Virus record (IMG/VR): IMGVR_UViG_3300026224_000024
Reading direction: 5' to 3' (one strand)
DNA: 14,163 bases
From: a virus
Taxonomy: Duplodnaviria > Heunggongvirae > Uroviricota > Caudoviricetes
Shown here: positions 1 through 14,163 of the stretch, piece by piece
How positions within the stretch are numbered: position 1 is the first letter of the stretch
Layout of the letters: each line of letters starts with the position of its first letter
Program-made: the position numbers and the translations under genes
Notes under the pieces: model-generated
What the model was told of the DNA's origin: nothing
Databases searched by the model: none
What the model saw: the letters and a program-made list of their open reading frames with translations, nothing else

Positions 1-71
1 GTGCTTTTGCCGTTACGCACCACCCCGTCAGTAGCTGAACAGGAGGGACAGCTGATAGAAACAGAAGCCAC
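1..71 (-). CDS. insA: IS1 InsA, N-terminal fragment (partial, runs off the window)
   Basis: Minus-strand translation from the GTG at 71-69 gives MASVSISCPSCSATDGVVRNGKS, the recalled InsA N-terminus with its zinc-finger CPSC motif. Confidence 0.7.
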   Translation of the reverse strand, partial: MASVSISCPSCSATDGVVRNGKS

Positions 72-126
72 TGGAGCACCTCAAAAACACCATCATACAC
101 TAAATCAGTAAGTTGGCAGCATCACC
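1..126 (-). mobile_element. IS1 left end (terminal inverted repeat plus first 71 nt of insA); element continues beyond the window's left edge
   Basis: The reverse complement of 1-126 reads GGTGATGCTGCCAACTTACTGATTTAGTGTATGATGGTG...CCAGTGGCTTCTGTTTCTATCAGC, which I recognise as the IS1 terminal inverted repeat and the start of insA. Similarity stops abruptly at 126/127 where the AT-rich target begins. Confidence 0.85.
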
Positions 127-394
127 CAATAACAGTATACTTTTTCATCACAATATCATCTTTCGAAGCATGAGAAATAATCTGGTTTGATAAAGTATAC
201 TTAAAAAATTTAGCAATATCTGGAGCGATAGGAGCTTTAATGATTTTAAAATCGAATTTATCAACAACTCTTGCGGTTCTACTCATACCCGCTTTAAGAT
301 GTCTAGTAATGAAATACAACGATATTTTCGCCGCATCATCATCCTTAAGTTGCTCAGCATACTCTAATAATTCTTCAAGCTTTAACATTTTCAT
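122..394 (-). CDS. Hypothetical soluble protein, distal gene of the AT-rich cassette; 3' end interrupted by IS1 (last codon and stop supplied by the IS1 end)
   Basis: 90-aa ORF starting at the ATG 394-392, which overlaps the upstream gene's TGA stop (ATGA). The stop TGA (124-122) and the last Gly codon lie inside the IS1 inverted repeat, so the native C-terminus is unknown. The locus is visibly AT-rich. Confidence 0.55.
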   Translation of the reverse strand: MKMLKLEELLEYAEQLKDDDAAKISLYFITRHLKAGMSRTARVVDKFDFKIIKAPIAPDIAKFFKYTLSNQIISHASKDDIVMKKYTVIG

Positions 395-1005
395 TCCTTA
401 TGGGATTCAGCATAAAAAAGTTTTGGGCCCACGTCCTCAACATCAAGAAGATCATCTTCCTCCAAATACTTTGATTTAGTCAAAACCATACCAGTGCGTT
501 TTTTGTCGCTTTCTAAATCCAAATATGTAACTTGATATAAAGTATAATTAATACTTATTGTAGGATTTATAAGTATCATGCTTGAATTAATATATATTAA
601 AGCCGTTACCGTTAACAATATTGCTATTGGTATAACATTAGTTAAAGTGGATAGATCCTGAAATACAAACGGAATTATATATGTAAAAAGATAGCTTATT
701 GATTCATTGTTTTTATTTTCAATATCTATAACTCTTACAGTTCTACCACTAGTGGCGCATCGACGTTTTATATTTTTTAAAAAAATTGTTAATCCTACAA
801 TACCAAATAATGATAATACACCAATGACACTGACCGCGCCAAAGTATTTAAAGAAAATAGTTAATGATTCAACACTTATACCTTTCCAATTTAAATAGCT
901 TCTATAAGTATACAATTGCACAAAACACATGATAAAGAATAGGGGAAGGTATGACACTATAAATAGCGAAACTCTAGCACCTAAATGTAGTTTATTTACT
1001 CTCAT
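391..1005 (-). CDS. Hypothetical integral membrane protein (about 4 predicted TM helices, ~58-aa hydrophilic acidic C-terminal tail)
   Basis: 204-aa ORF with an ATG start at 1005-1003. Hydrophobic stretches at roughly aa 12-31, 52-76, 103-117 and 123-146. Translationally coupled to the downstream ORF. AT-rich, unlike the rest of the prophage. Confidence 0.6.
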   Translation of the reverse strand: MRVNKLHLGARVSLFIVSYLPLFFIMCFVQLYTYRSYLNWKGISVESLTIFFKYFGAVSVIGVLSLFGIVGLTIFLKNIKRRCATSGRTVRVIDIENKNNESISYLFTYIIPFVFQDLSTLTNVIPIAILLTVTALIYINSSMILINPTISINYTLYQVTYLDLESDKKRTGMVLTKSKYLEEDDLLDVEDVGPKLFYAESHKE

Positions 1006-1267
1006 AACTACCCCACAGCCTACACGTCTAGTATTTTATGTTATTTCGAATAATTATGCATCAGATTACCATCCTACAATTGTGCATAAAACGAGCATTT
1101 TGCTGATTTTTCTGCGGATGCCTGAGACAGACAACCTCAAGCACCCGCAGCAATTCTACTTAACTCTCCTTTTCCCGCAAACCGTTTTTATCCCCATCGG
1201 CAAATCGAATACACCACCAGCGCCACCGCCATCGCAATTCCTACCGTGGTGAATGCCTCAGGCCGGG

Positions 1268-2062
1268 TCATTGATTCACCTCCTGCGGTGGTTCCGGTAG
1301 CGGCATCCAGTGAGTTGAGCTCTCTACTTCGACGCCGTCTTTGTCCACAAAAGCCATCTTATTCCCGCCACGAGTGGGGCAAAAAACCTTATCCCATGAA
1401 CCGGGGAATACATTCCCGAGATCATCGCGAAGAATCACATCGCAATATTCAGCAGGAACTGCATCACTACAGCTTATCCAGCCAGCCGGAGTTCCCGGGG
1501 AGCTGGTTGACGTTTCCGAGATTTCCCGAAAATTGTTGGTTGACGAATTCTTATTTTCCCGGAAGTTTCCGGCCTGAAGCATGGCGACGCGGCAGGCGTT
1601 CCAGCCATCAGCATATGTTTCAGTTACACCGTCGAGATGACAAGTAAGCAAATCCATTTCATCAGGCACTACCATCGCTGGCGGCGCTGCGTAAAGCGGT
1701 GTTATTTCTGCCCGAAAGTCACCTATTTCATGCAGTCGCACACACCGCTCGACTTCTGCTTTGTCAGAATACATAGTGGTGAACGTATTATATTCATTGT
1801 CAATTTGCGTGAAGGTTGCCTTCCACGCCACTGGCTCTGCTTCCAGTGATGCCAGTGCTATTTTGAATAACTCGCACTCTACCCATGCCATCTCTGAATT
1901 GGGGTGACATTTCGCAACCGCTATTTTTAATTTGGCTTCTTCAATTAATTGTTCTTTGGTTAATTCAGTTATTTCAGTTTTCCTTATATGGATTAATTTT
2001 GTTGTGTAGCGCCCTGAATGGTTCCCATACCATATCGATATACAGTTCAACAATCGGCTCAA
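1268..2062 (-). CDS. DUF551-like prophage protein (start uncertain: TTG at 2062 or ATG at 1891)
   Basis: The long ORF ends with GWISCSD...THWMPLPEPP, which I recall as the DUF551 signature of E. coli prophage proteins. The only in-frame ATG (1891) has no Shine-Dalgarno, but the frame looks protein-like back to the TTG at 2062. Confidence 0.5.
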   Translation of the reverse strand: MSRLLNCISIWYGNHSGRYTTKLIHIRKTEITELTKEQLIEEAKLKIAVAKCHPNSEMAWVECELFKIALASLEAEPVAWKATFTQIDNEYNTFTTMYSDKAEVERCVRLHEIGDFRAEITPLYAAPPAMVVPDEMDLLTCHLDGVTETYADGWNACRVAMLQAGNFRENKNSSTNNFREISETSTSSPGTPAGWISCSDAVPAEYCDVILRDDLGNVFPGSWDKVFCPTRGGNKMAFVDKDGVEVESSTHWMPLPEPPQEVNQ

Positions 2063-2192
2063 ATATTTTTCCGATTATCCAAATCAGAAACAGCAGGTTT
2101 ATCGGTATCATCAACACGATAAACAGAATGAGAAACAGAAATTCTGTTGTTCTACTCTTTCGCGGATATTTTTTTCTAAATAATGTGACCAT
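1974..2192 (-). CDS. Possible small single-pass membrane protein (72 aa)
   Basis: ATG-initiated ORF with a basic N-terminus followed by one ~24-residue hydrophobic helix (FLFLILFIVLMIPINLLFLIWIIG). It sits in an AT-rich patch between the Ea22-like and DUF551-like genes. No strong Shine-Dalgarno; could be a composition artefact. Confidence 0.3.
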   Translation of the reverse strand: MVTLFRKKYPRKSRTTEFLFLILFIVLMIPINLLFLIWIIGKIFEPIVELYIDMVWEPFRALHNKINPYKEN

Positions 2193-2286
2193 TCATTACC
2201 GCCCTTTCAGGCGGCCTCCCGATGTTCTGAGGGTGCAGAAATCCCTCCGGTTAAGGATTAAATTTTATTTACAACACTAAATTTAA

Positions 2287-2841
2287 TTATTCAGGCGCGC
2301 GAATCTGTTCCGCACAATGCAACAATGCTTCTGTCACTTCCTTAAGCGTTACGGTATCGGCATCATCCAGTCCTGCAACTTTTGCGTGCCTGACAAACGC
2401 CGCGCGAAGCTCGTTAAACGCCACCGCCCGTACATCAGCCAGGAAAGCATCTGTAGCCGAGGTTTGCGGCATACCTCCGTCTGTTGCGCAGATATACGCA
2501 TCAGATAGTTCATCCTGCTCGCCATCAAACACGTAGCAACTCTGTACGATAAATTTATTCAGCTCCGCATTCTCCGCCGCAAGTGCAGCAAGATTAGTCT
2601 CCAGCTCTGCAATGCGTTTGCTTTGGGCTTCCCGTTCATCAAGCACTGCCAGCACGGTAGCCGGATTGGCTGCTGCTATGAATCGCTTATTGGCGCGATT
2701 ATCTGGTCCTGAGCATGATGCTATGTAGTAATTTGCGTTCAGTCCGGCATCAGCAATTAACCCATAATCATCAGAACACCATTCGCCAGGGGTTGCATTT
2801 TCTGCCGCCATTCGCAGTGCCTGGTAATTAATGTTGCTCAC
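2287..2841 (-). CDS. Ead/Ea22-like prophage protein (coiled-coil)
   Basis: The track ORF begins at a TTG (2871). A better start is the GTG at 2841-2839, preceded by AGGAGGA and overlapping the upstream gene's stop. The N-terminus [21 protein letters not shown] and the coiled-coil [17 protein letters not shown] resemble recalled Ea22-like proteins. Confidence 0.55.
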
Positions 2842-3571
2842 TGGTTTCCTCCTGGCAAAGCTGGGCGACAATATCGCGATATTTATTCAGCTCCCGCAGC
2901 GCGCCACAGACTCGCTCCCATTTCCGGATATCACTTTTCGCCCGACGCAGTTCGCGGTTTGCCTGTCGCAGCGATGGCAGAACCAGATTATCCACTCGCT
3001 TCTCAAGCGGCTGCACAATGTCCGCCACAGTTTCTGTTTTAATATCTTCCTGTGTTGCAGCTTCCTGTACTGGTAACGCAACACATGCAGGCTGAGGAAA
3101 GGCTTTACCATCAGTTTCCGCTACCGATGCCGTTTTCGGCTCTGCTGGTAAATTACCGCCCGGCATGCAGTAACGAAATTTACCGTTCTGATTAACACGA
3201 ATCAGACGACCTTTGCTGATTGCCATTGCCAGCGTTGAAGCCACTTTGCGGGATGTTGTACCGAACAGCGTAGCCAGTTCATCCGCCGTTTGTGATCCGC
3301 GTTGTTCAATCGTCGCGGTTAAATCGCACTCTGAGATTTTCGCTACTGTCGCCGTGGTGGTTTCTTCCGGCTGTTCTTCTGGCGCTGGCTGTTCCTGCTG
3401 AACGTTGTTATCAGCCACACGCCAGGTGTATACGCTTTTATCAACGAAGCCAGCCTTTTTCAGTTCCCACAGCTCGTTCAGTACTTCTTCACGACTGATA
3501 TCAAGTCGCGCAGCCAGCTCTACCGACGTGGCTTTTCCCATCGCTTTCAGTGCGTCAAAAACAGTCTCCAT
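2828..3571 (-). CDS. Hypothetical prophage protein with two winged-helix-like segments
   Basis: 247-aa ORF with an ATG at 3571 preceded by GGGAGGA, 20 nt downstream of the ydaV stop. Two HTH-like segments (aa ~14-43 and ~93-124) and a basic helical C-terminus. Confidence 0.65.
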
Positions 3572-3591
3572 AAATTTCCTCCCGGTAAAAA

Positions 3592-4338
3592 TTACTTTTC
3601 AATACCTGGCTGACCAACATTCGGGCGCCAGCTCTCCCAGTTAAAATTCACCCAGCGCCCGCCGTTCATGGTCATGCGATCCATAATCCGCTCGCCGAGC
3701 AATGTTTTCATGGCCTCATAGTTCAGGTTTGTCAGCATTCCCACGCTACGCATCGACGCTGTCCGTCGATCAATAATCTGGTGCAGTACCACCTGCTCGT
3801 TTTTCGTCTCGCGCTGAATGCCAATTTCATCAAGAACCAGCAGCTCCACTTCGCACAGTTCCCGCAAAAATTTTTCGCCTGACTGCCCGTCGTCATAGCT
3901 GGCGTGCAGGGCGCTCATAACATCAGCCACGGTAACCACAATCACTGTCTGACCGTCTTTCAGCAGGCGATTCCCGATAGCTGCCGCTAAGTGATTCTTC
4001 CCGGTACCAGGTTTTCCGCTGAATGCAAAATTTGTACACCCGGTCATCAGTTCATCGGCGATGGATTTCGCCTGGCTTAACGCGTATCGCTGGCCGTCGT
4101 TCTGCACCTGGTAATTCGCAAACGAGCATTTACGGTGCAACGGCTGGATGCCTGAGCGATTCAGAATTTTTTCCACCCGCAACTGGCGATTCAGGCGGTT
4201 GATCTCCTCGCTACGTTTCTGGCCTTCAGCAAGTTGCCACTCGCGCCACTCCGCAACCGTTCTGAATGGAGCGGTTACATGTGGTGGGGCCAGTCTGCGG
4301 ATACGCTCCAGAACGCCTCCTGTCGCAATATTTTTCAT
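3592..4338 (-). CDS. ydaV: DnaC/IstB-like AAA+ helicase-loader (YdaV-like)
   Basis: 248 aa with a Walker A-like GKPGTGKN and Walker B LLVLDEIG. Lies immediately downstream of the replication-initiator-like gene, as the P/DnaC gene does in lambdoid phages. Confidence 0.85.
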
Positions 4339-4344
4339 GGTCTG

Positions 4345-5133
4345 TTACCCCCTGAAGCCTGGCGGGATCGCACTGTCCGGCAACGAGACGGTGTTAACCT
4401 GTCGGAGCAACGTCTCAGGCCGAACACCTTTCGGCGCGAACAGGCCCTGGTATTCATTGGCGATGCTGTGTCGAATCACCTGCTCAGGTGTAAAACCCTG
4501 CTGACGGAATTTTTCCAGTTCCCGTATCGCCCCGTTAGCGCCCTGCTCCGTTCGAATCGGTTTTCGCAATGCCTGTCTGAACCGGACCCACTCATGCCAG
4601 AGTGTTTCCGGCAACCAATCGGGCAGCTCAATAGCCTCCGGCTCGAATTTTTTAGACGCTCGTTTTTGGCGAGGGGGATTTAGGGGGAGATCAGTATTTA
4701 GATCTTCCTCTTCCTCTTCCTCTGGTAACGCTTTTTGATCCGTTTGTGTAACGCCGGCAGCGTTACCTTTTCGTTTCAGTTCACGTATTTTTGTAACTCG
4801 CTCGTTTGTAACCGCCCGTTTTTTAGAGCTTTTTCCGTTATGGCGTTCAAAGTTAGGTAGAGAAAGCCCAACGTCATTTTCGACCAGCCATCCAACCTGA
4901 ATTAACGCATCAGCAAAACCAGCCATAAAAGTGATGCGATCTATTGCACTTTTTGTAACGCCGCGAGCGTTACAATCTGCATTACCGTCTATCATTTGTT
5001 GATCCGCCCATGCCCAGAAGCGAATAACCTTCCCTAATGCGGCATCTGGATCAATATTCAGAATCTCAGCAAGCCTGAATATTTCCGGCTTATCCGGCGT
5101 AATAACCTCGAGCTTTATCCAGTTTGAAGCCAT
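4345..5133 (-). CDS. ydaU: YdaU-like putative replication initiation protein (O-like; acidic inter-domain linker)
   Basis: 262-aa ORF with an ATG at 5133 preceded by AAGGTGA. It has a central acidic linker (PEEEEEED), and iteron-like repeats lie inside its coding sequence. Precedes the DnaC-like gene. Confidence 0.75.
   Translation of the reverse strand: MASNWIKLEVITPDKPEIFRLAEILNIDPDAALGKVIRFWAWADQQMIDGNADCNARGVTKSAIDRITFMAGFADALIQVGWLVENDVGLSLPNFERHNGKSSKKRAVTNERVTKIRELKRKGNAAGVTQTDQKALPEEEEEEDLNTDLPLNPPRQKRASKKFEPEAIELPDWLPETLWHEWVRFRQALRKPIRTEQGANGAIRELEKFRQQGFTPEQVIRHSIANEYQGLFAPKGVRPETLLRQVNTVSLPDSAIPPGFRG
4724..4813. repeat. Iteron-like cluster: palindrome GTAACGC-N5-GCGTTAC (4748-4766) flanked by GTAAC half-sites at 4724-4731, 4791-4797 and 4806-4813; candidate replication origin
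   Basis: Read directly from the sequence. The cluster lies in the DNA encoding the YdaU inter-domain linker, analogous to lambda ori inside the O gene. Confidence 0.45.
4955..4973. repeat. Second copy of the GTAACGC-N5-GCGTTAC palindrome
   Basis: gtaacgc cgcga gcgttac read directly, about 207 bp from the first copy. Confidence 0.5.
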
Positions 5134-5146
5134 TTGTTTTCACCTT

Positions 5147-5165
5147 GTAACGCTCGCAGCGTTAC
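5147..5165. promoter_or_regulatory. Third copy of the GTAACGC-N5-GCGTTAC palindrome, overlapping the ydaU ribosome-binding region in the ydaT-ydaU intergenic space
   Basis: ttgtaacgc tcgca gcgttaca read directly, ending 14 nt upstream of the ydaU ATG. Candidate operator or autoregulatory site. Confidence 0.45.
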
Positions 5166-5210
5166 ATTTAACTGATACCGAACAAAACAATCCGGCACGA
5201 TTAATTTCAA

Positions 5211-5633
5211 TCAATGCACTACGACAGAATCACCGGACGACCCACCACCGCTGAAATGTGCTTTCCGGTAAACGGCCTGGACTGCATCATCATGCGCATC
5301 AATTGCCGTACTCAACGCTTCCTGCGCCGCCAGTAATGCACGGCGTTCCAGGGTATCGAAGATGCAGAGTCGGTGACGCAGCTCGCGCGGAAGAATTGCC
5401 AGAACCGCAGGGATCAGTGTCTGAATTTTTTCCCTTTGCGCTTTCGTTTCACCTTTTAACCAACGGTGATAGATGTTCTGCTGATTATTCCAGTCCTTGC
5501 CTGGTACCAGGGGCAATTCGCCGCCCCCCTGGCGCAGATATTCTTCAGTAATTGCATTGGCTACCCATGCCTGCCCTTTTTCAGCGGCCAGGGCTAACAG
5601 CACTGATTCGATGTGCTCATGCCTGATTTTCAT
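5211..5633 (-). CDS. ydaT: YdaT-like protein (toxic partner of the RacR-controlled ydaS-ydaT operon)
   Basis: 140-aa ORF with an ATG at 5633 preceded by AGGAG. Overlaps the ydaS 3' end by 17 nt. Length and position match Rac ydaT. Confidence 0.8.
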   Translation of the reverse strand: MKIRHEHIESVLLALAAEKGQAWVANAITEEYLRQGGGELPLVPGKDWNNQQNIYHRWLKGETKAQREKIQTLIPAVLAILPRELRHRLCIFDTLERRALLAAQEALSTAIDAHDDAVQAVYRKAHFSGGGSSGDSVVVH

Positions 5634-5892
5634 GAATCAACTCCTGTGCATTTTGTGTGTTAGCCTTACATCCAACAGGTAAACCATCGGTCGGATTCGG
5701 GTAGATATCAGGCCGGAGTTCATGAGGTGTAACCTCGAAATTCGTAGCCTCTGCGATACGCAATACCTTTTCAGGGCTTAACTGACTACGTCCAGTAGCA
5801 ACGAGGCTAATCATTGATTGCGAACAACCAGCCAGCGCGGCCAAACAAGACTGTCGTACACGATTTTTTTTCAAATATTCATCTAATGTCAT
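5617..5892 (-). CDS. ydaS: YdaS-like Cro/HTH protein
   Basis: HTH-like segment QSCLAALAGCSQSMISLVATG. I prefer the ATG at 5892 (SD AAGGTGA, 6-nt spacer) over the first ATG at 5931, which has no SD. Divergent from racR. Confidence 0.7.
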   Translation of the reverse strand: MTLDEYLKKNRVRQSCLAALAGCSQSMISLVATGRSQLSPEKVLRIAEATNFEVTPHELRPDIYPNPTDGLPVGCKANTQNAQELIHENQA

Positions 5893-5996
5893 AAGGGTCA
5901 CCTTAGTAATATTCGCCAAAATATTAACCATACTAATTTAAATGATCAATACTTATATCAGTTTGAGATTATGAGCTGTGTTCATAAGATGGTGGT
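5893..5996. promoter_or_regulatory. Divergent racR / ydaS-ydaT control region with palindrome TAATATT-N6-AATATTA (5907-5926)
   Basis: 104-bp AT-rich intergenic region between divergent start codons. The palindrome is read directly. The TAATATT motif recurs at 6626-6632 upstream of ydaG. Confidence 0.5.
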
Positions 5997-6461
5997 ATGA
6001 GAAGAAAACGCGAAGAAATCGCATCGCCAGAAGCTACGCAGCGTCTACGCGGAATATGGGATGCAAAAAAAAGAGAGCTCAAATTGACTCAGGAGCTTGC
6101 TGCCGAGCTAATGGGCTTTGAGACGCAATCTACGGTTAGCCACTATCTCAACGGAAAGGCTCCACTTAACACTGATGCGGCATTAAAATTCGCAGTATTG
6201 CTAAGAGTTAAGCCTGAAGACTTGAGGCCTGATTTAGCTGATCTGATGAATTACGTCCGTTCATCTGGAACTTATGACGAAAGTTTCGAAGGCGAAGGGT
6301 GGCGGATGGTTAACAAGCAACAAGCTGATTTACTGGATCTTTTTGATATCCTCCCCGAATCAGAAAAAGCAAAACTAATCGAAAGGCTTAAAGGCCAGAA
6401 TGAACTCTACAAAGAAGCGTTTGAAAATATGCTGGCAGCTCAGAAACGCATGAAGAAATAG
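5997..6461 (+). CDS. racR: RacR-like XRE-family HTH repressor
   Basis: 154 aa with an N-terminal HTH (LTQELAAELMGFETQSTVSHYLNG) and a C-terminal coiled/dimerisation-like region. Divergent from ydaS-ydaT, as in Rac. Confidence 0.8.
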   Translation: MRRKREEIASPEATQRLRGIWDAKKRELKLTQELAAELMGFETQSTVSHYLNGKAPLNTDAALKFAVLLRVKPEDLRPDLADLMNYVRSSGTYDESFEGEGWRMVNKQQADLLDLFDILPESEKAKLIERLKGQNELYKEAFENMLAAQKRMKK

Positions 6462-6480
6462 CCCCCACTACCTCGTAACT

Positions 6481-6505
6481 AAACCGCCATCCCTGGCGGT
6501 TTTTT
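6481..6505 (+). terminator. Rho-independent terminator downstream of racR
   Basis: aaCCGCCAtcccTGGCGGtt stem-loop followed directly by a run of seven T residues. Confidence 0.75.
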
Positions 6506-6697
6506 TGTCCCCTGCGCCCCCATCGCCTTACTTTTTTATCAAAAAAAACACTAAAATTTTCATTAGGATAGTACATTTTTATCAACAAAATGCATATTTA
6601 TGTTGATCATCAATATGAATATAACTAATATTATTGCAGAAGCAGCACGGCGCTGTAGGTTTTAGTTCCGCCACCCGGCGTTAAGGGGAGAGATAAG

Positions 6698-6832
6698 ATG
6701 GTGCATTACGAAGTAGTTCAGTATTTGATGGATTGTTGCGGTATCACTTACAACCAGGCTGTGCAGGCTTTACGCAGCAACGACTGGGATCTCTGGCAGG
6801 CAGAAGCCTCTATCCGCAACAACAAAATGTGA
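6698..6832 (+). CDS. ydaG: Small protein, YdaG-like (44 aa)
   Basis: Not in the ORF track (below its size cut-off). AAGGGGAGAG Shine-Dalgarno 7 nt before the ATG. Translates to MVHYEVVQYLMDCCGITYNQAVQALRSNDWDLWQAEASIRNNKM. Size and position match recalled Rac ydaG. Confidence 0.6.
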   Translation: MVHYEVVQYLMDCCGITYNQAVQALRSNDWDLWQAEASIRNNKM

Positions 6833-6842
6833 GGTGCGAAAA

Positions 6843-6995
6843 ATGCAAAAAATCGACCTCGGCAATAACGAATCCCAGGTGTGCGGCGTGTTCCCCAACC
6901 AGGATGGAACGTTCACCGCCATGACTTATACCAAAAGCAAAACATTTAAAACAGAAACAGGCGCACGTCGCTGGCTTGCCAGAAATACTTGCTAA
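6843..6995 (+). CDS. ydaF: Small protein, YdaF-like (50 aa)
   Basis: GAGGTG Shine-Dalgarno before the ATG at 6843. Translates to MQKIDLGNNESQVCGVFPNQDGTFTAMTYTKSKTFKTETGARRWLARNTC. Follows ydaG by 10 nt. Confidence 0.6.
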   Translation: MQKIDLGNNESQVCGVFPNQDGTFTAMTYTKSKTFKTETGARRWLARNTC

Positions 6996-7193
6996 TCCAT
7001 TATTTGGATTAATTCAATATTCTCGCTGTAGGGGTATAGCAGAAACCACCAAAGCCCGGAGGTGGTGAAATAAAACCGGGCACAACACGAAGGCGCATTT
7101 CCGATATCCATAAAGAGTCGGTCTTGTCTGTTAAATTTAAATGGTGGGAGTGCGCCTCCGGTTGTGAATAACAACACTGCTGTGTGTAGTCTT

Positions 7194-7240
7194 GGCGGCA
7201 TCAGTTTTTTCTTGAAGTTCGACTGATGTCCGCCCTTTTT
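7194..7240 (+). terminator. Terminator-like hairpin (GGCGGCATCAG ... CTGATGtCCGCC, then CTTTTT)
   Basis: Imperfect 11-bp stem with one bulge and an ~18-nt loop, followed by a T-run. Read directly; the large loop makes this uncertain. Confidence 0.35.
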
Positions 7241-7241
7241 A

Positions 7242-7396
7242 AAGTGAATTTTGTGATGCGGTGAATGCGGCTAAGCGCACGCGGCACAGTTAAAAGTCAT
7301 GTTAGTCCTTATTGGTTTGGGTGGGAAAGCCGACTGTAATTGTTAACTGGTTGCAGTCACCTGGAGGCACCAGGCACCGCATCACAAAATTCACTT
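7242..7396. repeat. Perfect 22-bp inverted repeat pair (7242-7263 and 7375-7396) bracketing a 111-bp spacer
   Basis: aagtgaattttgtgatgcggtg at 7242-7263 is the exact reverse complement of caccgcatcacaaaattcactt at 7375-7396. The right arm ends 21 nt before the ATG at 7418. Confidence 0.9.
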
Positions 7397-7417
7397 AGTA
7401 ACCAAGAAGGGAATTAT

Positions 7418-7690
7418 ATGCAAGAGATAAGTTTTGAAGTAACAGCAAAAGATGTACAGGTTAAGCCCGATTACAATCAAAAATTATGTATTGAAGTCAA
7501 TGGCGTGAAGTTATCAGACCTGATTGATTCAGTTGAAGATAACGACGCTATTATTGAAATGGTTGGAGCCGAAGAAATAGCAGAATACTTTTCAACAGAG
7601 GGGCGTCTTCATGAGCTTCTGGAAAAATTTTCATATCAGGATATCGCTACATTTCTGGAAATTAATGGTTATAAAGTTACCGAGGAATAA
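7418..7690 (+). CDS. Strongly acidic small protein (90 aa), first gene of the early-left-like operon; function unknown
   Basis: ATG at 7418 preceded by AAGAAGGG. By my count about 21 D/E versus about 7 K/R. The track ORF starts further upstream at 7340, but the ATG at 7418 has the better ribosome-binding site. Confidence 0.65.
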   Translation: MQEISFEVTAKDVQVKPDYNQKLCIEVNGVKLSDLIDSVEDNDAIIEMVGAEEIAEYFSTEGRLHELLEKFSYQDIATFLEINGYKVTEE

Positions 7691-7708
7691 AGTAGCTCAG
7701 GTGGCGTT

Positions 7709-7918
7709 ATGGAACGTAATCATCTAACAGCTATCAGTGCCGCACAGAGTAAATTCGCCATCGCTGTATTTTTACAGGATGAAGAAATGTTTGAGCAGGC
7801 CATTATTCAGTTTGCAATTGCGACCGGGAGTAAAATAAATGAACACTTTGTTCGCTCTTGTCATGACCGTTTTTCTGACATCAGGCGAAACTCAGGATGT
7901 TGTTACCGGAATTTATAA
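7709..7918 (+). CDS. kilR: Kil-like cell-division inhibitor (KilR-like)
   Basis: 69 aa with AGGTGG before the ATG. The segment AISAAQSKFAIAVFLQDEEMFEQAI parallels the recalled lambda Kil motif (AIQTKFTIATFIGDEKMFREAV). Sits between the acidic gene and ydaE. Confidence 0.6.
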   Translation: MERNHLTAISAAQSKFAIAVFLQDEEMFEQAIIQFAIATGSKINEHFVRSCHDRFSDIRRNSGCCYRNL

Positions 7919-8075
7919 CTCCGAATCTGAATGCAAGGCCGCAGCTATTGAGCAAAAAGTAGCTGGTGAATGTTTCCCTGTTGAGAAATTTATCCGGCCT
8001 GTAGATGAAGAAATTCCCGCAGGCCTCACAGGAGAAAATCATGAAAATAAAATGTGGTTACCACCTTTGCAATAA
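7839..8075 (+). CDS. Possible overlapping small protein with a signal-peptide-like N-terminus (78 aa)
   Basis: ATG with a GGGAGT SD. Hydrophobic N-terminus MNTLFALVMTVFLTSG followed by a Cys-containing hydrophilic region. Overlaps the kilR 3' end by 80 nt in another frame and the ydaE start. Confidence 0.3.
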   Translation: MNTLFALVMTVFLTSGETQDVVTGIYNSESECKAAAIEQKVAGECFPVEKFIRPVDEEIPAGLTGENHENKMWLPPLQ

Positions 8076-8205
8076 AGACGTTGAAGAAAGCAAAACCATT
8101 AAAAGACCACTTCATTTCATGCGTGGAGTTATCCCAACGACGGAAATGAAAAAATATTGTAGTGAAAGTTGTGCCGAAAAAGACCAGATGGCACACGAAC
8201 TTTAA
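8041..8205 (+). CDS. ydaE: Small zinc-binding protein, YdaE-like
   Basis: ATG at 8041 with a GGAG SD. 54 aa with Cys/His pairs (C-x4-C ... C-x3-C) typical of a zinc ribbon. Position between kilR and racC, as in Rac. Confidence 0.65.
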   Translation: MKIKCGYHLCNKDVEESKTIKRPLHFMRGVIPTTEMKKYCSESCAEKDQMAHEL

Positions 8206-8279
8206 TTAACTGACTATTCGAAACTGAATTTATGCCAGCAATGGCAGGGATTCGCTCAACCTTAATTAAGGAGAAAAAC

Positions 8280-8555
8280 ATGATTACCAATTATGAAGCC
8301 ACTGTTGTAACTACCGATGACATTGTTCACGAGGTTAATCTGGAAGGAAAGCGTATTGGCTACGTGATTAAAACAGAAAATAAAGAAACCCCATTCACTG
8401 TGGTTGATATCGACGGTCCATCAGGCAACGTAAAAACACTTGATGAAGGTGTCACAAAAATGTGCCTAGTTCACATCGGAAAGAATCTGCCCGCAGAAAA
8501 AAAAGCCGGATTTCTGGCAACTCTGATTGCAATGAAATTAGGCGGTGAAATCTGA
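8280..8555 (+). CDS. racC: RacC-like protein
   Basis: ATG at 8280 with an AAGGAG SD. 91 aa beginning MITNYEATVVTTDD. Immediately upstream of recE, as in Rac. Confidence 0.8.
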   Translation: MITNYEATVVTTDDIVHEVNLEGKRIGYVIKTENKETPFTVVDIDGPSGNVKTLDEGVTKMCLVHIGKNLPAEKKAGFLATLIAMKLGGEI

Positions 8556-8656
8556 AAGAAATAGCCTGCGCCATACGCAGGCTATGAACAGTGTGTATCC
8601 GGCAAGATCATTCACTGAACAAAACGAATTTTAATCTGAGTTGAGGTTAAAAAACA

Positions 8657-11353
8657 ATGAGCACAAAACCACTCTTCCTGTTACGGAAAGCGAAAAAATC
8701 ATCCGGTGAACCTGACGTCGTCCTGTGGGCAAGCGACGATTTTGAATCGACCTGTGCCACTCTGGACTACCTGCTCGTTAAGTCAGGTAAAAAACTGAGC
8801 AGCTATTTTAAACCTGTTGCCACGAATTTTCCTGTCGTTAATGACCTTCCCCCTGAAGGTGAGATCGATTTTACCTGGAGTGAACGCTATCAACTCAGCA
8901 AAGACTCAATGACCTGGGAACTAAAACCGGGAGCAGCGCCAGACGACGTTCACCACCAGGATAATGCTCAAGAAACCAAAGAACTGGCGGGAGGCCAGGA
9001 AGAAAACGCGCAGGCAGACGCCCACGAGGATTGCCAGGATTGCGAAGTCTCTGTAGCCACTTTGCGGTTCACACAGCGTCTTCTGCACATTTTTACGTAT
9101 GCAGCCGGGGATCGGAAATACCTGCATCATGCCACCCGTGAACAACGGAAACACATTACTGCTCTTGAGATGGATCAGGAAAACAGCTATGTCCAGAATC
9201 TGCTGTTGGCCATACGCAGCATGGCAGAACCGACAACTCTGGATAATGCCGCCCTGCTCCGCCTGACTGATGCAATTAAGGCAGTGTTCTCTATCACGAA
9301 AAAACATCAGCCCTATGAATTTAAGAATTTCATTTCAGCCTGGCTGGATACCGAACACATTGATCGCGGTCTTCTGACAAAAGAATGGCGAAAAGGAAAT
9401 CGTGTTTCACGCATCACGCGCACGGCTTCCGGCGCTAATGCTGGCGGCGGGAACCTCACCGATCGCGGCGAAGGTTTCGTTCACGATCTGACGTCACTGG
9501 CGCGCGACGTAGCCACTGGCGTACTAGCTCGTTCAATGGACGTGGACATTTATAACCTTCATCCGGCACACGCTAAACGTGTCGAGGAAATTATCGCTGA
9601 AAATAAACCACCCTTTTCTGTTTTCCGCGACAAATTCATCACCATGCCTGGTGGGCTGGATTATTCCCGCGCCATCGTGGTTGCGTCCGTAAAAGAAGCA
9701 CCAATTGGGATCGAGGTTATCCCCGCACACGTCACTGAATATCTGAACAAAGTACTGACTGAAACTGATCATGCCAACCCTGATCCAGAAATCGTGGATA
9801 TTGCCTGCGGTCGTTCCTCTGCCCCGATGCCGCAGCGTGTAACAGAAGAAGAAAAACAGGATGATGAAGAAAAACTGCAACCATCTTGCGCAATGGCAGA
9901 TGAACAGGCAACGGCTGAAACAGTGGAACCGGATGCAACTGAACATCATCAGGACACGCAGTCGCTGGATGCTCAGTCACAGGTAAATTCTGTTGATGCG
10001 AAATATCAGAAACTGCGGGCAGAACTCCATGAAGCCCGGAAAAACATTCCGCCCAAAAATCCTGTCGATGCAGACAAATTACTGGCTGCCTCTCGCGGAG
10101 AATTTGTTGAAGGGATTAGCGACCCGAATGATCCGAAATGGGTTAAGGGGATCCAGACTCGCGACTCTATATACCAGAATCAGCCAGAAACGGAACAGAA
10201 CGACCAGAAAGCGGAACAGAACGACCCAAATACGCAACAAAACGAGCCAGAAACGAAACAGCCTGAGCCAGTAGTGCAACAACAGGAAACGGAGAAAGTT
10301 TGCACCGCCTGCAGTAAGGCTGGCGGCGGCAACTGTCCTGACTGTGGCGCGGTGATGGGCGACGCAACATACCAGGAAACATTCGGTGAAGAGAATCAGG
10401 TTGAAGCTAAGGAAAAAGATCCGGAGGAAATGGAAGGCGCTGAACATCCGTACAATGAGAATGCTGGCAGCGATCCGCATCGCGATTGCAGTGATGAAAC
10501 TGGCGAAGTCGCAGATCCCGTAATCGTAGAAGACATAGAGCCAGGTATTTATTACGGAATTTCGAATGAGAATTACCACGCGGGTCCCGGTGTCAGTAAG
10601 TCTCAGCTCGATGACATTGCTGATACTCCGGCACTGTATTTGTGGCGTAAAAATGCCCCCGTGGACACTACAAAGACAAAAACGCTCGATTTAGGAACCG
10701 CTTTCCACTGCCGGGTACTTGAACCGGAAGAATTCAGTAACCGCTTTATCGTAGCACCTGAATTTAACCGCCGTACAAACGCCGGAAAAGAAGAAGAGAA
10801 AGCGTTTCTGATGGAATGCGCAAGCACAGGAAAAACGGTTATCACTGCGGAAGAAGGCCGGAAAATTGAACTCATGTATCAAAGCGTTATGGCTTTGCCG
10901 CTGGGGCAATGGCTTGTTGAAAGCGCCGGACACGCTGAATCATCAATTTACTGGGAAGATCCGGAAACAGGAATTTTGTGTCGGTGCCGTCCGGACAAAA
11001 TTATTCCTGAATTTCACTGGATCATGGACGTGAAAACCACAGCGGATATTCAACGATTCAAAACGGCTTATTACGACTACCGCTATCACGTTCAGGATGC
11101 ATTCTACAGTGACGGTTATGAAGCACAGTTTGGTGTGCAGCCAACTTTCGTTTTTCTGGTTGCCAGCACAACTGTTGAATGCGGACGTTATCCGGTTGAG
11201 ATTTTCATGATGGGCGAAGAAGCAAAACTGGCAGGCCAGCAGGAATATCACCGCAATCTGCGGACCCTGGCTGACTGCCTAAATACCGATGAATGGCCAG
11301 CTATTAAGACGTTATCACTGCCCCGCTGGGCTAAGGAGTATGCAAATGACTAA
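8657..11353 (+). CDS. recE: Exonuclease VIII (RecE): long disordered acidic N-terminal region, C-terminal 5'-3' exonuclease domain
   Basis: 898-aa ORF. The C-terminal ~270 aa match recalled RecE nuclease domain sequence. The 3' end overlaps the recT start. The N-terminal region is low-complexity with heptad-like repeats. Confidence 0.9.
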
Positions 11354-12179
11354 GCAACCACCTATCGCAAAAGCCGATCTGCAAAAAACTCAGGGAAACC
11401 GTGCACCAGCAGCAGTTAACGATAAGGATGTGCTGTGCGTGATTAACAGCCCGGCAATGAAAGCGCAACTGGCAGCAGCTCTGCCACGTCACATGACAGC
11501 GGAACGCATGATCCGCATTGCTACAACAGAAATCCGTAAAGTACCGGAACTAAGAAACTGTGACTCGACGAGTTTTATCGGTGCCATCGTACAGTGTTCA
11601 CAGCTCGGACTTGAGCCAGGTAGCGCCCTCGGTCATGCATATCTGCTACCGTTCGGCAACGGAAAAGCAAAAAACGGTAAGAAGAACGTACAGCTGATCA
11701 TCGGTTATCGCGGCATGATCGACCTTGCCCGTCGATCAGGTCAAATCATCAGTCTGTCAGCTCGTGTTGTCCGTGAATGTGATGAATTCAGCTATGAACT
11801 TGGCCTTGATGAAAAACTGGTTCATCGTCCCGGTGAAAACGAAGATGCCCCTATAACCCATGTCTATGCTGTTGCAAAACTGAAAGACGGAGGAGTGCAG
11901 TTTGAAGTCATGACCCGCAAACAAGTAGAAAAAGTTCGCGACACACACAGCAAGGCGGCAAAAAATGCAGCGTCAAAAGGGGCGTCGTCCATCTGGGATG
12001 AACACTTTGAAGACATGGCCAAAAAGACAGTGATACGAAAACTGTTCAAGTATCTGCCGGTATCTATTGAAATCCAGCGTGCAGTATCGATGGATGGAAA
12101 AGAGGTGGAAACAATTAATCCAGACGACATATCGGTTATAGCCGGGGAATACAGTGTAATCGATAATCCAGAAGAATAA
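11346..12179 (+). CDS. recT: RecT single-strand annealing protein
   Basis: ATG at 11346 with an AAGGAG SD. Begins [24 protein letters not shown] and carries conserved RecT blocks ([35 protein letters not shown]). The track ORF starts 19 codons upstream, inside recE. Confidence 0.9.
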
Positions 12180-12223
12180 TCCAGCCTGGCGGTGTAATGC
12201 ACCGCCAACGTGAGATAGTTTTT

Positions 12224-12430
12224 ATGACAAAAACTTTGAGATATGACGATGTTAAACCATGTCCGTTTTGTGGTTGTCCATCAGTAACGGTGAAAGACAT
12301 TTCAGGATATTACCGGGCAAAATGCAACGGATGCGAATCCCGAACTGGCTATGGTGGAAGTGAAAAAGAAGCGCTCGAAAGATGGAATAAACGAACCACT
12401 GAAAATATTAATGGAGGCGTTCATGTATAA
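12224..12430 (+). CDS. ralR: Restriction alleviation protein Lar/RalR (anti type I restriction)
   Basis: Start chosen at the ATG 12224; begins MTKTLRYDDVKPCPFCGCPSVTVKDISGYYRAKCNGCESRTGYGGSEKEALERWNKR with a CxxC ... CxxC zinc ribbon. Matches recalled Rac Lar. Confidence 0.8.
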   Translation: MTKTLRYDDVKPCPFCGCPSVTVKDISGYYRAKCNGCESRTGYGGSEKEALERWNKRTTENINGGVHV

Positions 12431-12611
12431 AATTACCGCTACAATTGAAAAGGAAGGTGGCACTCCTACTAACTGGACAAGATATTCAAAATCTAAACTA
12501 ACGAAATCAGAATGCGAAAAAATGCTCTCAGGTAAAAAAGAAGCAGGCGTTTCCAGAGAGCAGAAAGTAAAACTGATAAATTTTAATTGCGAGAAACTTC
12601 AGTCCTCGTGA
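12423..12611 (+). CDS. ydaC: YdaC-like small protein
   Basis: ATG at 12423 with a GGAGG SD, overlapping the ralR 3' end. 62 aa. Position between ralR and xis, as in Rac. Confidence 0.6.
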   Translation: MYKITATIEKEGGTPTNWTRYSKSKLTKSECEKMLSGKKEAGVSREQKVKLINFNCEKLQSS

Positions 12612-12643
12612 ATTGCATTGTATTCAAATTAAAACTTCATAGC

Positions 12644-12659
12644 TGATTATTAATAATCA
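12644..12659. promoter_or_regulatory. Perfect 16-bp palindrome TGATTATTAATAATCA upstream of xis
   Basis: Read directly; about 50 bp upstream of the xis start. Candidate operator or promoter element for xis-int. Confidence 0.35.
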
Positions 12660-12710
12660 ACATCAGGCGTCAATTTCAGTCTAACATTGGCGCCTGCCAG
12701 AGGTGATGCG

Positions 12711-12926
12711 ATGGAACAAGTAATCTTTAATGAAGAGTGGATGGTTGAATACGGCCTGATGCTTCGCACTGGTCTGGGGGCCAGACAAATTGAAGCATAC
12801 CGCCAGAACTGTTGGGTGGAGGGCTTCCACTTCAAACGAGTATCTCCTTTAGGTAAGCCAGACAGCAAACGAGGGATTATCTGGTACAACTATCCAAAGA
12901 TAAATCAGTTTATCAAAGACTCATGA
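12711..12926 (+). CDS. xisR: Excisionase (Xis; YdaQ/XisR-like)
   Basis: ATG at 12711 with an AGGTGA SD. 71 aa beginning [32 protein letters not shown]. Directly upstream of int. Confidence 0.8.
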
Positions 12927-12984
12927 TATATCTAAATTACCAACAGGTGTCGAGATTAGAGGTAGAAACATTCGCATCTGGTTC

Positions 12985-14163
12985 ATGTTTCGAGGAAAAC
13001 GATGTCGGGAAACATTAAAAGGCTGGGAGATTACAAACAGTAATATTAAAAAGGCCGGAAATTTAAGAGCGCTGATAGTTCATGAAATAAACTCCGGTGA
13101 ATTTGAGTATTTAAGACGTTTTCCCCAGTCCAGCACTGGGACAAAAATGGTGACAACGAGAGTCATAAAAACGTTCGGGGAGCTTTGTGATATCTGGACA
13201 AAAATTAAAGAGACAGAGTTAACAACAAACACAATGAAGAAAACGAAATCACAATTAAAAACACTCAGAATAATAATTTGTGAAAGTACCCCGATATCAT
13301 ATATTCGTTATAGCGATATCTTAAACTACCGGAATGAACTGCTGCATGGAGAAACGCTTTACCTGGATAATCCAAGATCCAACAAAAAAGGAAGAACCGT
13401 GCGCACAGTTGATAACTATATCGCCCTTCTCTGTTCGCTGTTACGTTTTGCGTATCAGTCGGGATTTATATCAACCAAACCATTTGAAGGAGTAAAAAAA
13501 TTACAGCGAAACAGAATAAAGCCTGACCCGTTATCTAAAACAGAATTCAATGCATTAATGGAAAGTGAAAAAGGACAGAGCCAAAACTTGTGGAAATTTG
13601 CCGTTTACTCCGGGCTTCGTCACGGGGAACTGGCAGCTCTTGCGTGGGAGGATGTGGATTTCGAGAAGGGAATTGTGAATGTCAGAAGAAACCTGACGAT
13701 ACTTGATATGTTCGGTCCCCCAAAAACAAATGCCGGGATCCGGACGGTAACATTACTACAGCCAGCTCTTGAAGCACTGAAGGAGCAATACAAACTGACC
13801 GGGCATCATCGCAAAAGCGAAATCACTTTTTATCATCGGGAGTACGGCAGAACCGAAAAGCAAAAACTGCATTTTGTTTTCATGCCCAGGATGTGTAACG
13901 GAAAACAGAAACCTTATTACTCGGTAAGCAGTTTGGGTGCGAGATGGAATGCAGCAGTAAAACGTGCTGGTATTCGCCGCCGTAATCCGTACCATACGCG
14001 ACATACTTTTGCCTGCTGGCTGTTGACGGCAGGAGCGAACCCGGCATTTATAGCCAGCCAGATGGGGCATGAAACTGCGCAGATGGTGTATGAAATTTAC
14101 GGTATGTGGATTGATGACATGAACGACGAACAGGTAGCTATGTTGAATGCGCGGTTATCGTAG
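12985..14163 (+). CDS. intR: Tyrosine site-specific integrase (IntR-like); coordinates are from the first in-frame ATG, but conserved N-terminal coding extends upstream to about 12928 without a start codon
   Basis: 392 aa from the ATG at 12985, with C-terminal catalytic residues (R..HTRHT.. and a Tyr near the end). The frame stays open 27 codons upstream (stop at 12901) and encodes SKLPTGVEIRGRNIRIWF, which resembles the lambda Int arm-binding N-terminus. The window ends at the int stop codon. Confidence 0.85.
   Translation: MFRGKRCRETLKGWEITNSNIKKAGNLRALIVHEINSGEFEYLRRFPQSSTGTKMVTTRVIKTFGELCDIWTKIKETELTTNTMKKTKSQLKTLRIIICESTPISYIRYSDILNYRNELLHGETLYLDNPRSNKKGRTVRTVDNYIALLCSLLRFAYQSGFISTKPFEGVKKLQRNRIKPDPLSKTEFNALMESEKGQSQNLWKFAVYSGLRHGELAALAWEDVDFEKGIVNVRRNLTILDMFGPPKTNAGIRTVTLLQPALEALKEQYKLTGHHRKSEITFYHREYGRTEKQKLHFVFMPRMCNGKQKPYYSVSSLGARWNAAVKRAGIRRRNPYHTRHTFACWLLTAGANPAFIASQMGHETAQMVYEIYGMWIDDMNDEQVAMLNARLS

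What the first reader, a model, noticed from the sequence alone, without database searches (positions are those of the whole stretch)
1..130. IS1 insertion truncates the distal gene of the AT-rich cassette
Positions 1-126 are the IS1 terminal inverted repeat and the start of insA, on the minus strand. The junction at 126/127 falls inside the last codons of the 122-394 ORF, so its final Gly codon and TGA stop come from IS1. The native C-terminus is therefore lost. The length of the intact protein is unknown, and the module may be inactivated in this strain, for example if the intact system was toxic or costly.
Basis: partly seen in the sequence, partly recalled or inferred. Interest (0 to 1): 0.6.

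Follow-up and report, generated by a model that had tools for sequence, protein, structure and literature searches.

The report
IS1 insertion breaks Kiwa defence gene kwaB
A common jumping gene (IS1) has landed inside kwaB, the DNA-binding half of a prophage-borne two-gene anti-phage system called Kiwa, leaving only its first quarter; this is an ordinary gene knock-out, not a new kind of system.

Summary
Window 1-126 (minus strand) matches the left end of E. coli K-12 IS1A at 126 of 126 bases. The junction lies exactly at 126/127. The "AT-rich cassette" is the known Kiwa defence operon. kwaA (391-1005, minus strand) is intact and 204/204 identical to the usual protein. The 122-394 ORF holds the first 87 residues of the 340-residue KwaB, then a Gly codon (two of its three bases from IS1) and a TGA from IS1. 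So 253 residues (74%) are cut off, including the whole DUF4868 DNA-binding domain.

All 156 complete E. coli genomes that carry this operon have it uninterrupted. A separate public contig holds the matching right junction: the IS1 right end, then CTGTTATTG, then the rest of kwaB. Joining the two halves and removing one copy of that 9-bp repeat rebuilds intact kwaB with no mismatches. This is the signature of a simple IS1 insertion with a 9-bp target duplication.

Published experiments show that deleting either Kiwa gene abolishes defence, so this copy is predicted to be non-functional. Nothing supports selection against a toxic or costly system. The likely source is Escherichia sp. TW09231, in a Rac-like prophage. 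Interest is low.

The parts
1..126 (-). Left end of insertion sequence IS1 (IS1 positions 1-126). It covers the left inverted repeat (about window 97-126), the IS1 promoter region, and the GTG start plus the first 23 codons of insA (window 71 down to 1). The window stops inside the element.
   Evidence: 126/126 identity to K-12 IS1A. The insA N-terminus translates as VASVSISCPSCSATDGVVRNGKS. A promoter-like site CTGCCA-16-TATGAT lies at 119..92 on the minus strand, where the IS1 promoter is described as overlapping the left repeat (PMC12428005).
127..135 (.). The 9-bp IS1 target site: CAATAACAG on the + strand, CTGTTATTG in the kwaB sense. This is the left-junction copy of the target-site duplication.
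   Evidence: The same 9 bases follow the IS1 right end (...GGAGTCATTACC|CTGTTATTG|ATGATGAT...) in contig L008. Uninterrupted kwaB has them only once. Removing one copy rebuilds intact kwaB with 0/1023 mismatches.
122..394 (-). Truncated kwaB (kwaB'). It encodes KwaB residues 1-87 (RefSeq numbering; two more residues if the ATG overlapping the kwaA stop is used), then Gly and TGA supplied mostly by IS1.
   Evidence: PADLOC KwaB model PDLC00223, E = 4.2e-34, matching model positions 1-87 of 339 only. The 87 native residues are identical to the intact 340-aa KwaB of E. coli CEA224S. The product equals WP_000915484.1.
391..1005 (-). kwaA, the membrane component of Kiwa. It is intact at 204 aa, and its stop overlaps the first ATG of kwaB (ATGA).
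   Evidence: PADLOC KwaA PDLC00212, E = 1.3e-101, full length. It matches the solved KwaA chain 9mrg_A at E = 3e-6. It is 204/204 identical to WP_001265627.1 from an uninterrupted operon.
1118..1160 (-). Context: upstream of kwaA lies a copy of the hokD-type promoter (-10 TAGAAT) and the first ~35 nt of its leader. A second, diverged copy lies downstream of kwaB in uninterrupted loci, so the Kiwa cassette is bracketed by a ~40-nt direct repeat.
   Evidence: BLAST of L001, L008 and the window against a Kiwa-less Rac-like prophage (L010) shows L010 1501-1542 matching on both sides of the cassette; alignment. The promoter role is inferred, not tested.

Best explanation
A 768-bp IS1 element transposed into kwaB, the second gene of a kwaA-kwaB (Kiwa) anti-phage operon. 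The operon is carried as cargo in the early-right region of a Rac-like prophage integrated next to ttcA. IS1 entered an AT-rich stretch after codon 87 of 340 and duplicated the 9-bp target CTGTTATTG. It lies in the same orientation as kwaB. Its terminal GGTGA completes a Gly codon and supplies an in-frame TGA.

The resulting 88-residue stub lacks the rest of the N-terminal Rossmann-like domain. It also lacks the loops that dock onto KwaA and the whole DUF4868 domain that binds phage DNA. KwaA is still intact but has no effector, so this Kiwa copy is predicted to give no defence.

Shown here: the identity of IS1, the exact junction, the identity and intact length of the gene, and the existence of the matching right junction with a 9-bp duplication. 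Inferred: that the right junction lies in the same genome as this window, and that function is lost. The loss of function is extrapolated from deletion experiments on other Kiwa operons.
For: IS1 identity and junction:
- 126/126 identity to K-12 IS1A, with the breakpoint exactly at 126/127.

Identity of the genes:
- PADLOC KwaA 1.3e-101 and KwaB 4.2e-34 (model positions 1-87 only).
- RefSeq annotates the uninterrupted neighbours as KwaA family protein and KwaB-like domain protein.
- Intact KwaB has 340 aa, with Pfam PF16162 (KwaB/DUF4868) at residues 130-317, all beyond the break.

Comparison with uninterrupted copies:
- 156 of 5,426 complete E. coli genomes carry the operon. All are colinear at >=99% identity, and none is interrupted.

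Right junction and reconstruction:
- L008 reads IS1 end + CTGTTATTG + the rest of kwaB through to its stop.
- Window half + L008 half minus one repeat copy = 1023 nt, with 0 mismatches to intact kwaB.
- One IS1 isoform (the copy in E. coli AR_0011) matches every observed IS1 base at both ends, including a T at IS1 position 127.
- IS1 is 768 bp and makes 8- or 9-bp duplications (PMC12428005).

Function:
- Deleting either Kiwa gene abolishes defence, and KwaB binds phage DNA through DUF4868 (PMC11785009).

No rescue of the 3' part:
- The frame running from IS1 into it has no start codon before Met100.
- No promoter-like site faces it.
Against: - The window ends inside IS1, so the right junction is not seen in this sequence. 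L008 comes from a different dataset (IMG metagenome 3300026224). I could not show that it is the same strain.
- Two metagenome scans for the left junction found nothing.
- The deletion experiments used the ECOR8 Kiwa. The solved KwaB chains, which the paper's residue numbering suggests are from O55:H7, are only distantly related to this 340-aa subtype (E = 1.5e-5 over the C-terminal half).
- No assay of this subtype was found.
Confidence: 0.88

Rival explanations
1. IS1-mediated deletion or rearrangement. In the genome this window comes from, the sequence beyond IS1 is not the rest of kwaB. The 3' part of kwaB, and perhaps the distal prophage, has been deleted, inverted or moved by recombination between IS1 copies.
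For: The window, and all five or six public contigs with this junction, stop inside IS1. Adjacency is therefore never observed directly in this lineage. IS1 is multi-copy in most Escherichia genomes, with a median of about 10 places per genome, which gives substrates for such events. IS elements are known to cause deletions and rearrangements (PMC12428005).
Against: The exact complementary junction with the same 9-bp sequence exists (L008). Its kwaB remainder is 100% identical to the allele expected from the window's half. Both ends fit one IS1 isoform. A deletion would not leave a target duplication. Even so, the gene would be just as truncated.
Confidence: 0.1
2. Residual or altered function. 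The broken locus may still act, for example as a split KwaB (an N-terminal stub plus a separately made residue 100-340 fragment), as KwaA working alone, or as a switch restored by precise excision of IS1.
For: Natural Kiwa loci with KwaB split into two genes exist, in 70 of 9,797 loci (PMC11785009). The 241-aa 3' ORF from Met100 is intact in L008. kwaA is undamaged. The 9-bp direct repeats are the substrate for rare precise excision (general knowledge of IS elements).
Against: Natural splits fall between the Rossmann-like and DUF4868 domains. In the solved 315-aa KwaB that boundary is 185/186, which maps to about residue 207 here by the offset. This break is at residue 87, inside the N-terminal fold. 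Residues 88-99 would be missing from both pieces. No start codon lies in the IS1-derived frame, no promoter-like site faces the 3' part, and no Shine-Dalgarno sequence is visible before Met100. Deleting kwaB alone abolishes defence.
Confidence: 0.04
3. Adaptive loss. The insertion was selected because intact Kiwa was toxic or costly in this host, or blocked a useful plasmid or phage.
For: Other disrupted alleles of the same kwaB exist in public data. Examples are a frameshift in an A-run (P0002...KKVYCY) and short N-terminal products (P0005, P0008) on megabase-size contigs. Kiwa also lowers conjugation efficiency (PMC11785009).
Against: All 156 complete E. coli genomes with this operon keep it colinear. 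kwaA shows no secondary decay. The Kiwa paper does not mention toxicity or fitness cost; neither word occurs in its text. The homopolymer frameshifts could be sequencing errors. A single insertion cannot separate selection from drift.
Confidence: 0.12
4. Assembly artefact. The IS1 end was wrongly joined to kwaB at a contig edge, and the gene is intact in the real genome.
For: The junction sits at the very edge of the window. The lengths of IS1 retained at contig ends (about 27, 126 and 138 nt) look like k-1 overhangs of the assemblers used.
Against: The same junction was recovered by at least three different assembly pipelines from different read sets (ENA MEGAHIT k141, Logan, IMG isolate). 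The reciprocal junction was recovered independently. A de Bruijn assembler extends into a repeat only along reads that actually bridge the junction.
Confidence: 0.01

Closest known systems
IS1 (IS1A of E. coli K-12; the isoform found in E. coli AR_0011 and many other genomes)
   Same: The terminal 126 bases are identical and the insA start is the same. The 9-bp target duplication and the AT-rich target (28% G+C in the 100 bp next to the junction) fit. Insertional inactivation is IS1's classic effect.
   Different: Nothing differs in kind. Only 126 of 768 bp lie in the window. Just beyond the window (IS1 position 127) the lineage carries T where IS1A has C.
Kiwa anti-phage system (KwaA + KwaB; E. 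coli O55:H7 RM12579, ECOR8/12/49; Zhang, Todeschini et al., PMC11785009)
   Same: The two-gene order kwaA then kwaB is the same, with overlapping stop and start. KwaA is a ~200-aa membrane protein and KwaB carries DUF4868. The operon sits on a prophage, as do many Kiwa operons.
   Different: This is a distant subtype: KwaB has 340 aa rather than 315, and similarity to the solved chains is only E ~1e-5. In this window KwaB is cut after residue 87, so the locus no longer meets the definition of a complete Kiwa system.
Naturally split KwaB loci (70 of 9,797 Kiwa loci; PMC11785009)
   Same: KwaB coding sequence is divided into two pieces.
   Different: Natural fissions separate the two domains and keep both as expressed genes. 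Here the break lies inside the first domain and is caused by a mobile element. It leaves the 3' piece with no start codon before Met100 and no promoter-like site facing it.

Membership tests
IS1 family insertion sequence | Characteristic terminal inverted repeat beginning GGTGATGCTGCCAACTTACTGAT | tested here: met
   Window 126..1 is 126/126 identical to the annotated left end of K-12 IS1A.
IS1 family insertion sequence | insA reading frame starting just inside the left repeat (zinc-finger N-terminus) | tested here: met
   GTG at window 71-69, then ASVSISCPSCSATDGVVRNGKS, the first 23 codons only. The position matches insA1 of K-12.
IS1 family insertion sequence | 768-bp element with insA/insB' joined by a -1 frameshift, and a right inverted repeat | not testable with these tools
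   The window ends at IS1 position 126. A 768-bp isoform that fits all observed bases at both ends exists elsewhere (L009).
IS1 family insertion sequence | 8- or 9-bp direct duplication of the target | tested here: met
   CTGTTATTG is present at the left junction (window 127-135) and after the IS1 right end in L008. It occurs once in uninterrupted kwaB. Caveat: the right junction comes from another dataset.
Kiwa defence system | KwaA: small integral membrane protein of the KwaA family | tested here: met
   PADLOC PDLC00212 at 1.3e-101 over the full length. Solved KwaA 9mrg_A matches at 3e-6. Pfam PF28043 KwaA is precomputed on the identical gene in L003.
Kiwa defence system | KwaB with a DUF4868 (PF16162) DNA-binding domain | tested here: not met
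   The window's ORF matches KwaB model positions 1-87 only and has no Pfam hit. The intact orthologue has PF16162 at residues 130-317. The locus is therefore a Kiwa remnant, not a complete system.
Kiwa defence system | kwaA immediately followed by kwaB in one operon | tested here: met
   The kwaA stop (391-393) overlaps the first ATG of kwaB (394-392). Both are on the minus strand.
Kiwa defence system | Protection against phage or plasmid entry that requires both genes | not testable with these tools
   Only published data on other Kiwa operons are available (PMC11785009).

The most novel reading that the evidence does not exclude
The interrupted locus is not dead. One possibility is that intact KwaA, with or without the 88-residue KwaB stub that keeps part of the KwaA-contacting surface, has a role of its own. 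Another is that the IS1 copy with its 9-bp repeats acts as a rare on/off switch for a prophage-borne defence system through precise excision.
Probability: 0.03. Interest if true: 0.5.

Novelty: already known. Interest (0 to 1): 0.13.

Why it matters
It matters mostly for annotation. The 88-aa product is filed in RefSeq as a "hypothetical protein" (WP_000915484.1), but it is the stub of KwaB. Tools that score defence systems by gene presence could miscount this strain, either as Kiwa-positive through kwaA or as lacking Kiwa altogether. It also gives a clean natural kwaB-null allele with untouched kwaA. That could serve as a control when studying this untested 340-aa Kiwa subtype. It does not change what is known about IS1 or Kiwa.

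Tried and rejected
- Left junction in GTDB species-representative genomes: no hit.
- Left junction in JGI metagenome contigs, with a long and then a short IS1 anchor: no hits. So I could not show both junctions in one sample.
- Exact look-up of the 90-aa form of the ORF (from the first ATG): not on record. The 88-aa form worked.
- Supplementary tables of the Kiwa paper, to see whether this subtype was assayed: none held.
- Rescue of the 3' part of kwaB by a start codon or an outward promoter from IS1: rejected. There is no in-frame start in the 19 IS1-derived codons and no promoter-like site.
- A Shigella origin, guessed from the IS1 and the absence from complete E. coli genomes: dropped once the product matched Escherichia sp. 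TW09231.
- Structure prediction: not run. Only the 88-aa stub may be submitted, and it would add nothing.

Full report

Yes. Reverse-complemented, window 1-126 reads GGTGATGCTGCCAACTTACTGATTTAGTGTATGATGG...GGCAAAAGCAC. It matches the annotated left end of IS1A in E. coli K-12 MG1655 at 126 of 126 positions. The stretch holds:
- the left inverted repeat;
- the region where the IS1 promoter overlaps that repeat. A promoter-like site CTGCCA-16-TATGAT lies at 119..92 on the minus strand, and PMC12428005 describes the promoter there;
- the GVG-type start of insA, here GTG, and its first 23 codons.

The window simply ends inside the element.

Comparison with uninterrupted copies of the neighbouring gene shows native sequence through base 127 and IS1 from base 126 leftwards. 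In the sense of the gene the text is ...ACT GTT ATT G|GG TGA TGC.... The native Asp codon GAT contributes its G. IS1 contributes GG and then TGA.

**2. What is the gene?**

The AT-rich cassette (31% G+C over 127-1117, against 47% for the rest of the window) is the Kiwa anti-phage operon.
- **kwaA.** ORF 391-1005 (minus strand, 204 aa) matches the PADLOC KwaA model at 1.3e-101 over its full length. It matches the solved KwaA chain 9mrg_A at 3e-6.
- **kwaB.** ORF 122-394 matches the PADLOC KwaB model at 4.2e-34, but only over model positions 1-87 of 339.
- **Distribution.** Among complete E. coli genomes, 156 of 5,426 carry the same two genes at 99% identity or more. RefSeq names them KwaA family protein and Kiwa anti-phage protein KwaB-like domain-containing protein.
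- **Intact length.** Intact KwaB has 340 residues. Pfam PF16162 (KwaB/DUF4868) covers residues 130-317.

The window keeps residues 1-87, identical to the intact protein, and loses 253 residues (74%), including the whole domain.

KwaA in the window is 204/204 identical to the protein of uninterrupted operons. There has been no further decay, so the event looks recent.

**3. Where is the other end of IS1?**

It is not in the window. No complete E. coli genome has this junction, and neither does any GTDB species representative.

An exact look-up of the 88-aa product found five contigs, three of which were shown: ENA ERZ27241745, Logan ERR273781 and Logan SRR5487539. A pattern scan added an IMG isolate contig. 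All are 100% identical to the window over up to 10,388 nt, and all break off inside IS1. The lengths of IS1 kept at the contig ends (about 27, 126 and 138 nt) look like assembler k-1 overhangs. The start of the window is therefore probably an assembly break at a repeat.

A scan for the predicted right junction (IS1 right end, 0-12 bases, then the continuation of kwaB) gave one contig, L008, from IMG metagenome 3300026224. It reads ...AAGTTGGAGTCATTACC|CTGTTATTG|ATGATGATATTGAC... and runs on through kwaB to its stop codon and into a hok gene.

CTGTTATTG is the reverse complement of window 127-135 and occurs once in uninterrupted kwaB. Joining the window's 5' half to L008's 3' half, and removing one copy of the 9-mer, gives 1023 nt with no mismatch to intact kwaB of strain CEA224S.

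One 768-bp IS1 isoform, a copy in E. coli AR_0011 with its own 9-bp duplication, matches every IS1 base seen at both junctions. That includes a T at IS1 position 127 in the ENA contig that extends the window. IS1 makes 8- or 9-bp duplications (PMC12428005).

This is the textbook signature of a simple insertion. One caveat remains: L008 is a different dataset. I put about 10% on a deletion or rearrangement in this particular genome. Either way the gene is truncated.

**4. What does it do to the system?**

In the published work on Kiwa (PMC11785009):
- KwaA tetramers in the membrane sense phage-induced disturbance;
- KwaB dimers docked on KwaA bind the entering DNA through DUF4868, blocking replication and late transcription;
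- deleting either gene abolishes defence;
- mutations in KwaB loops around residues 100-103 and 157, or in its DNA-contact residues 134-233, also abolish defence or DNA binding. These numbers refer to the solved 315-aa protein.

All of these elements lie beyond the break here. By the only alignable region, residue 166 of this KwaB corresponds to residue 144 of the solved chain.

The 3' part cannot easily be rescued. The frame entering it from IS1 is open for only 19 codons and has no start. The first in-frame start is Met100. No promoter-like site faces it, and I see no Shine-Dalgarno sequence there. Natural split KwaB genes divide between the two domains, not inside the first.

The best reading is a null Kiwa allele with an orphan kwaA. 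This step is inferred. The experiments were done on other Kiwa operons, the solved KwaB chains are only distantly related to this subtype (E about 1e-5), and I found no assay of this subtype.

**5. Why did it happen?**

The target is AT-rich, at 28% G+C in the adjacent 100 bp. As I recall from the classical literature (not checked here), IS1 favours such DNA.

Nothing supports selection against a toxic or costly system:
- no other complete genome has the operon interrupted;
- the Kiwa paper does not mention toxicity or fitness;
- kwaA is untouched.

A few other disrupted alleles of the same kwaB are on record, mostly homopolymer frameshifts that may be sequencing errors.

**6. Context and source**

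The window is the early region of a Rac-like prophage. It holds intR at the right end, xis, ralR with the RalA sRNA, recT, recE, a repressor-like gene, ydaS/ydaT, replication genes, and DUF1627, Ead/Ea22 and DUF551 genes. Kiwa follows, downstream of the rightward early genes.

In a Kiwa-less relative the prophage sits next to ttcA, and hokD occupies the place of the cassette.

The 88-aa product is WP_000915484.1 of Escherichia sp. TW09231. This is a cryptic clade III water isolate from Michigan (PMC3466228), which explains why the allele is absent from the E. coli collection.

**7. Verdict**

The finding is real and correctly interpreted, but ordinary. A very common insertion sequence has knocked out a known defence gene. 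Its value is in annotation and as a natural kwaB-null control.

Noticed in passing
window 1118-1160 (minus strand); L001 2979-3020 and 4998-5039; L008 1123-1165: The Kiwa cassette is bracketed by a ~40-nt direct repeat (GTAGAAT..GCGGGTGCTTGAGGCTATCTGCCTCAGGCA). In a Kiwa-less Rac-like prophage this sequence occurs once, just upstream of hokD. It looks like the hok promoter (-10) plus the first bases of the hok mRNA leader. So kwaAB may be driven by a duplicated hokD promoter, and the cassette may have entered by recombination at this site.
   Followed up: partly
window 113-141 (+ strand): The best promoter-like match in the first 1.4 kb (TTGGCA-17-TATACT, 10 of 12) spans the junction. Its -35 lies in the IS1 left repeat and its -10 in kwaB. 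It reads outward from IS1, antisense to kwaB' and kwaA. It may be a hybrid promoter created by the insertion. The total number of promoter-like sites is no higher than in shuffled sequence.
   Followed up: no
window 12429-12607 (minus strand) and ORF 12351-12611 (+ strand): Rfam finds a full-length RalA antitoxin sRNA (218 bits; gathering score 170) opposite the ralR toxin gene. This is the type I toxin-antitoxin pair of Rac prophages.
   Followed up: no
proteins P0002, P0005, P0008, on contigs of 4.8-5.2 Mb: Other short N-terminal products of the same kwaB occur in near-complete E. coli chromosomes. One is a +1 frameshift in the A-run just before the IS1 site (...MKKVYCY). They are either independent pseudogenes or homopolymer sequencing errors.
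   Followed up: partly
H94 (NZ_CP029328.1) and H95 (NZ_CP044403.1): In two complete genomes the kwaA-kwaB stretch is 1 and 3 nt shorter than usual, and only KwaB is listed under the match. kwaA may be frameshifted or unannotated there.
   Followed up: no
L002 (E. coli Ecol_745) versus L001 and the window: The same Kiwa cassette (>=99.5% identical) sits in different lambdoid prophage backgrounds. In L002 it is Qin-like, with dicC, ydfA, relB, QueH and a partial ISNCY transposase next to kwaB. In L001 and the window it is Rac-like. The cassette therefore moves between prophages as a unit.
   Followed up: partly
window 1; L003 10262-10399; L004 end; L007 1-27; L008 1-126: The amount of IS1 kept at contig ends (about 27, 126 and 138 nt) tracks the k-mer sizes of the likely assemblers (31, 127, 141). 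The left edge of the window is therefore an assembly break in a repeat, not a biological boundary. The window's right edge coincides exactly with the intR stop codon.
   Followed up: partly

Follow-up and report, generated by a model that had tools for sequence, protein, structure and literature searches.

Is the AT-rich pair of minus-strand genes near the left end of this prophage sequence a new phage-exclusion or defence module, or does it belong to a system that is already known, and can it be expected to protect its host? This question was addressed for the window, i.e., the whole stretch of 14,163 nucleotides that was analysed, by direct observation of gene identities, the IS1 junction, nucleotide composition, genomic context, and population frequency. 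Positions 127-1166 were found, with high confidence, to represent the promoter-proximal part of a Kiwa system in which kwaB is cut by an insertion sequence, most likely leaving a decayed, non-defending locus in a cryptic Rac-like prophage. Judged by its sequence, the region is the Kiwa system that has already been described, and not a new defence module. The original prediction had proposed an undescribed exclusion or defence module; its assignment to anti-phage defence and to a horizontally acquired cassette holds, but the system is not undescribed, as Kiwa is represented in PADLOC, Pfam, NCBIfam, RefSeq, and solved structures.

Gene content of the AT-rich segment

The following features make up positions 1-1166 of the window:

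1-126, minus strand: end of an IS1 element, assigned by IS1 identity, with the terminal inverted repeat GGTGATGCTGCCAAC at 126-112 and the insA start codon GTG at 71-69
127-388, minus strand: kwaB', the 5' quarter of kwaB (codons 1-87 of 340), assigned by PADLOC KwaB and by identity to WP_000915482.1
391-1005, minus strand: kwaA, intact, encoding a 204-aa membrane protein with four transmembrane segments, assigned by PADLOC, NCBIfam, PDB, RefSeq, Pfam, and hydropathy
1006-1166, minus strand: leader of the cassette, with a hok-type -10 box TAGAAT (plus-strand positions 1153-1158) and a 16-bp stem-loop (1113-1151)

The two minus-strand open reading frames on which the original prediction was built are present, at 391-1005 (204 aa) and 122-394 (90 aa), and so is the ATGA overlap between them, given that plus-strand positions 391-394 read tcat, i.e., ATGA on the minus strand. 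The stop codon of kwaA occupies 391-393, and kwaB starts either at the ATG at 392-394, which creates the overlap, or at the ATG at 386-388 used by RefSeq, which lies two codons downstream and leaves a 2-nt gap. The Kiwa operon layout, namely, kwaA upstream with kwaB adjacent to it on the same strand, is preserved with either start.

The 204-aa protein aligns with the PADLOC KwaA profile PDLC00212 with an E-value of 1.3e-101 (residues 1-203 on profile positions 2-204 of 205), and 11 further PADLOC KwaA sub-profiles were matched. With NCBIfam KwaA NF041622 it scores 81 bits (E = 8e-23), which is under the equivalog cut-off of 100; by its sequence, the protein classifies as a KwaA family member but not as an NF041622 equivalog. 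Solved KwaA chains were matched as well (9mrg_A, E = 3.1e-6; 9o0i, E of about 3e-6), a match to Pfam PF28043 (KwaA) is recorded in precomputed annotations only, and the identical RefSeq protein, WP_001265627.1, carries the annotation "KwaA family protein". Four independent profile resources agree on the KwaA assignment. A local Pfam-A scan gave no significant match for either window protein.

The naming of WP_001265627.1 is patchy: most genomes list it as "hypothetical protein" and only a few name it "KwaA family protein", probably because its 81 bits fall under the NCBIfam KwaA cut-off of 100. Surveys that rely on annotation will easily miss this Kiwa variant.

The predicted architecture of the membrane protein agrees with what had been expected from the letters alone. 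About four transmembrane helices are indicated by hydrophobic segments at residues 12-33, 54-77, 103-116, and 120-146 (Kyte-Doolittle), of which 103-116 is the weakest and was seen only with an 11-residue window, and the C-terminal tail is acidic, with 12 D/E versus 7 K/R in residues 160-204. A single-sequence AF2 model of low confidence (pLDDT 55, pTM 0.27) places helices at 6-41, 46-86, 101-116, and 118-145, and its only strands are two C-terminal ones, at 155-163 and 168-176. The model is too poor for a fold search; four helices plus two strands are consistent with KwaA.

The second open reading frame had been taken for a small soluble protein, and this part of the prediction failed: it corresponds to the 87 N-terminal residues of a 340-aa KwaB that is cut by IS1. 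The truncated frame matches the PADLOC KwaB profile PDLC00223 (E = 4.2e-34, residues 3-89 on profile positions 1-87 of 339), and from the RefSeq start onward its 87 residues are the same as the first 87 of WP_000915482.1, the intact KwaB of 340 aa. Intact KwaB contains the Pfam PF16162 KwaB/DUF4868 domain at residues 130-317 (E = 3.6e-16) and matches the solved KwaB chains 9mrx_K and 9o0i (E = 1.5e-5). The region covered by PF16162 is missing from the truncated protein, and the DUF4868 domain is absent from the window, in which KwaB residues 1-87 of 340 are followed by IS1. The kwaB' frame enters IS1 by 5 nt, with a G codon and then a TGA at 122-124. Since this last codon (Gly) and the stop lie inside IS1, the 90-aa open reading frame is a truncation product, and since only KwaB residues 1-87 precede IS1, the locus is Kiwa by descent and incomplete as a system. 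The pair of a membrane protein and a partner, considered from the outset to be of the defence type, is recovered by the profiles as KwaA plus (truncated) KwaB. Homology of the two proteins to a housekeeping or transport function, which would have spoken against a defence role, was not found, both of them matching Kiwa.

Over their full length of 126 nt, window positions 1-126 match IS1 copies, labelled "IS1 family transposase", from at least 5,000 plasmids at 100% identity, and the insA frame runs off the left window end. Its translation matches the N-terminus of InsA; a complete IS1 measures about 768 bp. When the window is aligned with the intact allele of Escherichia coli CEA224S (NZ_CP166080.1), homology begins exactly at 127, the first base past the IS1 terminal repeat. 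At the sequence level, kwaB is interrupted by an IS1 insertion at 126/127.

None of the 5,426 complete E. coli genomes contains the IS1/kwaB junction, nor was it found among the GTDB species representatives when these were scanned with an exact 29-mer. Exact matches to the 88-aa product were found in five contigs, of which three, from separate samples (ENA ERZ27241745, Logan ERR273781, SRR5487539), were examined. In these, the junction is identical base for base and lies at the following positions:

ERZ27241745 (locus L003): IS1/kwaB junction, 10268-10399
ERR273781 (locus L004): IS1/kwaB junction, 7139-7160
SRR5487539 (locus L005): IS1/kwaB junction, 1107-1127

The ERZ27241745 contig is 41 kb long and its gene order matches that of the window; all three contigs stop inside IS1. 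As the same junction is present in three independent samples, the insertion is considered genuine and inherited, and not an assembly chimera.

A lineage with the IS1-broken Kiwa allele circulates that has no representative among the 5,426 finished E. coli genomes.

Intact alleles, leader, and prophage context

Uninterrupted alleles were retrieved from E. coli, and they uphold the two-gene cassette of the original prediction but not its small second gene, which is a 340-aa KwaB there. The intact kwaAB coding region is found in 156 of the 5,426 complete E. coli genomes, once in each and always chromosomal, and all 156 copies are full length (340-aa KwaB) and at least 99.4% identical. Deposited phage genomes, 50,697 in all, yielded no match to the intact cassette, and the 60 of the 156 carrier genomes that were listed include no ECOR or D9 strain by name. 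Window positions 127-1250 are 100% identical to CEA224S and 99.7% identical to other intact loci.

The composition of the segment sets it apart from its surroundings. A windowed check bore out the AT-richness that had been visible in the sequence: GC content is 0.30 in 127-1005 and 0.32 in 127-1166, versus 0.47 in 1167-14163, and in a 300-nt profile it ranges from 0.27 to 0.31 over 300-1050 and is back at 0.50 by 1051-1350. In the intact loci, the AT-rich segment likewise has a GC content of 0.32, versus 0.49-0.50 in the flanks. Internal repeats within positions 1-1400 of the window are short and chance-like.

Different prophage backbones carry the cassette. CEA224S has a lambdoid backbone with replication protein P, and the cassette is placed between a DUF551 gene and a series comprising hok, DUF968, RusA, antiterminator, and holin genes. 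Ecol_745 (NZ_CP015074.2) has a Qin-like backbone with DicB, in which the cassette lies between queH and an ISNCY remnant, flxA, relBE, and hokD. The intact cassette is an AT-rich insert of about 2 kb, beside hok/sok, in several lambdoid prophage backbones, and its place in lambdoid or Rac-like E. coli prophages is the early-right region. Its presence in lambdoid, Qin-like, and Rac-like backbones agrees with the idea of a moron in a variable slot. The location at the prophage edge that had been proposed along with it does not stand: the cassette is about 12 kb away from the integrase gene (12985-14163), i.e., mid-prophage, downstream of the replication, DUF1627, Ead, and DUF551 genes, and the left window end is a contig end inside IS1 and not a prophage edge.

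In Ecol_745, a partial ISNCY transposase (L002 3713-4735) is found in place of hok, while the hok/sok leader is kept. This is a further sign of IS-driven erosion around the cassette.

Homology that is common to the different backbones ends at about 1166 (Qin-type matches stop at query position 1040, i.e., window position 1166). In the intact loci, a direct repeat of approximately 36-43 bp brackets the AT-rich kwaAB segment, with its core CCTCAAGCACCCGC at 4990-5003 and 7009-7022 in the intact loci L001 and L002. The copy upstream of kwaA corresponds to window positions 1124-1159, and the copy past kwaB falls on the 5' end of a match to Rfam sok/hok RF01794 (113 bits, L001 4827-5001, minus strand). 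Each copy has, on the coding strand, GTAGAAT followed after four bases by GCGGGTGCTTGAGG and then by a loop and the complementary arm. The arrangement of GTAGAAT and GCGGGTGCTTGAGG is that of a hok-type -10 box followed by the 5' stem-loop of hok mRNA, and the window copy folds as a 16-bp hairpin of about -26 kcal/mol (z = -3.2). These repeats suggest that the Kiwa cassette sits inside a duplicated hok promoter and leader, and kwaAB may be transcribed from the duplicated hok-type promoter. In a consensus sigma-70 scan, no site upstream of kwaA reached the promoter threshold and no terminators were seen; the kwaA leader, scanned permissively against Rfam, yielded chance matches to miRNA models alone (E = 0.33 and 3.7). 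A hok promoter and leader duplicated around the cassette would illustrate how defence morons move between lambdoid prophages.

By its gene content, the backbone of the window can be classified as a Rac-like prophage. It includes genes for integrase, excisionase, DUF1187, Lar/RalR, the RalA sRNA, RecT, RecE, YdaE, and Kil, as well as the repressor, YdaS, YdaT, replication proteins, DUF1627, Ead, and DUF551.

Two modules of this backbone were observed besides the cassette. At 8657-12179, recE (898 aa, Exonuc_VIII and PDDEXK) and recT (296 aa) are apparently full-length, and the Rac-like recombination module, to judge from these frames, looks intact. Positions 12197-12607 hold a Rac-type RalR/RalA type I toxin-antitoxin pair, with the following features in and around it:

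12197-12430, plus strand: Lar/RalR-family open reading frame, opposite the RalA sRNA
12351-12611, plus strand: DUF1187 open reading frame, opposite the RalA sRNA
12429-12607, minus strand: RalA sRNA (RF02694, 218 bits)

Functional state of the interrupted allele

Kiwa was reportedly first described by Doron et al. in 2018, from E. coli O55:H7 RM12579. Its mechanism and structures have been resolved by Zhang, Todeschini et al. 2025 (PMC11785009; PDB 9mrg, 9mrr, 9mrx, 9mtn, 9nyu, 9o0i). KwaA has four transmembrane helices and forms inner-membrane tetramers with a cytoplasmic six-stranded beta-barrel built from ICL1 and the C-terminus, and in KwaB a Rossmann-like domain at the N-terminus, spanning residues 1-185 of the solved protein, is followed by a C-terminal DUF4868 (PMC11785009). 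KwaB dimers bridge the KwaA tetramers into a fence-like membrane supercomplex, which gathers where phages attach and reacts to distortion of the membrane; the binding of KwaB to DNA, via DUF4868, is non-specific and leads to less phage DNA replication and late transcription, and KwaB is inhibited by the phage protein Gam (PMC11785009). Deletion of either gene abolishes Kiwa defence, and DNA binding is severely reduced when the DUF4868 residues that contact DNA are mutated (PMC11785009). Five Kiwa operons of different clusters (ECOR8, ECOR12, ECOR49, D9, and Ralstonia) were all found to be phage-protective, and in these operons phage protection and reduced conjugation both needed the two genes (PMC11785009). 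Just over half of the dereplicated Kiwa genes co-localise with mobile elements, including prophages (PMC11785009).

The intact cassette is expected to act like the characterised Kiwa. By homology with the other Kiwa variants, the intact system would place KwaA tetramers in the inner membrane and join them with KwaB dimers in a fence-like supercomplex; KwaA would sense the membrane distortion at a site of phage attachment or conjugation, and KwaB would then bind the entering DNA by its DUF4868, stalling replication forks and late transcription as well. In the window allele, IS1 has inserted past codon 87 of the 340-codon kwaB and left kwaA untouched, and the resulting 88-aa KwaB stump is without part of the Rossmann-like N-domain and without all of DUF4868. 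Because the break falls midway through the N-terminal domain and no DUF4868 lies on the visible side of IS1, loss of defence is the most likely state of the window copy, as far as can be told from the sequence.

Of the alternatives, retained activity seems improbable: KwaA, with or without the 87-residue stump, which keeps part of the KwaA-contacting N-terminus, would keep a membrane-linked activity, or else IS1 would serve as a selected off-switch that eases the uptake of conjugative plasmids. That the allele has persisted in at least three samples sequenced independently would agree with retained KwaA activity or with a selected off-switch.

A functional split KwaB is quite improbable too. 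It would require that the downstream piece be expressed via an outward or read-through promoter of IS1 and that the fragments reassemble. Split forms are known, in that 70 of 9,797 loci have a two-gene KwaB of multiple independent origins whose halves are predicted to reassemble (PMC11785009), and here one IS1 allele has been kept in at least three samples; however, the natural splits lie at the boundary between the Rossmann-like domain and DUF4868, at approximately residue 185 of 315 (PMC11785009), whereas the break in the window is at residue 87, within the N-terminal domain. The downstream piece would, moreover, be without the native start codon and ribosome-binding site, and sequence past IS1 was not recovered from the complete E. 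coli genomes, the GTDB representatives, or the three contigs.

It is very improbable that IS1 sequence was joined chimerically to the end of a metagenome contig (positions 1-126) and that kwaB is really intact. The identical junction was recovered from three samples through different assembly pipelines, and the join coincides with the last base of the IS1 inverted repeat, where real transposition would place it. An artefact would agree with the absence of the junction from the 5,426 complete E. coli genomes and the GTDB species representatives, and with a 41-kb metagenome contig that stops inside IS1, but short-read contigs normally end in multicopy insertion sequences.

A complete, undescribed two-gene exclusion or Abi module, in which a four-TM effector works with a true soluble partner of about 90 aa, would suit two adjacent or overlapping minus-strand frames of such sizes in an AT-rich accessory segment and the lack of significant local Pfam-A matches for either protein, but it is extremely improbable in view of the final codon and stop of the small frame inside IS1, a 340-aa protein at the same place in 156 of 156 complete genomes with the cassette, and strong profile matches of both proteins to Kiwa, which is already described and annotated. 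The small-partner module is refuted by the IS1 junction together with the intact alleles.

For a Kiwa locus that has most likely decayed through IS1, the annotation [quoted passage not shown] is due. Defence finders that score single genes may call Kiwa in such strains despite the missing effector domain.

Comparison with known systems

Insertional inactivation of prophage and accessory genes by IS1 occurs in E. coli and Shigella, and the window allele resembles such cases in the inverted repeat that abuts the interrupted gene and in showing no adjacent loss on the visible side. Short-read contigs break inside the insertion sequence in those cases likewise, and nothing in the window is unusual in this respect.

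The locus shares with Kiwa the order of kwaA followed by kwaB on one strand, a KwaA of about 200 aa with four transmembrane segments and a C-terminal cytoplasmic part, an intact-allele KwaB in the range of approximately 315-340 aa with a C-terminal DUF4868, and carriage by a prophage. Unlike the solved Kiwa of O55:H7, it is a divergent variant, with weak phmmer matches to that system (E of about 1e-5 to 1e-6), and unlike a complete Kiwa, its kwaB is cut after codon 87 and the DUF4868 effector domain is missing. The closest comparison is with the intact alleles of CEA224S (NZ_CP166080.1; KwaA WP_001265627.1, KwaB WP_000915482.1) and, as a second example, Ecol_745 (NZ_CP015074.2), both of which have the same leader and AT-rich composition as the window. 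Whereas the window copy is cut by IS1, these loci are free of IS1 and continue through a full 340-aa KwaB into hok/sok.

Follow-up and report, generated by a model that had tools for sequence, protein, structure and literature searches.

The initiator gene of this prophage and the short gap upstream of it carry three exact copies of a 19-bp palindrome, GTAACGC-N5-GCGTTAC, which are probably binding sites for dimers of the initiator's N-terminal domain and, together with the elements beside them, probably make up the replication origin of the prophage; the core of this putative origin is best placed at about 4690-4770 (Table 1). The window referred to here is the whole stretch of DNA analyzed, 14,163 nt in length. 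The initial annotation had described three full palindromes about 200 bp apart, and this is borne out: all three are exact matches, with start-to-start distances of 207 and 192 bp. Only 0.06 such palindromes are expected by chance in the window and none of 200 shuffles gave three, which argues against a chance origin; no further copies with up to 2 mismatches are found elsewhere in the 14 kb. GTAAC itself occurs 34 times in the window (vs. 18 expected), with 9 of the 34 inside 4725-5165. The palindromes are non-random and local. They are found nowhere else in the whole genome of vB_EcoS-673R7 or in the scanned 38 of 39.7 kb of epsilon15, and in the 5-kb loci of other relatives the sites lie at the initiator gene only. 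A comparison of 60 E. coli alleles found variation at 4 of 42 arm positions, always as rare variants, and at 10 of 15 positions of the 5-nt spacers. A terminator call at the linker-coding copy was rejected, as it lies on the antisense strand and reflects merely a palindrome followed by a T-rich run.

Table 1. Features of the initiator locus (positions in the window; offsets are from the initiator ATG)
Feature	Position	Strand	Remarks
ydaV, DnaC/IstB-like helicase loader	3592..4338	-	Pfam IstB_IS21 9.5e-20; Bac_DnaA ATPase 9e-8
Initiator gene, 262 aa	4345..5133	-	ORF list, translation; PHROG 2509
Initiator N-domain, aa 1-~120	4774-5133	-	winged-helix, unclassified
Initiator disordered linker, aa ~123-165			AF2 pLDDT <50 at aa 127-148
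Initiator YdaU-type C-domain, aa ~165-262			phrog_6451 matches aa 126-262 at 3.3e-39
A+T-rich stretch GATCAGTATTTAGATC (+ strand)	4689..4704		between two GATC sites; from sequence
Polypurine tract AGAGGAAGAGGAAGAGGAAGA	4703..4723	-	21 nt; encodes EEEEEE; enterobacterial form of (GAGAA)n; proposed unwinding element
Exchange cassette	4707..5212		N-domain, 3 palindromes, half-site, most of polypurine tract; blastn vs. K-12-type Rac
Extra half-site GCGTTAC, then C (gene strand)	4725..4731	-	+402; encodes Ala-Leu-Pro
Linker-coding palindrome	4748..4766		+367; exact match; proposed dyad of origin core
N-domain-coding palindrome	4955..4973		+160; exact match; distal site; encodes C-N-A-R-G-V-T
Decayed half-site GTAATGC (gene strand)	4979..4985	-	12 nt upstream of +160 palindrome
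Intergenic palindrome, ydaT-initiator gap	5147..5165		-32 to -14; lineage-specific third site

The initiator matches PHROG 2509, "replication initiation protein", over its full length (8.5e-89). The name ydaU, under which the gene was initially annotated, fits one end of it: the protein shares 64% identity with K-12 YdaU over aa 96-262, rising to ~90% over the last ~120 aa, while the N-terminal ~140 aa have no similarity to K-12 YdaU and the N-terminal parts of the two proteins do not align. DUF1376 (PF07120), to which K-12 YdaU scores 2.7e-26, has no match in the window protein; neither has any other Pfam domain, including Phage_rep_O (PF04492), at E <= 0.01, and comparison of the N-domain with Pfam, NCBIfam and PDB sequences found nothing. 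When the family alignment was run in hhalign against K-12 YdaU, the single match fell in the C-terminal columns (probability 8%), and against lambda O the probability was 0.1%; neither comparison gave an N-domain relationship. The N-domain does have a helix-turn-helix followed by a beta-hairpin wing, as in winged-helix proteins. By these comparisons the gene is a chimera, joining an unclassified winged-helix N-domain to a YdaU-type C-domain, and is distinct from K-12 ydaU. The N-domain family is large (some 6,500 clusters at 50% identity) and lacks a Pfam model. Its members include Rac-like prophages of E. coli and Shigella, the Stx-strain phage TL-2011b, Salmonella phage epsilon15, Xanthomonas phage CP2, Pseudomonas phages, and prophages of Akkermansia and Planctomycetes.

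The surrounding prophage shares its backbone and gene order with K-12 Rac, the C-terminal domain and ydaV being 91% identical at the DNA level. In a blastn comparison of the window, the exchange cassette has no similarity to K-12 Rac, whereas its flanks are 91-93% identical, a pattern indicating that the N-domain and its sites are swapped as one cassette relative to K-12 Rac. In K-12 itself the N-domain is DUF1376, the gene carries other repeats, (A)TGTTCAAACA, the GTAACGC palindromes are absent, and the ydaT-ydaU gap is only 12 bp. Rac is reported (PMC3945230) to have an active origin, oriJ; no mapped position of oriJ was found in the literature on oriJ and Rac. Helix-turn-helix proteins, one of them with DUF1627, are encoded near the initiator gene.

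The initial annotation had suggested looking for the palindromes in related prophages, and there they are kept, accompanying the N-domain from one phylum to the next. Of 70 related loci, some 50 carry the same palindrome twice in the gene, near +150 and near +360. They represent Enterobacterales, Pseudomonas, Burkholderiales, Planctomycetes, Akkermansia and other groups, at least six bacterial phyla in all; the roughly 20 loci with no clear palindrome are mostly from Verrucomicrobia. In about 45 loci the N-domain-coding site is located between +136 and +160, and the linker site ranges from +337 to +391, where it falls in all three reading frames and encodes differing peptides. The distance between the two dyads shows no clear preferred helical phase. 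The N-domain-coding copy, which the initial annotation had not singled out, is the more widely conserved distal site. The genes upstream of the initiator in these relatives are mutually unrelated, the gene downstream may be DnaC-like, lambda P-like or DnaB-like, and the C-domains differ, leaving the N-domain as the sole feature conserved together with the site.

Codon choice at the N-domain-coding site bears on the level at which the palindrome is kept. With the peptide motif held fixed, the Gly codon is GGT in 34 of 35 cases (background 21.5%), the Val codon GTT in 34 of 34 (background 30%) and the AAC codon is used in 34 of 34; at the same Val position the GTCAC class described below has GTG in 6 of 6. 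The codon preceding Val is always NGC, NCC or NAC, though the amino acid varies. This usage strongly suggests that the palindrome is selected at the DNA level, with synonymous codons fixed so that the site is preserved. That the repeats arise instead from a peptide motif that is itself repeated (N-A-x-x-V-T), or from chance, we regard as negligibly probable: two of the three palindromes do encode xNAxGVT in the same frame, but the third is intergenic and synonymous positions are fixed. The peptide-repeat explanation was rejected on the three frames of the linker copy and on the fixed codons at the N-domain-coding copy.

The site also exists in variant forms, GTCACGC/GCGTGAC, CTAACGC/GCGTTAG, GTTGCGC/GCGCAAC and GTCCGC/GCGGAC, and a change of class affects both arms, both intragenic copies (in 41 of 44 loci) and the flanking half-sites together. 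An Asn-to-His change goes together with a synonymous switch from GTT to GTG (Fisher p = 2.6e-7, a value that, like all p-values here, is only indicative since the loci share phylogeny). Symmetric arm changes would keep RNA pairing as well, each palindrome folds into a hairpin of 7-9 bp, and the upstream copy stands directly 5' of a Shine-Dalgarno-like sequence, all of which would suit palindromes that act in the mRNA, as hairpins affecting its stability, translation or processing, and not as DNA sites. Against this stand the 44 non-Watson-Crick arm pairs counted in 101 sites, of which 43 are hard mismatches and 1 is G.U (the sites were chosen by similarity to consensus, which inflates their apparent conservation); the arm sequence itself, near-invariant across phyla beyond what pairing alone would ask; and the unpaired half-sites of the same class beside the dyad, in fixed register and orientation. 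The palindromes have no Rfam match at E <= 1 and no U-run follows the hairpins on the gene strand, and we consider a role as RNA hairpins very improbable.

The site classes follow the N-domain clades, and this favors the initiator itself as the protein that would recognize the palindromes. A different binder, be it a host factor, YdaT, the DUF1627 HTH protein or the loader, would be in keeping with the helix-turn-helix proteins encoded close by, but the tracking of clades speaks against it, as do the neighbor genes, which are wholly different among loci sharing the site. We know of no host factor recognizing GTAACGC that is common to six phyla. YdaT recognizes TTGATT-N6-AATCAA (PMC9986795, PMC11879457), a motif that differs from the palindromes and occurs elsewhere in the window. 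Recognition by another protein is accordingly given very little probability. Comparison of the site classes singled out no recognition residues in the N-domain, because the classes coincide with clades.

The linker-coding dyad is accompanied by further elements in a conserved layout. The initial annotation had reported a cluster of GTAAC half-sites here, and one of its three extra copies stands up well: at 4725-4731 the gene strand reads GCGTTACC, the only one of the three to match the full 7-nt arm, located at a +27 register from the dyad centre and adjoining the polypurine tract. In relatives a half-site of the locus's own class occurs at +15/16 and/or +27 (40 instances, all right-oriented). 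Overall, half-sites upstream of the dyad are 51 left- vs. 5 right-oriented and those downstream 40 right- vs. 0 left-oriented, with a register of 11-12 nt. The other two extras, GTAAC at 4793 and 4808, are missing the arm's CG, are oriented against the family pattern and derive from Val-Thr codons; they are probably spurious as half-sites. At the N-domain-coding palindrome, the decayed half-site sits in a 4-aa insertion which by alignment is specific to Enterobacterales, and an intact GTAACGC occupies its position in loci L005, L007, L008, L010 and L011.

Beyond the half-site, a polypurine tract follows in most loci whatever their G+C content, in relatives as (GAGAA)3-6 and then an A+T-rich, TATAAA-like stretch. 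Arg codons within the tract are AGA in 79 of 79 cases, vs. 60 of 841 elsewhere in the genes, a bias in which selection on peptide and on DNA are not fully separable, because in every frame (GAGAA)n translates into a charged linker (EKRRE). The A+T-rich stretch is short in the window, at about 13 bp, and G+C is modestly low (0.425 in 4680-4739).

The third, intergenic palindrome had been read as overlapping the ribosome-binding region and thereby suggesting autoregulation; in fact it abuts that region, stopping 1-2 nt before an AAGGTG Shine-Dalgarno-like sequence. An upstream copy is present in some Enterobacterales only, between -32 and -44 relative to the start codon (-42 to -44, with unrelated flanks, in L005, L006, L008 and L010), and is absent outside that order. 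As its distance to the start codon varies, the copy does not keep a place close to the ribosome-binding site, and the suggestion that it may autoregulate the initiator gene is only weakly supported. Palindromes bound by Rep dimers are autorepression operators in the iteron plasmids pPS10, F and R6K. By analogy, all of the palindromes could be operators only, bound by the initiator or by another regulator so as to repress or roadblock the initiator-loader operon, with the origin lying elsewhere, and such an arrangement would agree with a copy just 5' of the start codon and with the spread of the three sites over 420 bp, which looks less compact than an origin might. A crude consensus scan, however, found no sigma-70-like promoter within 5100-5260, near the upstream copy; that copy is limited to part of one order; the universally conserved copies are inside the coding sequence; and repression alone needs neither an oriented half-site array nor a polypurine/A+T tract at the position of the lambda ori. 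An operator-only role is thus unlikely, if less so than the other alternatives above, and operator and origin roles are not mutually exclusive.

For the origin, which remains our preferred interpretation, the arrangement on the gene strand from ~4770 to 4690 suggests an order of events modeled on lambda O. Initiator protomers would assemble on the linker-coding dyad and its flanking half-sites and distort the DNA, the adjoining polypurine and A+T-rich DNA would open, and the C-terminal domain would recruit YdaV, the DnaC-like loader and presumed partner of this domain, together with host DnaB. The N-domain-coding palindrome would then be a conserved distal site some 190-230 bp away and the intergenic one an extra enterobacterial distal site, with possible roles in looping or cooperative assembly, in handcuffing, or in braking transcription of the gene they belong to. 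From the observed sites, with their conservation, covariation and layout, we infer binding, unwinding and loader recruitment.

The initial proposal of a lambda-like origin within linker-coding DNA is strongly supported as regards the embedded origin, because palindrome and N-domain go together across phyla, because synonymous positions preserve it, because arms and both copies co-vary, and because a polypurine/A+T-rich stretch follows at the same position in the gene as in lambda. As with the lambda ori in O, the linker-coding part contains palindromes of 18-19 bp some 350-430 bp past the start codon, and these are followed on the coding strand by a purine-rich A+T tract (lambda iterons at +348 to +432, then the tract; here the dyad at +367 and the tract from +410). 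The gene order (cro-like, cII-like, initiator, helicase loader) is shared as well, as is the exchange of N-domain and sites as one module between related phages. The likeness does not extend to the protein, since the N-domain has no detectable similarity to that of O, nor to the four tandem iterons, whose place is taken by one dyad with half-sites in an 11-12 nt register. Further differences are another conserved dyad, 190-300 bp farther upstream in N-domain coding DNA and sometimes joined by a third, the strict pentanucleotide (GAGAA)n tract, and a DnaC-like loader rather than P. With a single dyad, half-sites and a second dyad ~200 bp off, the lambda mechanism may not transfer directly.

Other systems offer partial parallels. 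The iteron-plasmid initiators pPS10 RepA, F RepE and R6K pi are winged-helix proteins that bind inverted repeats as dimers, and also single repeats near A+T-rich DNA, and distant sites can be bridged by such Rep proteins. This likeness to the present locus is one of architecture; here, unlike in those systems, the coding sequence of the initiator itself contains the sites and, in the crude scan, no promoter overlaps a palindrome. In the basal unwinding system of oriC, a DnaA box is followed by DnaA-trios and then an A+T-rich region. By analogy, the present core may likewise set a double-strand element against a short-period repeat biased to one strand, then A+T-rich DNA, though with a period of 5 rather than 3 and a different protein. 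The sites are not described in the literature found on Rac oriJ, ydaU, the arm sequence, the GAGAA tract and non-lambdoid Stx replication regions, and for no member of the N-domain family was a report of binding or origin activity found there; the Eru paper deals with other proteins and names no origin.

Taken more broadly, the balance is about even on whether these loci represent a new and very widespread family of phage and prophage initiators with the origin in their own coding sequence and two dyads ~200 bp apart. If they do, GTAACGC-N5-GCGTTAC with a few co-varying classes, and the (GAGAA)n tract, have been conserved as nucleotide sequence in six or more bacterial phyla; the peptide motifs G-N-A-x-x-V-T, A-L-P and EKRRE are partly by-products of selection on DNA; and two dyads with an oriented half-site array form an architecture unlike the tandem iterons of lambda. 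The locus would be a clean case of the same bases serving both a DNA element and a protein, in which the element fixes codons and even forces a loop insertion, and this bears on how conserved peptide motifs are read. It would also supply this large, unannotated family of phage initiators with a testable origin and a recognition code, with the natural classes GTAAC, GTCAC, CTAAC, GTTGC and GTCCGC as ready-made specificity swaps, and the motif together with the (GAGAA)n tract could serve to annotate origins in prophages and in metagenomic phage contigs.

The window comes from a Rac-like E. coli prophage with 99.8% identity to a prophage of strain RM11911. Its initiator gene, called ydaU in the initial annotation, earns that name only for its C-terminal ~120 residues (~90% identity to YdaU); the N-terminal ~140 residues matched no Pfam family and are unrelated to those of K-12 YdaU, where the N-terminus is DUF1376. 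The whole protein matches the PHROGs family "replication initiation protein" (8.5e-89) and its C-terminal part the family "replication initiation O-like". The DUF1627 protein encoded beyond ydaV shows weak N-terminal helix-turn-helix matches (HTH_20, TrmB, HTH_Crp_2), and several database "proteins" join the initiator N-domain directly to DUF1627, probably through deletions or assembly joins across ydaV.

Features of the window discussed in the text
Feature	Position	Strand
racR-like repressor gene		plus
ydaS-like gene, cro analogue	5617-5931	minus
ydaT, cII analogue	5211-5633	minus
Upstream palindrome copy	5147-5165	
Initiator gene (262 aa)	4345-5133	minus
N-domain palindrome copy	4955-4973	
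Linker dyad (palindrome copy)	4748-4766	
Half-site, +27 register from dyad centre	4725-4731	
Tract (GAGGAA)3, then GATCAGTATTTAGATC	4703-4723	
ydaV, DnaC/IstB-like ATPase	3592-4338	minus
DUF1627 gene, after ydaV in gene order	2828-3571	minus

Three full 19-bp palindromes had been proposed, and a scan of the window for GTAACGC-N5-GCGTTAC indeed returned exactly three matches and no further site, even when up to two mismatches were allowed; shuffles of the window that preserved dinucleotides gave a mean of 0.06 matches and never three. From start to start, consecutive copies are 207 and 192 bp apart; the repeated sequence extends to TGTAACGC...GCGTTACA, and the GTAAC pentamer is over-represented in the window (34 copies vs. 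18 expected). A terminator scan also flagged the linker copy and the following CTTTTCGTTT on the plus strand, antisense to the gene, a call that is probably incidental.

The first ~115 residues of the initiator form a conserved module attached to many different C-terminal domains, with 6,539 family representatives at 50% identity in an exhaustive search (E <= 1e-3). Members in isolated phages, annotated as replication initiator, O protein or primosomal protein I, occur in a Rac-like E. coli phage, TL-2011b, Xanthomonas CP2, Salmonella epsilon15, Pseudomonas PAN70 and phiPSA1. A scan of one genome per species supplied 70 loci (G+C 0.43 to 0.68) from Enterobacterales, Pseudomonas, Burkholderiales, Xanthomonadales-like bacteria, Planctomycetes, Verrucomicrobia including Akkermansia, an Acidobacteria MAG and others. 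Conservation in related loci, suggested initially as a check, was found: ~35 of the 70 carry an exact GTAAC-N9-GTTAC at ~+148 to +160 from the initiator start codon, at ~+337 to +391, or at both, and nowhere else within those 5-kb loci, and the number rises to ~50 once two or three mismatches are allowed. Scans of loci L041-L046, L051, L054-L061 and L064, mostly from Verrucomicrobia, gave no clear palindrome or polypurine tract and only weak AACG...CGTT-like matches; these loci may have sites that diverged too far or follow another arrangement.

The palindrome is maintained by selection on DNA rather than on the peptide. The copy near +150 encodes G-N-A-x-x-V-T, and among 40 loci picked by this peptide motif alone the Gly codon is GGT in 34 of 35 (vs. 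21.5% GGT elsewhere in the same genes), the Asn codon AAC in 34 of 34 and the Val codon GTT in 34 of 34 (vs. a 30% background), while the codon preceding Val always ends in GC, CC or AC, though the residue encoded may be Ser, Gly, Thr, Arg or Asn. Among loci of the GTAAC class, the linker copy is read in frame 0 or 1 (frame 2 would give a TAA stop codon); GTCAC-class loci have it in frame 2 as well, so that one DNA sequence yields different peptides; nor is the first copy bound to one peptide, since it lies at +65 rather than +150 in epsilon15 and phiPSA1. Across 60 distinct E. coli and Shigella alleles, 4 of 42 arm positions vary, all as rare variants, vs. 10 of 15 spacer positions and 153 of 814 in the rest of the region. 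The palindromes are genuine features, and selection on them at the DNA level is strong.

In several clades the layout is kept but the palindrome differs: GTCACGC-N5-GCGTGAC occurs in eight loci and CTAACGC-N5-GCGTTAG in L052, GTTGCGC-N5-GCGCAAC forms two identical 19-mers in L036, and (T)GTCCGC-N7-GCGGAC(A) is found in epsilon15, phiPSA1 and L067. Class changes are mirrored between both arms and carried into the extra half-sites; among sequences that are, for all these figures, related by descent, the left 5-mer is identical at both intragenic copies in 41 of 44 loci, and GTCAC-class loci combine an Asn-to-His replacement (AAC to CAC) with a synonymous GTT to GTG change in the Val codon 12 nt away (6/6; Fisher p = 2.6e-7). 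Symmetric arm changes would equally be expected of RNA hairpins, but that the palindromes function in this way is very improbable: in sites chosen by likeness to a consensus, the 44 arm pairs that depart from Watson-Crick pairing comprise 43 hard mismatches and a single G.U, arm positions 2-6 are almost unchanged in sequence and not only in pairing, unpaired half-sites accompany the dyad, and there is no Rfam match.

Downstream of the initiator gene lies a DnaB-like helicase, a lambda P-like protein or a DnaC-like loader, and upstream are variously methylases, HNH nucleases, antirepressors, and CII-like or ParB-like proteins. With neighbours not conserved, the N-domain is the sole candidate binder that accompanies the palindrome everywhere, and a helicase or loader gene is always found beside it, which fits an initiator role. 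A different binding protein is unlikely because nothing else is co-conserved with the palindrome, and YdaT recognises a different motif (PMC9986795, PMC11879457). A search for operators elsewhere, over the entire vB_EcoS-673R7 genome and 38 kb of epsilon15, placed the palindromes at the initiator gene only. The palindromes are best explained, on this comparative evidence, as binding sites of the winged-helix initiator encoded by the same gene. We found no published description of an origin for this N-domain family in the literature covered, outside which most subscription journals fall.

Around the linker dyad, 43 loci carry extra half-sites of their own class in an 11-12 nt register (background density 1.25 per kb): those at -20, -32 and -44 from the dyad centre are left-oriented (51 vs. 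5) and those at +15/16 and +27 right-oriented (40 vs. 0). The last right-hand half-site (GCGTTACC, CGTGACC, GCGGACC or GCGCAACC) directly abuts a polypurine tract, (GAGAA)3-6 in most loci irrespective of G+C, followed by a TATAAA-like sequence. The conserved peptide A-L-P-E-E/R-E-E-K of the protein alignment is the translation of half-site plus tract. Arg codons within the tract are AGA in 79 of 79 cases, vs. 60 of 841 elsewhere in the same genes; with a period of five, the tract gives some permutation of EKRRE in whichever frame it is read, and peptide-level selection may therefore also contribute. Of the GTAAC half-sites reported to cluster here, the one in the +27 register stands, whereas those at 4793 and 4808 lack the arm CG, have an orientation rare upstream and encode Val-Thr in place of the family Leu-Thr; these two are not counted as sites. 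Linker copy, half-site, polypurine tract and A+T-rich stretch are best explained, from their arrangement, as an origin core: the initiator would bind the palindromes in its own gene, the core would unwind, and the initiator would recruit the loader.

The proposed mirror of lambda ori within gene O is apt, on the sequences compared, in layout and position, not in ancestry or detail. Lambda has four annotated iterons at +348 to +432 of O and then ACAAAAGACACTATTACAAAAGAAAAAAGAAAAGATTATT, purine-rich on the coding strand; the window has its dyad at +367, then a half-site (+402) and the purine tract (+410). Position and order of elements are shared, whereas protein family, site number and spacing, and the strict pentanucleotide tract differ. 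Beyond the tract of the window lie two GATC sites 12 bp apart (4689-4692 and 4701-4704) and, within 4673-4704, two five-C runs of the gene strand (CCCCCTAAATCCCCC; translation PLNPP). The unrelated loci L005, L019, L031 and L042 likewise have C-runs and then G-runs at this position. Such runs may be the counterpart of the palindrome that lies past the A+T-rich region in lambda ori.

The N-domain copy is as widely conserved as the linker copy, from which it lies 189-231 bp upstream in most loci (epsilon15 group: 279-300 bp); these distances show no clear helical phase. Enterobacterales initiators contain a 4-aa insertion (e.g. D-C-N-A) in a low-confidence loop (window 4974-4985; ~+148 in relatives). 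At the DNA level this insertion is a half-site duplication, placed 12 nt upstream of the N-domain copy; L005, L007, L008, L010 and L011 have the half-site intact, and in the window (4979-4985) it has decayed to GTAATGC. A DNA element seems in this case to have imposed an insertion on the protein. The upstream copy, at -32 to -44, is confined among the 70 loci to some Enterobacterales, in five lineages with otherwise unrelated flanks, and ends 14 to 25 nt before the ATG. It could serve in a looped origin complex, restrain transcription of the gene or act as an mRNA element. As RNA it is predicted to form a 9-bp hairpin adjoining a Shine-Dalgarno-like sequence, and a promoter scan gave no promoter-like sequence near it; autoregulation through this copy, as initially suggested, is unsupported rather than refuted. 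A purely autoregulatory role of the palindromes is conceivable but less likely, and autoregulation may coexist with origin function. Two inverted repeats resemble the YdaT box, TTGATT-N6-AATCAA, which in K-12 Rac lies over the ydaT start codon (PMC9986795, PMC11879457): one at 5623-5640 (one mismatch) is placed likewise, and one at 5197-5214 (two mismatches) overlaps the ydaT stop codon at a distance of 32 bp from the upstream palindrome; through it YdaT could act in the ydaT-initiator intergenic region too.

K-12 Rac matches the DNA on either side at 91-93% identity but shows no similarity to a 506-bp cassette (4707-5212) that holds the intergenic region, the N-domain and all three palindromes. 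K-12 has its own repeats, (A)TGTTCAAACA, at the equivalent position in the linker-coding part of ydaU; in the K-12-type Rac locus L002 (3435-3520, minus strand) they are direct and inverted and precede a purine-rich A+T stretch, plausibly the core of oriJ for a DUF1376-type initiator. The N-domain and its repeats have thus been exchanged as one unit, as lambdoid O/ori modules likewise are.

Follow-up and report, generated by a model that had tools for sequence, protein, structure and literature searches.

A proposed lambda-style immunity switch with candidate 17-bp operators at both early promoters of a Rac-like prophage

One of the closest known switches is that of phage lambda, in which the cI, Cro, and CII regulators are served by two divergent promoters, PR and PRM, and by PL, which lies separately. 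The lambda operators are 17-bp pseudo-symmetric sites beginning TAT that overlap the –10 regions of PR and PL and lie within PRM. In the Rac prophage carried by Escherichia coli K-12, the corresponding genes are racR, ydaS, and ydaT; RacR operators have the form (T/A)TAGGC-N3-GCCTA(T/A) (PMC9638921), and YdaT has been characterised as a CII equivalent (PMC9986795, PMC11879457). In CP-933P of E. coli O157:H7, a short HTH repressor, PaaR2, faces divergent YdaS and YdaT genes, with PaaR2 repeats in the intergenic region and at the PL promoter of a switch that is bistable, like lambda's (PMC8630535); PaaR2 has four operators, each an 18-bp palindrome whose half-site is GTTTAGTAA. The Qin prophage pairs DicA, also a short repressor that lacks an S24 domain, with the Cro-like DicC, and DicA has an N-terminal domain of the P22 C2 type and a 20-bp operator, Oc, TTGTTAGTCATAACTAACAA (PMC3441716). 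Here we analysed a 14,163-bp stretch of DNA (the window) whose closest characterised genome is Escherichia phage Rac-SA53 (KU052037). We propose that its region of divergent repressor, Cro-like, and YdaT (CII-like) genes, which an earlier sequence-only reading had recognised as an immunity module in a Rac-like prophage, is likely to be a lambda-style lysis–lysogeny switch with 17-bp operators at both early promoters. Computation established the gene identities, the exclusion of the repressor from the RacR family, the limits of the cassette, motif positions, conservation, and co-variation, and all the gene positions given earlier were borne out by the sequence.

The prophage type and gene order are those of K-12 Rac, but the repressor is unrelated in sequence to RacR. 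The gene (5997..6461, + strand) encodes 154 amino acids, comprising a lambda-cI-type N-terminal HTH domain and a DicA-like C-terminal helical tail. Over residues 12-82 the protein matches the N-terminal domain of lambda cI (phmmer E=2.5e-7 to 1.5e-6; 3kz3, 1lmb), which identifies a five-helix HTH domain of the lambda cI type, and the Gln and Ser at the start of the recognition helix are kept. A structure model (mean pLDDT 76) searched with Foldseek returned lambda cI for all of its top 11 PDB matches, ten of them cI N-terminal-domain structures (TM 0.72-0.82, rmsd 1.4-3.7 Å). The model has two C-terminal helices (107-118 and 121-153), and residues 105-154 align to the C-terminus of DicA (positions 85-134 of the NCBIfam DicA model), corresponding to the last ~50 residues of the Qin protein. 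The window repressor is nonetheless not a DicA family member, because the whole protein scores 35.8 bits against NF007257 (cut-off 101) and only residues 105-154 align. Unlike lambda cI, and like the CP-933P repressor as described in the literature, it lacks an S24 (LexA-like) self-cleaving domain, a Pfam search for which found HTH_3 and HTH_31 only; RecA-mediated cleavage is therefore not expected. The name racR, which had been given to this gene, has to be withdrawn: BLASTP of the 154-residue protein against K-12 RacR gave E=4.5, and the NCBIfam RacR equivalog NF049929, which K-12 RacR matches at 244.6 bits (cut-off 200), was not matched by the repressor. The protein is 70% identical to the 'dicA' product of Rac-SA53. 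Using the K-12 names racR and ydaS for the genes of this strain would mislead, and the RacR operators, cross-talk data, and essentiality results do not transfer to the 154-residue repressor.

Divergent from the repressor, where a YdaS/Cro-like gene is expected, lies a small HTH gene of 91 codons (5617..5892, – strand; the start at 5892 was taken from the RefSeq annotation of the near-identical A41 locus). Its product scores 40.6 bits against Pfam YdaS_toxin PF15943 (gathering threshold 30), matches the PDB 'antirepressor protein Cro' entries 8c7k and 8co2 (E ~1e-7), and is 66% identical to Rac-SA53 'dicC'. The earlier label ydaS is thus right as to the family and the Cro-like character of the protein but wrong if it implies a close YdaS, the identity to K-12 YdaS being 42% over 50 aa. 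The reported 17-nt overlap of this gene with ydaT is exact (5617-5633), whereas the two genes do not overlap in K-12 or in Rac-SA53, where the Cro-like protein has 82 aa.

ydaT itself (140 aa, 5211..5633, – strand) is 95% identical to its K-12 counterpart, matches Pfam YdaT_toxin PF06254 (42.5 bits, threshold 21) and PDB entries 8bt1 and 3c4r, and belongs to PHROG 163, 'CII-like transcriptional activator'. The dyad CTGATTTTCATGAATCAA (5623..5640), with one mismatch to TTGATT-N6-AATCAA, spans the ydaT start codon just within the left boundary of K-12 homology, and the K-12 YdaT-box has been footprinted at the corresponding place (PMC11879457). The family match and the candidate box at the start codon together suggest that this YdaT is a functional equivalent of CII and that it would bind its own box, so that the part played in lambda by CII would be taken here by an unrelated protein family.

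The module had also been read as a toxin-antitoxin-like or abortive device, in which the repressor exists primarily to silence toxic YdaS and YdaT. In K-12, racR could not be deleted unless ydaS and the intergenic region were taken out as well, cells die when ydaS/ydaT are expressed ectopically (PMC5700373, PMC5700377), and Pfam names both families 'toxin'. These essentiality and toxicity data carry over to the window for YdaT, given its near identity to the K-12 protein, but otherwise only by analogy since the repressor is not RacR. The toxin interpretation has, moreover, been contested in the literature: a regulatory role is put forward in Jobling's critique (PMC5917428), later work has described YdaT as a DNA-binding tetramer of the CII type whose boxes are defined (PMC9986795, PMC11879457), and the YdaT of CP-933P is reported to be non-toxic (PMC9638921). 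The Cro-like protein of the window matches solved Cro structures, and the context is a complete lambdoid early region, with replication genes downstream of ydaT (PHROG replication initiator) and kilR, recET, xis, and int in the PL-side operon. A type II toxin–antitoxin system is argued against by the layout, because the repressor is divergent, acts on DNA by homology, and stands in a phage early region. In addition, two independent records carry a frameshifted repressor gene alongside intact cro-like and ydaT genes, which, if the frameshifts are real, argues against strict essentiality. We consider a module built primarily around toxicity improbable, and regard the lysis–lysogeny switch as the better account. 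The paaA2-parE2 toxin–antitoxin pair carried by the PaaR2 operon of CP-933P has no counterpart in the window because an intrinsic terminator (6481..6508, + strand; 9-bp stem and T-run) follows the repressor gene.

We infer three promoters around these genes. The PR-like promoter (5921..5949, – strand), which would transcribe the cro-like gene and ydaT, consists of a –35 TTGATC (5949-5944), a 17-nt spacer, and a –10 TAATAT (5926-5921); it is positionally equivalent to the mapped K-12 promoter PydaST, which also has the –10 TAATAT (PMC11879457), and its hexamers are kept in all homologs compared. A PL-like promoter (6603..6631, + strand) faces ydaG-like (44 aa) and ydaF (DUF1391), the first genes of the PL-side operon (6698..6995, + strand), with TTGATC (6603-6608), a 17-nt spacer, and TAATAT (6626-6631); the equivalent promoters are TTGACT, 17 nt, TAATAT in Rac-SA53 and TTGACA, 17 nt, TATAGT in K-12. 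Both putative promoters were read from the sequence; they score 8/12 each to consensus and went unreported in a promoter scan with a threshold of 9/12. The scan did report a PRM-like promoter for the repressor (5963..5990, + strand; TTGAGA, 16-nt spacer, TAAGAT). Its –10 ends 6 nt before the repressor ATG, which implies a leaderless mRNA. For the three promoters, transcription is predicted to begin at about 5914 (– strand), at 5997 (+ strand, leaderless), and at about 6638 (+ strand). All homologs have a –10-like hexamer 6-7 nt before the ATG, and a conserved Shine–Dalgarno sequence is absent. The repressor mRNA is thus probably leaderless, as has been demonstrated for PaaR2 (in PMC8630535, where lambda cI is cited as a like case) and reported for the racR promoter (PMC9638921), although a leadered form could also be made because GGTGG directly precedes the ATG.

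A candidate operator had previously been placed at the palindrome TAATATT-CGCCAA-AATATTA (5907..5926), with a further half-site at 6626-6632 through which the same repressor would control the ydaG operon. Both elements are present, and the palindrome is exact. It runs from the –10 of the cro-side promoter to about +8, where it could plausibly act in repression, its 7-mer recurs at the PL –10, and a copy of the full pattern with three mismatches is found at 6614-6633. However, the right arm (5920-5926) and the copy at 6626-6632 are –10 hexamers, those of PR and PL (6626-6631), respectively, and the same TAATAT –10 occurs at the K-12 ydaS promoter despite an unrelated repressor (PMC11879457). 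The left arm, which would occupy roughly positions +2 to +8 in the cro-side transcript, is perfect in only 2 of 21 same-immunity sequences, the window and one IMG/VR contig; the other 19, genomes with an identical repressor included, have TAATGCT, TAATGTT, or TAATGCC. The stretch of columns 5911-5917 varies more than any other in the intergenic region, and the left arm would have become a perfect mirror through base 5911, which is A only in the lineage of the window. The Salmonella spacer is 5 nt rather than 6, and 11 more distant homologs have no counterpart, with only 1-4 of the 7 positions pairing at the equivalent place.

Counts over the window tell against the palindrome as well. The window contains 3 perfect 7+7 inverted repeats whose spacer is 6 nt (0.93 in mononucleotide shuffles) and 34 with spacers of 0-12 nt, and the palindrome pattern with up to three mismatches occurs 3 times against 1.09 expected, which is not significant. 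TAATATT is found 7 times against 2.4 expected, a count inflated because TAATATTA is self-complementary and was counted on both strands, and two of the three copies in regulatory regions are the –10 hexamers. The palindrome is probably a fortuitous by-product, and we think it very unlikely that it serves as the operator. A scan of metagenomes for the intergenic pattern gave no matches.

The operators are more likely to be lambda-like sites of 17 bp, present at each of the two early promoters. When 11 homologous loci (repressors 52-100% identical) were compared, the candidate motif TAT(G/T)A-N7-T(C/A)ATA emerged, with 17-mers at fixed offsets close to ATG-75 and ATG-27 and also covering the PL –10; these loci share ancestry, and part of the signal at the OR1 and OL1 candidates comes from conserved –10 hexamers. 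In the window, TATKA-N7-TMATA matches exactly at 5970 and 6614 (2 against 0.06 expected, with none of 200 shuffles reaching 2) and with one mismatch at 5922, statistics that are post hoc since the motif had been noticed in these sequences before testing. Trained on L011, L015, and Hafnia alone and scored on all 17-mers of the window, a matrix ranked 6614, 5970, 5922, and 6580 first to fourth.

The strongest of these candidates, OL1-like TATGAA-TATAA-CTAATA (6614..6630), matches the pattern exactly (rank 1, 0.02 expected) and overlaps the PL –10. OR3-like TATGAG-CTGTG-TTCATA (5970..5986), also exact (rank 2, 0.03 expected), lies within the spacer and –10 of PRM at a fixed offset of ATG-27 in homologs, its half-sites conserved and its central 5 bp variable. 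OR1-like TATTAA-CCATA-CTAATT (5922..5938; rank 3, 0.32 expected) overlaps the PR –10 at a fixed ATG-75, and substitutions among relatives are confined to its central 5 bp. The OL2-like site TATCAA-CAAAA-TGCATA (6580..6596) is a moderate candidate: its half-sites are invariant among relatives and its centre variable, but at rank 4 it is matched by 1.2 sites expected by chance per shuffled window. The centres of the OR1 and OR3 candidates lie 67 and 19 bp upstream of the putative repressor start, about as far from it as their lambda counterparts, which are at about –66 and –19. A lambda-like OR2, centred ~42 bp upstream of the repressor start, was looked for and is unsupported; the possible site AATGAT-CAATA-CTTATA (5941..5957) has 7 of 8 core positions, but ranks 23rd with 19 expected and is not conserved in L011, L015, or Hafnia. 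In this the window differs from lambda, which has a recognisable OR2.

Co-variation between sites is consistent with a single repressor acting at them. Promoter-distal half-sites match within a genome and differ between genomes, a pattern reached in none of 20,000 permutations for whole half-sites and for positions 4-6 alone. Thus, the distal OL1 half-site TATGAA is also the OR3 half-site and the two co-vary within genomes; TATGAA occurs three times in Hafnia and TATTCG three times in L019, and L017 has TATACG, TATGCG, and TATGCG. In the 21 sequences of the same immunity, variation is seen in 1 of 30 unconstrained half-site columns compared with 6 of 15 central ones (Fisher p=0.0035). At this short evolutionary distance, half-site columns show no significant excess of conservation over ordinary flanking columns (p=0.45). 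The window therefore has the arrangement expected of a lambdoid immunity region, with one motif apparently present at divergent PR/PRM and at a separate PL. The earlier suggestion that one repressor controls both the cro-side and ydaG-side operons gains support because the same dyad motif occurs at both promoters, although the palindrome is probably not the means.

In the switch that we propose, the repressor would act as a dimer or higher oligomer on the 17-bp dyads. At OR1 it would cover the –10 of the promoter from which the Cro-like gene and ydaT, the analog of CII, are transcribed together with the replication genes; at OL1, and perhaps OL2, the promoter for ydaG, ydaF, and the kilR/recET side; and at OR3 its own promoter, giving negative autoregulation. 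Binding and repression are likewise predictions, and the Cro-like protein would compete with the repressor at the same region.

A weaker role for 5907-5926, as an auxiliary site strengthened by A5911, deserves mention, whether as a fourth repressor site at ATG-90 (5907-5923) or as a site for YdaT or the Cro-like protein where the cro-side transcript begins. Several distant homologs (L016, L017, L018) have a TAT-initiated 17-mer at ATG-90, and that of L017, TATACG-AAAAA-TTAATA, has the OR1 half-site of L017 itself as its left half. A5911 lifts the matrix score of 5907-5923 to +2.0, from –2.7 in A41 or –1.4 in the common allele. In K-12, the YdaT footprint spans the cro-side promoter and ribosome-binding site, and the rcsA site TGAATT-N6-AATATA likewise has a 6-N6-6 layout (PMC11879457). 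Nevertheless, the score of 1.96 ranks 98th in the window, with 76 such 17-mers expected per shuffled window, so that in the family of the window the fourth repressor site is at chance level and was rejected. It would also share 2 bp with OR1, relatives that have the same repressor and an almost identical YdaT do not conserve the segment, and the YdaT-box is matched at only 6 of 12 positions. An auxiliary role is in our judgement unlikely, and we retain the 17-bp dyads at OR1, OR3, and OL1 as the preferred operator candidates.

Other Rac-like prophages carry different sites in the same two regions. K-12 has RacR boxes at both OR and the PL-like promoter downstream of the repressor gene (5 matches against 0.12 expected). 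Of note, none was found in either regulatory region of the window; the single match in the window with up to two mismatches (3.8 expected) falls inside the repressor coding sequence. A third immunity type, in O157:H7, has its own repeats in both regulatory regions. Rac-SA53 shares the layout, promoter hexamers, and 17-bp site positions of the window, but its recognition helix is QGTVSQ rather than QSTVSH and its half-sites are TATTGG, TATTTG, and TATCCG; because the half-sites differ, the two are probably heteroimmune. Half-site positions 4-6 are GAA in the window and CAC in lambda. The palindromes ATTTAGT-N5-ACTAAAT (at OL) and ATAG-N5-CTAT of SA53 were considered as operators and rejected, being not conserved among SA53-type relatives.

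More speculatively, the repressor could belong to an uncharacterised SOS-independent family with a cI N-terminal domain and a DicA-type tail, in which half-site positions 4-6 (GAA, TCG, GCG, GTA) have drifted across Enterobacterales in step with the N-terminal arm and the recognition helix, and the single G-to-A change at 5911 may, in the lineage of the window, add a functional repressor or YdaT site over the cro-side transcript start. We hold this combined proposal to be doubtful, but if it were true, the family would offer a natural series for studying the evolution of immunity specificity. Beyond the naming of the genes and the concrete candidate operator coordinates now given for this immunity type, the locus is textbook phage-switch biology.

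The RNA searches were uneventful: an Rfam scan of the window found RalA alone, away from the immunity region, and the predicted fold of the PL leader (6636-6700) is not unusually stable (z=0.66).

Finally, the immunity cassette differs from that of K-12 Rac. A segment of ~5645-6662 is swapped relative to K-12, and homology to K-12 is confined to ydaT, the only part of the module common to both, and to the sequence from ~6662 rightwards; the replaced unit therefore extends from the Cro-like gene to include the PL region. Replacement of this whole unit is expected if both operator regions are repressor-specific, and Rac-like prophages in this respect swap the OL-to-cro block as a single immunity unit, like the classic lambdoid phages. 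The immunity type is present in ~56 of 5,426 complete E. coli genomes, and relatives of it occur in Salmonella, Hafnia, Enterobacter, and Serratia.

In the early region of this Rac-like prophage, whose orientation is opposite to that in K-12, ydaT (5211-5633, minus strand) overlaps a Cro-like HTH gene (annotated start 5892, end 5617, minus strand) by exactly 17 nt. The plus strand carries a gene for a 154-aa HTH repressor (5997-6461), a terminator 3′ of it (6481-6502), a ydaG-like gene (6698-6832), and ydaF (6834-6995). The sequence-only reading gave the gene coordinates, the overlap, a palindrome, and a further TAATATT copy correctly. Replication genes lie 3′ of ydaT, and kilR, recET, xis, and int lie 3′ of the ydaG-side promoter (PL), a context that fits a developmental switch.

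The name racR, which that reading gave to the repressor, does not hold. K-12 RacR matched the window repressor by BLASTP only at E = 4.5, and the window repressor did not match the NCBIfam RacR equivalog, on which K-12 RacR scores 244.6 bits; judged by these comparisons, it is not RacR. Residues 12-82 matched the N-terminal domain of lambda cI (E = 2.5e-7 to 1.5e-6 versus 3kz3 and 1lmb), and the recognition helices of both proteins start with Gln-Ser. The AlphaFold model (mean pLDDT 76; helices 11-25, 32-39, 44-51, 59-69, 73-76, 78-89, 107-118, and 121-153) had lambda cI as all of its best 11 PDB matches, ten of them N-terminal-domain structures with TM 0.72-0.82. Residues 105-154 aligned to the C terminus of the DicA model, with a whole-protein DicA score of 35.8 bits, far below the 101-bit cut-off, and a domain search found no S24 domain. 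Within these residues, a motif LLxLFxxLPxSE(K/Q)...F..LL is common to the window repressor, DicA, and the O157:H7 type, which suggests an oligomerisation module shared by short, S24-less lambdoid repressors.

K-12-type genomes align to the window by megablast only over ydaT (to ~5644) and again from ~6662. Therefore, the replaced unit reaches from the Cro-like gene through the intergenic region, repressor, and terminator to the ~200 bp preceding ydaG. The corresponding unit defines immunity in lambdoid phages because both operator regions lie in it. The window's intergenic type occurs in ~56 of 5,426 complete E. coli genomes; the closest named relative is phage Rac-SA53, whose "dicA" and "dicC" are 70% and 66% identical to the repressor and Cro-like protein, respectively. 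Homologs with 52 to 88% identity occur in Salmonella, Hafnia, Enterobacter, Serratia, Phytobacter, and Dickeya, and every sequenced homologous locus carries a divergent YdaS-like gene and ydaT.

The operator had been proposed to be TAATATT-CGCCAA-AATATTA, exact at 5907-5926, with TAATATT at 6626-6632 as a second half-site. The right arm and this "half-site" are rather -10 hexamers, because the predicted -10 elements of both promoters fall there: the cro-side promoter, PR (minus strand), reads TTGATC (5949-5944), a 17-nt spacer, and TAATAT (5926-5921), and PL (plus strand) reads TTGATC (6603-6608), a 17-nt spacer, and TAATAT (6626-6631). Both candidates match the consensus at 8 of 12 positions, just below the promoter-scan threshold. 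They are positionally equivalent to K-12 PydaST, whose mapped -10 is TAATAT (PMC11879457), and counterparts are visible in SA53 and K-12. The left arm, which spans roughly +2 to +8 of the transcript from PR, is perfect in 2 of 21 same-immunity sequences, a set made up of the window, 14 IMG/VR contigs, and 6 complete genomes; 16 have TAATGCT, 2 TAATGTT, and 1 TAATGCC instead, and genomes with an identical repressor protein are among these. Columns 5911-5917 all vary, the sole stretch of the intergenic region where seven adjacent columns do so; the Salmonella spacer is one base shorter, and 11 more distant homologs pair at 1 to 4 of 7 positions at the equivalent place. The window contains three inverted repeats with perfect 7-nt arms and a 6-nt spacer, versus 0.93 in shuffles. 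We conclude from these alignments that the palindrome is probably a -10 hexamer joined to a lineage-specific coincidence. Besides the window, the perfect palindrome was found only in IMG/VR contig L031 (IMGVR_UViG_2547132272_000010, 5804-5850), whose intergenic region and compared OL segment are identical to the window's and which may be the same prophage or a sister.

Alignment of homologous intergenic regions revealed a different element, a 17-bp dyad TAT(G/T)A(N)-N5-(N)T(C/A)ATA whose ends are conserved and whose centre varies. Its four candidate copies, probably operators of the window repressor, are OR1 (5922-5938, TATTAA-CCATA-CTAATT), covering the PR -10; OR3 (5970-5986, TATGAG-CTGTG-TTCATA), within a PRM-like repressor promoter found by promoter scan (TTGAGA-16-TAAGAT, plus strand); OL1 (6614-6630, TATGAA-TATAA-CTAATA), covering the PL -10; and OL2 (6580-6596, TATCAA-CAAAA-TGCATA). 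In a post hoc test, the window has two exact matches to this pattern versus 0.06 expected; stronger evidence comes from 11 loci, in which dyads lie at fixed offsets (~ATG-75 and ~ATG-27) and over the PL -10. Across these loci, promoter-distal half-sites are alike inside one genome and unlike between genomes: TATGAA three times in Hafnia, TATTCG three times in L019, TATACG, TATGCG, and TATGCG in L017, and TATGTA, TATTCA, and TATGTA in L016. None of 20,000 permutations reached this within-genome identity, nor did any for positions 4-6 alone. A weight matrix built from three other genomes alone (L011, L015, and Hafnia) gave 6614, 5970, 5922, and 6580, in this order, the four highest scores among all 17-mers in the window (expected per shuffle 0.02, 0.03, 0.32, and 1.2). 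Among close relatives, variation affected 1 of 30 unconstrained half-site columns and 6 of 15 columns in the centre (p = 0.0035); at this short distance, half-sites were not more conserved than ordinary flanks (p = 0.45). Neither the homolog alignment nor the matrix scan yielded a convincing OR2.

Lambda operators are likewise 17 bp long and begin with TAT. The OR1 and OR3 centres precede the inferred repressor start by 67 and 19 bp, matching lambda, where they lie at about -66 and -19. A -10-like hexamer ends 6 to 7 nt before the repressor ATG in every homolog, and no conserved Shine-Dalgarno sequence precedes this ATG across homologs; we infer a leaderless mRNA, as demonstrated for PaaR2, with lambda cI cited likewise (PMC8630535), and as reported for the racR promoter (PMC9638921).

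The earlier observation is real and its general regulatory idea right, while its gene naming and operator were wrong: control of both operons by one repressor is supported in principle by the predicted dyad common to OR and OL. Three relatives share this architecture with different motifs. CP-933P has the same two operator regions (PMC8630535). The O157:H7 third Rac-like immunity type (L038, strain ECP19-598, 2774-3598) encodes a 139-aa HTH repressor with the C-terminal motif LLELFNQLPxSEQ, as in the window repressor, and has its own ACACAA/TTGTGT-type repeats in the intergenic region and upstream of a DUF1391 gene. K-12 Rac carries five RacR boxes versus 0.12 expected, three intergenic and already known, and two downstream of racR; in L002 (K-12-type Rac) the latter, TAGGCATAGCCTA (4438-4450) and TAGGCATTACCTA (4463-4475), flank a TTGACA-17-TATAGT promoter facing ydaG. 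Because the RacR literature searched does not mention ydaG, RacR control of this leftward operon may be under-described. The window module itself is an uncharacterised new member of a well-known type of system, with computational promoter and binding assignments.

The ydaG-side leader (6640-6697) is conserved across immunity types, from ~6662 even in K-12, and contains a small hairpin, CAGCACGGCGCTG; its folding energy is not unusual and it has no Rfam match. A nut-like or antitermination element would be a guess.

The Cro-like protein matches solved Cro structures and Pfam YdaS (40.6 bits); it is a distant YdaS relative, 42% identical to K-12 YdaS over 50 aa. YdaT is 95% identical to its K-12 counterpart and falls in the PHROGs CII-like activator class. 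YdaS and YdaT have been argued to be Cro and CII analogs (Jobling, PMC5917428), and YdaT is a CII-like tetramer that binds TTGATT-N6-AATCAA boxes (PMC9986795, PMC11879457). A predicted box of this type spans the ydaT start codon (5623-5640), and the whole window holds six matches with at most two mismatches versus 1.6 expected. One, CTGATTATTAATAATCAA (12643-12660, one mismatch), lies ~50 nt upstream of an xis-like ORF (12712-12926) and int (12985 onwards), which recalls, by analogy, CII activation of the lambda int promoter. The RalA antitoxin sRNA of the RalR/RalA type I system maps to 12429-12607 (minus strand; Rfam RF02694, 218 bits).

In K-12, racR is reported to be essential and ydaS/ydaT to be toxic (PMC5700373, PMC5700377). 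Two independent records, L006 (ETEC6335, 1005-1468) and IMG/VR contig L026, carry a repressor frameshift (A8 to A7, stop at codon 29) with intact cro-like and ydaT genes. Either the homopolymer was misread in sequencing or these are natural repressor-null lysogens; the latter, if true, would bear on the claimed essentiality of the repressor.

Follow-up and report, generated by a model that had tools for sequence, protein, structure and literature searches.

What is encoded in the non-coding gap ahead of the toxic genes of this prophage, and how does it bear on their expression? In the window, i.e. the whole 14,163-nt stretch of DNA that was analysed, the stop codon of ydaF (DUF1391) ends at 6995 and the next gene starts with the ATG at 7418, so that 7417 is the exact end of the gap. 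The window represents a Rac-like lambdoid prophage without sieB and runs along its early-left strand. An HTH repressor (5997-6461), a YdaG-like gene and the YdaF/DUF1391 gene precede the gap, which is followed by an acidic 90-aa ORF, a lambda-Kil-family ORF and, further downstream, DUF1482, a YdaE-like ORF, RecE, RecT, and RalR with the RalA sRNA. The acidic ORF, the first gene past the leader, runs on the plus strand from the ATG at 7418 to the stop at 7690 and is preceded by the SD-like AAGGGA (7407-7412, plus strand). It showed only a weak DUF5983_N match in Pfam, and its counterpart in strain cq9 is annotated as a hypothetical protein. The lambda Kil-family ORF (7709-7918, plus strand) matched Pfam PF06301 with an E-value of 8e-8.

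Alignment revealed an identity of about 97% between 7022-7400 and the sieB-kilR intergenic region of the E. coli K-12 prophage Rac. The whole 901-bp query was matched in only 14 of 5,426 complete E. coli genomes, with strain cq9 as the best match (97%). In K-12 and most relatives, sieB (superinfection exclusion, minus strand) lies between ydaF and the RNA region. No sieB-sized minus-strand ORF was found in the ORF list of the window, and the alignment placed a junction of about 26 bp (6996-7021) where K-12 Rac has about 530 bp (sieB plus 43 bp). The spacer that follows (7022-7143), about 97% identical to K-12, was homologous to the K-12 sieB-kilS intergenic region, a divergent promoter region. 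As the original prediction had stated, no credible ORF was present in the gap. The 69-aa minus-strand ORF (6992-7201) had no match in a Pfam search, and its ATG corresponded to the CAT inside GGCGGCATCAG in the stem of a hairpin, a triplet that is TAT in DicF-type homologues. A conserved protein gene found here in relatives had been named as evidence against an RNA, and sieB is formally such a gene; however, sieB lies on the 5' side of the RNA elements without overlap, and the RNA reading was therefore not refuted. Most of what the region contains has been described before in E. coli K-12, apart from a few features not reported so far. Three connections did not appear in the papers examined: that of KilS to DicF and RprA, the shuffling of modules, and the pseudoknot together with the long-helix variant of the STnc100 core.

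The KilS small RNA, its terminator and its seed

The hairpin at 7194-7240 is the intrinsic terminator of an orthologue of KilS, an sRNA that is already annotated in K-12. The K-12 gene kilS (b4833, "small RNA KilS", ncRNA) is located at 1,418,405-1,418,502 of the MG1655 RefSeq sequence, between sieB and kilR. The orthologue in the window, assigned by homology and folding, is 97 nt long (7144-7240, plus strand) and consists of a 5' hairpin, a single-stranded seed and the intrinsic terminator. It differed from the 98-nt K-12 KilS by five substitutions, three of them just 5' of the seed, and one single-base indel over 98 columns, and both the orthology and the leader position in the Rac early-left (kil) operon, behind racR-ydaG-ydaF, were found. 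The genes that follow were different: kilR comes first downstream at the K-12 locus, whereas the acidic 90-aa ORF and then the lambda-Kil-family gene follow in the window. The 97-mer was found in 413 of 5426 complete E. coli genomes, and a match was also present in sequenced Rac-like phages, e.g. vB_EcoS-683R6, with a 'host-killing protein' annotated beneath. Folding of 7144-7240 gave a dG of -35.4 and a z-score of -3.5 versus shuffled sequence.

The presence of a terminator-like hairpin with CTTTTT, as originally predicted, was confirmed by the sequence, the fold and the orthology to KilS. On the plus strand, GGCGGCATCAG (7194-7204) paired with CTGATG-t-CCGCC (7223-7234) to form an 11-bp stem with one bulge (T7229) and an 18-nt loop, followed by C7235 and a U5 tail (TTTTT, 7236-7240). 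The hairpin was missed by a simple terminator scan because the 18-nt loop exceeded the loop limit of 8 in the scan. In alignment A2, which contained 28 distinct loci with a KilS- or DicF-type sRNA ahead of the STnc100-class core described below, the terminator stem was kept through compensatory changes, and 97% of cells were paired. The 3' end of K-12 KilS (1,418,405) mapped onto the same hairpin.

In K-12, KilS was predicted from RIL-seq, confirmed by northern blotting and shown to be Hfq-associated (Bar et al. 2021, PMC8175672). It was classed as derived from the 5' UTR of kilR, and its transcription start at 1,418,502 corresponds to position 7144 of the window (PMC8175672). An internal RNase E site at 1,418,471, i.e. 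nucleotide 32 of KilS (PMC8175672 supplement), maps to about 7175. Only about three interactions of KilS were found, and its RIL-seq partner in K-12 was yncL (PMC8175672). Neither DicF nor RprA is mentioned in that paper. The earlier suggestion that the gap may encode a small RNA was right, the RNA being the orthologue of a northern-verified and Hfq-associated sRNA, but it recognised neither that the element was already known (KilS, a relative of DicF) nor that it probably has its own promoter, as the K-12 start falls at 7144. An extended -10-like TGtTAAATT, a weak match to the consensus, was found at 7129-7137 on the plus strand with a spacing that fits a start at 7144. The candidate promoter upstream of 7144 was assigned from the K-12 start and this -10-like sequence, and the promoter-proximal 7124-7143 was identical in alignment A1, which includes K-12. 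The expression, transcription start and RNase E site of K-12 KilS presumably apply to the window copy by analogy.

The seed region (7176-7193, plus strand) was defined by its identity with RprA and by its conservation. The stretch TGCTGTGTGTAGTCTT (7178-7193) is identical to a conserved part of the Rfam RprA consensus directly 5' of the RprA terminator, and likewise to MG1655 rprA. None of 200 shuffles of the window matched this 16-mer, even with two mismatches allowed. The identity begins at AUUG in the cq9/K-12 type and reaches 20 nt, AUUGCUGUGUGUAGUCUUUG, in L205-type variants. The segment UUGCUGUGUGUA was retained in three loci (L205, L019, and L041) whose terminator hairpins differ, and the seed recurred in other prophages in a second arrangement, after instead of before an STnc100 core. 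The constancy of the seed amid varying hairpins, together with its recurrence elsewhere, therefore points to selection on the seed. The identification of the RNA of other prophages that carries a core and a KilS-like seed as PasD was rejected, since the seed of PasD is UGUGAG and its terminator is different. An RNase E cut at about 7175, as in K-12, would produce a form of about 66 nt that begins with the seed. Such a form would parallel the 53-nt DicF made by RNase E.

Pairing of the seed with yncL was possible at two sites, -43..-16 and +101..+121, and about 2% of shuffled seeds equalled it. The RprA segment selected the same 3' yncL site as the KilS seed. Analysis with RNAduplex placed UGCUGUGUGU of KilS on ACACGCUUGCA at rpoS -135, as for RprA, but for none of the sRNAs were the energies better than those of shuffles. 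The targets of the seed in the window copy are presumptive.

The pseudoknotted core and its closing helix

A repeat search showed that the terminator was followed by a perfect 22-nt inverted repeat (7242-7263 / 7375-7396), 100% complementary and with arms 111 nt apart. This repeat was real and had been placed correctly, though without coordinates, but it had not been recognised as an RNA helix that closes an STnc100-class domain. On the plus strand, its 5' arm forms an extended P1 and is a predicted RNase III target, and the 3' arm completes the closing helix. The STnc100/PasD-class core (7260-7378, plus strand), identified by an Rfam match and covariation, begins with the inner part of P1 (GGUG 7260-7263 / CACC 7375-7378) and J (AAU, 7264-7266), and contains P2 (7267-7282), a variable insert (7294-7331), P4 (7332-7339 / 7351-7358), and P5 (7360-7374). 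In addition, CAGUUAA (7287-7293), just 3' of P2, pairs with the P4 loop UUAACUG (7343-7349) to form a pseudoknot, which is absent from the consensus structure line of Rfam STnc100. The Rfam STnc100 model (RF02076) matched 7237-7421 with 38.2 bits (E 1e-6), below its gathering score of 47. Folding of 7236-7405 gave a dG of -68.5 and a z-score of -5.7, and none of 200 shuffles was as good. Scanning of the IMG/VR and GTDB genomes with the motif CACCnGGAGGCACCnGGCACC gave at least 120 loci in each. Among the matches listed, almost all were from Enterobacterales, and many genomes contained multiple copies, some of them in tandem; the window contained exactly one copy of the core motif.

Alignment A3 consisted of 46 cores that were less than 90% identical to one another, and the helices P1, P2, P4, and P5 and the invariant motifs of the family were found in these cores. 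The inner 8 bp of P1 showed many compensatory pairs, P2 was paired in 99% of cells with CG/GC/UA swaps, and P5 was paired in 100% of cells with a GC to UA swap. Overall, covariation scored 0.286 compared with 0.131 in shuffles, none of which (0 of 500) was as high, and only about 40-44% of cells paired when the partners were slid by 1-3 columns. The G-U pairs and the covariation put the structure on the plus-strand RNA. A Watson-Crick pseudoknot of at least 6 bp was present in 33 of the 46 cores, compared with 1.5% of shuffled loops, and the pairing sequences were of 31 kinds. Kinship among the cores inflates a statistic of this type, yet many separate covarying versions were seen. The helix and the pseudoknot were counted per sequence with shuffle controls; MAFFT registers shift at a 1-nt indel and at variable loops.

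The closing helix was conserved in all 28 loci of alignment A2, with 21-26 bp interrupted by no more than one single-nucleotide bulge or mismatch, irrespective of the gene that followed. Compensatory changes were seen in it, from U-A to C-G in L205 and from U-A to G-C in L055, and the extension of P1 to about 22 bp occurred only where the core comes after KilS or DicF. According to Balasubramanian et al. (PMC5069750), RNase III makes the 3' end of the 72-nt DicF, 19 nt past the 53-nt end. An end 19 nt past ...GCCGCCC therefore falls inside the homologous 5' arm, and its equivalent in the window is about 7254-7259. The 5' arm was nearly identical between Qin and the window. By analogy with this DicF end, which would apply to the window copy as well, we infer that the long helix is an RNase III site, although the exact cut is uncertain. 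In Ragunathan et al., the same 1990 DicF work is described as showing that RNase III makes the 5' end of a 190-nt precursor, and uninduced cells are described as having no transcript extending past dicF. Neither kilR nor sieB is mentioned in the main texts of the RNase III cleavage maps examined, including PMC6212723.

The leader model and the competing readings

We consider it probable that the gap serves the early-left (kil/recET) operon as its leader, composed of the KilS attenuator, a pseudoknotted leader domain and an RNase III helix. The homology, the anatomy, the covariation and the conservation of the long helix were obtained here. Transcription would start at about 7144 from the extended -10 promoter, and most transcripts would stop at the hairpin and U-run to give the 97-nt Hfq-type KilS, in which RNase E cleavage would expose the RprA-like seed. 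The transcripts that read through would fold into the STnc100-class pseudoknotted domain closed by the perfect 22-bp helix. This helix is probably cut by RNase III, as has been reported for the homologous dicF-dicB transcript. The cut would free KilS from the mRNA behind it, which would keep only a short leader and encode the acidic protein, the lambda-Kil-like protein and the genes further along. The terminator would thus serve as an attenuator, and one transcription unit would be split between a trans-acting sRNA and the toxic kil genes. A consensus scan revealed no sigma-70-like promoter between 7241 and 7417, and therefore expression of the acidic and Kil-like genes should need read-through of the KilS terminator. 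As far as the sequence can tell, read-through appears to be the only route into these two genes, in support of the original proposal that a terminator ahead of the operon gates downstream expression.

The locus would in this way gate toxic prophage genes, namely Kil-type division inhibitors and RecET, and an attenuator of the KilS/DicF type would explain how such genes are kept near-silent yet inducible. The core, with its invariant GGUGAAU, AGGCA loop and pseudoknot, exceeds the needs of an RNase III site, so part of the mechanism is missing from the leader model. STnc100-type cores, with their conserved pseudoknot, are present in most E. coli genomes.

A broader reading, which is possible but tentative and has the balance somewhat against it, combines two ideas: the STnc100/PasD core would be more than the 5' body of some Hfq sRNAs, namely an autonomous and functional pseudoknotted RNA module of phages, and KilS would mimic the 3' seed of RprA. 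Such a module would be placed beside intrinsic terminators in the operon leaders of enterobacterial temperate phages. Its targets could be RNA polymerase, Rho or RNases, for example if it were a cis-acting antitermination or stabilisation element of a new class. If true, the mimicry would give the prophage access to the Rcs/RprA regulon or a means of interfering with it.

It is rather doubtful that the STnc100-type core is itself the main actor, i.e. a cis-acting module on transcription or decay that decides the expression of the kil operon, such as a put-like RNA polymerase-binding antiterminator, a Rho-blocking element or an RNase E scanning barrier, with the long helix merely insulating the core fold. 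The covarying helices, the pseudoknot and the invariant loops argue for such a role, as do the widespread, multi-copy occurrence of the core in Enterobacterales and the lack of an N-like antiterminator gene in Rac- and Qin-type early-left operons. At every locus inspected by eye, the core was located in an operon leader or the 5' region of an sRNA beside an intrinsic terminator, in either order, although the automated count of terminator adjacency was unreliable, bulged stems being under-called. However, STnc100 and PasD accumulate as RNAs terminated right past the core (PMC8550237), so termination is not abolished, and the silencing of kilR is reported to act via NusG/Rho (PMC5793797; PMC13501541). 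No homology was detectable to put, the only known RNA antiterminator of such kind. In the Rfam search, with E-values up to 10, no STnc100 match was found in the expected put region of the HK022 record (27,000-30,500, from the IS903 copy to gene O). Homology to put RNA was therefore not supported by the STnc100 model in this expected immunity region, although a functional analogy is conceivable.

It is unlikely that the core is released by RNase III as a trans-acting Hfq sRNA like STnc100/PasD, which would make the gap a pair of tandem sRNAs. STnc100, PasD, and EcOnc27 are treated in published work as Hfq-binding prophage sRNAs, relatives in the family have RIL-seq targets, and RNase III cuts in both arms would excise an RNA of about 120 nt. 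These three RNAs and the window share GGUGAAU, the P2 hairpin, the P4 hairpin, CCnGGAGGCACCnGG, CACC, and the pseudoknot. They differ in that STnc100, PasD, and EcOnc27 stand alone as sRNAs that begin with the core and continue with seed and terminator (the UGUGAG of PasD lies downstream of its core), whereas the window core is inside an mRNA leader, after a terminator, and its P1 is extended to 22 bp. Inspection of the sequence and a terminator scan revealed neither a single-stranded seed nor a terminator with a U-tail 3' of the window core, where the helix arm, the SD-like sequence and the ATG at 7418 follow instead. The sub-threshold Rfam score also speaks against this role.

Still less probable, and very unlikely in our judgement, is that the hairpin is a mere terminator or insulator of ydaG-ydaF transcription and that the RNA upstream of it has no trans function. 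The hairpin does follow ydaF on the same strand, and 7088-7102 can pair with 7146-7160 in read-through transcripts. The K-12 orthologue, however, is transcribed from a start of its own, associates with Hfq and has partners, and in K-12 the oppositely oriented sieB separates ydaF from the hairpin. The invariance of the 14-nt seed across differing hairpins, and its recurrence in another genomic context, also argue against a mere terminator. DNA-level features (an operator, a recombination site or a MITE-like repeat), as the perfect 22-bp inverted repeat and the 10-mer AATTTAAATG common to the racR-ydaS and KilS promoter regions might suggest, or a minus-strand protein gene, are extremely improbable, since the G-U pairs would turn into A-C on the opposite strand, the helices nested in the repeat and the pseudoknot covary, and the minus-strand ORF matches no protein family and its start codon is lost in homologues. 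As a shared operator, AATTTAAATG was rejected because about one such 10-mer match is expected by chance.

Comparison with RprA, lambda N, put and DicF

The core-genome sRNA RprA (RF00034), which is controlled by Rcs/Cpx, carries the common segment at the same position relative to its terminator as KilS, and a shorter form processed by RNase E has been reported for both RNAs. Their terminators and 5' hairpins differ, and no similarity was found outside the segment of 16-20 nt. The CCCCUGAG part of the rpoS-pairing region of RprA is absent from KilS. The Rfam RprA model gave 25.4 bits on the window (E 1.8), compared with a gathering score of 70, so KilS is not a full-length member of that family. 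The identity of the KilS seed with a conserved segment of this core stress sRNA predicts shared targets or competition.

The leader proposed here resembles the lambda N leader, a structured early-left leader RNA that is cut by RNase III, and the put RNAs of HK022, which act on the transcription complex. Both likenesses are functional analogies only, with no sequence or model similarity to the window RNA in the stretch of HK022 that was searched, and the architectures are different.

Another of the closest known systems was DicF. The synteny of the Qin dicBF region is that of Rac, with a repressor, a DUF1391 gene, an sRNA, a structured leader and a division-inhibitor gene, and the window RNA was found in the DicF-type position, with a gene of the DUF1391 type on one side and one for a division inhibitor on the other, an intrinsic terminator at its end and the long helix after it. 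The Rfam DicF model (RF00039) gave 42.8 bits (E 7e-8) on the window and 39.1 bits on K-12 KilS, both below the gathering score of 48, whereas a genuine DicF in a Qin-like locus scored 71.5 bits and was directly followed by an STnc100-like match. KilS and DicF share UUGGCGGyAUCAGUUUU, the 5' half of the terminator, and CCGCCCUUUUU, and the long helix and core downstream of DicF are nearly identical to those of the window. The 5' seed of DicF, UUUCUGGUGACG, and the 3' half of its hairpin, through which it pairs with ftsZ (PMC5069750), both differ in KilS (columns 80-135 of alignment A2). DicF is processed from a transcript that starts at dicBp, whereas KilS has its own transcription start. Judged from these alignments, KilS is a paralogue of DicF that carries another head. 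The 28 loci formed a mosaic in which a KilS or DicF seed was combined with the constant core and with the acidic gene, kilR, dicB or another first gene, and one locus (L026) was a natural chimera of a DicF head and a KilS-type hairpin. KilS and DicF are thus alternative 'heads' on one conserved module, and prophages appear to swap their sRNA seeds by recombination.

The region between the repressor gene and KilS

A clean terminator-like hairpin followed by a T-run was located on the plus strand at 6481-6502, directly 3' of the RacR-like repressor gene. With this hairpin behind the repressor gene, ydaG-ydaF probably have a promoter of their own within 6503-6697. Further downstream, the superinfection exclusion gene sieB was missing at 6996-7021, whereas the same spot was occupied in K-12 and most relatives. 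About 26 bp stood there in place of about 530 bp in the related locus L002 (3200-3726), and the former upstream region of sieB was retained at 7022-7143.

The last ten nucleotides of this retained segment formed the 10-mer AATTTAAATG, which includes the palindrome ATTTAAAT. Two copies were found in the window, one in the racR/ydaS divergent promoter region (5935-5944) and the other directly 5' of the KilS start inferred from K-12 (7134-7143). The 10-mer could be an operator common to both promoter regions, although chance alone would give about one such match. An inverted repeat of 15 nt with 80% complementarity (7088-7102/7146-7160) also spanned the KilS start, so that the 5' end of KilS can pair with sequence upstream of it. 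This pairing would be confined to transcripts entering from ydaF and, by analogy with the RNase III cut reported to generate the 190-nt precursor of DicF, the sRNA of prophage Qin, may provide an additional processing site.

Rearranged seeds, terminators and STnc100 cores

The module order was reversed in locus L193 (9402-9625), in L003, L005 and L194, and in about 25 further IMG/VR loci, where the STnc100 core was followed after 10 nt by the UGCUGUGUGUAGUC seed, as in KilS, and a DicF-like terminator. These elements were located upstream of DUF2303 and YfbR-like genes, close to genes for a Q antiterminator and a porin. The encoded RNA was ruled out as PasD, the stand-alone prophage sRNA of the STnc100 class, because the PasD seed is UGUGAG. 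A natural chimera on the minus strand of L026 (1378-1683) joined the DicF 5' seed to a KilS-type terminator hairpin, which suggests recombination inside the common UUGGCGG segment.

Tandem STnc100-type cores, two or three per ~1 kb, were found in L311 (Citrobacter braakii, 3813-4737), L013, L098 and L022. Inspection of L098 by eye revealed a separate terminator for every core, and the clusters resembled sRNA gene arrays. The core part of the query (7257-7381) also matched the P1-like phages P7 (AF503408, 72453-72568) and D6 (NC_050154, 6915-7035) with 77-81% identity, and thus the module was not restricted to lambdoid phages. In the Qin-like locus L227 (2465-2938), DicF was followed by an STnc100-like leader and then by a truncated dicB. 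Next came isrK, the C4 antisense RNA and a Rha-family regulator, and the series ended with an intact dicB; the locus is a dicB leader with an inserted P1/P7-type c4 immunity cassette.

Downstream genes compared with Rac

RalA, an antitoxin sRNA, was identified at full length on the minus strand at 12429-12607 (Rfam RF02694, 218 bits), overlapping the end of a plus-strand RalR-like ORF (12197-12430) and otherwise lying immediately past that end. The two form Rac's type I toxin-antitoxin pair. Closer to KilS, a lambda Kil-family ORF (PF06301, 7709-7918) overlapped the start of a DUF1482 ORF (7839-8075) in a different frame. Rac of K-12 carries kilR, whereas the window prophage has this Kil-like gene in its place.

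Follow-up and report, generated by a model that had tools for sequence, protein, structure and literature searches.

A small acidic protein family linked to recET in Rac-like prophages of Enterobacterales: a possible RecET helper

The DNA analysed here, referred to as the window, is a stretch of 14,163 nucleotides (IMG/VR virus record IMGVR_UViG_3300026224_000024) from a Rac-like prophage of E. coli. It matches E. coli O139:H1 W13-16 best, with 99.1% identity over positions 6900–8700. All genes described below are on the plus strand unless stated otherwise. A gene for an HTH repressor in the RacR position (5997–6461) is followed by a terminator-like hairpin at 6481–6502, and then by ydaG (6698–6832) and ydaF/DUF1391 (6834–6995). 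The gene of interest, here called X, occupies 7418–7690 and encodes an acidic protein of 90 amino acids. A lambda-type kil gene (7709–7918; Pfam Lambda_Kil, E 8e-8) begins after a gap of 18 nt past the X stop codon, and a DUF1482 gene (7839–8075) comes third; the kil and DUF1482 reading frames overlap by 80 nt in different frames. Next, before recE, are ydaE (8005–8205) and a racC-like gene (8280–8555). The recE gene spans 8657–11353 and its partner recT 11289–12179, the latter being a mechanically called ORF whose start is predicted. Beyond recT lie ralR with RalA, then xis and int. The RalA antisense sRNA is found on the minus strand at 12429–12607, as a full-length match to Rfam RF02694 (218 bits) in a region homologous to K-12 ralR/rcbA, and a restriction-alleviation toxin–antitoxin pair (ralR/RalA) is likely to be present in this prophage. 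This gene order, an early-left-type operon with kil, recE, recT and ralR, bears out an earlier note on this DNA, made from the sequence alone, which had assigned X to an early-left-like operon with kil, recET and lar.

The X reading frame runs from an ATG at 7418 to a TAA at 7688–7690, giving 90 codons, and corresponds to the RefSeq hypothetical protein WP_001156286.1. The good ribosome-binding site that had been reported is a Shine-Dalgarno sequence, AAGAAGGGA, at 7404–7412, 6 nt 5' of the ATG. The earlier count of about 21 acidic and about 7 basic residues was correct to the residue (D7 + E14 versus K6 + R1), and the pI check proposed with it gave 4.17, with a computed net charge of about -14 at pH 7 and a mass of 10.3 kDa. 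X is the most acidic of the 43 window ORFs of at least 60 amino acids, with a net charge of -15.6 per 100 residues; the runner-up has -9.2. A 116-residue extended form starting at a TTG at 7340 was considered and rejected, since the homologues and RefSeq all begin at the equivalent of ATG-7418 with its Shine-Dalgarno sequence. X is a genuine gene rather than a chance ORF: it is annotated in RefSeq, the identical protein is present on 461 contigs, and its homologues keep the length, the hydrophobic columns and the acidity. It has no enzyme-like features and catalytic motifs are absent. No mention of WP_001156286 or of KilS, an sRNA discussed below, was found in the literature searched.

Together with kil and the DUF1482 gene, X forms a low-GC cassette of 625 bp (7418–8042) which takes the place of the 222-bp kilR gene of K-12 Rac. 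X begins at the position where kilR starts in K-12, and homology to K-12 returns at 8043, inside ydaE. The GC content is 39.8% in the cassette and 35.5% in X alone, compared with 45.6% for the window. In K-12 Rac, ydaF and the kilR leader are separated by sieB, which is encoded on the opposite strand; in the window this gene is absent, and the corresponding interval has shrunk from about 550 bp to about 47 bp (6996–7020). The expectation that X occupies the place of sieB was thus mistaken, as sieB has been deleted and X heads the cassette that stands in place of kilR. Furthermore, K-12 SieB is basic (net +10) and unrelated to X at the profile level. The description of X as the head of its operon holds in so far as X is the first ORF past a KilS-like terminator, but not in the stricter sense, as ydaG and ydaF come before X, likewise on the plus strand. 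X is the third ORF past the repressor gene and is not a substitute for sieB. Both X and the kil/DUF1482 part of the cassette were found in 17 of 5426 complete E. coli genomes, the accessions listed for the two being identical. Most of these strains were isolated from pigs, and many bear ETEC names; identity is 99% or higher for every copy. The kil gene is named under the match in only two of the 17.

The leader upstream of X (7021–7417) is the kilR leader of K-12, with 94.7% identity overall. The two are near-identical up to about position 7384, whilst the final 33 nt or so, including the Shine-Dalgarno sequence, diverge. A homologue of the K-12 sRNA KilS (b4833) is located at 7144–7240 and ends in a terminator-like hairpin at about 7194–7236, followed by a U-run. 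Transcription must therefore read through this element to reach X. A second hairpin, of 155 nt (7242–7396), has a perfect stem of 22 bp (7242–7263 paired with 7375–7396) and lies directly 5' of the Shine-Dalgarno sequence; in its K-12 counterpart the second arm is imperfect. The leader region 7130–7430 folds with a z-score of -4.9, and the part at 7148–7243 is also conserved 5' of X-family members in Salmonella (loci L002 and L003). The KilS terminator and the 155-nt hairpin may gate the entry of transcription or translation into the kil–recET segment.

X matches PHROG 7311 over its full length (E 8.7e-18; residues 2–90 on profile positions 4–91 of 92). An exhaustive phmmer search of 1.84 billion representative proteins gave just 14 matches at E ≤ 1e-3, all from prophages of Enterobacterales, and nearly all of these are 90–100 amino acids long and align over their entire length. 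When 5.8 billion proteins were searched with a profile, 38 X-family clusters were recovered, from E. coli, Salmonella enterica, Klebsiella oxytoca and Citrobacter braakii, and those with names are all 'hypothetical'. Conservation in related prophages, on which the earlier reading of X had been made to depend, was thus found in E. coli, Salmonella, Klebsiella and Citrobacter. Homologues are 27–52% identical to X of the window and keep its length, and the family retains 27 hydrophobic columns and eight acidic columns (26, 28, 34, 37, 41, 69, 78 and 81), of which 34/37/41 and 78/81 have helical spacing inside predicted helices. All members are acidic (net -4 to -18, pI 4.05–4.93). The family occurs on eleven IMG/VR contigs, several of them 42–55 kb long. 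No match was obtained by tblastn with three divergent members against 50,697 phage records, by scanning species-representative genomes with the E. coli-like subgroup, or by scanning IMG/VR with the subgroup from the type-B prophages described below. The PHROG 7311 family is small, lacks a characterised function and is restricted to Rac-like and lambdoid prophages within Enterobacterales.

Some members depart from the common form. In a Rac-like prophage of Salmonella serovar India (L002, a record carrying a plasmid label), two tandem X paralogues lie head to tail just 5' of kilR (5723–5998 and 6001–6276). A Salmonella lineage (L014 and L015, 6001–6272) carries a frameshifted copy, in which HMM positions 1–52 are in one frame and 52–91 in another; it is present on at least 54 contigs, and represents either a pseudogene that is tolerated or a site of recoding. 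The 90%-identity cluster of the Salmonella member P0008 also includes entries of 63–68 amino acids named 'cell division inhibitor protein', which are probably a clustering artefact arising from adjacent or overlapping gene calls.

Searches for characterised relatives gave little. A Pfam scan of X at E values up to 10 returned a sub-threshold match to DUF5983_N, and none to Gam, Ocr, ArdA or SieB; the ArdA Pfam model likewise matched none of 31 X-family members at E up to 0.01. NCBIfam and PDB sequence searches with X gave no match, nor did the PADLOC models for X or six neighbouring proteins. An AlphaFold2 model built on the alignment of 31 sequences (pLDDT 76.5, pTM 0.42) predicts a beta-hairpin (residues 12–17 and 23–28) and five short helices. 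Fold searches of PDB and BFVD with this model found no match, a negative result weakened by the moderate quality of the model. By hhalign, T7 Ocr, gp5.9 and gp2, lambda Gam, cIII, Ea10, Ral and SieB, HK75 Gp33, Abc2, and K-12 RacC, RcbA and SieB were all rejected as relatives, with probabilities of at most 1.4%; among these, Ocr scored 0.1%, Gam 0.2% and the K-12 and lambda SieB proteins 0.1–0.2%. The comparison is able to discriminate, because K-12 YeeW reached 79% (E 1.6e-5) in the same run. Judged by sequence, X belongs to no characterised family, in agreement with the earlier note, which recognised none, and its sequence family is new with respect to Ocr, ArdA, Gam, gp5.9, Abc2 and SieB.

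The sole remote link found is to YeeW. Its N-terminal domain (DUF5983_N, PF25638) can be aligned with residues 7–50 of X. Whilst the window protein scores 19.7 bits against a gathering cut-off of 27, 18 of the 31 family members match PF25638 at E ≤ 0.01 (best 3.8e-6), and hhalign of the family against K-12 YeeW gives a probability of 77–79% (E 2e-5). X is therefore probably a distant relative of DUF5983_N. Like X, the YeeW/DUF5983 proteins, which accompany cbtA–cbeA in CP4-44-type islands, are acidic, belong to enterobacterial mobile elements and adjoin a cell-division toxin, being encoded directly 3' of the cytoskeleton toxin gene cbtA (PMC10790755; bioRxiv 10.64898/2026.06.09.728211). By contrast, X lacks the C-terminal DUF5983 domain (PF19419 matched neither X nor any of the 31 family members), and it is found in the company of RecET and kil instead of cbtA, which was not noted in the gene listings of the X-family loci examined. 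A literature search on YeeW gave unrelated papers only. The link offers no mechanism for X, since DUF5983 has no known function.

Genomic context was surveyed in a census which combined an HMM of the X family with reference sets for RecE, RecT, Kil, KilR, YdaE and other proteins, and which drew its loci from RefSeq, PLSDB, NCBI, Logan and IMG/VR. RecE and RecT are encoded on the same strand as X in all script-scanned family loci with enough flanking DNA, either within about 1.3 kb on its 3' side or flanking it. Gene calls for L029 and L030, which were outside the script scan, agree with this linkage. The generalisation that X always lies beside RecET fails in one locus, L028, which has YdfE and Sipho_Gp157 instead. 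There the X-family domain is C-terminal in a protein of 221 amino acids (6001–6666) with a 120-residue N-terminal extension, encoded by the first ORF past a cI-like repressor gene; the early operon includes KilR, and the recombination slot (7842–10672) is filled by YdfE_N/YdfE_C (757 amino acids) and Sipho_Gp157.

Loci of the Rac-like type are arranged as X–(kil or kilR)–ydaE–(about 100–280 aa)–recE–recT. Meanwhile, type-B prophages of E. coli and Salmonella, which adjoin guaA, have the order recE'–X–recT, where recE' encodes 273 amino acids comprising the nuclease domain only. ATGA stop/start overlaps are found at both X junctions in these prophages (L009, 5183–7160; also L010, L012 and L013). 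In Klebsiella, Citrobacter and related prophages (L006, L007, L008, L011 and L029), X is part of one long same-strand array, in contrast to the divergent Rac layout, with the order ydaS–ydaT–dnaT–DUF4942–antiterminator (PF03589), small ORFs, X and recE–recT. X is located 5' of KilR in Salmonella and Klebsiella with gaps of 2–5 nt (L002, L003 and L006), and KilR is also found in L014, L015 and L027. A second generalisation, that X always lies beside kil, was rejected after blastp, a KilR HMM and Pfam had been applied to the Kil-less loci: close relatives of X occur without any Kil or KilR in L007, L008, L011, L024–26, L029 and all type-B loci. One and the same E. coli cassette occurs 5' of differing RecE and RecT alleles, in which RecT is 79–99% identical to that of K-12 or is of another type. 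No Gam or Abc2 Pfam domain was detected in the early operons of the X-bearing prophages examined.

How might such a protein act? The functional evidence on X is guilt by association throughout, all of it positional. Proceeding by analogy, we tentatively favour the possibility, itself far from assured, that X assists RecET by binding a protein, most likely by inhibiting, as Gam does, a host nuclease that acts on dsDNA ends. A helper role is suggested by the near-invariant linkage to RecE and RecT, by the recE'–X–recT order of the type-B prophages, by the lack of Gam and Abc2 domains noted above, and by a precedent in Burkholderia. There, RecET-like operons contain small hypothetical ORFs ('h' and 'e'), one of them between recE and recT, and efficient recombineering in the native host depends on these ORFs (PMC8313284). 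Compared by description only, they resemble X in being short, uncharacterised and inside RecET operons, although the lineage they belong to differs at the phylum level. A binding role is the default for X because it is short, soluble and acidic and has no catalytic motifs.

Gam-type inhibitors of RecBCD act through binding, without catalysis. The choice of RecBCD as a target is prompted by gene position, since the inhibitor genes of lambda, HK75 and T7 are similarly placed beside kil and/or exonuclease and annealase genes. In lambda the order is kil–gam–bet–exo, with gam between kil and bet; in HK75 it is kil–gp33–erf; and in T7 gene 5.9 overlaps the exonuclease gene 6. HK75 Gp33 has been proposed as a new RecBCD inhibitor, since it triggers P2 OLD (bioRxiv 10.64898/2026.07.10.737580). 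A pattern of this kind accounts for the adjacency of X to both kil and RecET. The reading is also supported by composition, because Gam, gp5.9 and Gp33 are small, acidic early-operon proteins (net -8 each), as is X, with its charge of -14 and eight conserved acidic columns. The occurrence of one cassette with differing RecE and RecT alleles favours a host-directed target over a partner specific to RecE or RecT. Against the Gam-like reading, comparisons of sequence, profile and fold link X neither to Gam, gp5.9, Gp33 or Abc2 nor to any solved structure, and Pfam Gam does not match it; what it shares with the class of RecBCD inhibitors is size, charge and genomic placement only. Even the placement differs in detail: X lies 5' of kil instead of between kil and the annealase gene, type-B prophages being the exception. 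In lambda and HK75 the position directly 5' of kil belongs to cIII, which in lambda is a basic peptide of 54 residues with no similarity to X. X is also missing from most Rac-like prophages, K-12 Rac included, and so is dispensable for RecET as such, and the range of net charge within its family (-4 to -18) is loose for a strict DNA mimic. Further points against are the L028 relative, the moderate AlphaFold2 model and the fact that small acidic proteins are common in such operons.

On the Gam-like reading, X would be a cytoplasmic acidic protein of 10 kDa, made together with the products of kil, recE, recT and ralR from the early operon that the repressor controls, 3' of the KilS-type terminator and leader. 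It would act after prophage induction as a stoichiometric protein-binding factor serving the RecET module. Its target would most likely be RecBCD, the host dsDNA-end nuclease, whose inhibition would protect the substrates of RecET; X would then be the counterpart in RecET phages of Gam, gp5.9 or Gp33, with the conserved acidic surface perhaps serving as a decoy. Protein binding, RecBCD as the target and mimicry by the acidic surface are each inferred in this scheme. In the broad sense of the term, which includes inhibition of RecBCD, an anti-defence role is the leading guess for X, again by analogy.

Among the alternatives, the one which survives best, though on balance improbable, is that X binds some other protein, outside recombination, restriction and division, for example one concerned with transcription or the nucleoid, or that it travels in the cassette as a near-neutral passenger. 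Many of the small acidic proteins that phages make early act on varied targets in the host (T7 gp2, net -5, is one such protein), and X is rare in E. coli, as the count of 17 genomes indicates. The spread of the frameshifted Salmonella copy implies that loss is tolerated. The status of a passenger is however hard to reconcile with a length, hydrophobic core and set of acidic columns that have been kept down to 27% identity across four genera, beside RecET.

It is also conceivable, but unlikely, that X serves the phage recombinases themselves as an accessory subunit or a regulator, such as an adaptor, chaperone or timing factor which binds RecE or RecT. The linkage to RecE and RecT in all scanned loci would be expected of such a protein, the stop/start overlaps of type-B prophages are typical for proteins made in a fixed ratio, and the Burkholderia 'h' proteins boost recombination in their native host only (PMC8313284). 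On the other hand, the identical cassette accompanies clearly different RecE and RecT alleles, which argues against a co-evolved physical partner, and the L028 relative has no RecET nearby. Most RecET prophages also lack X. Nor does X have homology to any part of RecE: the idea that it is a detached piece of the long acidic RecE N-terminus was rejected, as the family HMM matched no RecE ORF.

The earlier note had proposed instead a DNA mimic of the Ocr or ArdA kind, which would block restriction–modification or another DNA-binding defence. X does resemble these proteins in its low pI and in its early expression in a mobile element, and its acidity is both strong and conserved. Furthermore, the operon already contains the restriction-alleviation gene ralR with the sRNA RalA, and the rare, low-GC cassette has the look of an add-on 'moron', typical counter-defence cargo. 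Beyond charge, however, nothing in the Pfam, PDB, BFVD or hhalign comparisons described above points to Ocr or ArdA. X is far less acidic than Ocr (-14 over 90 residues versus -28 over 117), and Ocr and ArdA are elongated helical mimics, whilst X is predicted to combine a beta-hairpin with short helices and has RecET as its genomic partner. This context points to the recombination module and away from evasion of restriction. Acidity alone is weak evidence, because lambda Ea10, a small pL-operon protein unrelated to X, has the same net charge of -14 and because charge within the X family varies from -4 to -18. Mimicry of this kind is accordingly considered quite improbable, and the earlier interpretation as a whole is partly supported.

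Least probable of all is a role in modulating cell-division toxins, by which X would tune, chaperone or neutralise Kil-type inhibitors of FtsZ or share their target: X does lie directly 5' of two unrelated families of FtsZ inhibitor, lambda-type Kil and KilR, and its N-terminal half is remotely homologous to a family adjoining a third cytoskeleton toxin, CbtA (PMC10790755), but close relatives keep X without Kil or KilR, K-12 KilR and lambda Kil function without X, and adjacency to kil is equally a feature of Gam-type genes. A related and similarly remote prospect, based on the fact that the domain adjoins three unrelated inhibitors of FtsZ or MreB, is that X and YeeW share an N-terminal module which is a dedicated partner of prophage cytoskeleton toxins, in which case X might be a hitherto unrecognised regulator or co-factor of phage-induced division arrest, and neither a DNA mimic nor a recombination factor.

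As it stands, X is an uncharacterised accessory gene of a kind common in prophage early operons. RecET recombineering currently borrows lambda Gam as its inhibitor; if X proved to be an inhibitor of RecBCD-type nucleases, it would supply the missing third component of RecET systems. Its family would then also be a new group of inhibitors with no relation to Gam, gp5.9 and Abc2, and X would be likely to trigger guard systems which sense RecBCD inhibition, such as P2 OLD and retron Ec48. If X acts instead on RecE/RecT or on Kil, it would be a new accessory of two much-used phage modules. The family is small, and the gene is readily cloned (273 bp) and suited to standard E. coli genetics. The recE–X–recT arrangement leads to a sharp hypothesis of practical use in recombineering and in the study of defence systems that guard RecBCD.

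Follow-up and report, generated by a model that had tools for sequence, protein, structure and literature searches.

The Rac prophage of Escherichia coli K-12 is proficient in excision, with XisR as its excisionase (PMC4632033), and the K-12 transcripts of xisR and intR rise together about 100-fold upon RacR depletion (PMC11014345). K-12 Rac, CP-933R and Sp10 (at ttcA) share with the element described here the gene order recE-recT-ralR/RalA-DUF1187-xisR-intR-ttcA. The window, by which we mean the whole 14,163-nucleotide stretch of viral DNA that was analysed, ends with the integrase gene of this module, and at the position where the relatives have the ATG start codon of intR, it has ATA. We describe the locus, the distribution of the two alleles and the consequences that the change would be expected to have for the prophage.

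Organisation of the locus

The best matches to the whole window among complete E. coli genomes and phage records give 80% coverage at 96% identity and 65% coverage at 93% identity. These matches begin at position 1118 or later and leave positions 1-1117 without a counterpart; Pfam gave no match for the two open reading frames at this left end (122-394 and 391-1005, minus strand). Past the start of the window, the contig continues for only about 11 bases, so that the break in the assembly probably falls inside the prophage. Over its last 4,179 bases, the window is identical to the ENA metagenome contig ERZ27241745 k141_8557, and the junction is also present in the isolate genome of TW09231, an Escherichia of cryptic clade III that was isolated from water in Michigan (PMC3466228).

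In the early region, recE (8657-11353) codes for 898 amino acids both here and in TW09231, versus 883 in the otherwise close locus of GCA_052800005.1. The recE-recT region is just 94-97% identical between the TW09231 locus and the latter, which indicates mosaicism in the early region. A RalR/RalA type I toxin-antitoxin pair adjoins xisR on its upstream side (12197-12430 on the plus strand and 12429-12607 on the minus strand). RalA was recognised through an Rfam match of 218 bits, with a gathering score of 170, while the Lar/RalR-family reading frame is 77 amino acids long, compared to 64 for ralR in the O157-type and GCA_052800005.1 loci. For xisR, the program-made list of reading frames chose a TTG at 12687 (79 amino acids); the start equivalent to that in RefSeq is the ATG at 12711 (71 amino acids), which has the Shine-Dalgarno sequence GAGGTGA. 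The features of the junction and of the integrase gene are collected in Table 1.

Table 1. Features of the xisR-intR junction and of the integrase gene, in window coordinates
Feature	Positions	Strand	Basis
xisR excisionase gene, 71 amino acids, stop codon TGA at 12924-12926	12711-12926	+	Pfam DUF1233 putative excisionase, E = 6.5e-21; homology to RefSeq xisR
In-frame TAA closing the int frame upstream	12901-12903	+	Sequence
Out-of-frame ATG overlapping the xisR stop codon as ATGA, 31-amino-acid reading frame	12923-13018	+	Frame +1 relative to int
Conserved position of the intR start codon, ATA here and ATG in relatives	12928-12930	+	Gap-free ortholog alignments, RefSeq intR starts
intR coding sequence, 411 codons and stop, intact except for the start codon	12928-14163	+	Translation, identity to WP_024257432.1
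Arm-type DNA-binding domain, residues 5-69	12940-13134	+	Pfam PF12167 Arm-DNA-bind_2, profile 1-65 of 65, E = 6.6e-26
Met20 codon, first canonical in-frame start	12985-12987	+	A start there drops residues 1-19, i.e. 15 of the 65 arm-domain profile positions
Tyrosine recombinase catalytic domain, residues 205-391	13540-14100	+	Pfam PF00589 Phage_integrase, E = 2.7e-23

The integrase and its start codon

Downstream of the TAA at 12901-12903, the int frame is open, beginning with 12904. None of its codons as far as 12984 is an ATG, GTG or TTG, and the ATG of Met20 at 12985 is the first canonical start. The original prediction had described the frame in just this way, and it was also right that the ATG at 12923-12925, the only one near the junction, is out of frame and overlaps the xis stop codon. 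That 27 successive codons lack a canonical start is not surprising by chance (p of about 0.27), and the missing start is noteworthy because of homology, not because of the length of the run. The residues encoded ahead of Met20 (SKLPTGVEIRGRNIRIWF), earlier judged to be arm-binding-like, do form part of the arm-binding domain according to Pfam, with 19 conserved arm-binding residues preceding the methionine.

Alignment with the intR genes of E. coli Rac-like prophages and with other orthologues is free of gaps and places an ATG at the equivalent of 12928. At the junction, it contains no insertions or deletions and shows a single difference from the relatives, a G-to-A substitution at 12930 that turns ATG into ATA. 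The start-codon mutation that had been listed among several possible causes is the correct one. The tract ATATAT, suspected of being prone to slippage, reads ATATGT in the relatives. A frameshift or slippage in an (AT)3 repeat, with translation beginning at the ATG at 12923 and shifting into the int frame, could be imagined from the position of this ATG, 5 nt upstream in another frame with the repeat in between. It is nevertheless extremely improbable: the alignment has no gaps and the tract differs by a substitution, which excludes the indel or slippage first proposed; genomes with a normal int ATG have the same ATGA overlap at the xisR stop codon, with the same spacing; and a slippery heptamer of the X XXY YYZ type was not found in 12923-12945.

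The remainder of the gene is whole. It is separated by 4 nt from the ATG-bearing allele of GCA_052800005.1, namely by the start codon and three synonymous sites, and the products are identical (record WP_024257432.1). An O157-type allele differs at 18 further codons, with 13 of the differences synonymous. No further disabling lesions (stop codons, frameshifts or truncation) and no excess of non-synonymous change were found in intR. A decaying pseudogene of a domesticated prophage was considered and rejected, given the intact reading frame and the absence of amino-acid differences from the nearest ATG allele. The catalytic residues Arg231, Arg358, His381 and Tyr391 are all present, as judged by alignment with the integrase of Tn1549 (PDB 6EMY). 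In this alignment, the position of the conserved histidine of the H-x-x-R motif is occupied by a tyrosine in IntR (Tyr355-His-Thr-Arg358, with the tyrosine codon at 13990-13992). The gene has the features of a Rac-type IntR, with an N-terminal PF12167 domain, a PF00589 domain with its Arg-Arg-His-Tyr set, xisR directly upstream and ttcA directly downstream; in place of the canonical ATG at 1-5 nt past the xis stop codon, it has ATA. A sequence search of the PDB matched the catalytic domain only, to the Tn1549 integrase, and returned neither a template for the arm domain nor a match to lambda Int. A single-sequence AlphaFold2 model of Int had a mean pLDDT of 32.6, and no structural claim is built on it.

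Gene callers restricted to ATG, GTG and TTG report a product of 392 amino acids from Met20, while the NCBI call in TW09231 (WP_024257432.1) is 411 amino acids long and begins at the ATA. The variant is thus already handled in public annotation by a homology-guided call.

Distribution of the two alleles

The xisR-intR junction was matched in 1,847 of the 5,426 complete E. coli genomes, at identities of up to 99.5%, in Rac-like prophages. In these, the RefSeq intR is 411 amino acids long and starts at an ATG equivalent to 12928, 1 nt after the TGA of xisR. Exact matching with a probe of 63 nt, with the site at its centre, found the ATA version in none of the 1,838 junction-bearing complete E. 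coli genomes (the k-mer of the ATA allele is CTCATGATATATCTAAATTACC). The corresponding ATG 63-mer was present, exactly, in 1,435 of 1,839, and three sampled genomes without it differ only at a synonymous AGA/CGA site.

Among species-representative genomes, the homologous codon is ATG in all twelve full-length orthologues, down to about 70% identity. They span E. ruysiae, E. coli, Shigella and two metagenome-assembled genomes, with Enterobacter, Erwinia and Citrobacter at about 70%. In each, the xis stop codon lies 1-5 nt upstream of the ATG, which is followed by S/A-K/A-LPTGVEIR. In all twelve, Met20 is conserved as an internal residue, and it is the start in none; orthologues beginning at its equivalent, which the original prediction had named as evidence that would refute it, were not found, as every one examined begins at the equivalent of 12928. 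Exact-pattern scans of GTDB species representatives and of JGI metagenome contigs gave no hits to the ATA junction, a result that shows its rarity only. Elsewhere the integrase is lost by other natural routes: in E. coli O121 RM8352 (locus L011, 1524-2737), intR is interrupted after about 95 bp by an IS3-family element, and the remainder is annotated in RefSeq as a separate intR coding sequence. In strain M15 (H133) the intR position is occupied by an "Arm DNA-binding domain-containing protein", perhaps a truncated intR.

The same ATA is found in three assemblies: the TW09231 isolate genome (GCA_000208465.2, AEJW01000243.1), ENA ERZ27241745 k141_8557 and Logan SRR5487539. Over 11-17 kb, the three show 100% identity, and their contigs end at different points. 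Judged from their sequences, they are one clone assembled at least three times; that their read sets are independent we infer solely from the distinct accessions. This bears on the proposal that the A at 12930 arose by an error in sequencing or assembly and that ATG is the true codon, which would fit with the origin of the window in a MEGAHIT-style metagenome contig and with the lack of the variant in the 1,838 complete E. coli genomes, the GTDB species representatives and the JGI metagenomes. A random error is unlikely to be shared by three assemblies, however, and here the base is common to an isolate genome from 2011 and to the ENA and Logan assemblies, all three with differing break points, making the error explanation very improbable.

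The host flank dbpA-zntB (12261-15095 of locus L006) is at most 91.6% identical to all 5,394 complete E. coli genomes, which fits with the placement of TW09231 in cryptic clade III. The xis-int region (window 12680-13300), on the other hand, shares 99.5% identity with the Rac-like prophages of E. coli. The difference between prophage and flank suggests that E. coli and cryptic clade III recently exchanged the prophage, or its int end. These identities point to recent acquisition rather than long residence and to a young mutation. A domesticated prophage had been put forward together with the start-codon mutation; the mutation stands, but domestication is weakly supported, as int is otherwise undamaged and the closeness of the DNA to E. 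coli suggests that the element arrived recently.

Expected effects on integrase synthesis

The predicted Shine-Dalgarno pairing of xisR is strong, at −10.1 kcal/mol with a spacing of 4. For the int start it is just −0.9 kcal/mol, i.e. there is none, and for Met20 it is −2.7 kcal/mol with a spacing of 1, which is unusable. The xisR stop codon lies 1 nt ahead of the int start (TGA-T-ATG in the relatives), an arrangement that is kept in distant orthologues. Taken together, the int start without a Shine-Dalgarno sequence and the xisR stop codon 1 nt upstream suggest that Int is probably made by translational coupling, with re-initiation following translation of xisR. No terminator-like sites or plus-strand promoter-like sites were detected between the xisR start and int. 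A scan for promoters and terminators around xis-int found no terminator and three promoter-like sites, where 1.6 ± 1.3 were expected, which by itself does not establish a transcription unit.

We propose that xisR and intR would share a transcript and that Int would be synthesised by termination-reinitiation after xisR. Published values for E. coli reporters put initiation at AUA at 1-2%, or 0.02-3%, of the AUG level (bioRxiv 10.1101/063800). With AUA replacing AUG, full-length Int might then be produced at roughly 0.02-3% of the normal rate, a figure that comes from reporters in other sequence contexts; the efficiency of AUA during re-initiation could exceed these values or fall below them. 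The out-of-frame ATG at 12923 would probably capture part of the re-initiating ribosomes. Little product would be expected from Met20, which lacks a ribosome-binding site and whose product would have a truncated arm domain.

In lambda Int, arm binding is required for both attP x attB and attL x attR recombination. By analogy, a product starting at Met20 is not expected to support arm-dependent recombination. That such an N-terminally truncated Int is nevertheless the functional product, as the original prediction offered among its explanations, is highly unlikely. Met20 is the first canonical start, and the 392-residue protein is what restricted gene callers report, but Met20 has no Shine-Dalgarno sequence at a usable spacing and is internal to the arm-binding domain in all orthologues. 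A start there would lose profile positions 1-15 of 65; low-level synthesis of some such protein may occur, but from the comparison with lambda, it would not be expected to support excision.

As judged from its int-side end, the prophage is likely to be strongly reduced in both excision and integration and largely locked at ttcA. The other parts of int, as well as xis, are intact.

Discussion

A real G-to-A transition at 12930 mutated the intR start codon to ATA in the TW09231 lineage, and it probably reduces Int strongly and leaves the prophage largely locked; we regard this explanation as a whole as very probable. The case is an ordinary strain-specific mutation in the known Rac IntR/XisR module and involves no new mechanism.

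The same codon could also be read as a selected attenuating start, which lowers Int to stabilise a beneficial prophage, in the manner of the AUU of infC or the GTG of lacI. The intact state of the rest of xis and int would agree with this, natural start-codon choice can be adaptive (PMC11445065) and Rac excision affects fitness in K-12 (PMC4632033; PMC11014345). However, the variant is limited to one clone and occurs in no other ortholog, with no sign of persistence or recurrence, and a neutral or slightly deleterious mutation fully explains one G:C-to-A:T transition, so that we regard selection for attenuation as quite unlikely. It is likewise unlikely that the AUA serves as a genuine start through termination-reinitiation, yielding a low level of functional Int from an attenuated allele kept by selection for prophage stability. 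If the AUA were used in this way, intR would be a natural case, rare in Escherichia, of a gene initiated at AUA.

The importance of the mutated start codon is mainly for annotation practice, where the choice is between a 392-amino-acid call with a truncated arm domain and a 411-amino-acid call with an ATA start. If the mutation locks the prophage, TW09231 would constitute a natural control for the cost or benefit of Rac excision, for example in the escape from YdaS/YdaT toxicity upon RacR depletion. It would also permit testing of translational coupling between xisR and intR.

The codon resembles the AUU of infC and the GTG of lacI in being a non-AUG initiation codon of the kind that reduces translation, but those codons are conserved across strains and species, whereas the ATA is private to one clone. 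This speaks against a regulatory codon of the infC type, the ATA occurring in 0/1,838 E. coli genomes and 0/12 species representatives. With lambda Int and Xis, the module shares an arm-binding N-terminal domain, core-binding and catalytic domains and an excisionase gene directly upstream. It differs in the Pfam family of the arm domain, which is PF12167 and not lambda-type, and no internal int-only promoter comparable to lambda pI was detected in xisR by a weak consensus scan. The disrupted intR of O121 RM8352 is, like the present one, a natural lesion of this gene that leaves xisR intact; there, the insertion disrupts the protein, while the present point mutation keeps the coding sequence whole. 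The closest resemblance is to the Rac-like prophages themselves, with which the element shares a 99.5% identical xis-int region, a 411-amino-acid Int with Arm-DNA-bind_2 and Phage_integrase domains and an xisR stop codon 1 nt before int. It is set apart from them by ATA in place of ATG and by a cryptic clade III host, whose flanking DNA is at most 91.6% identical to that of E. coli.
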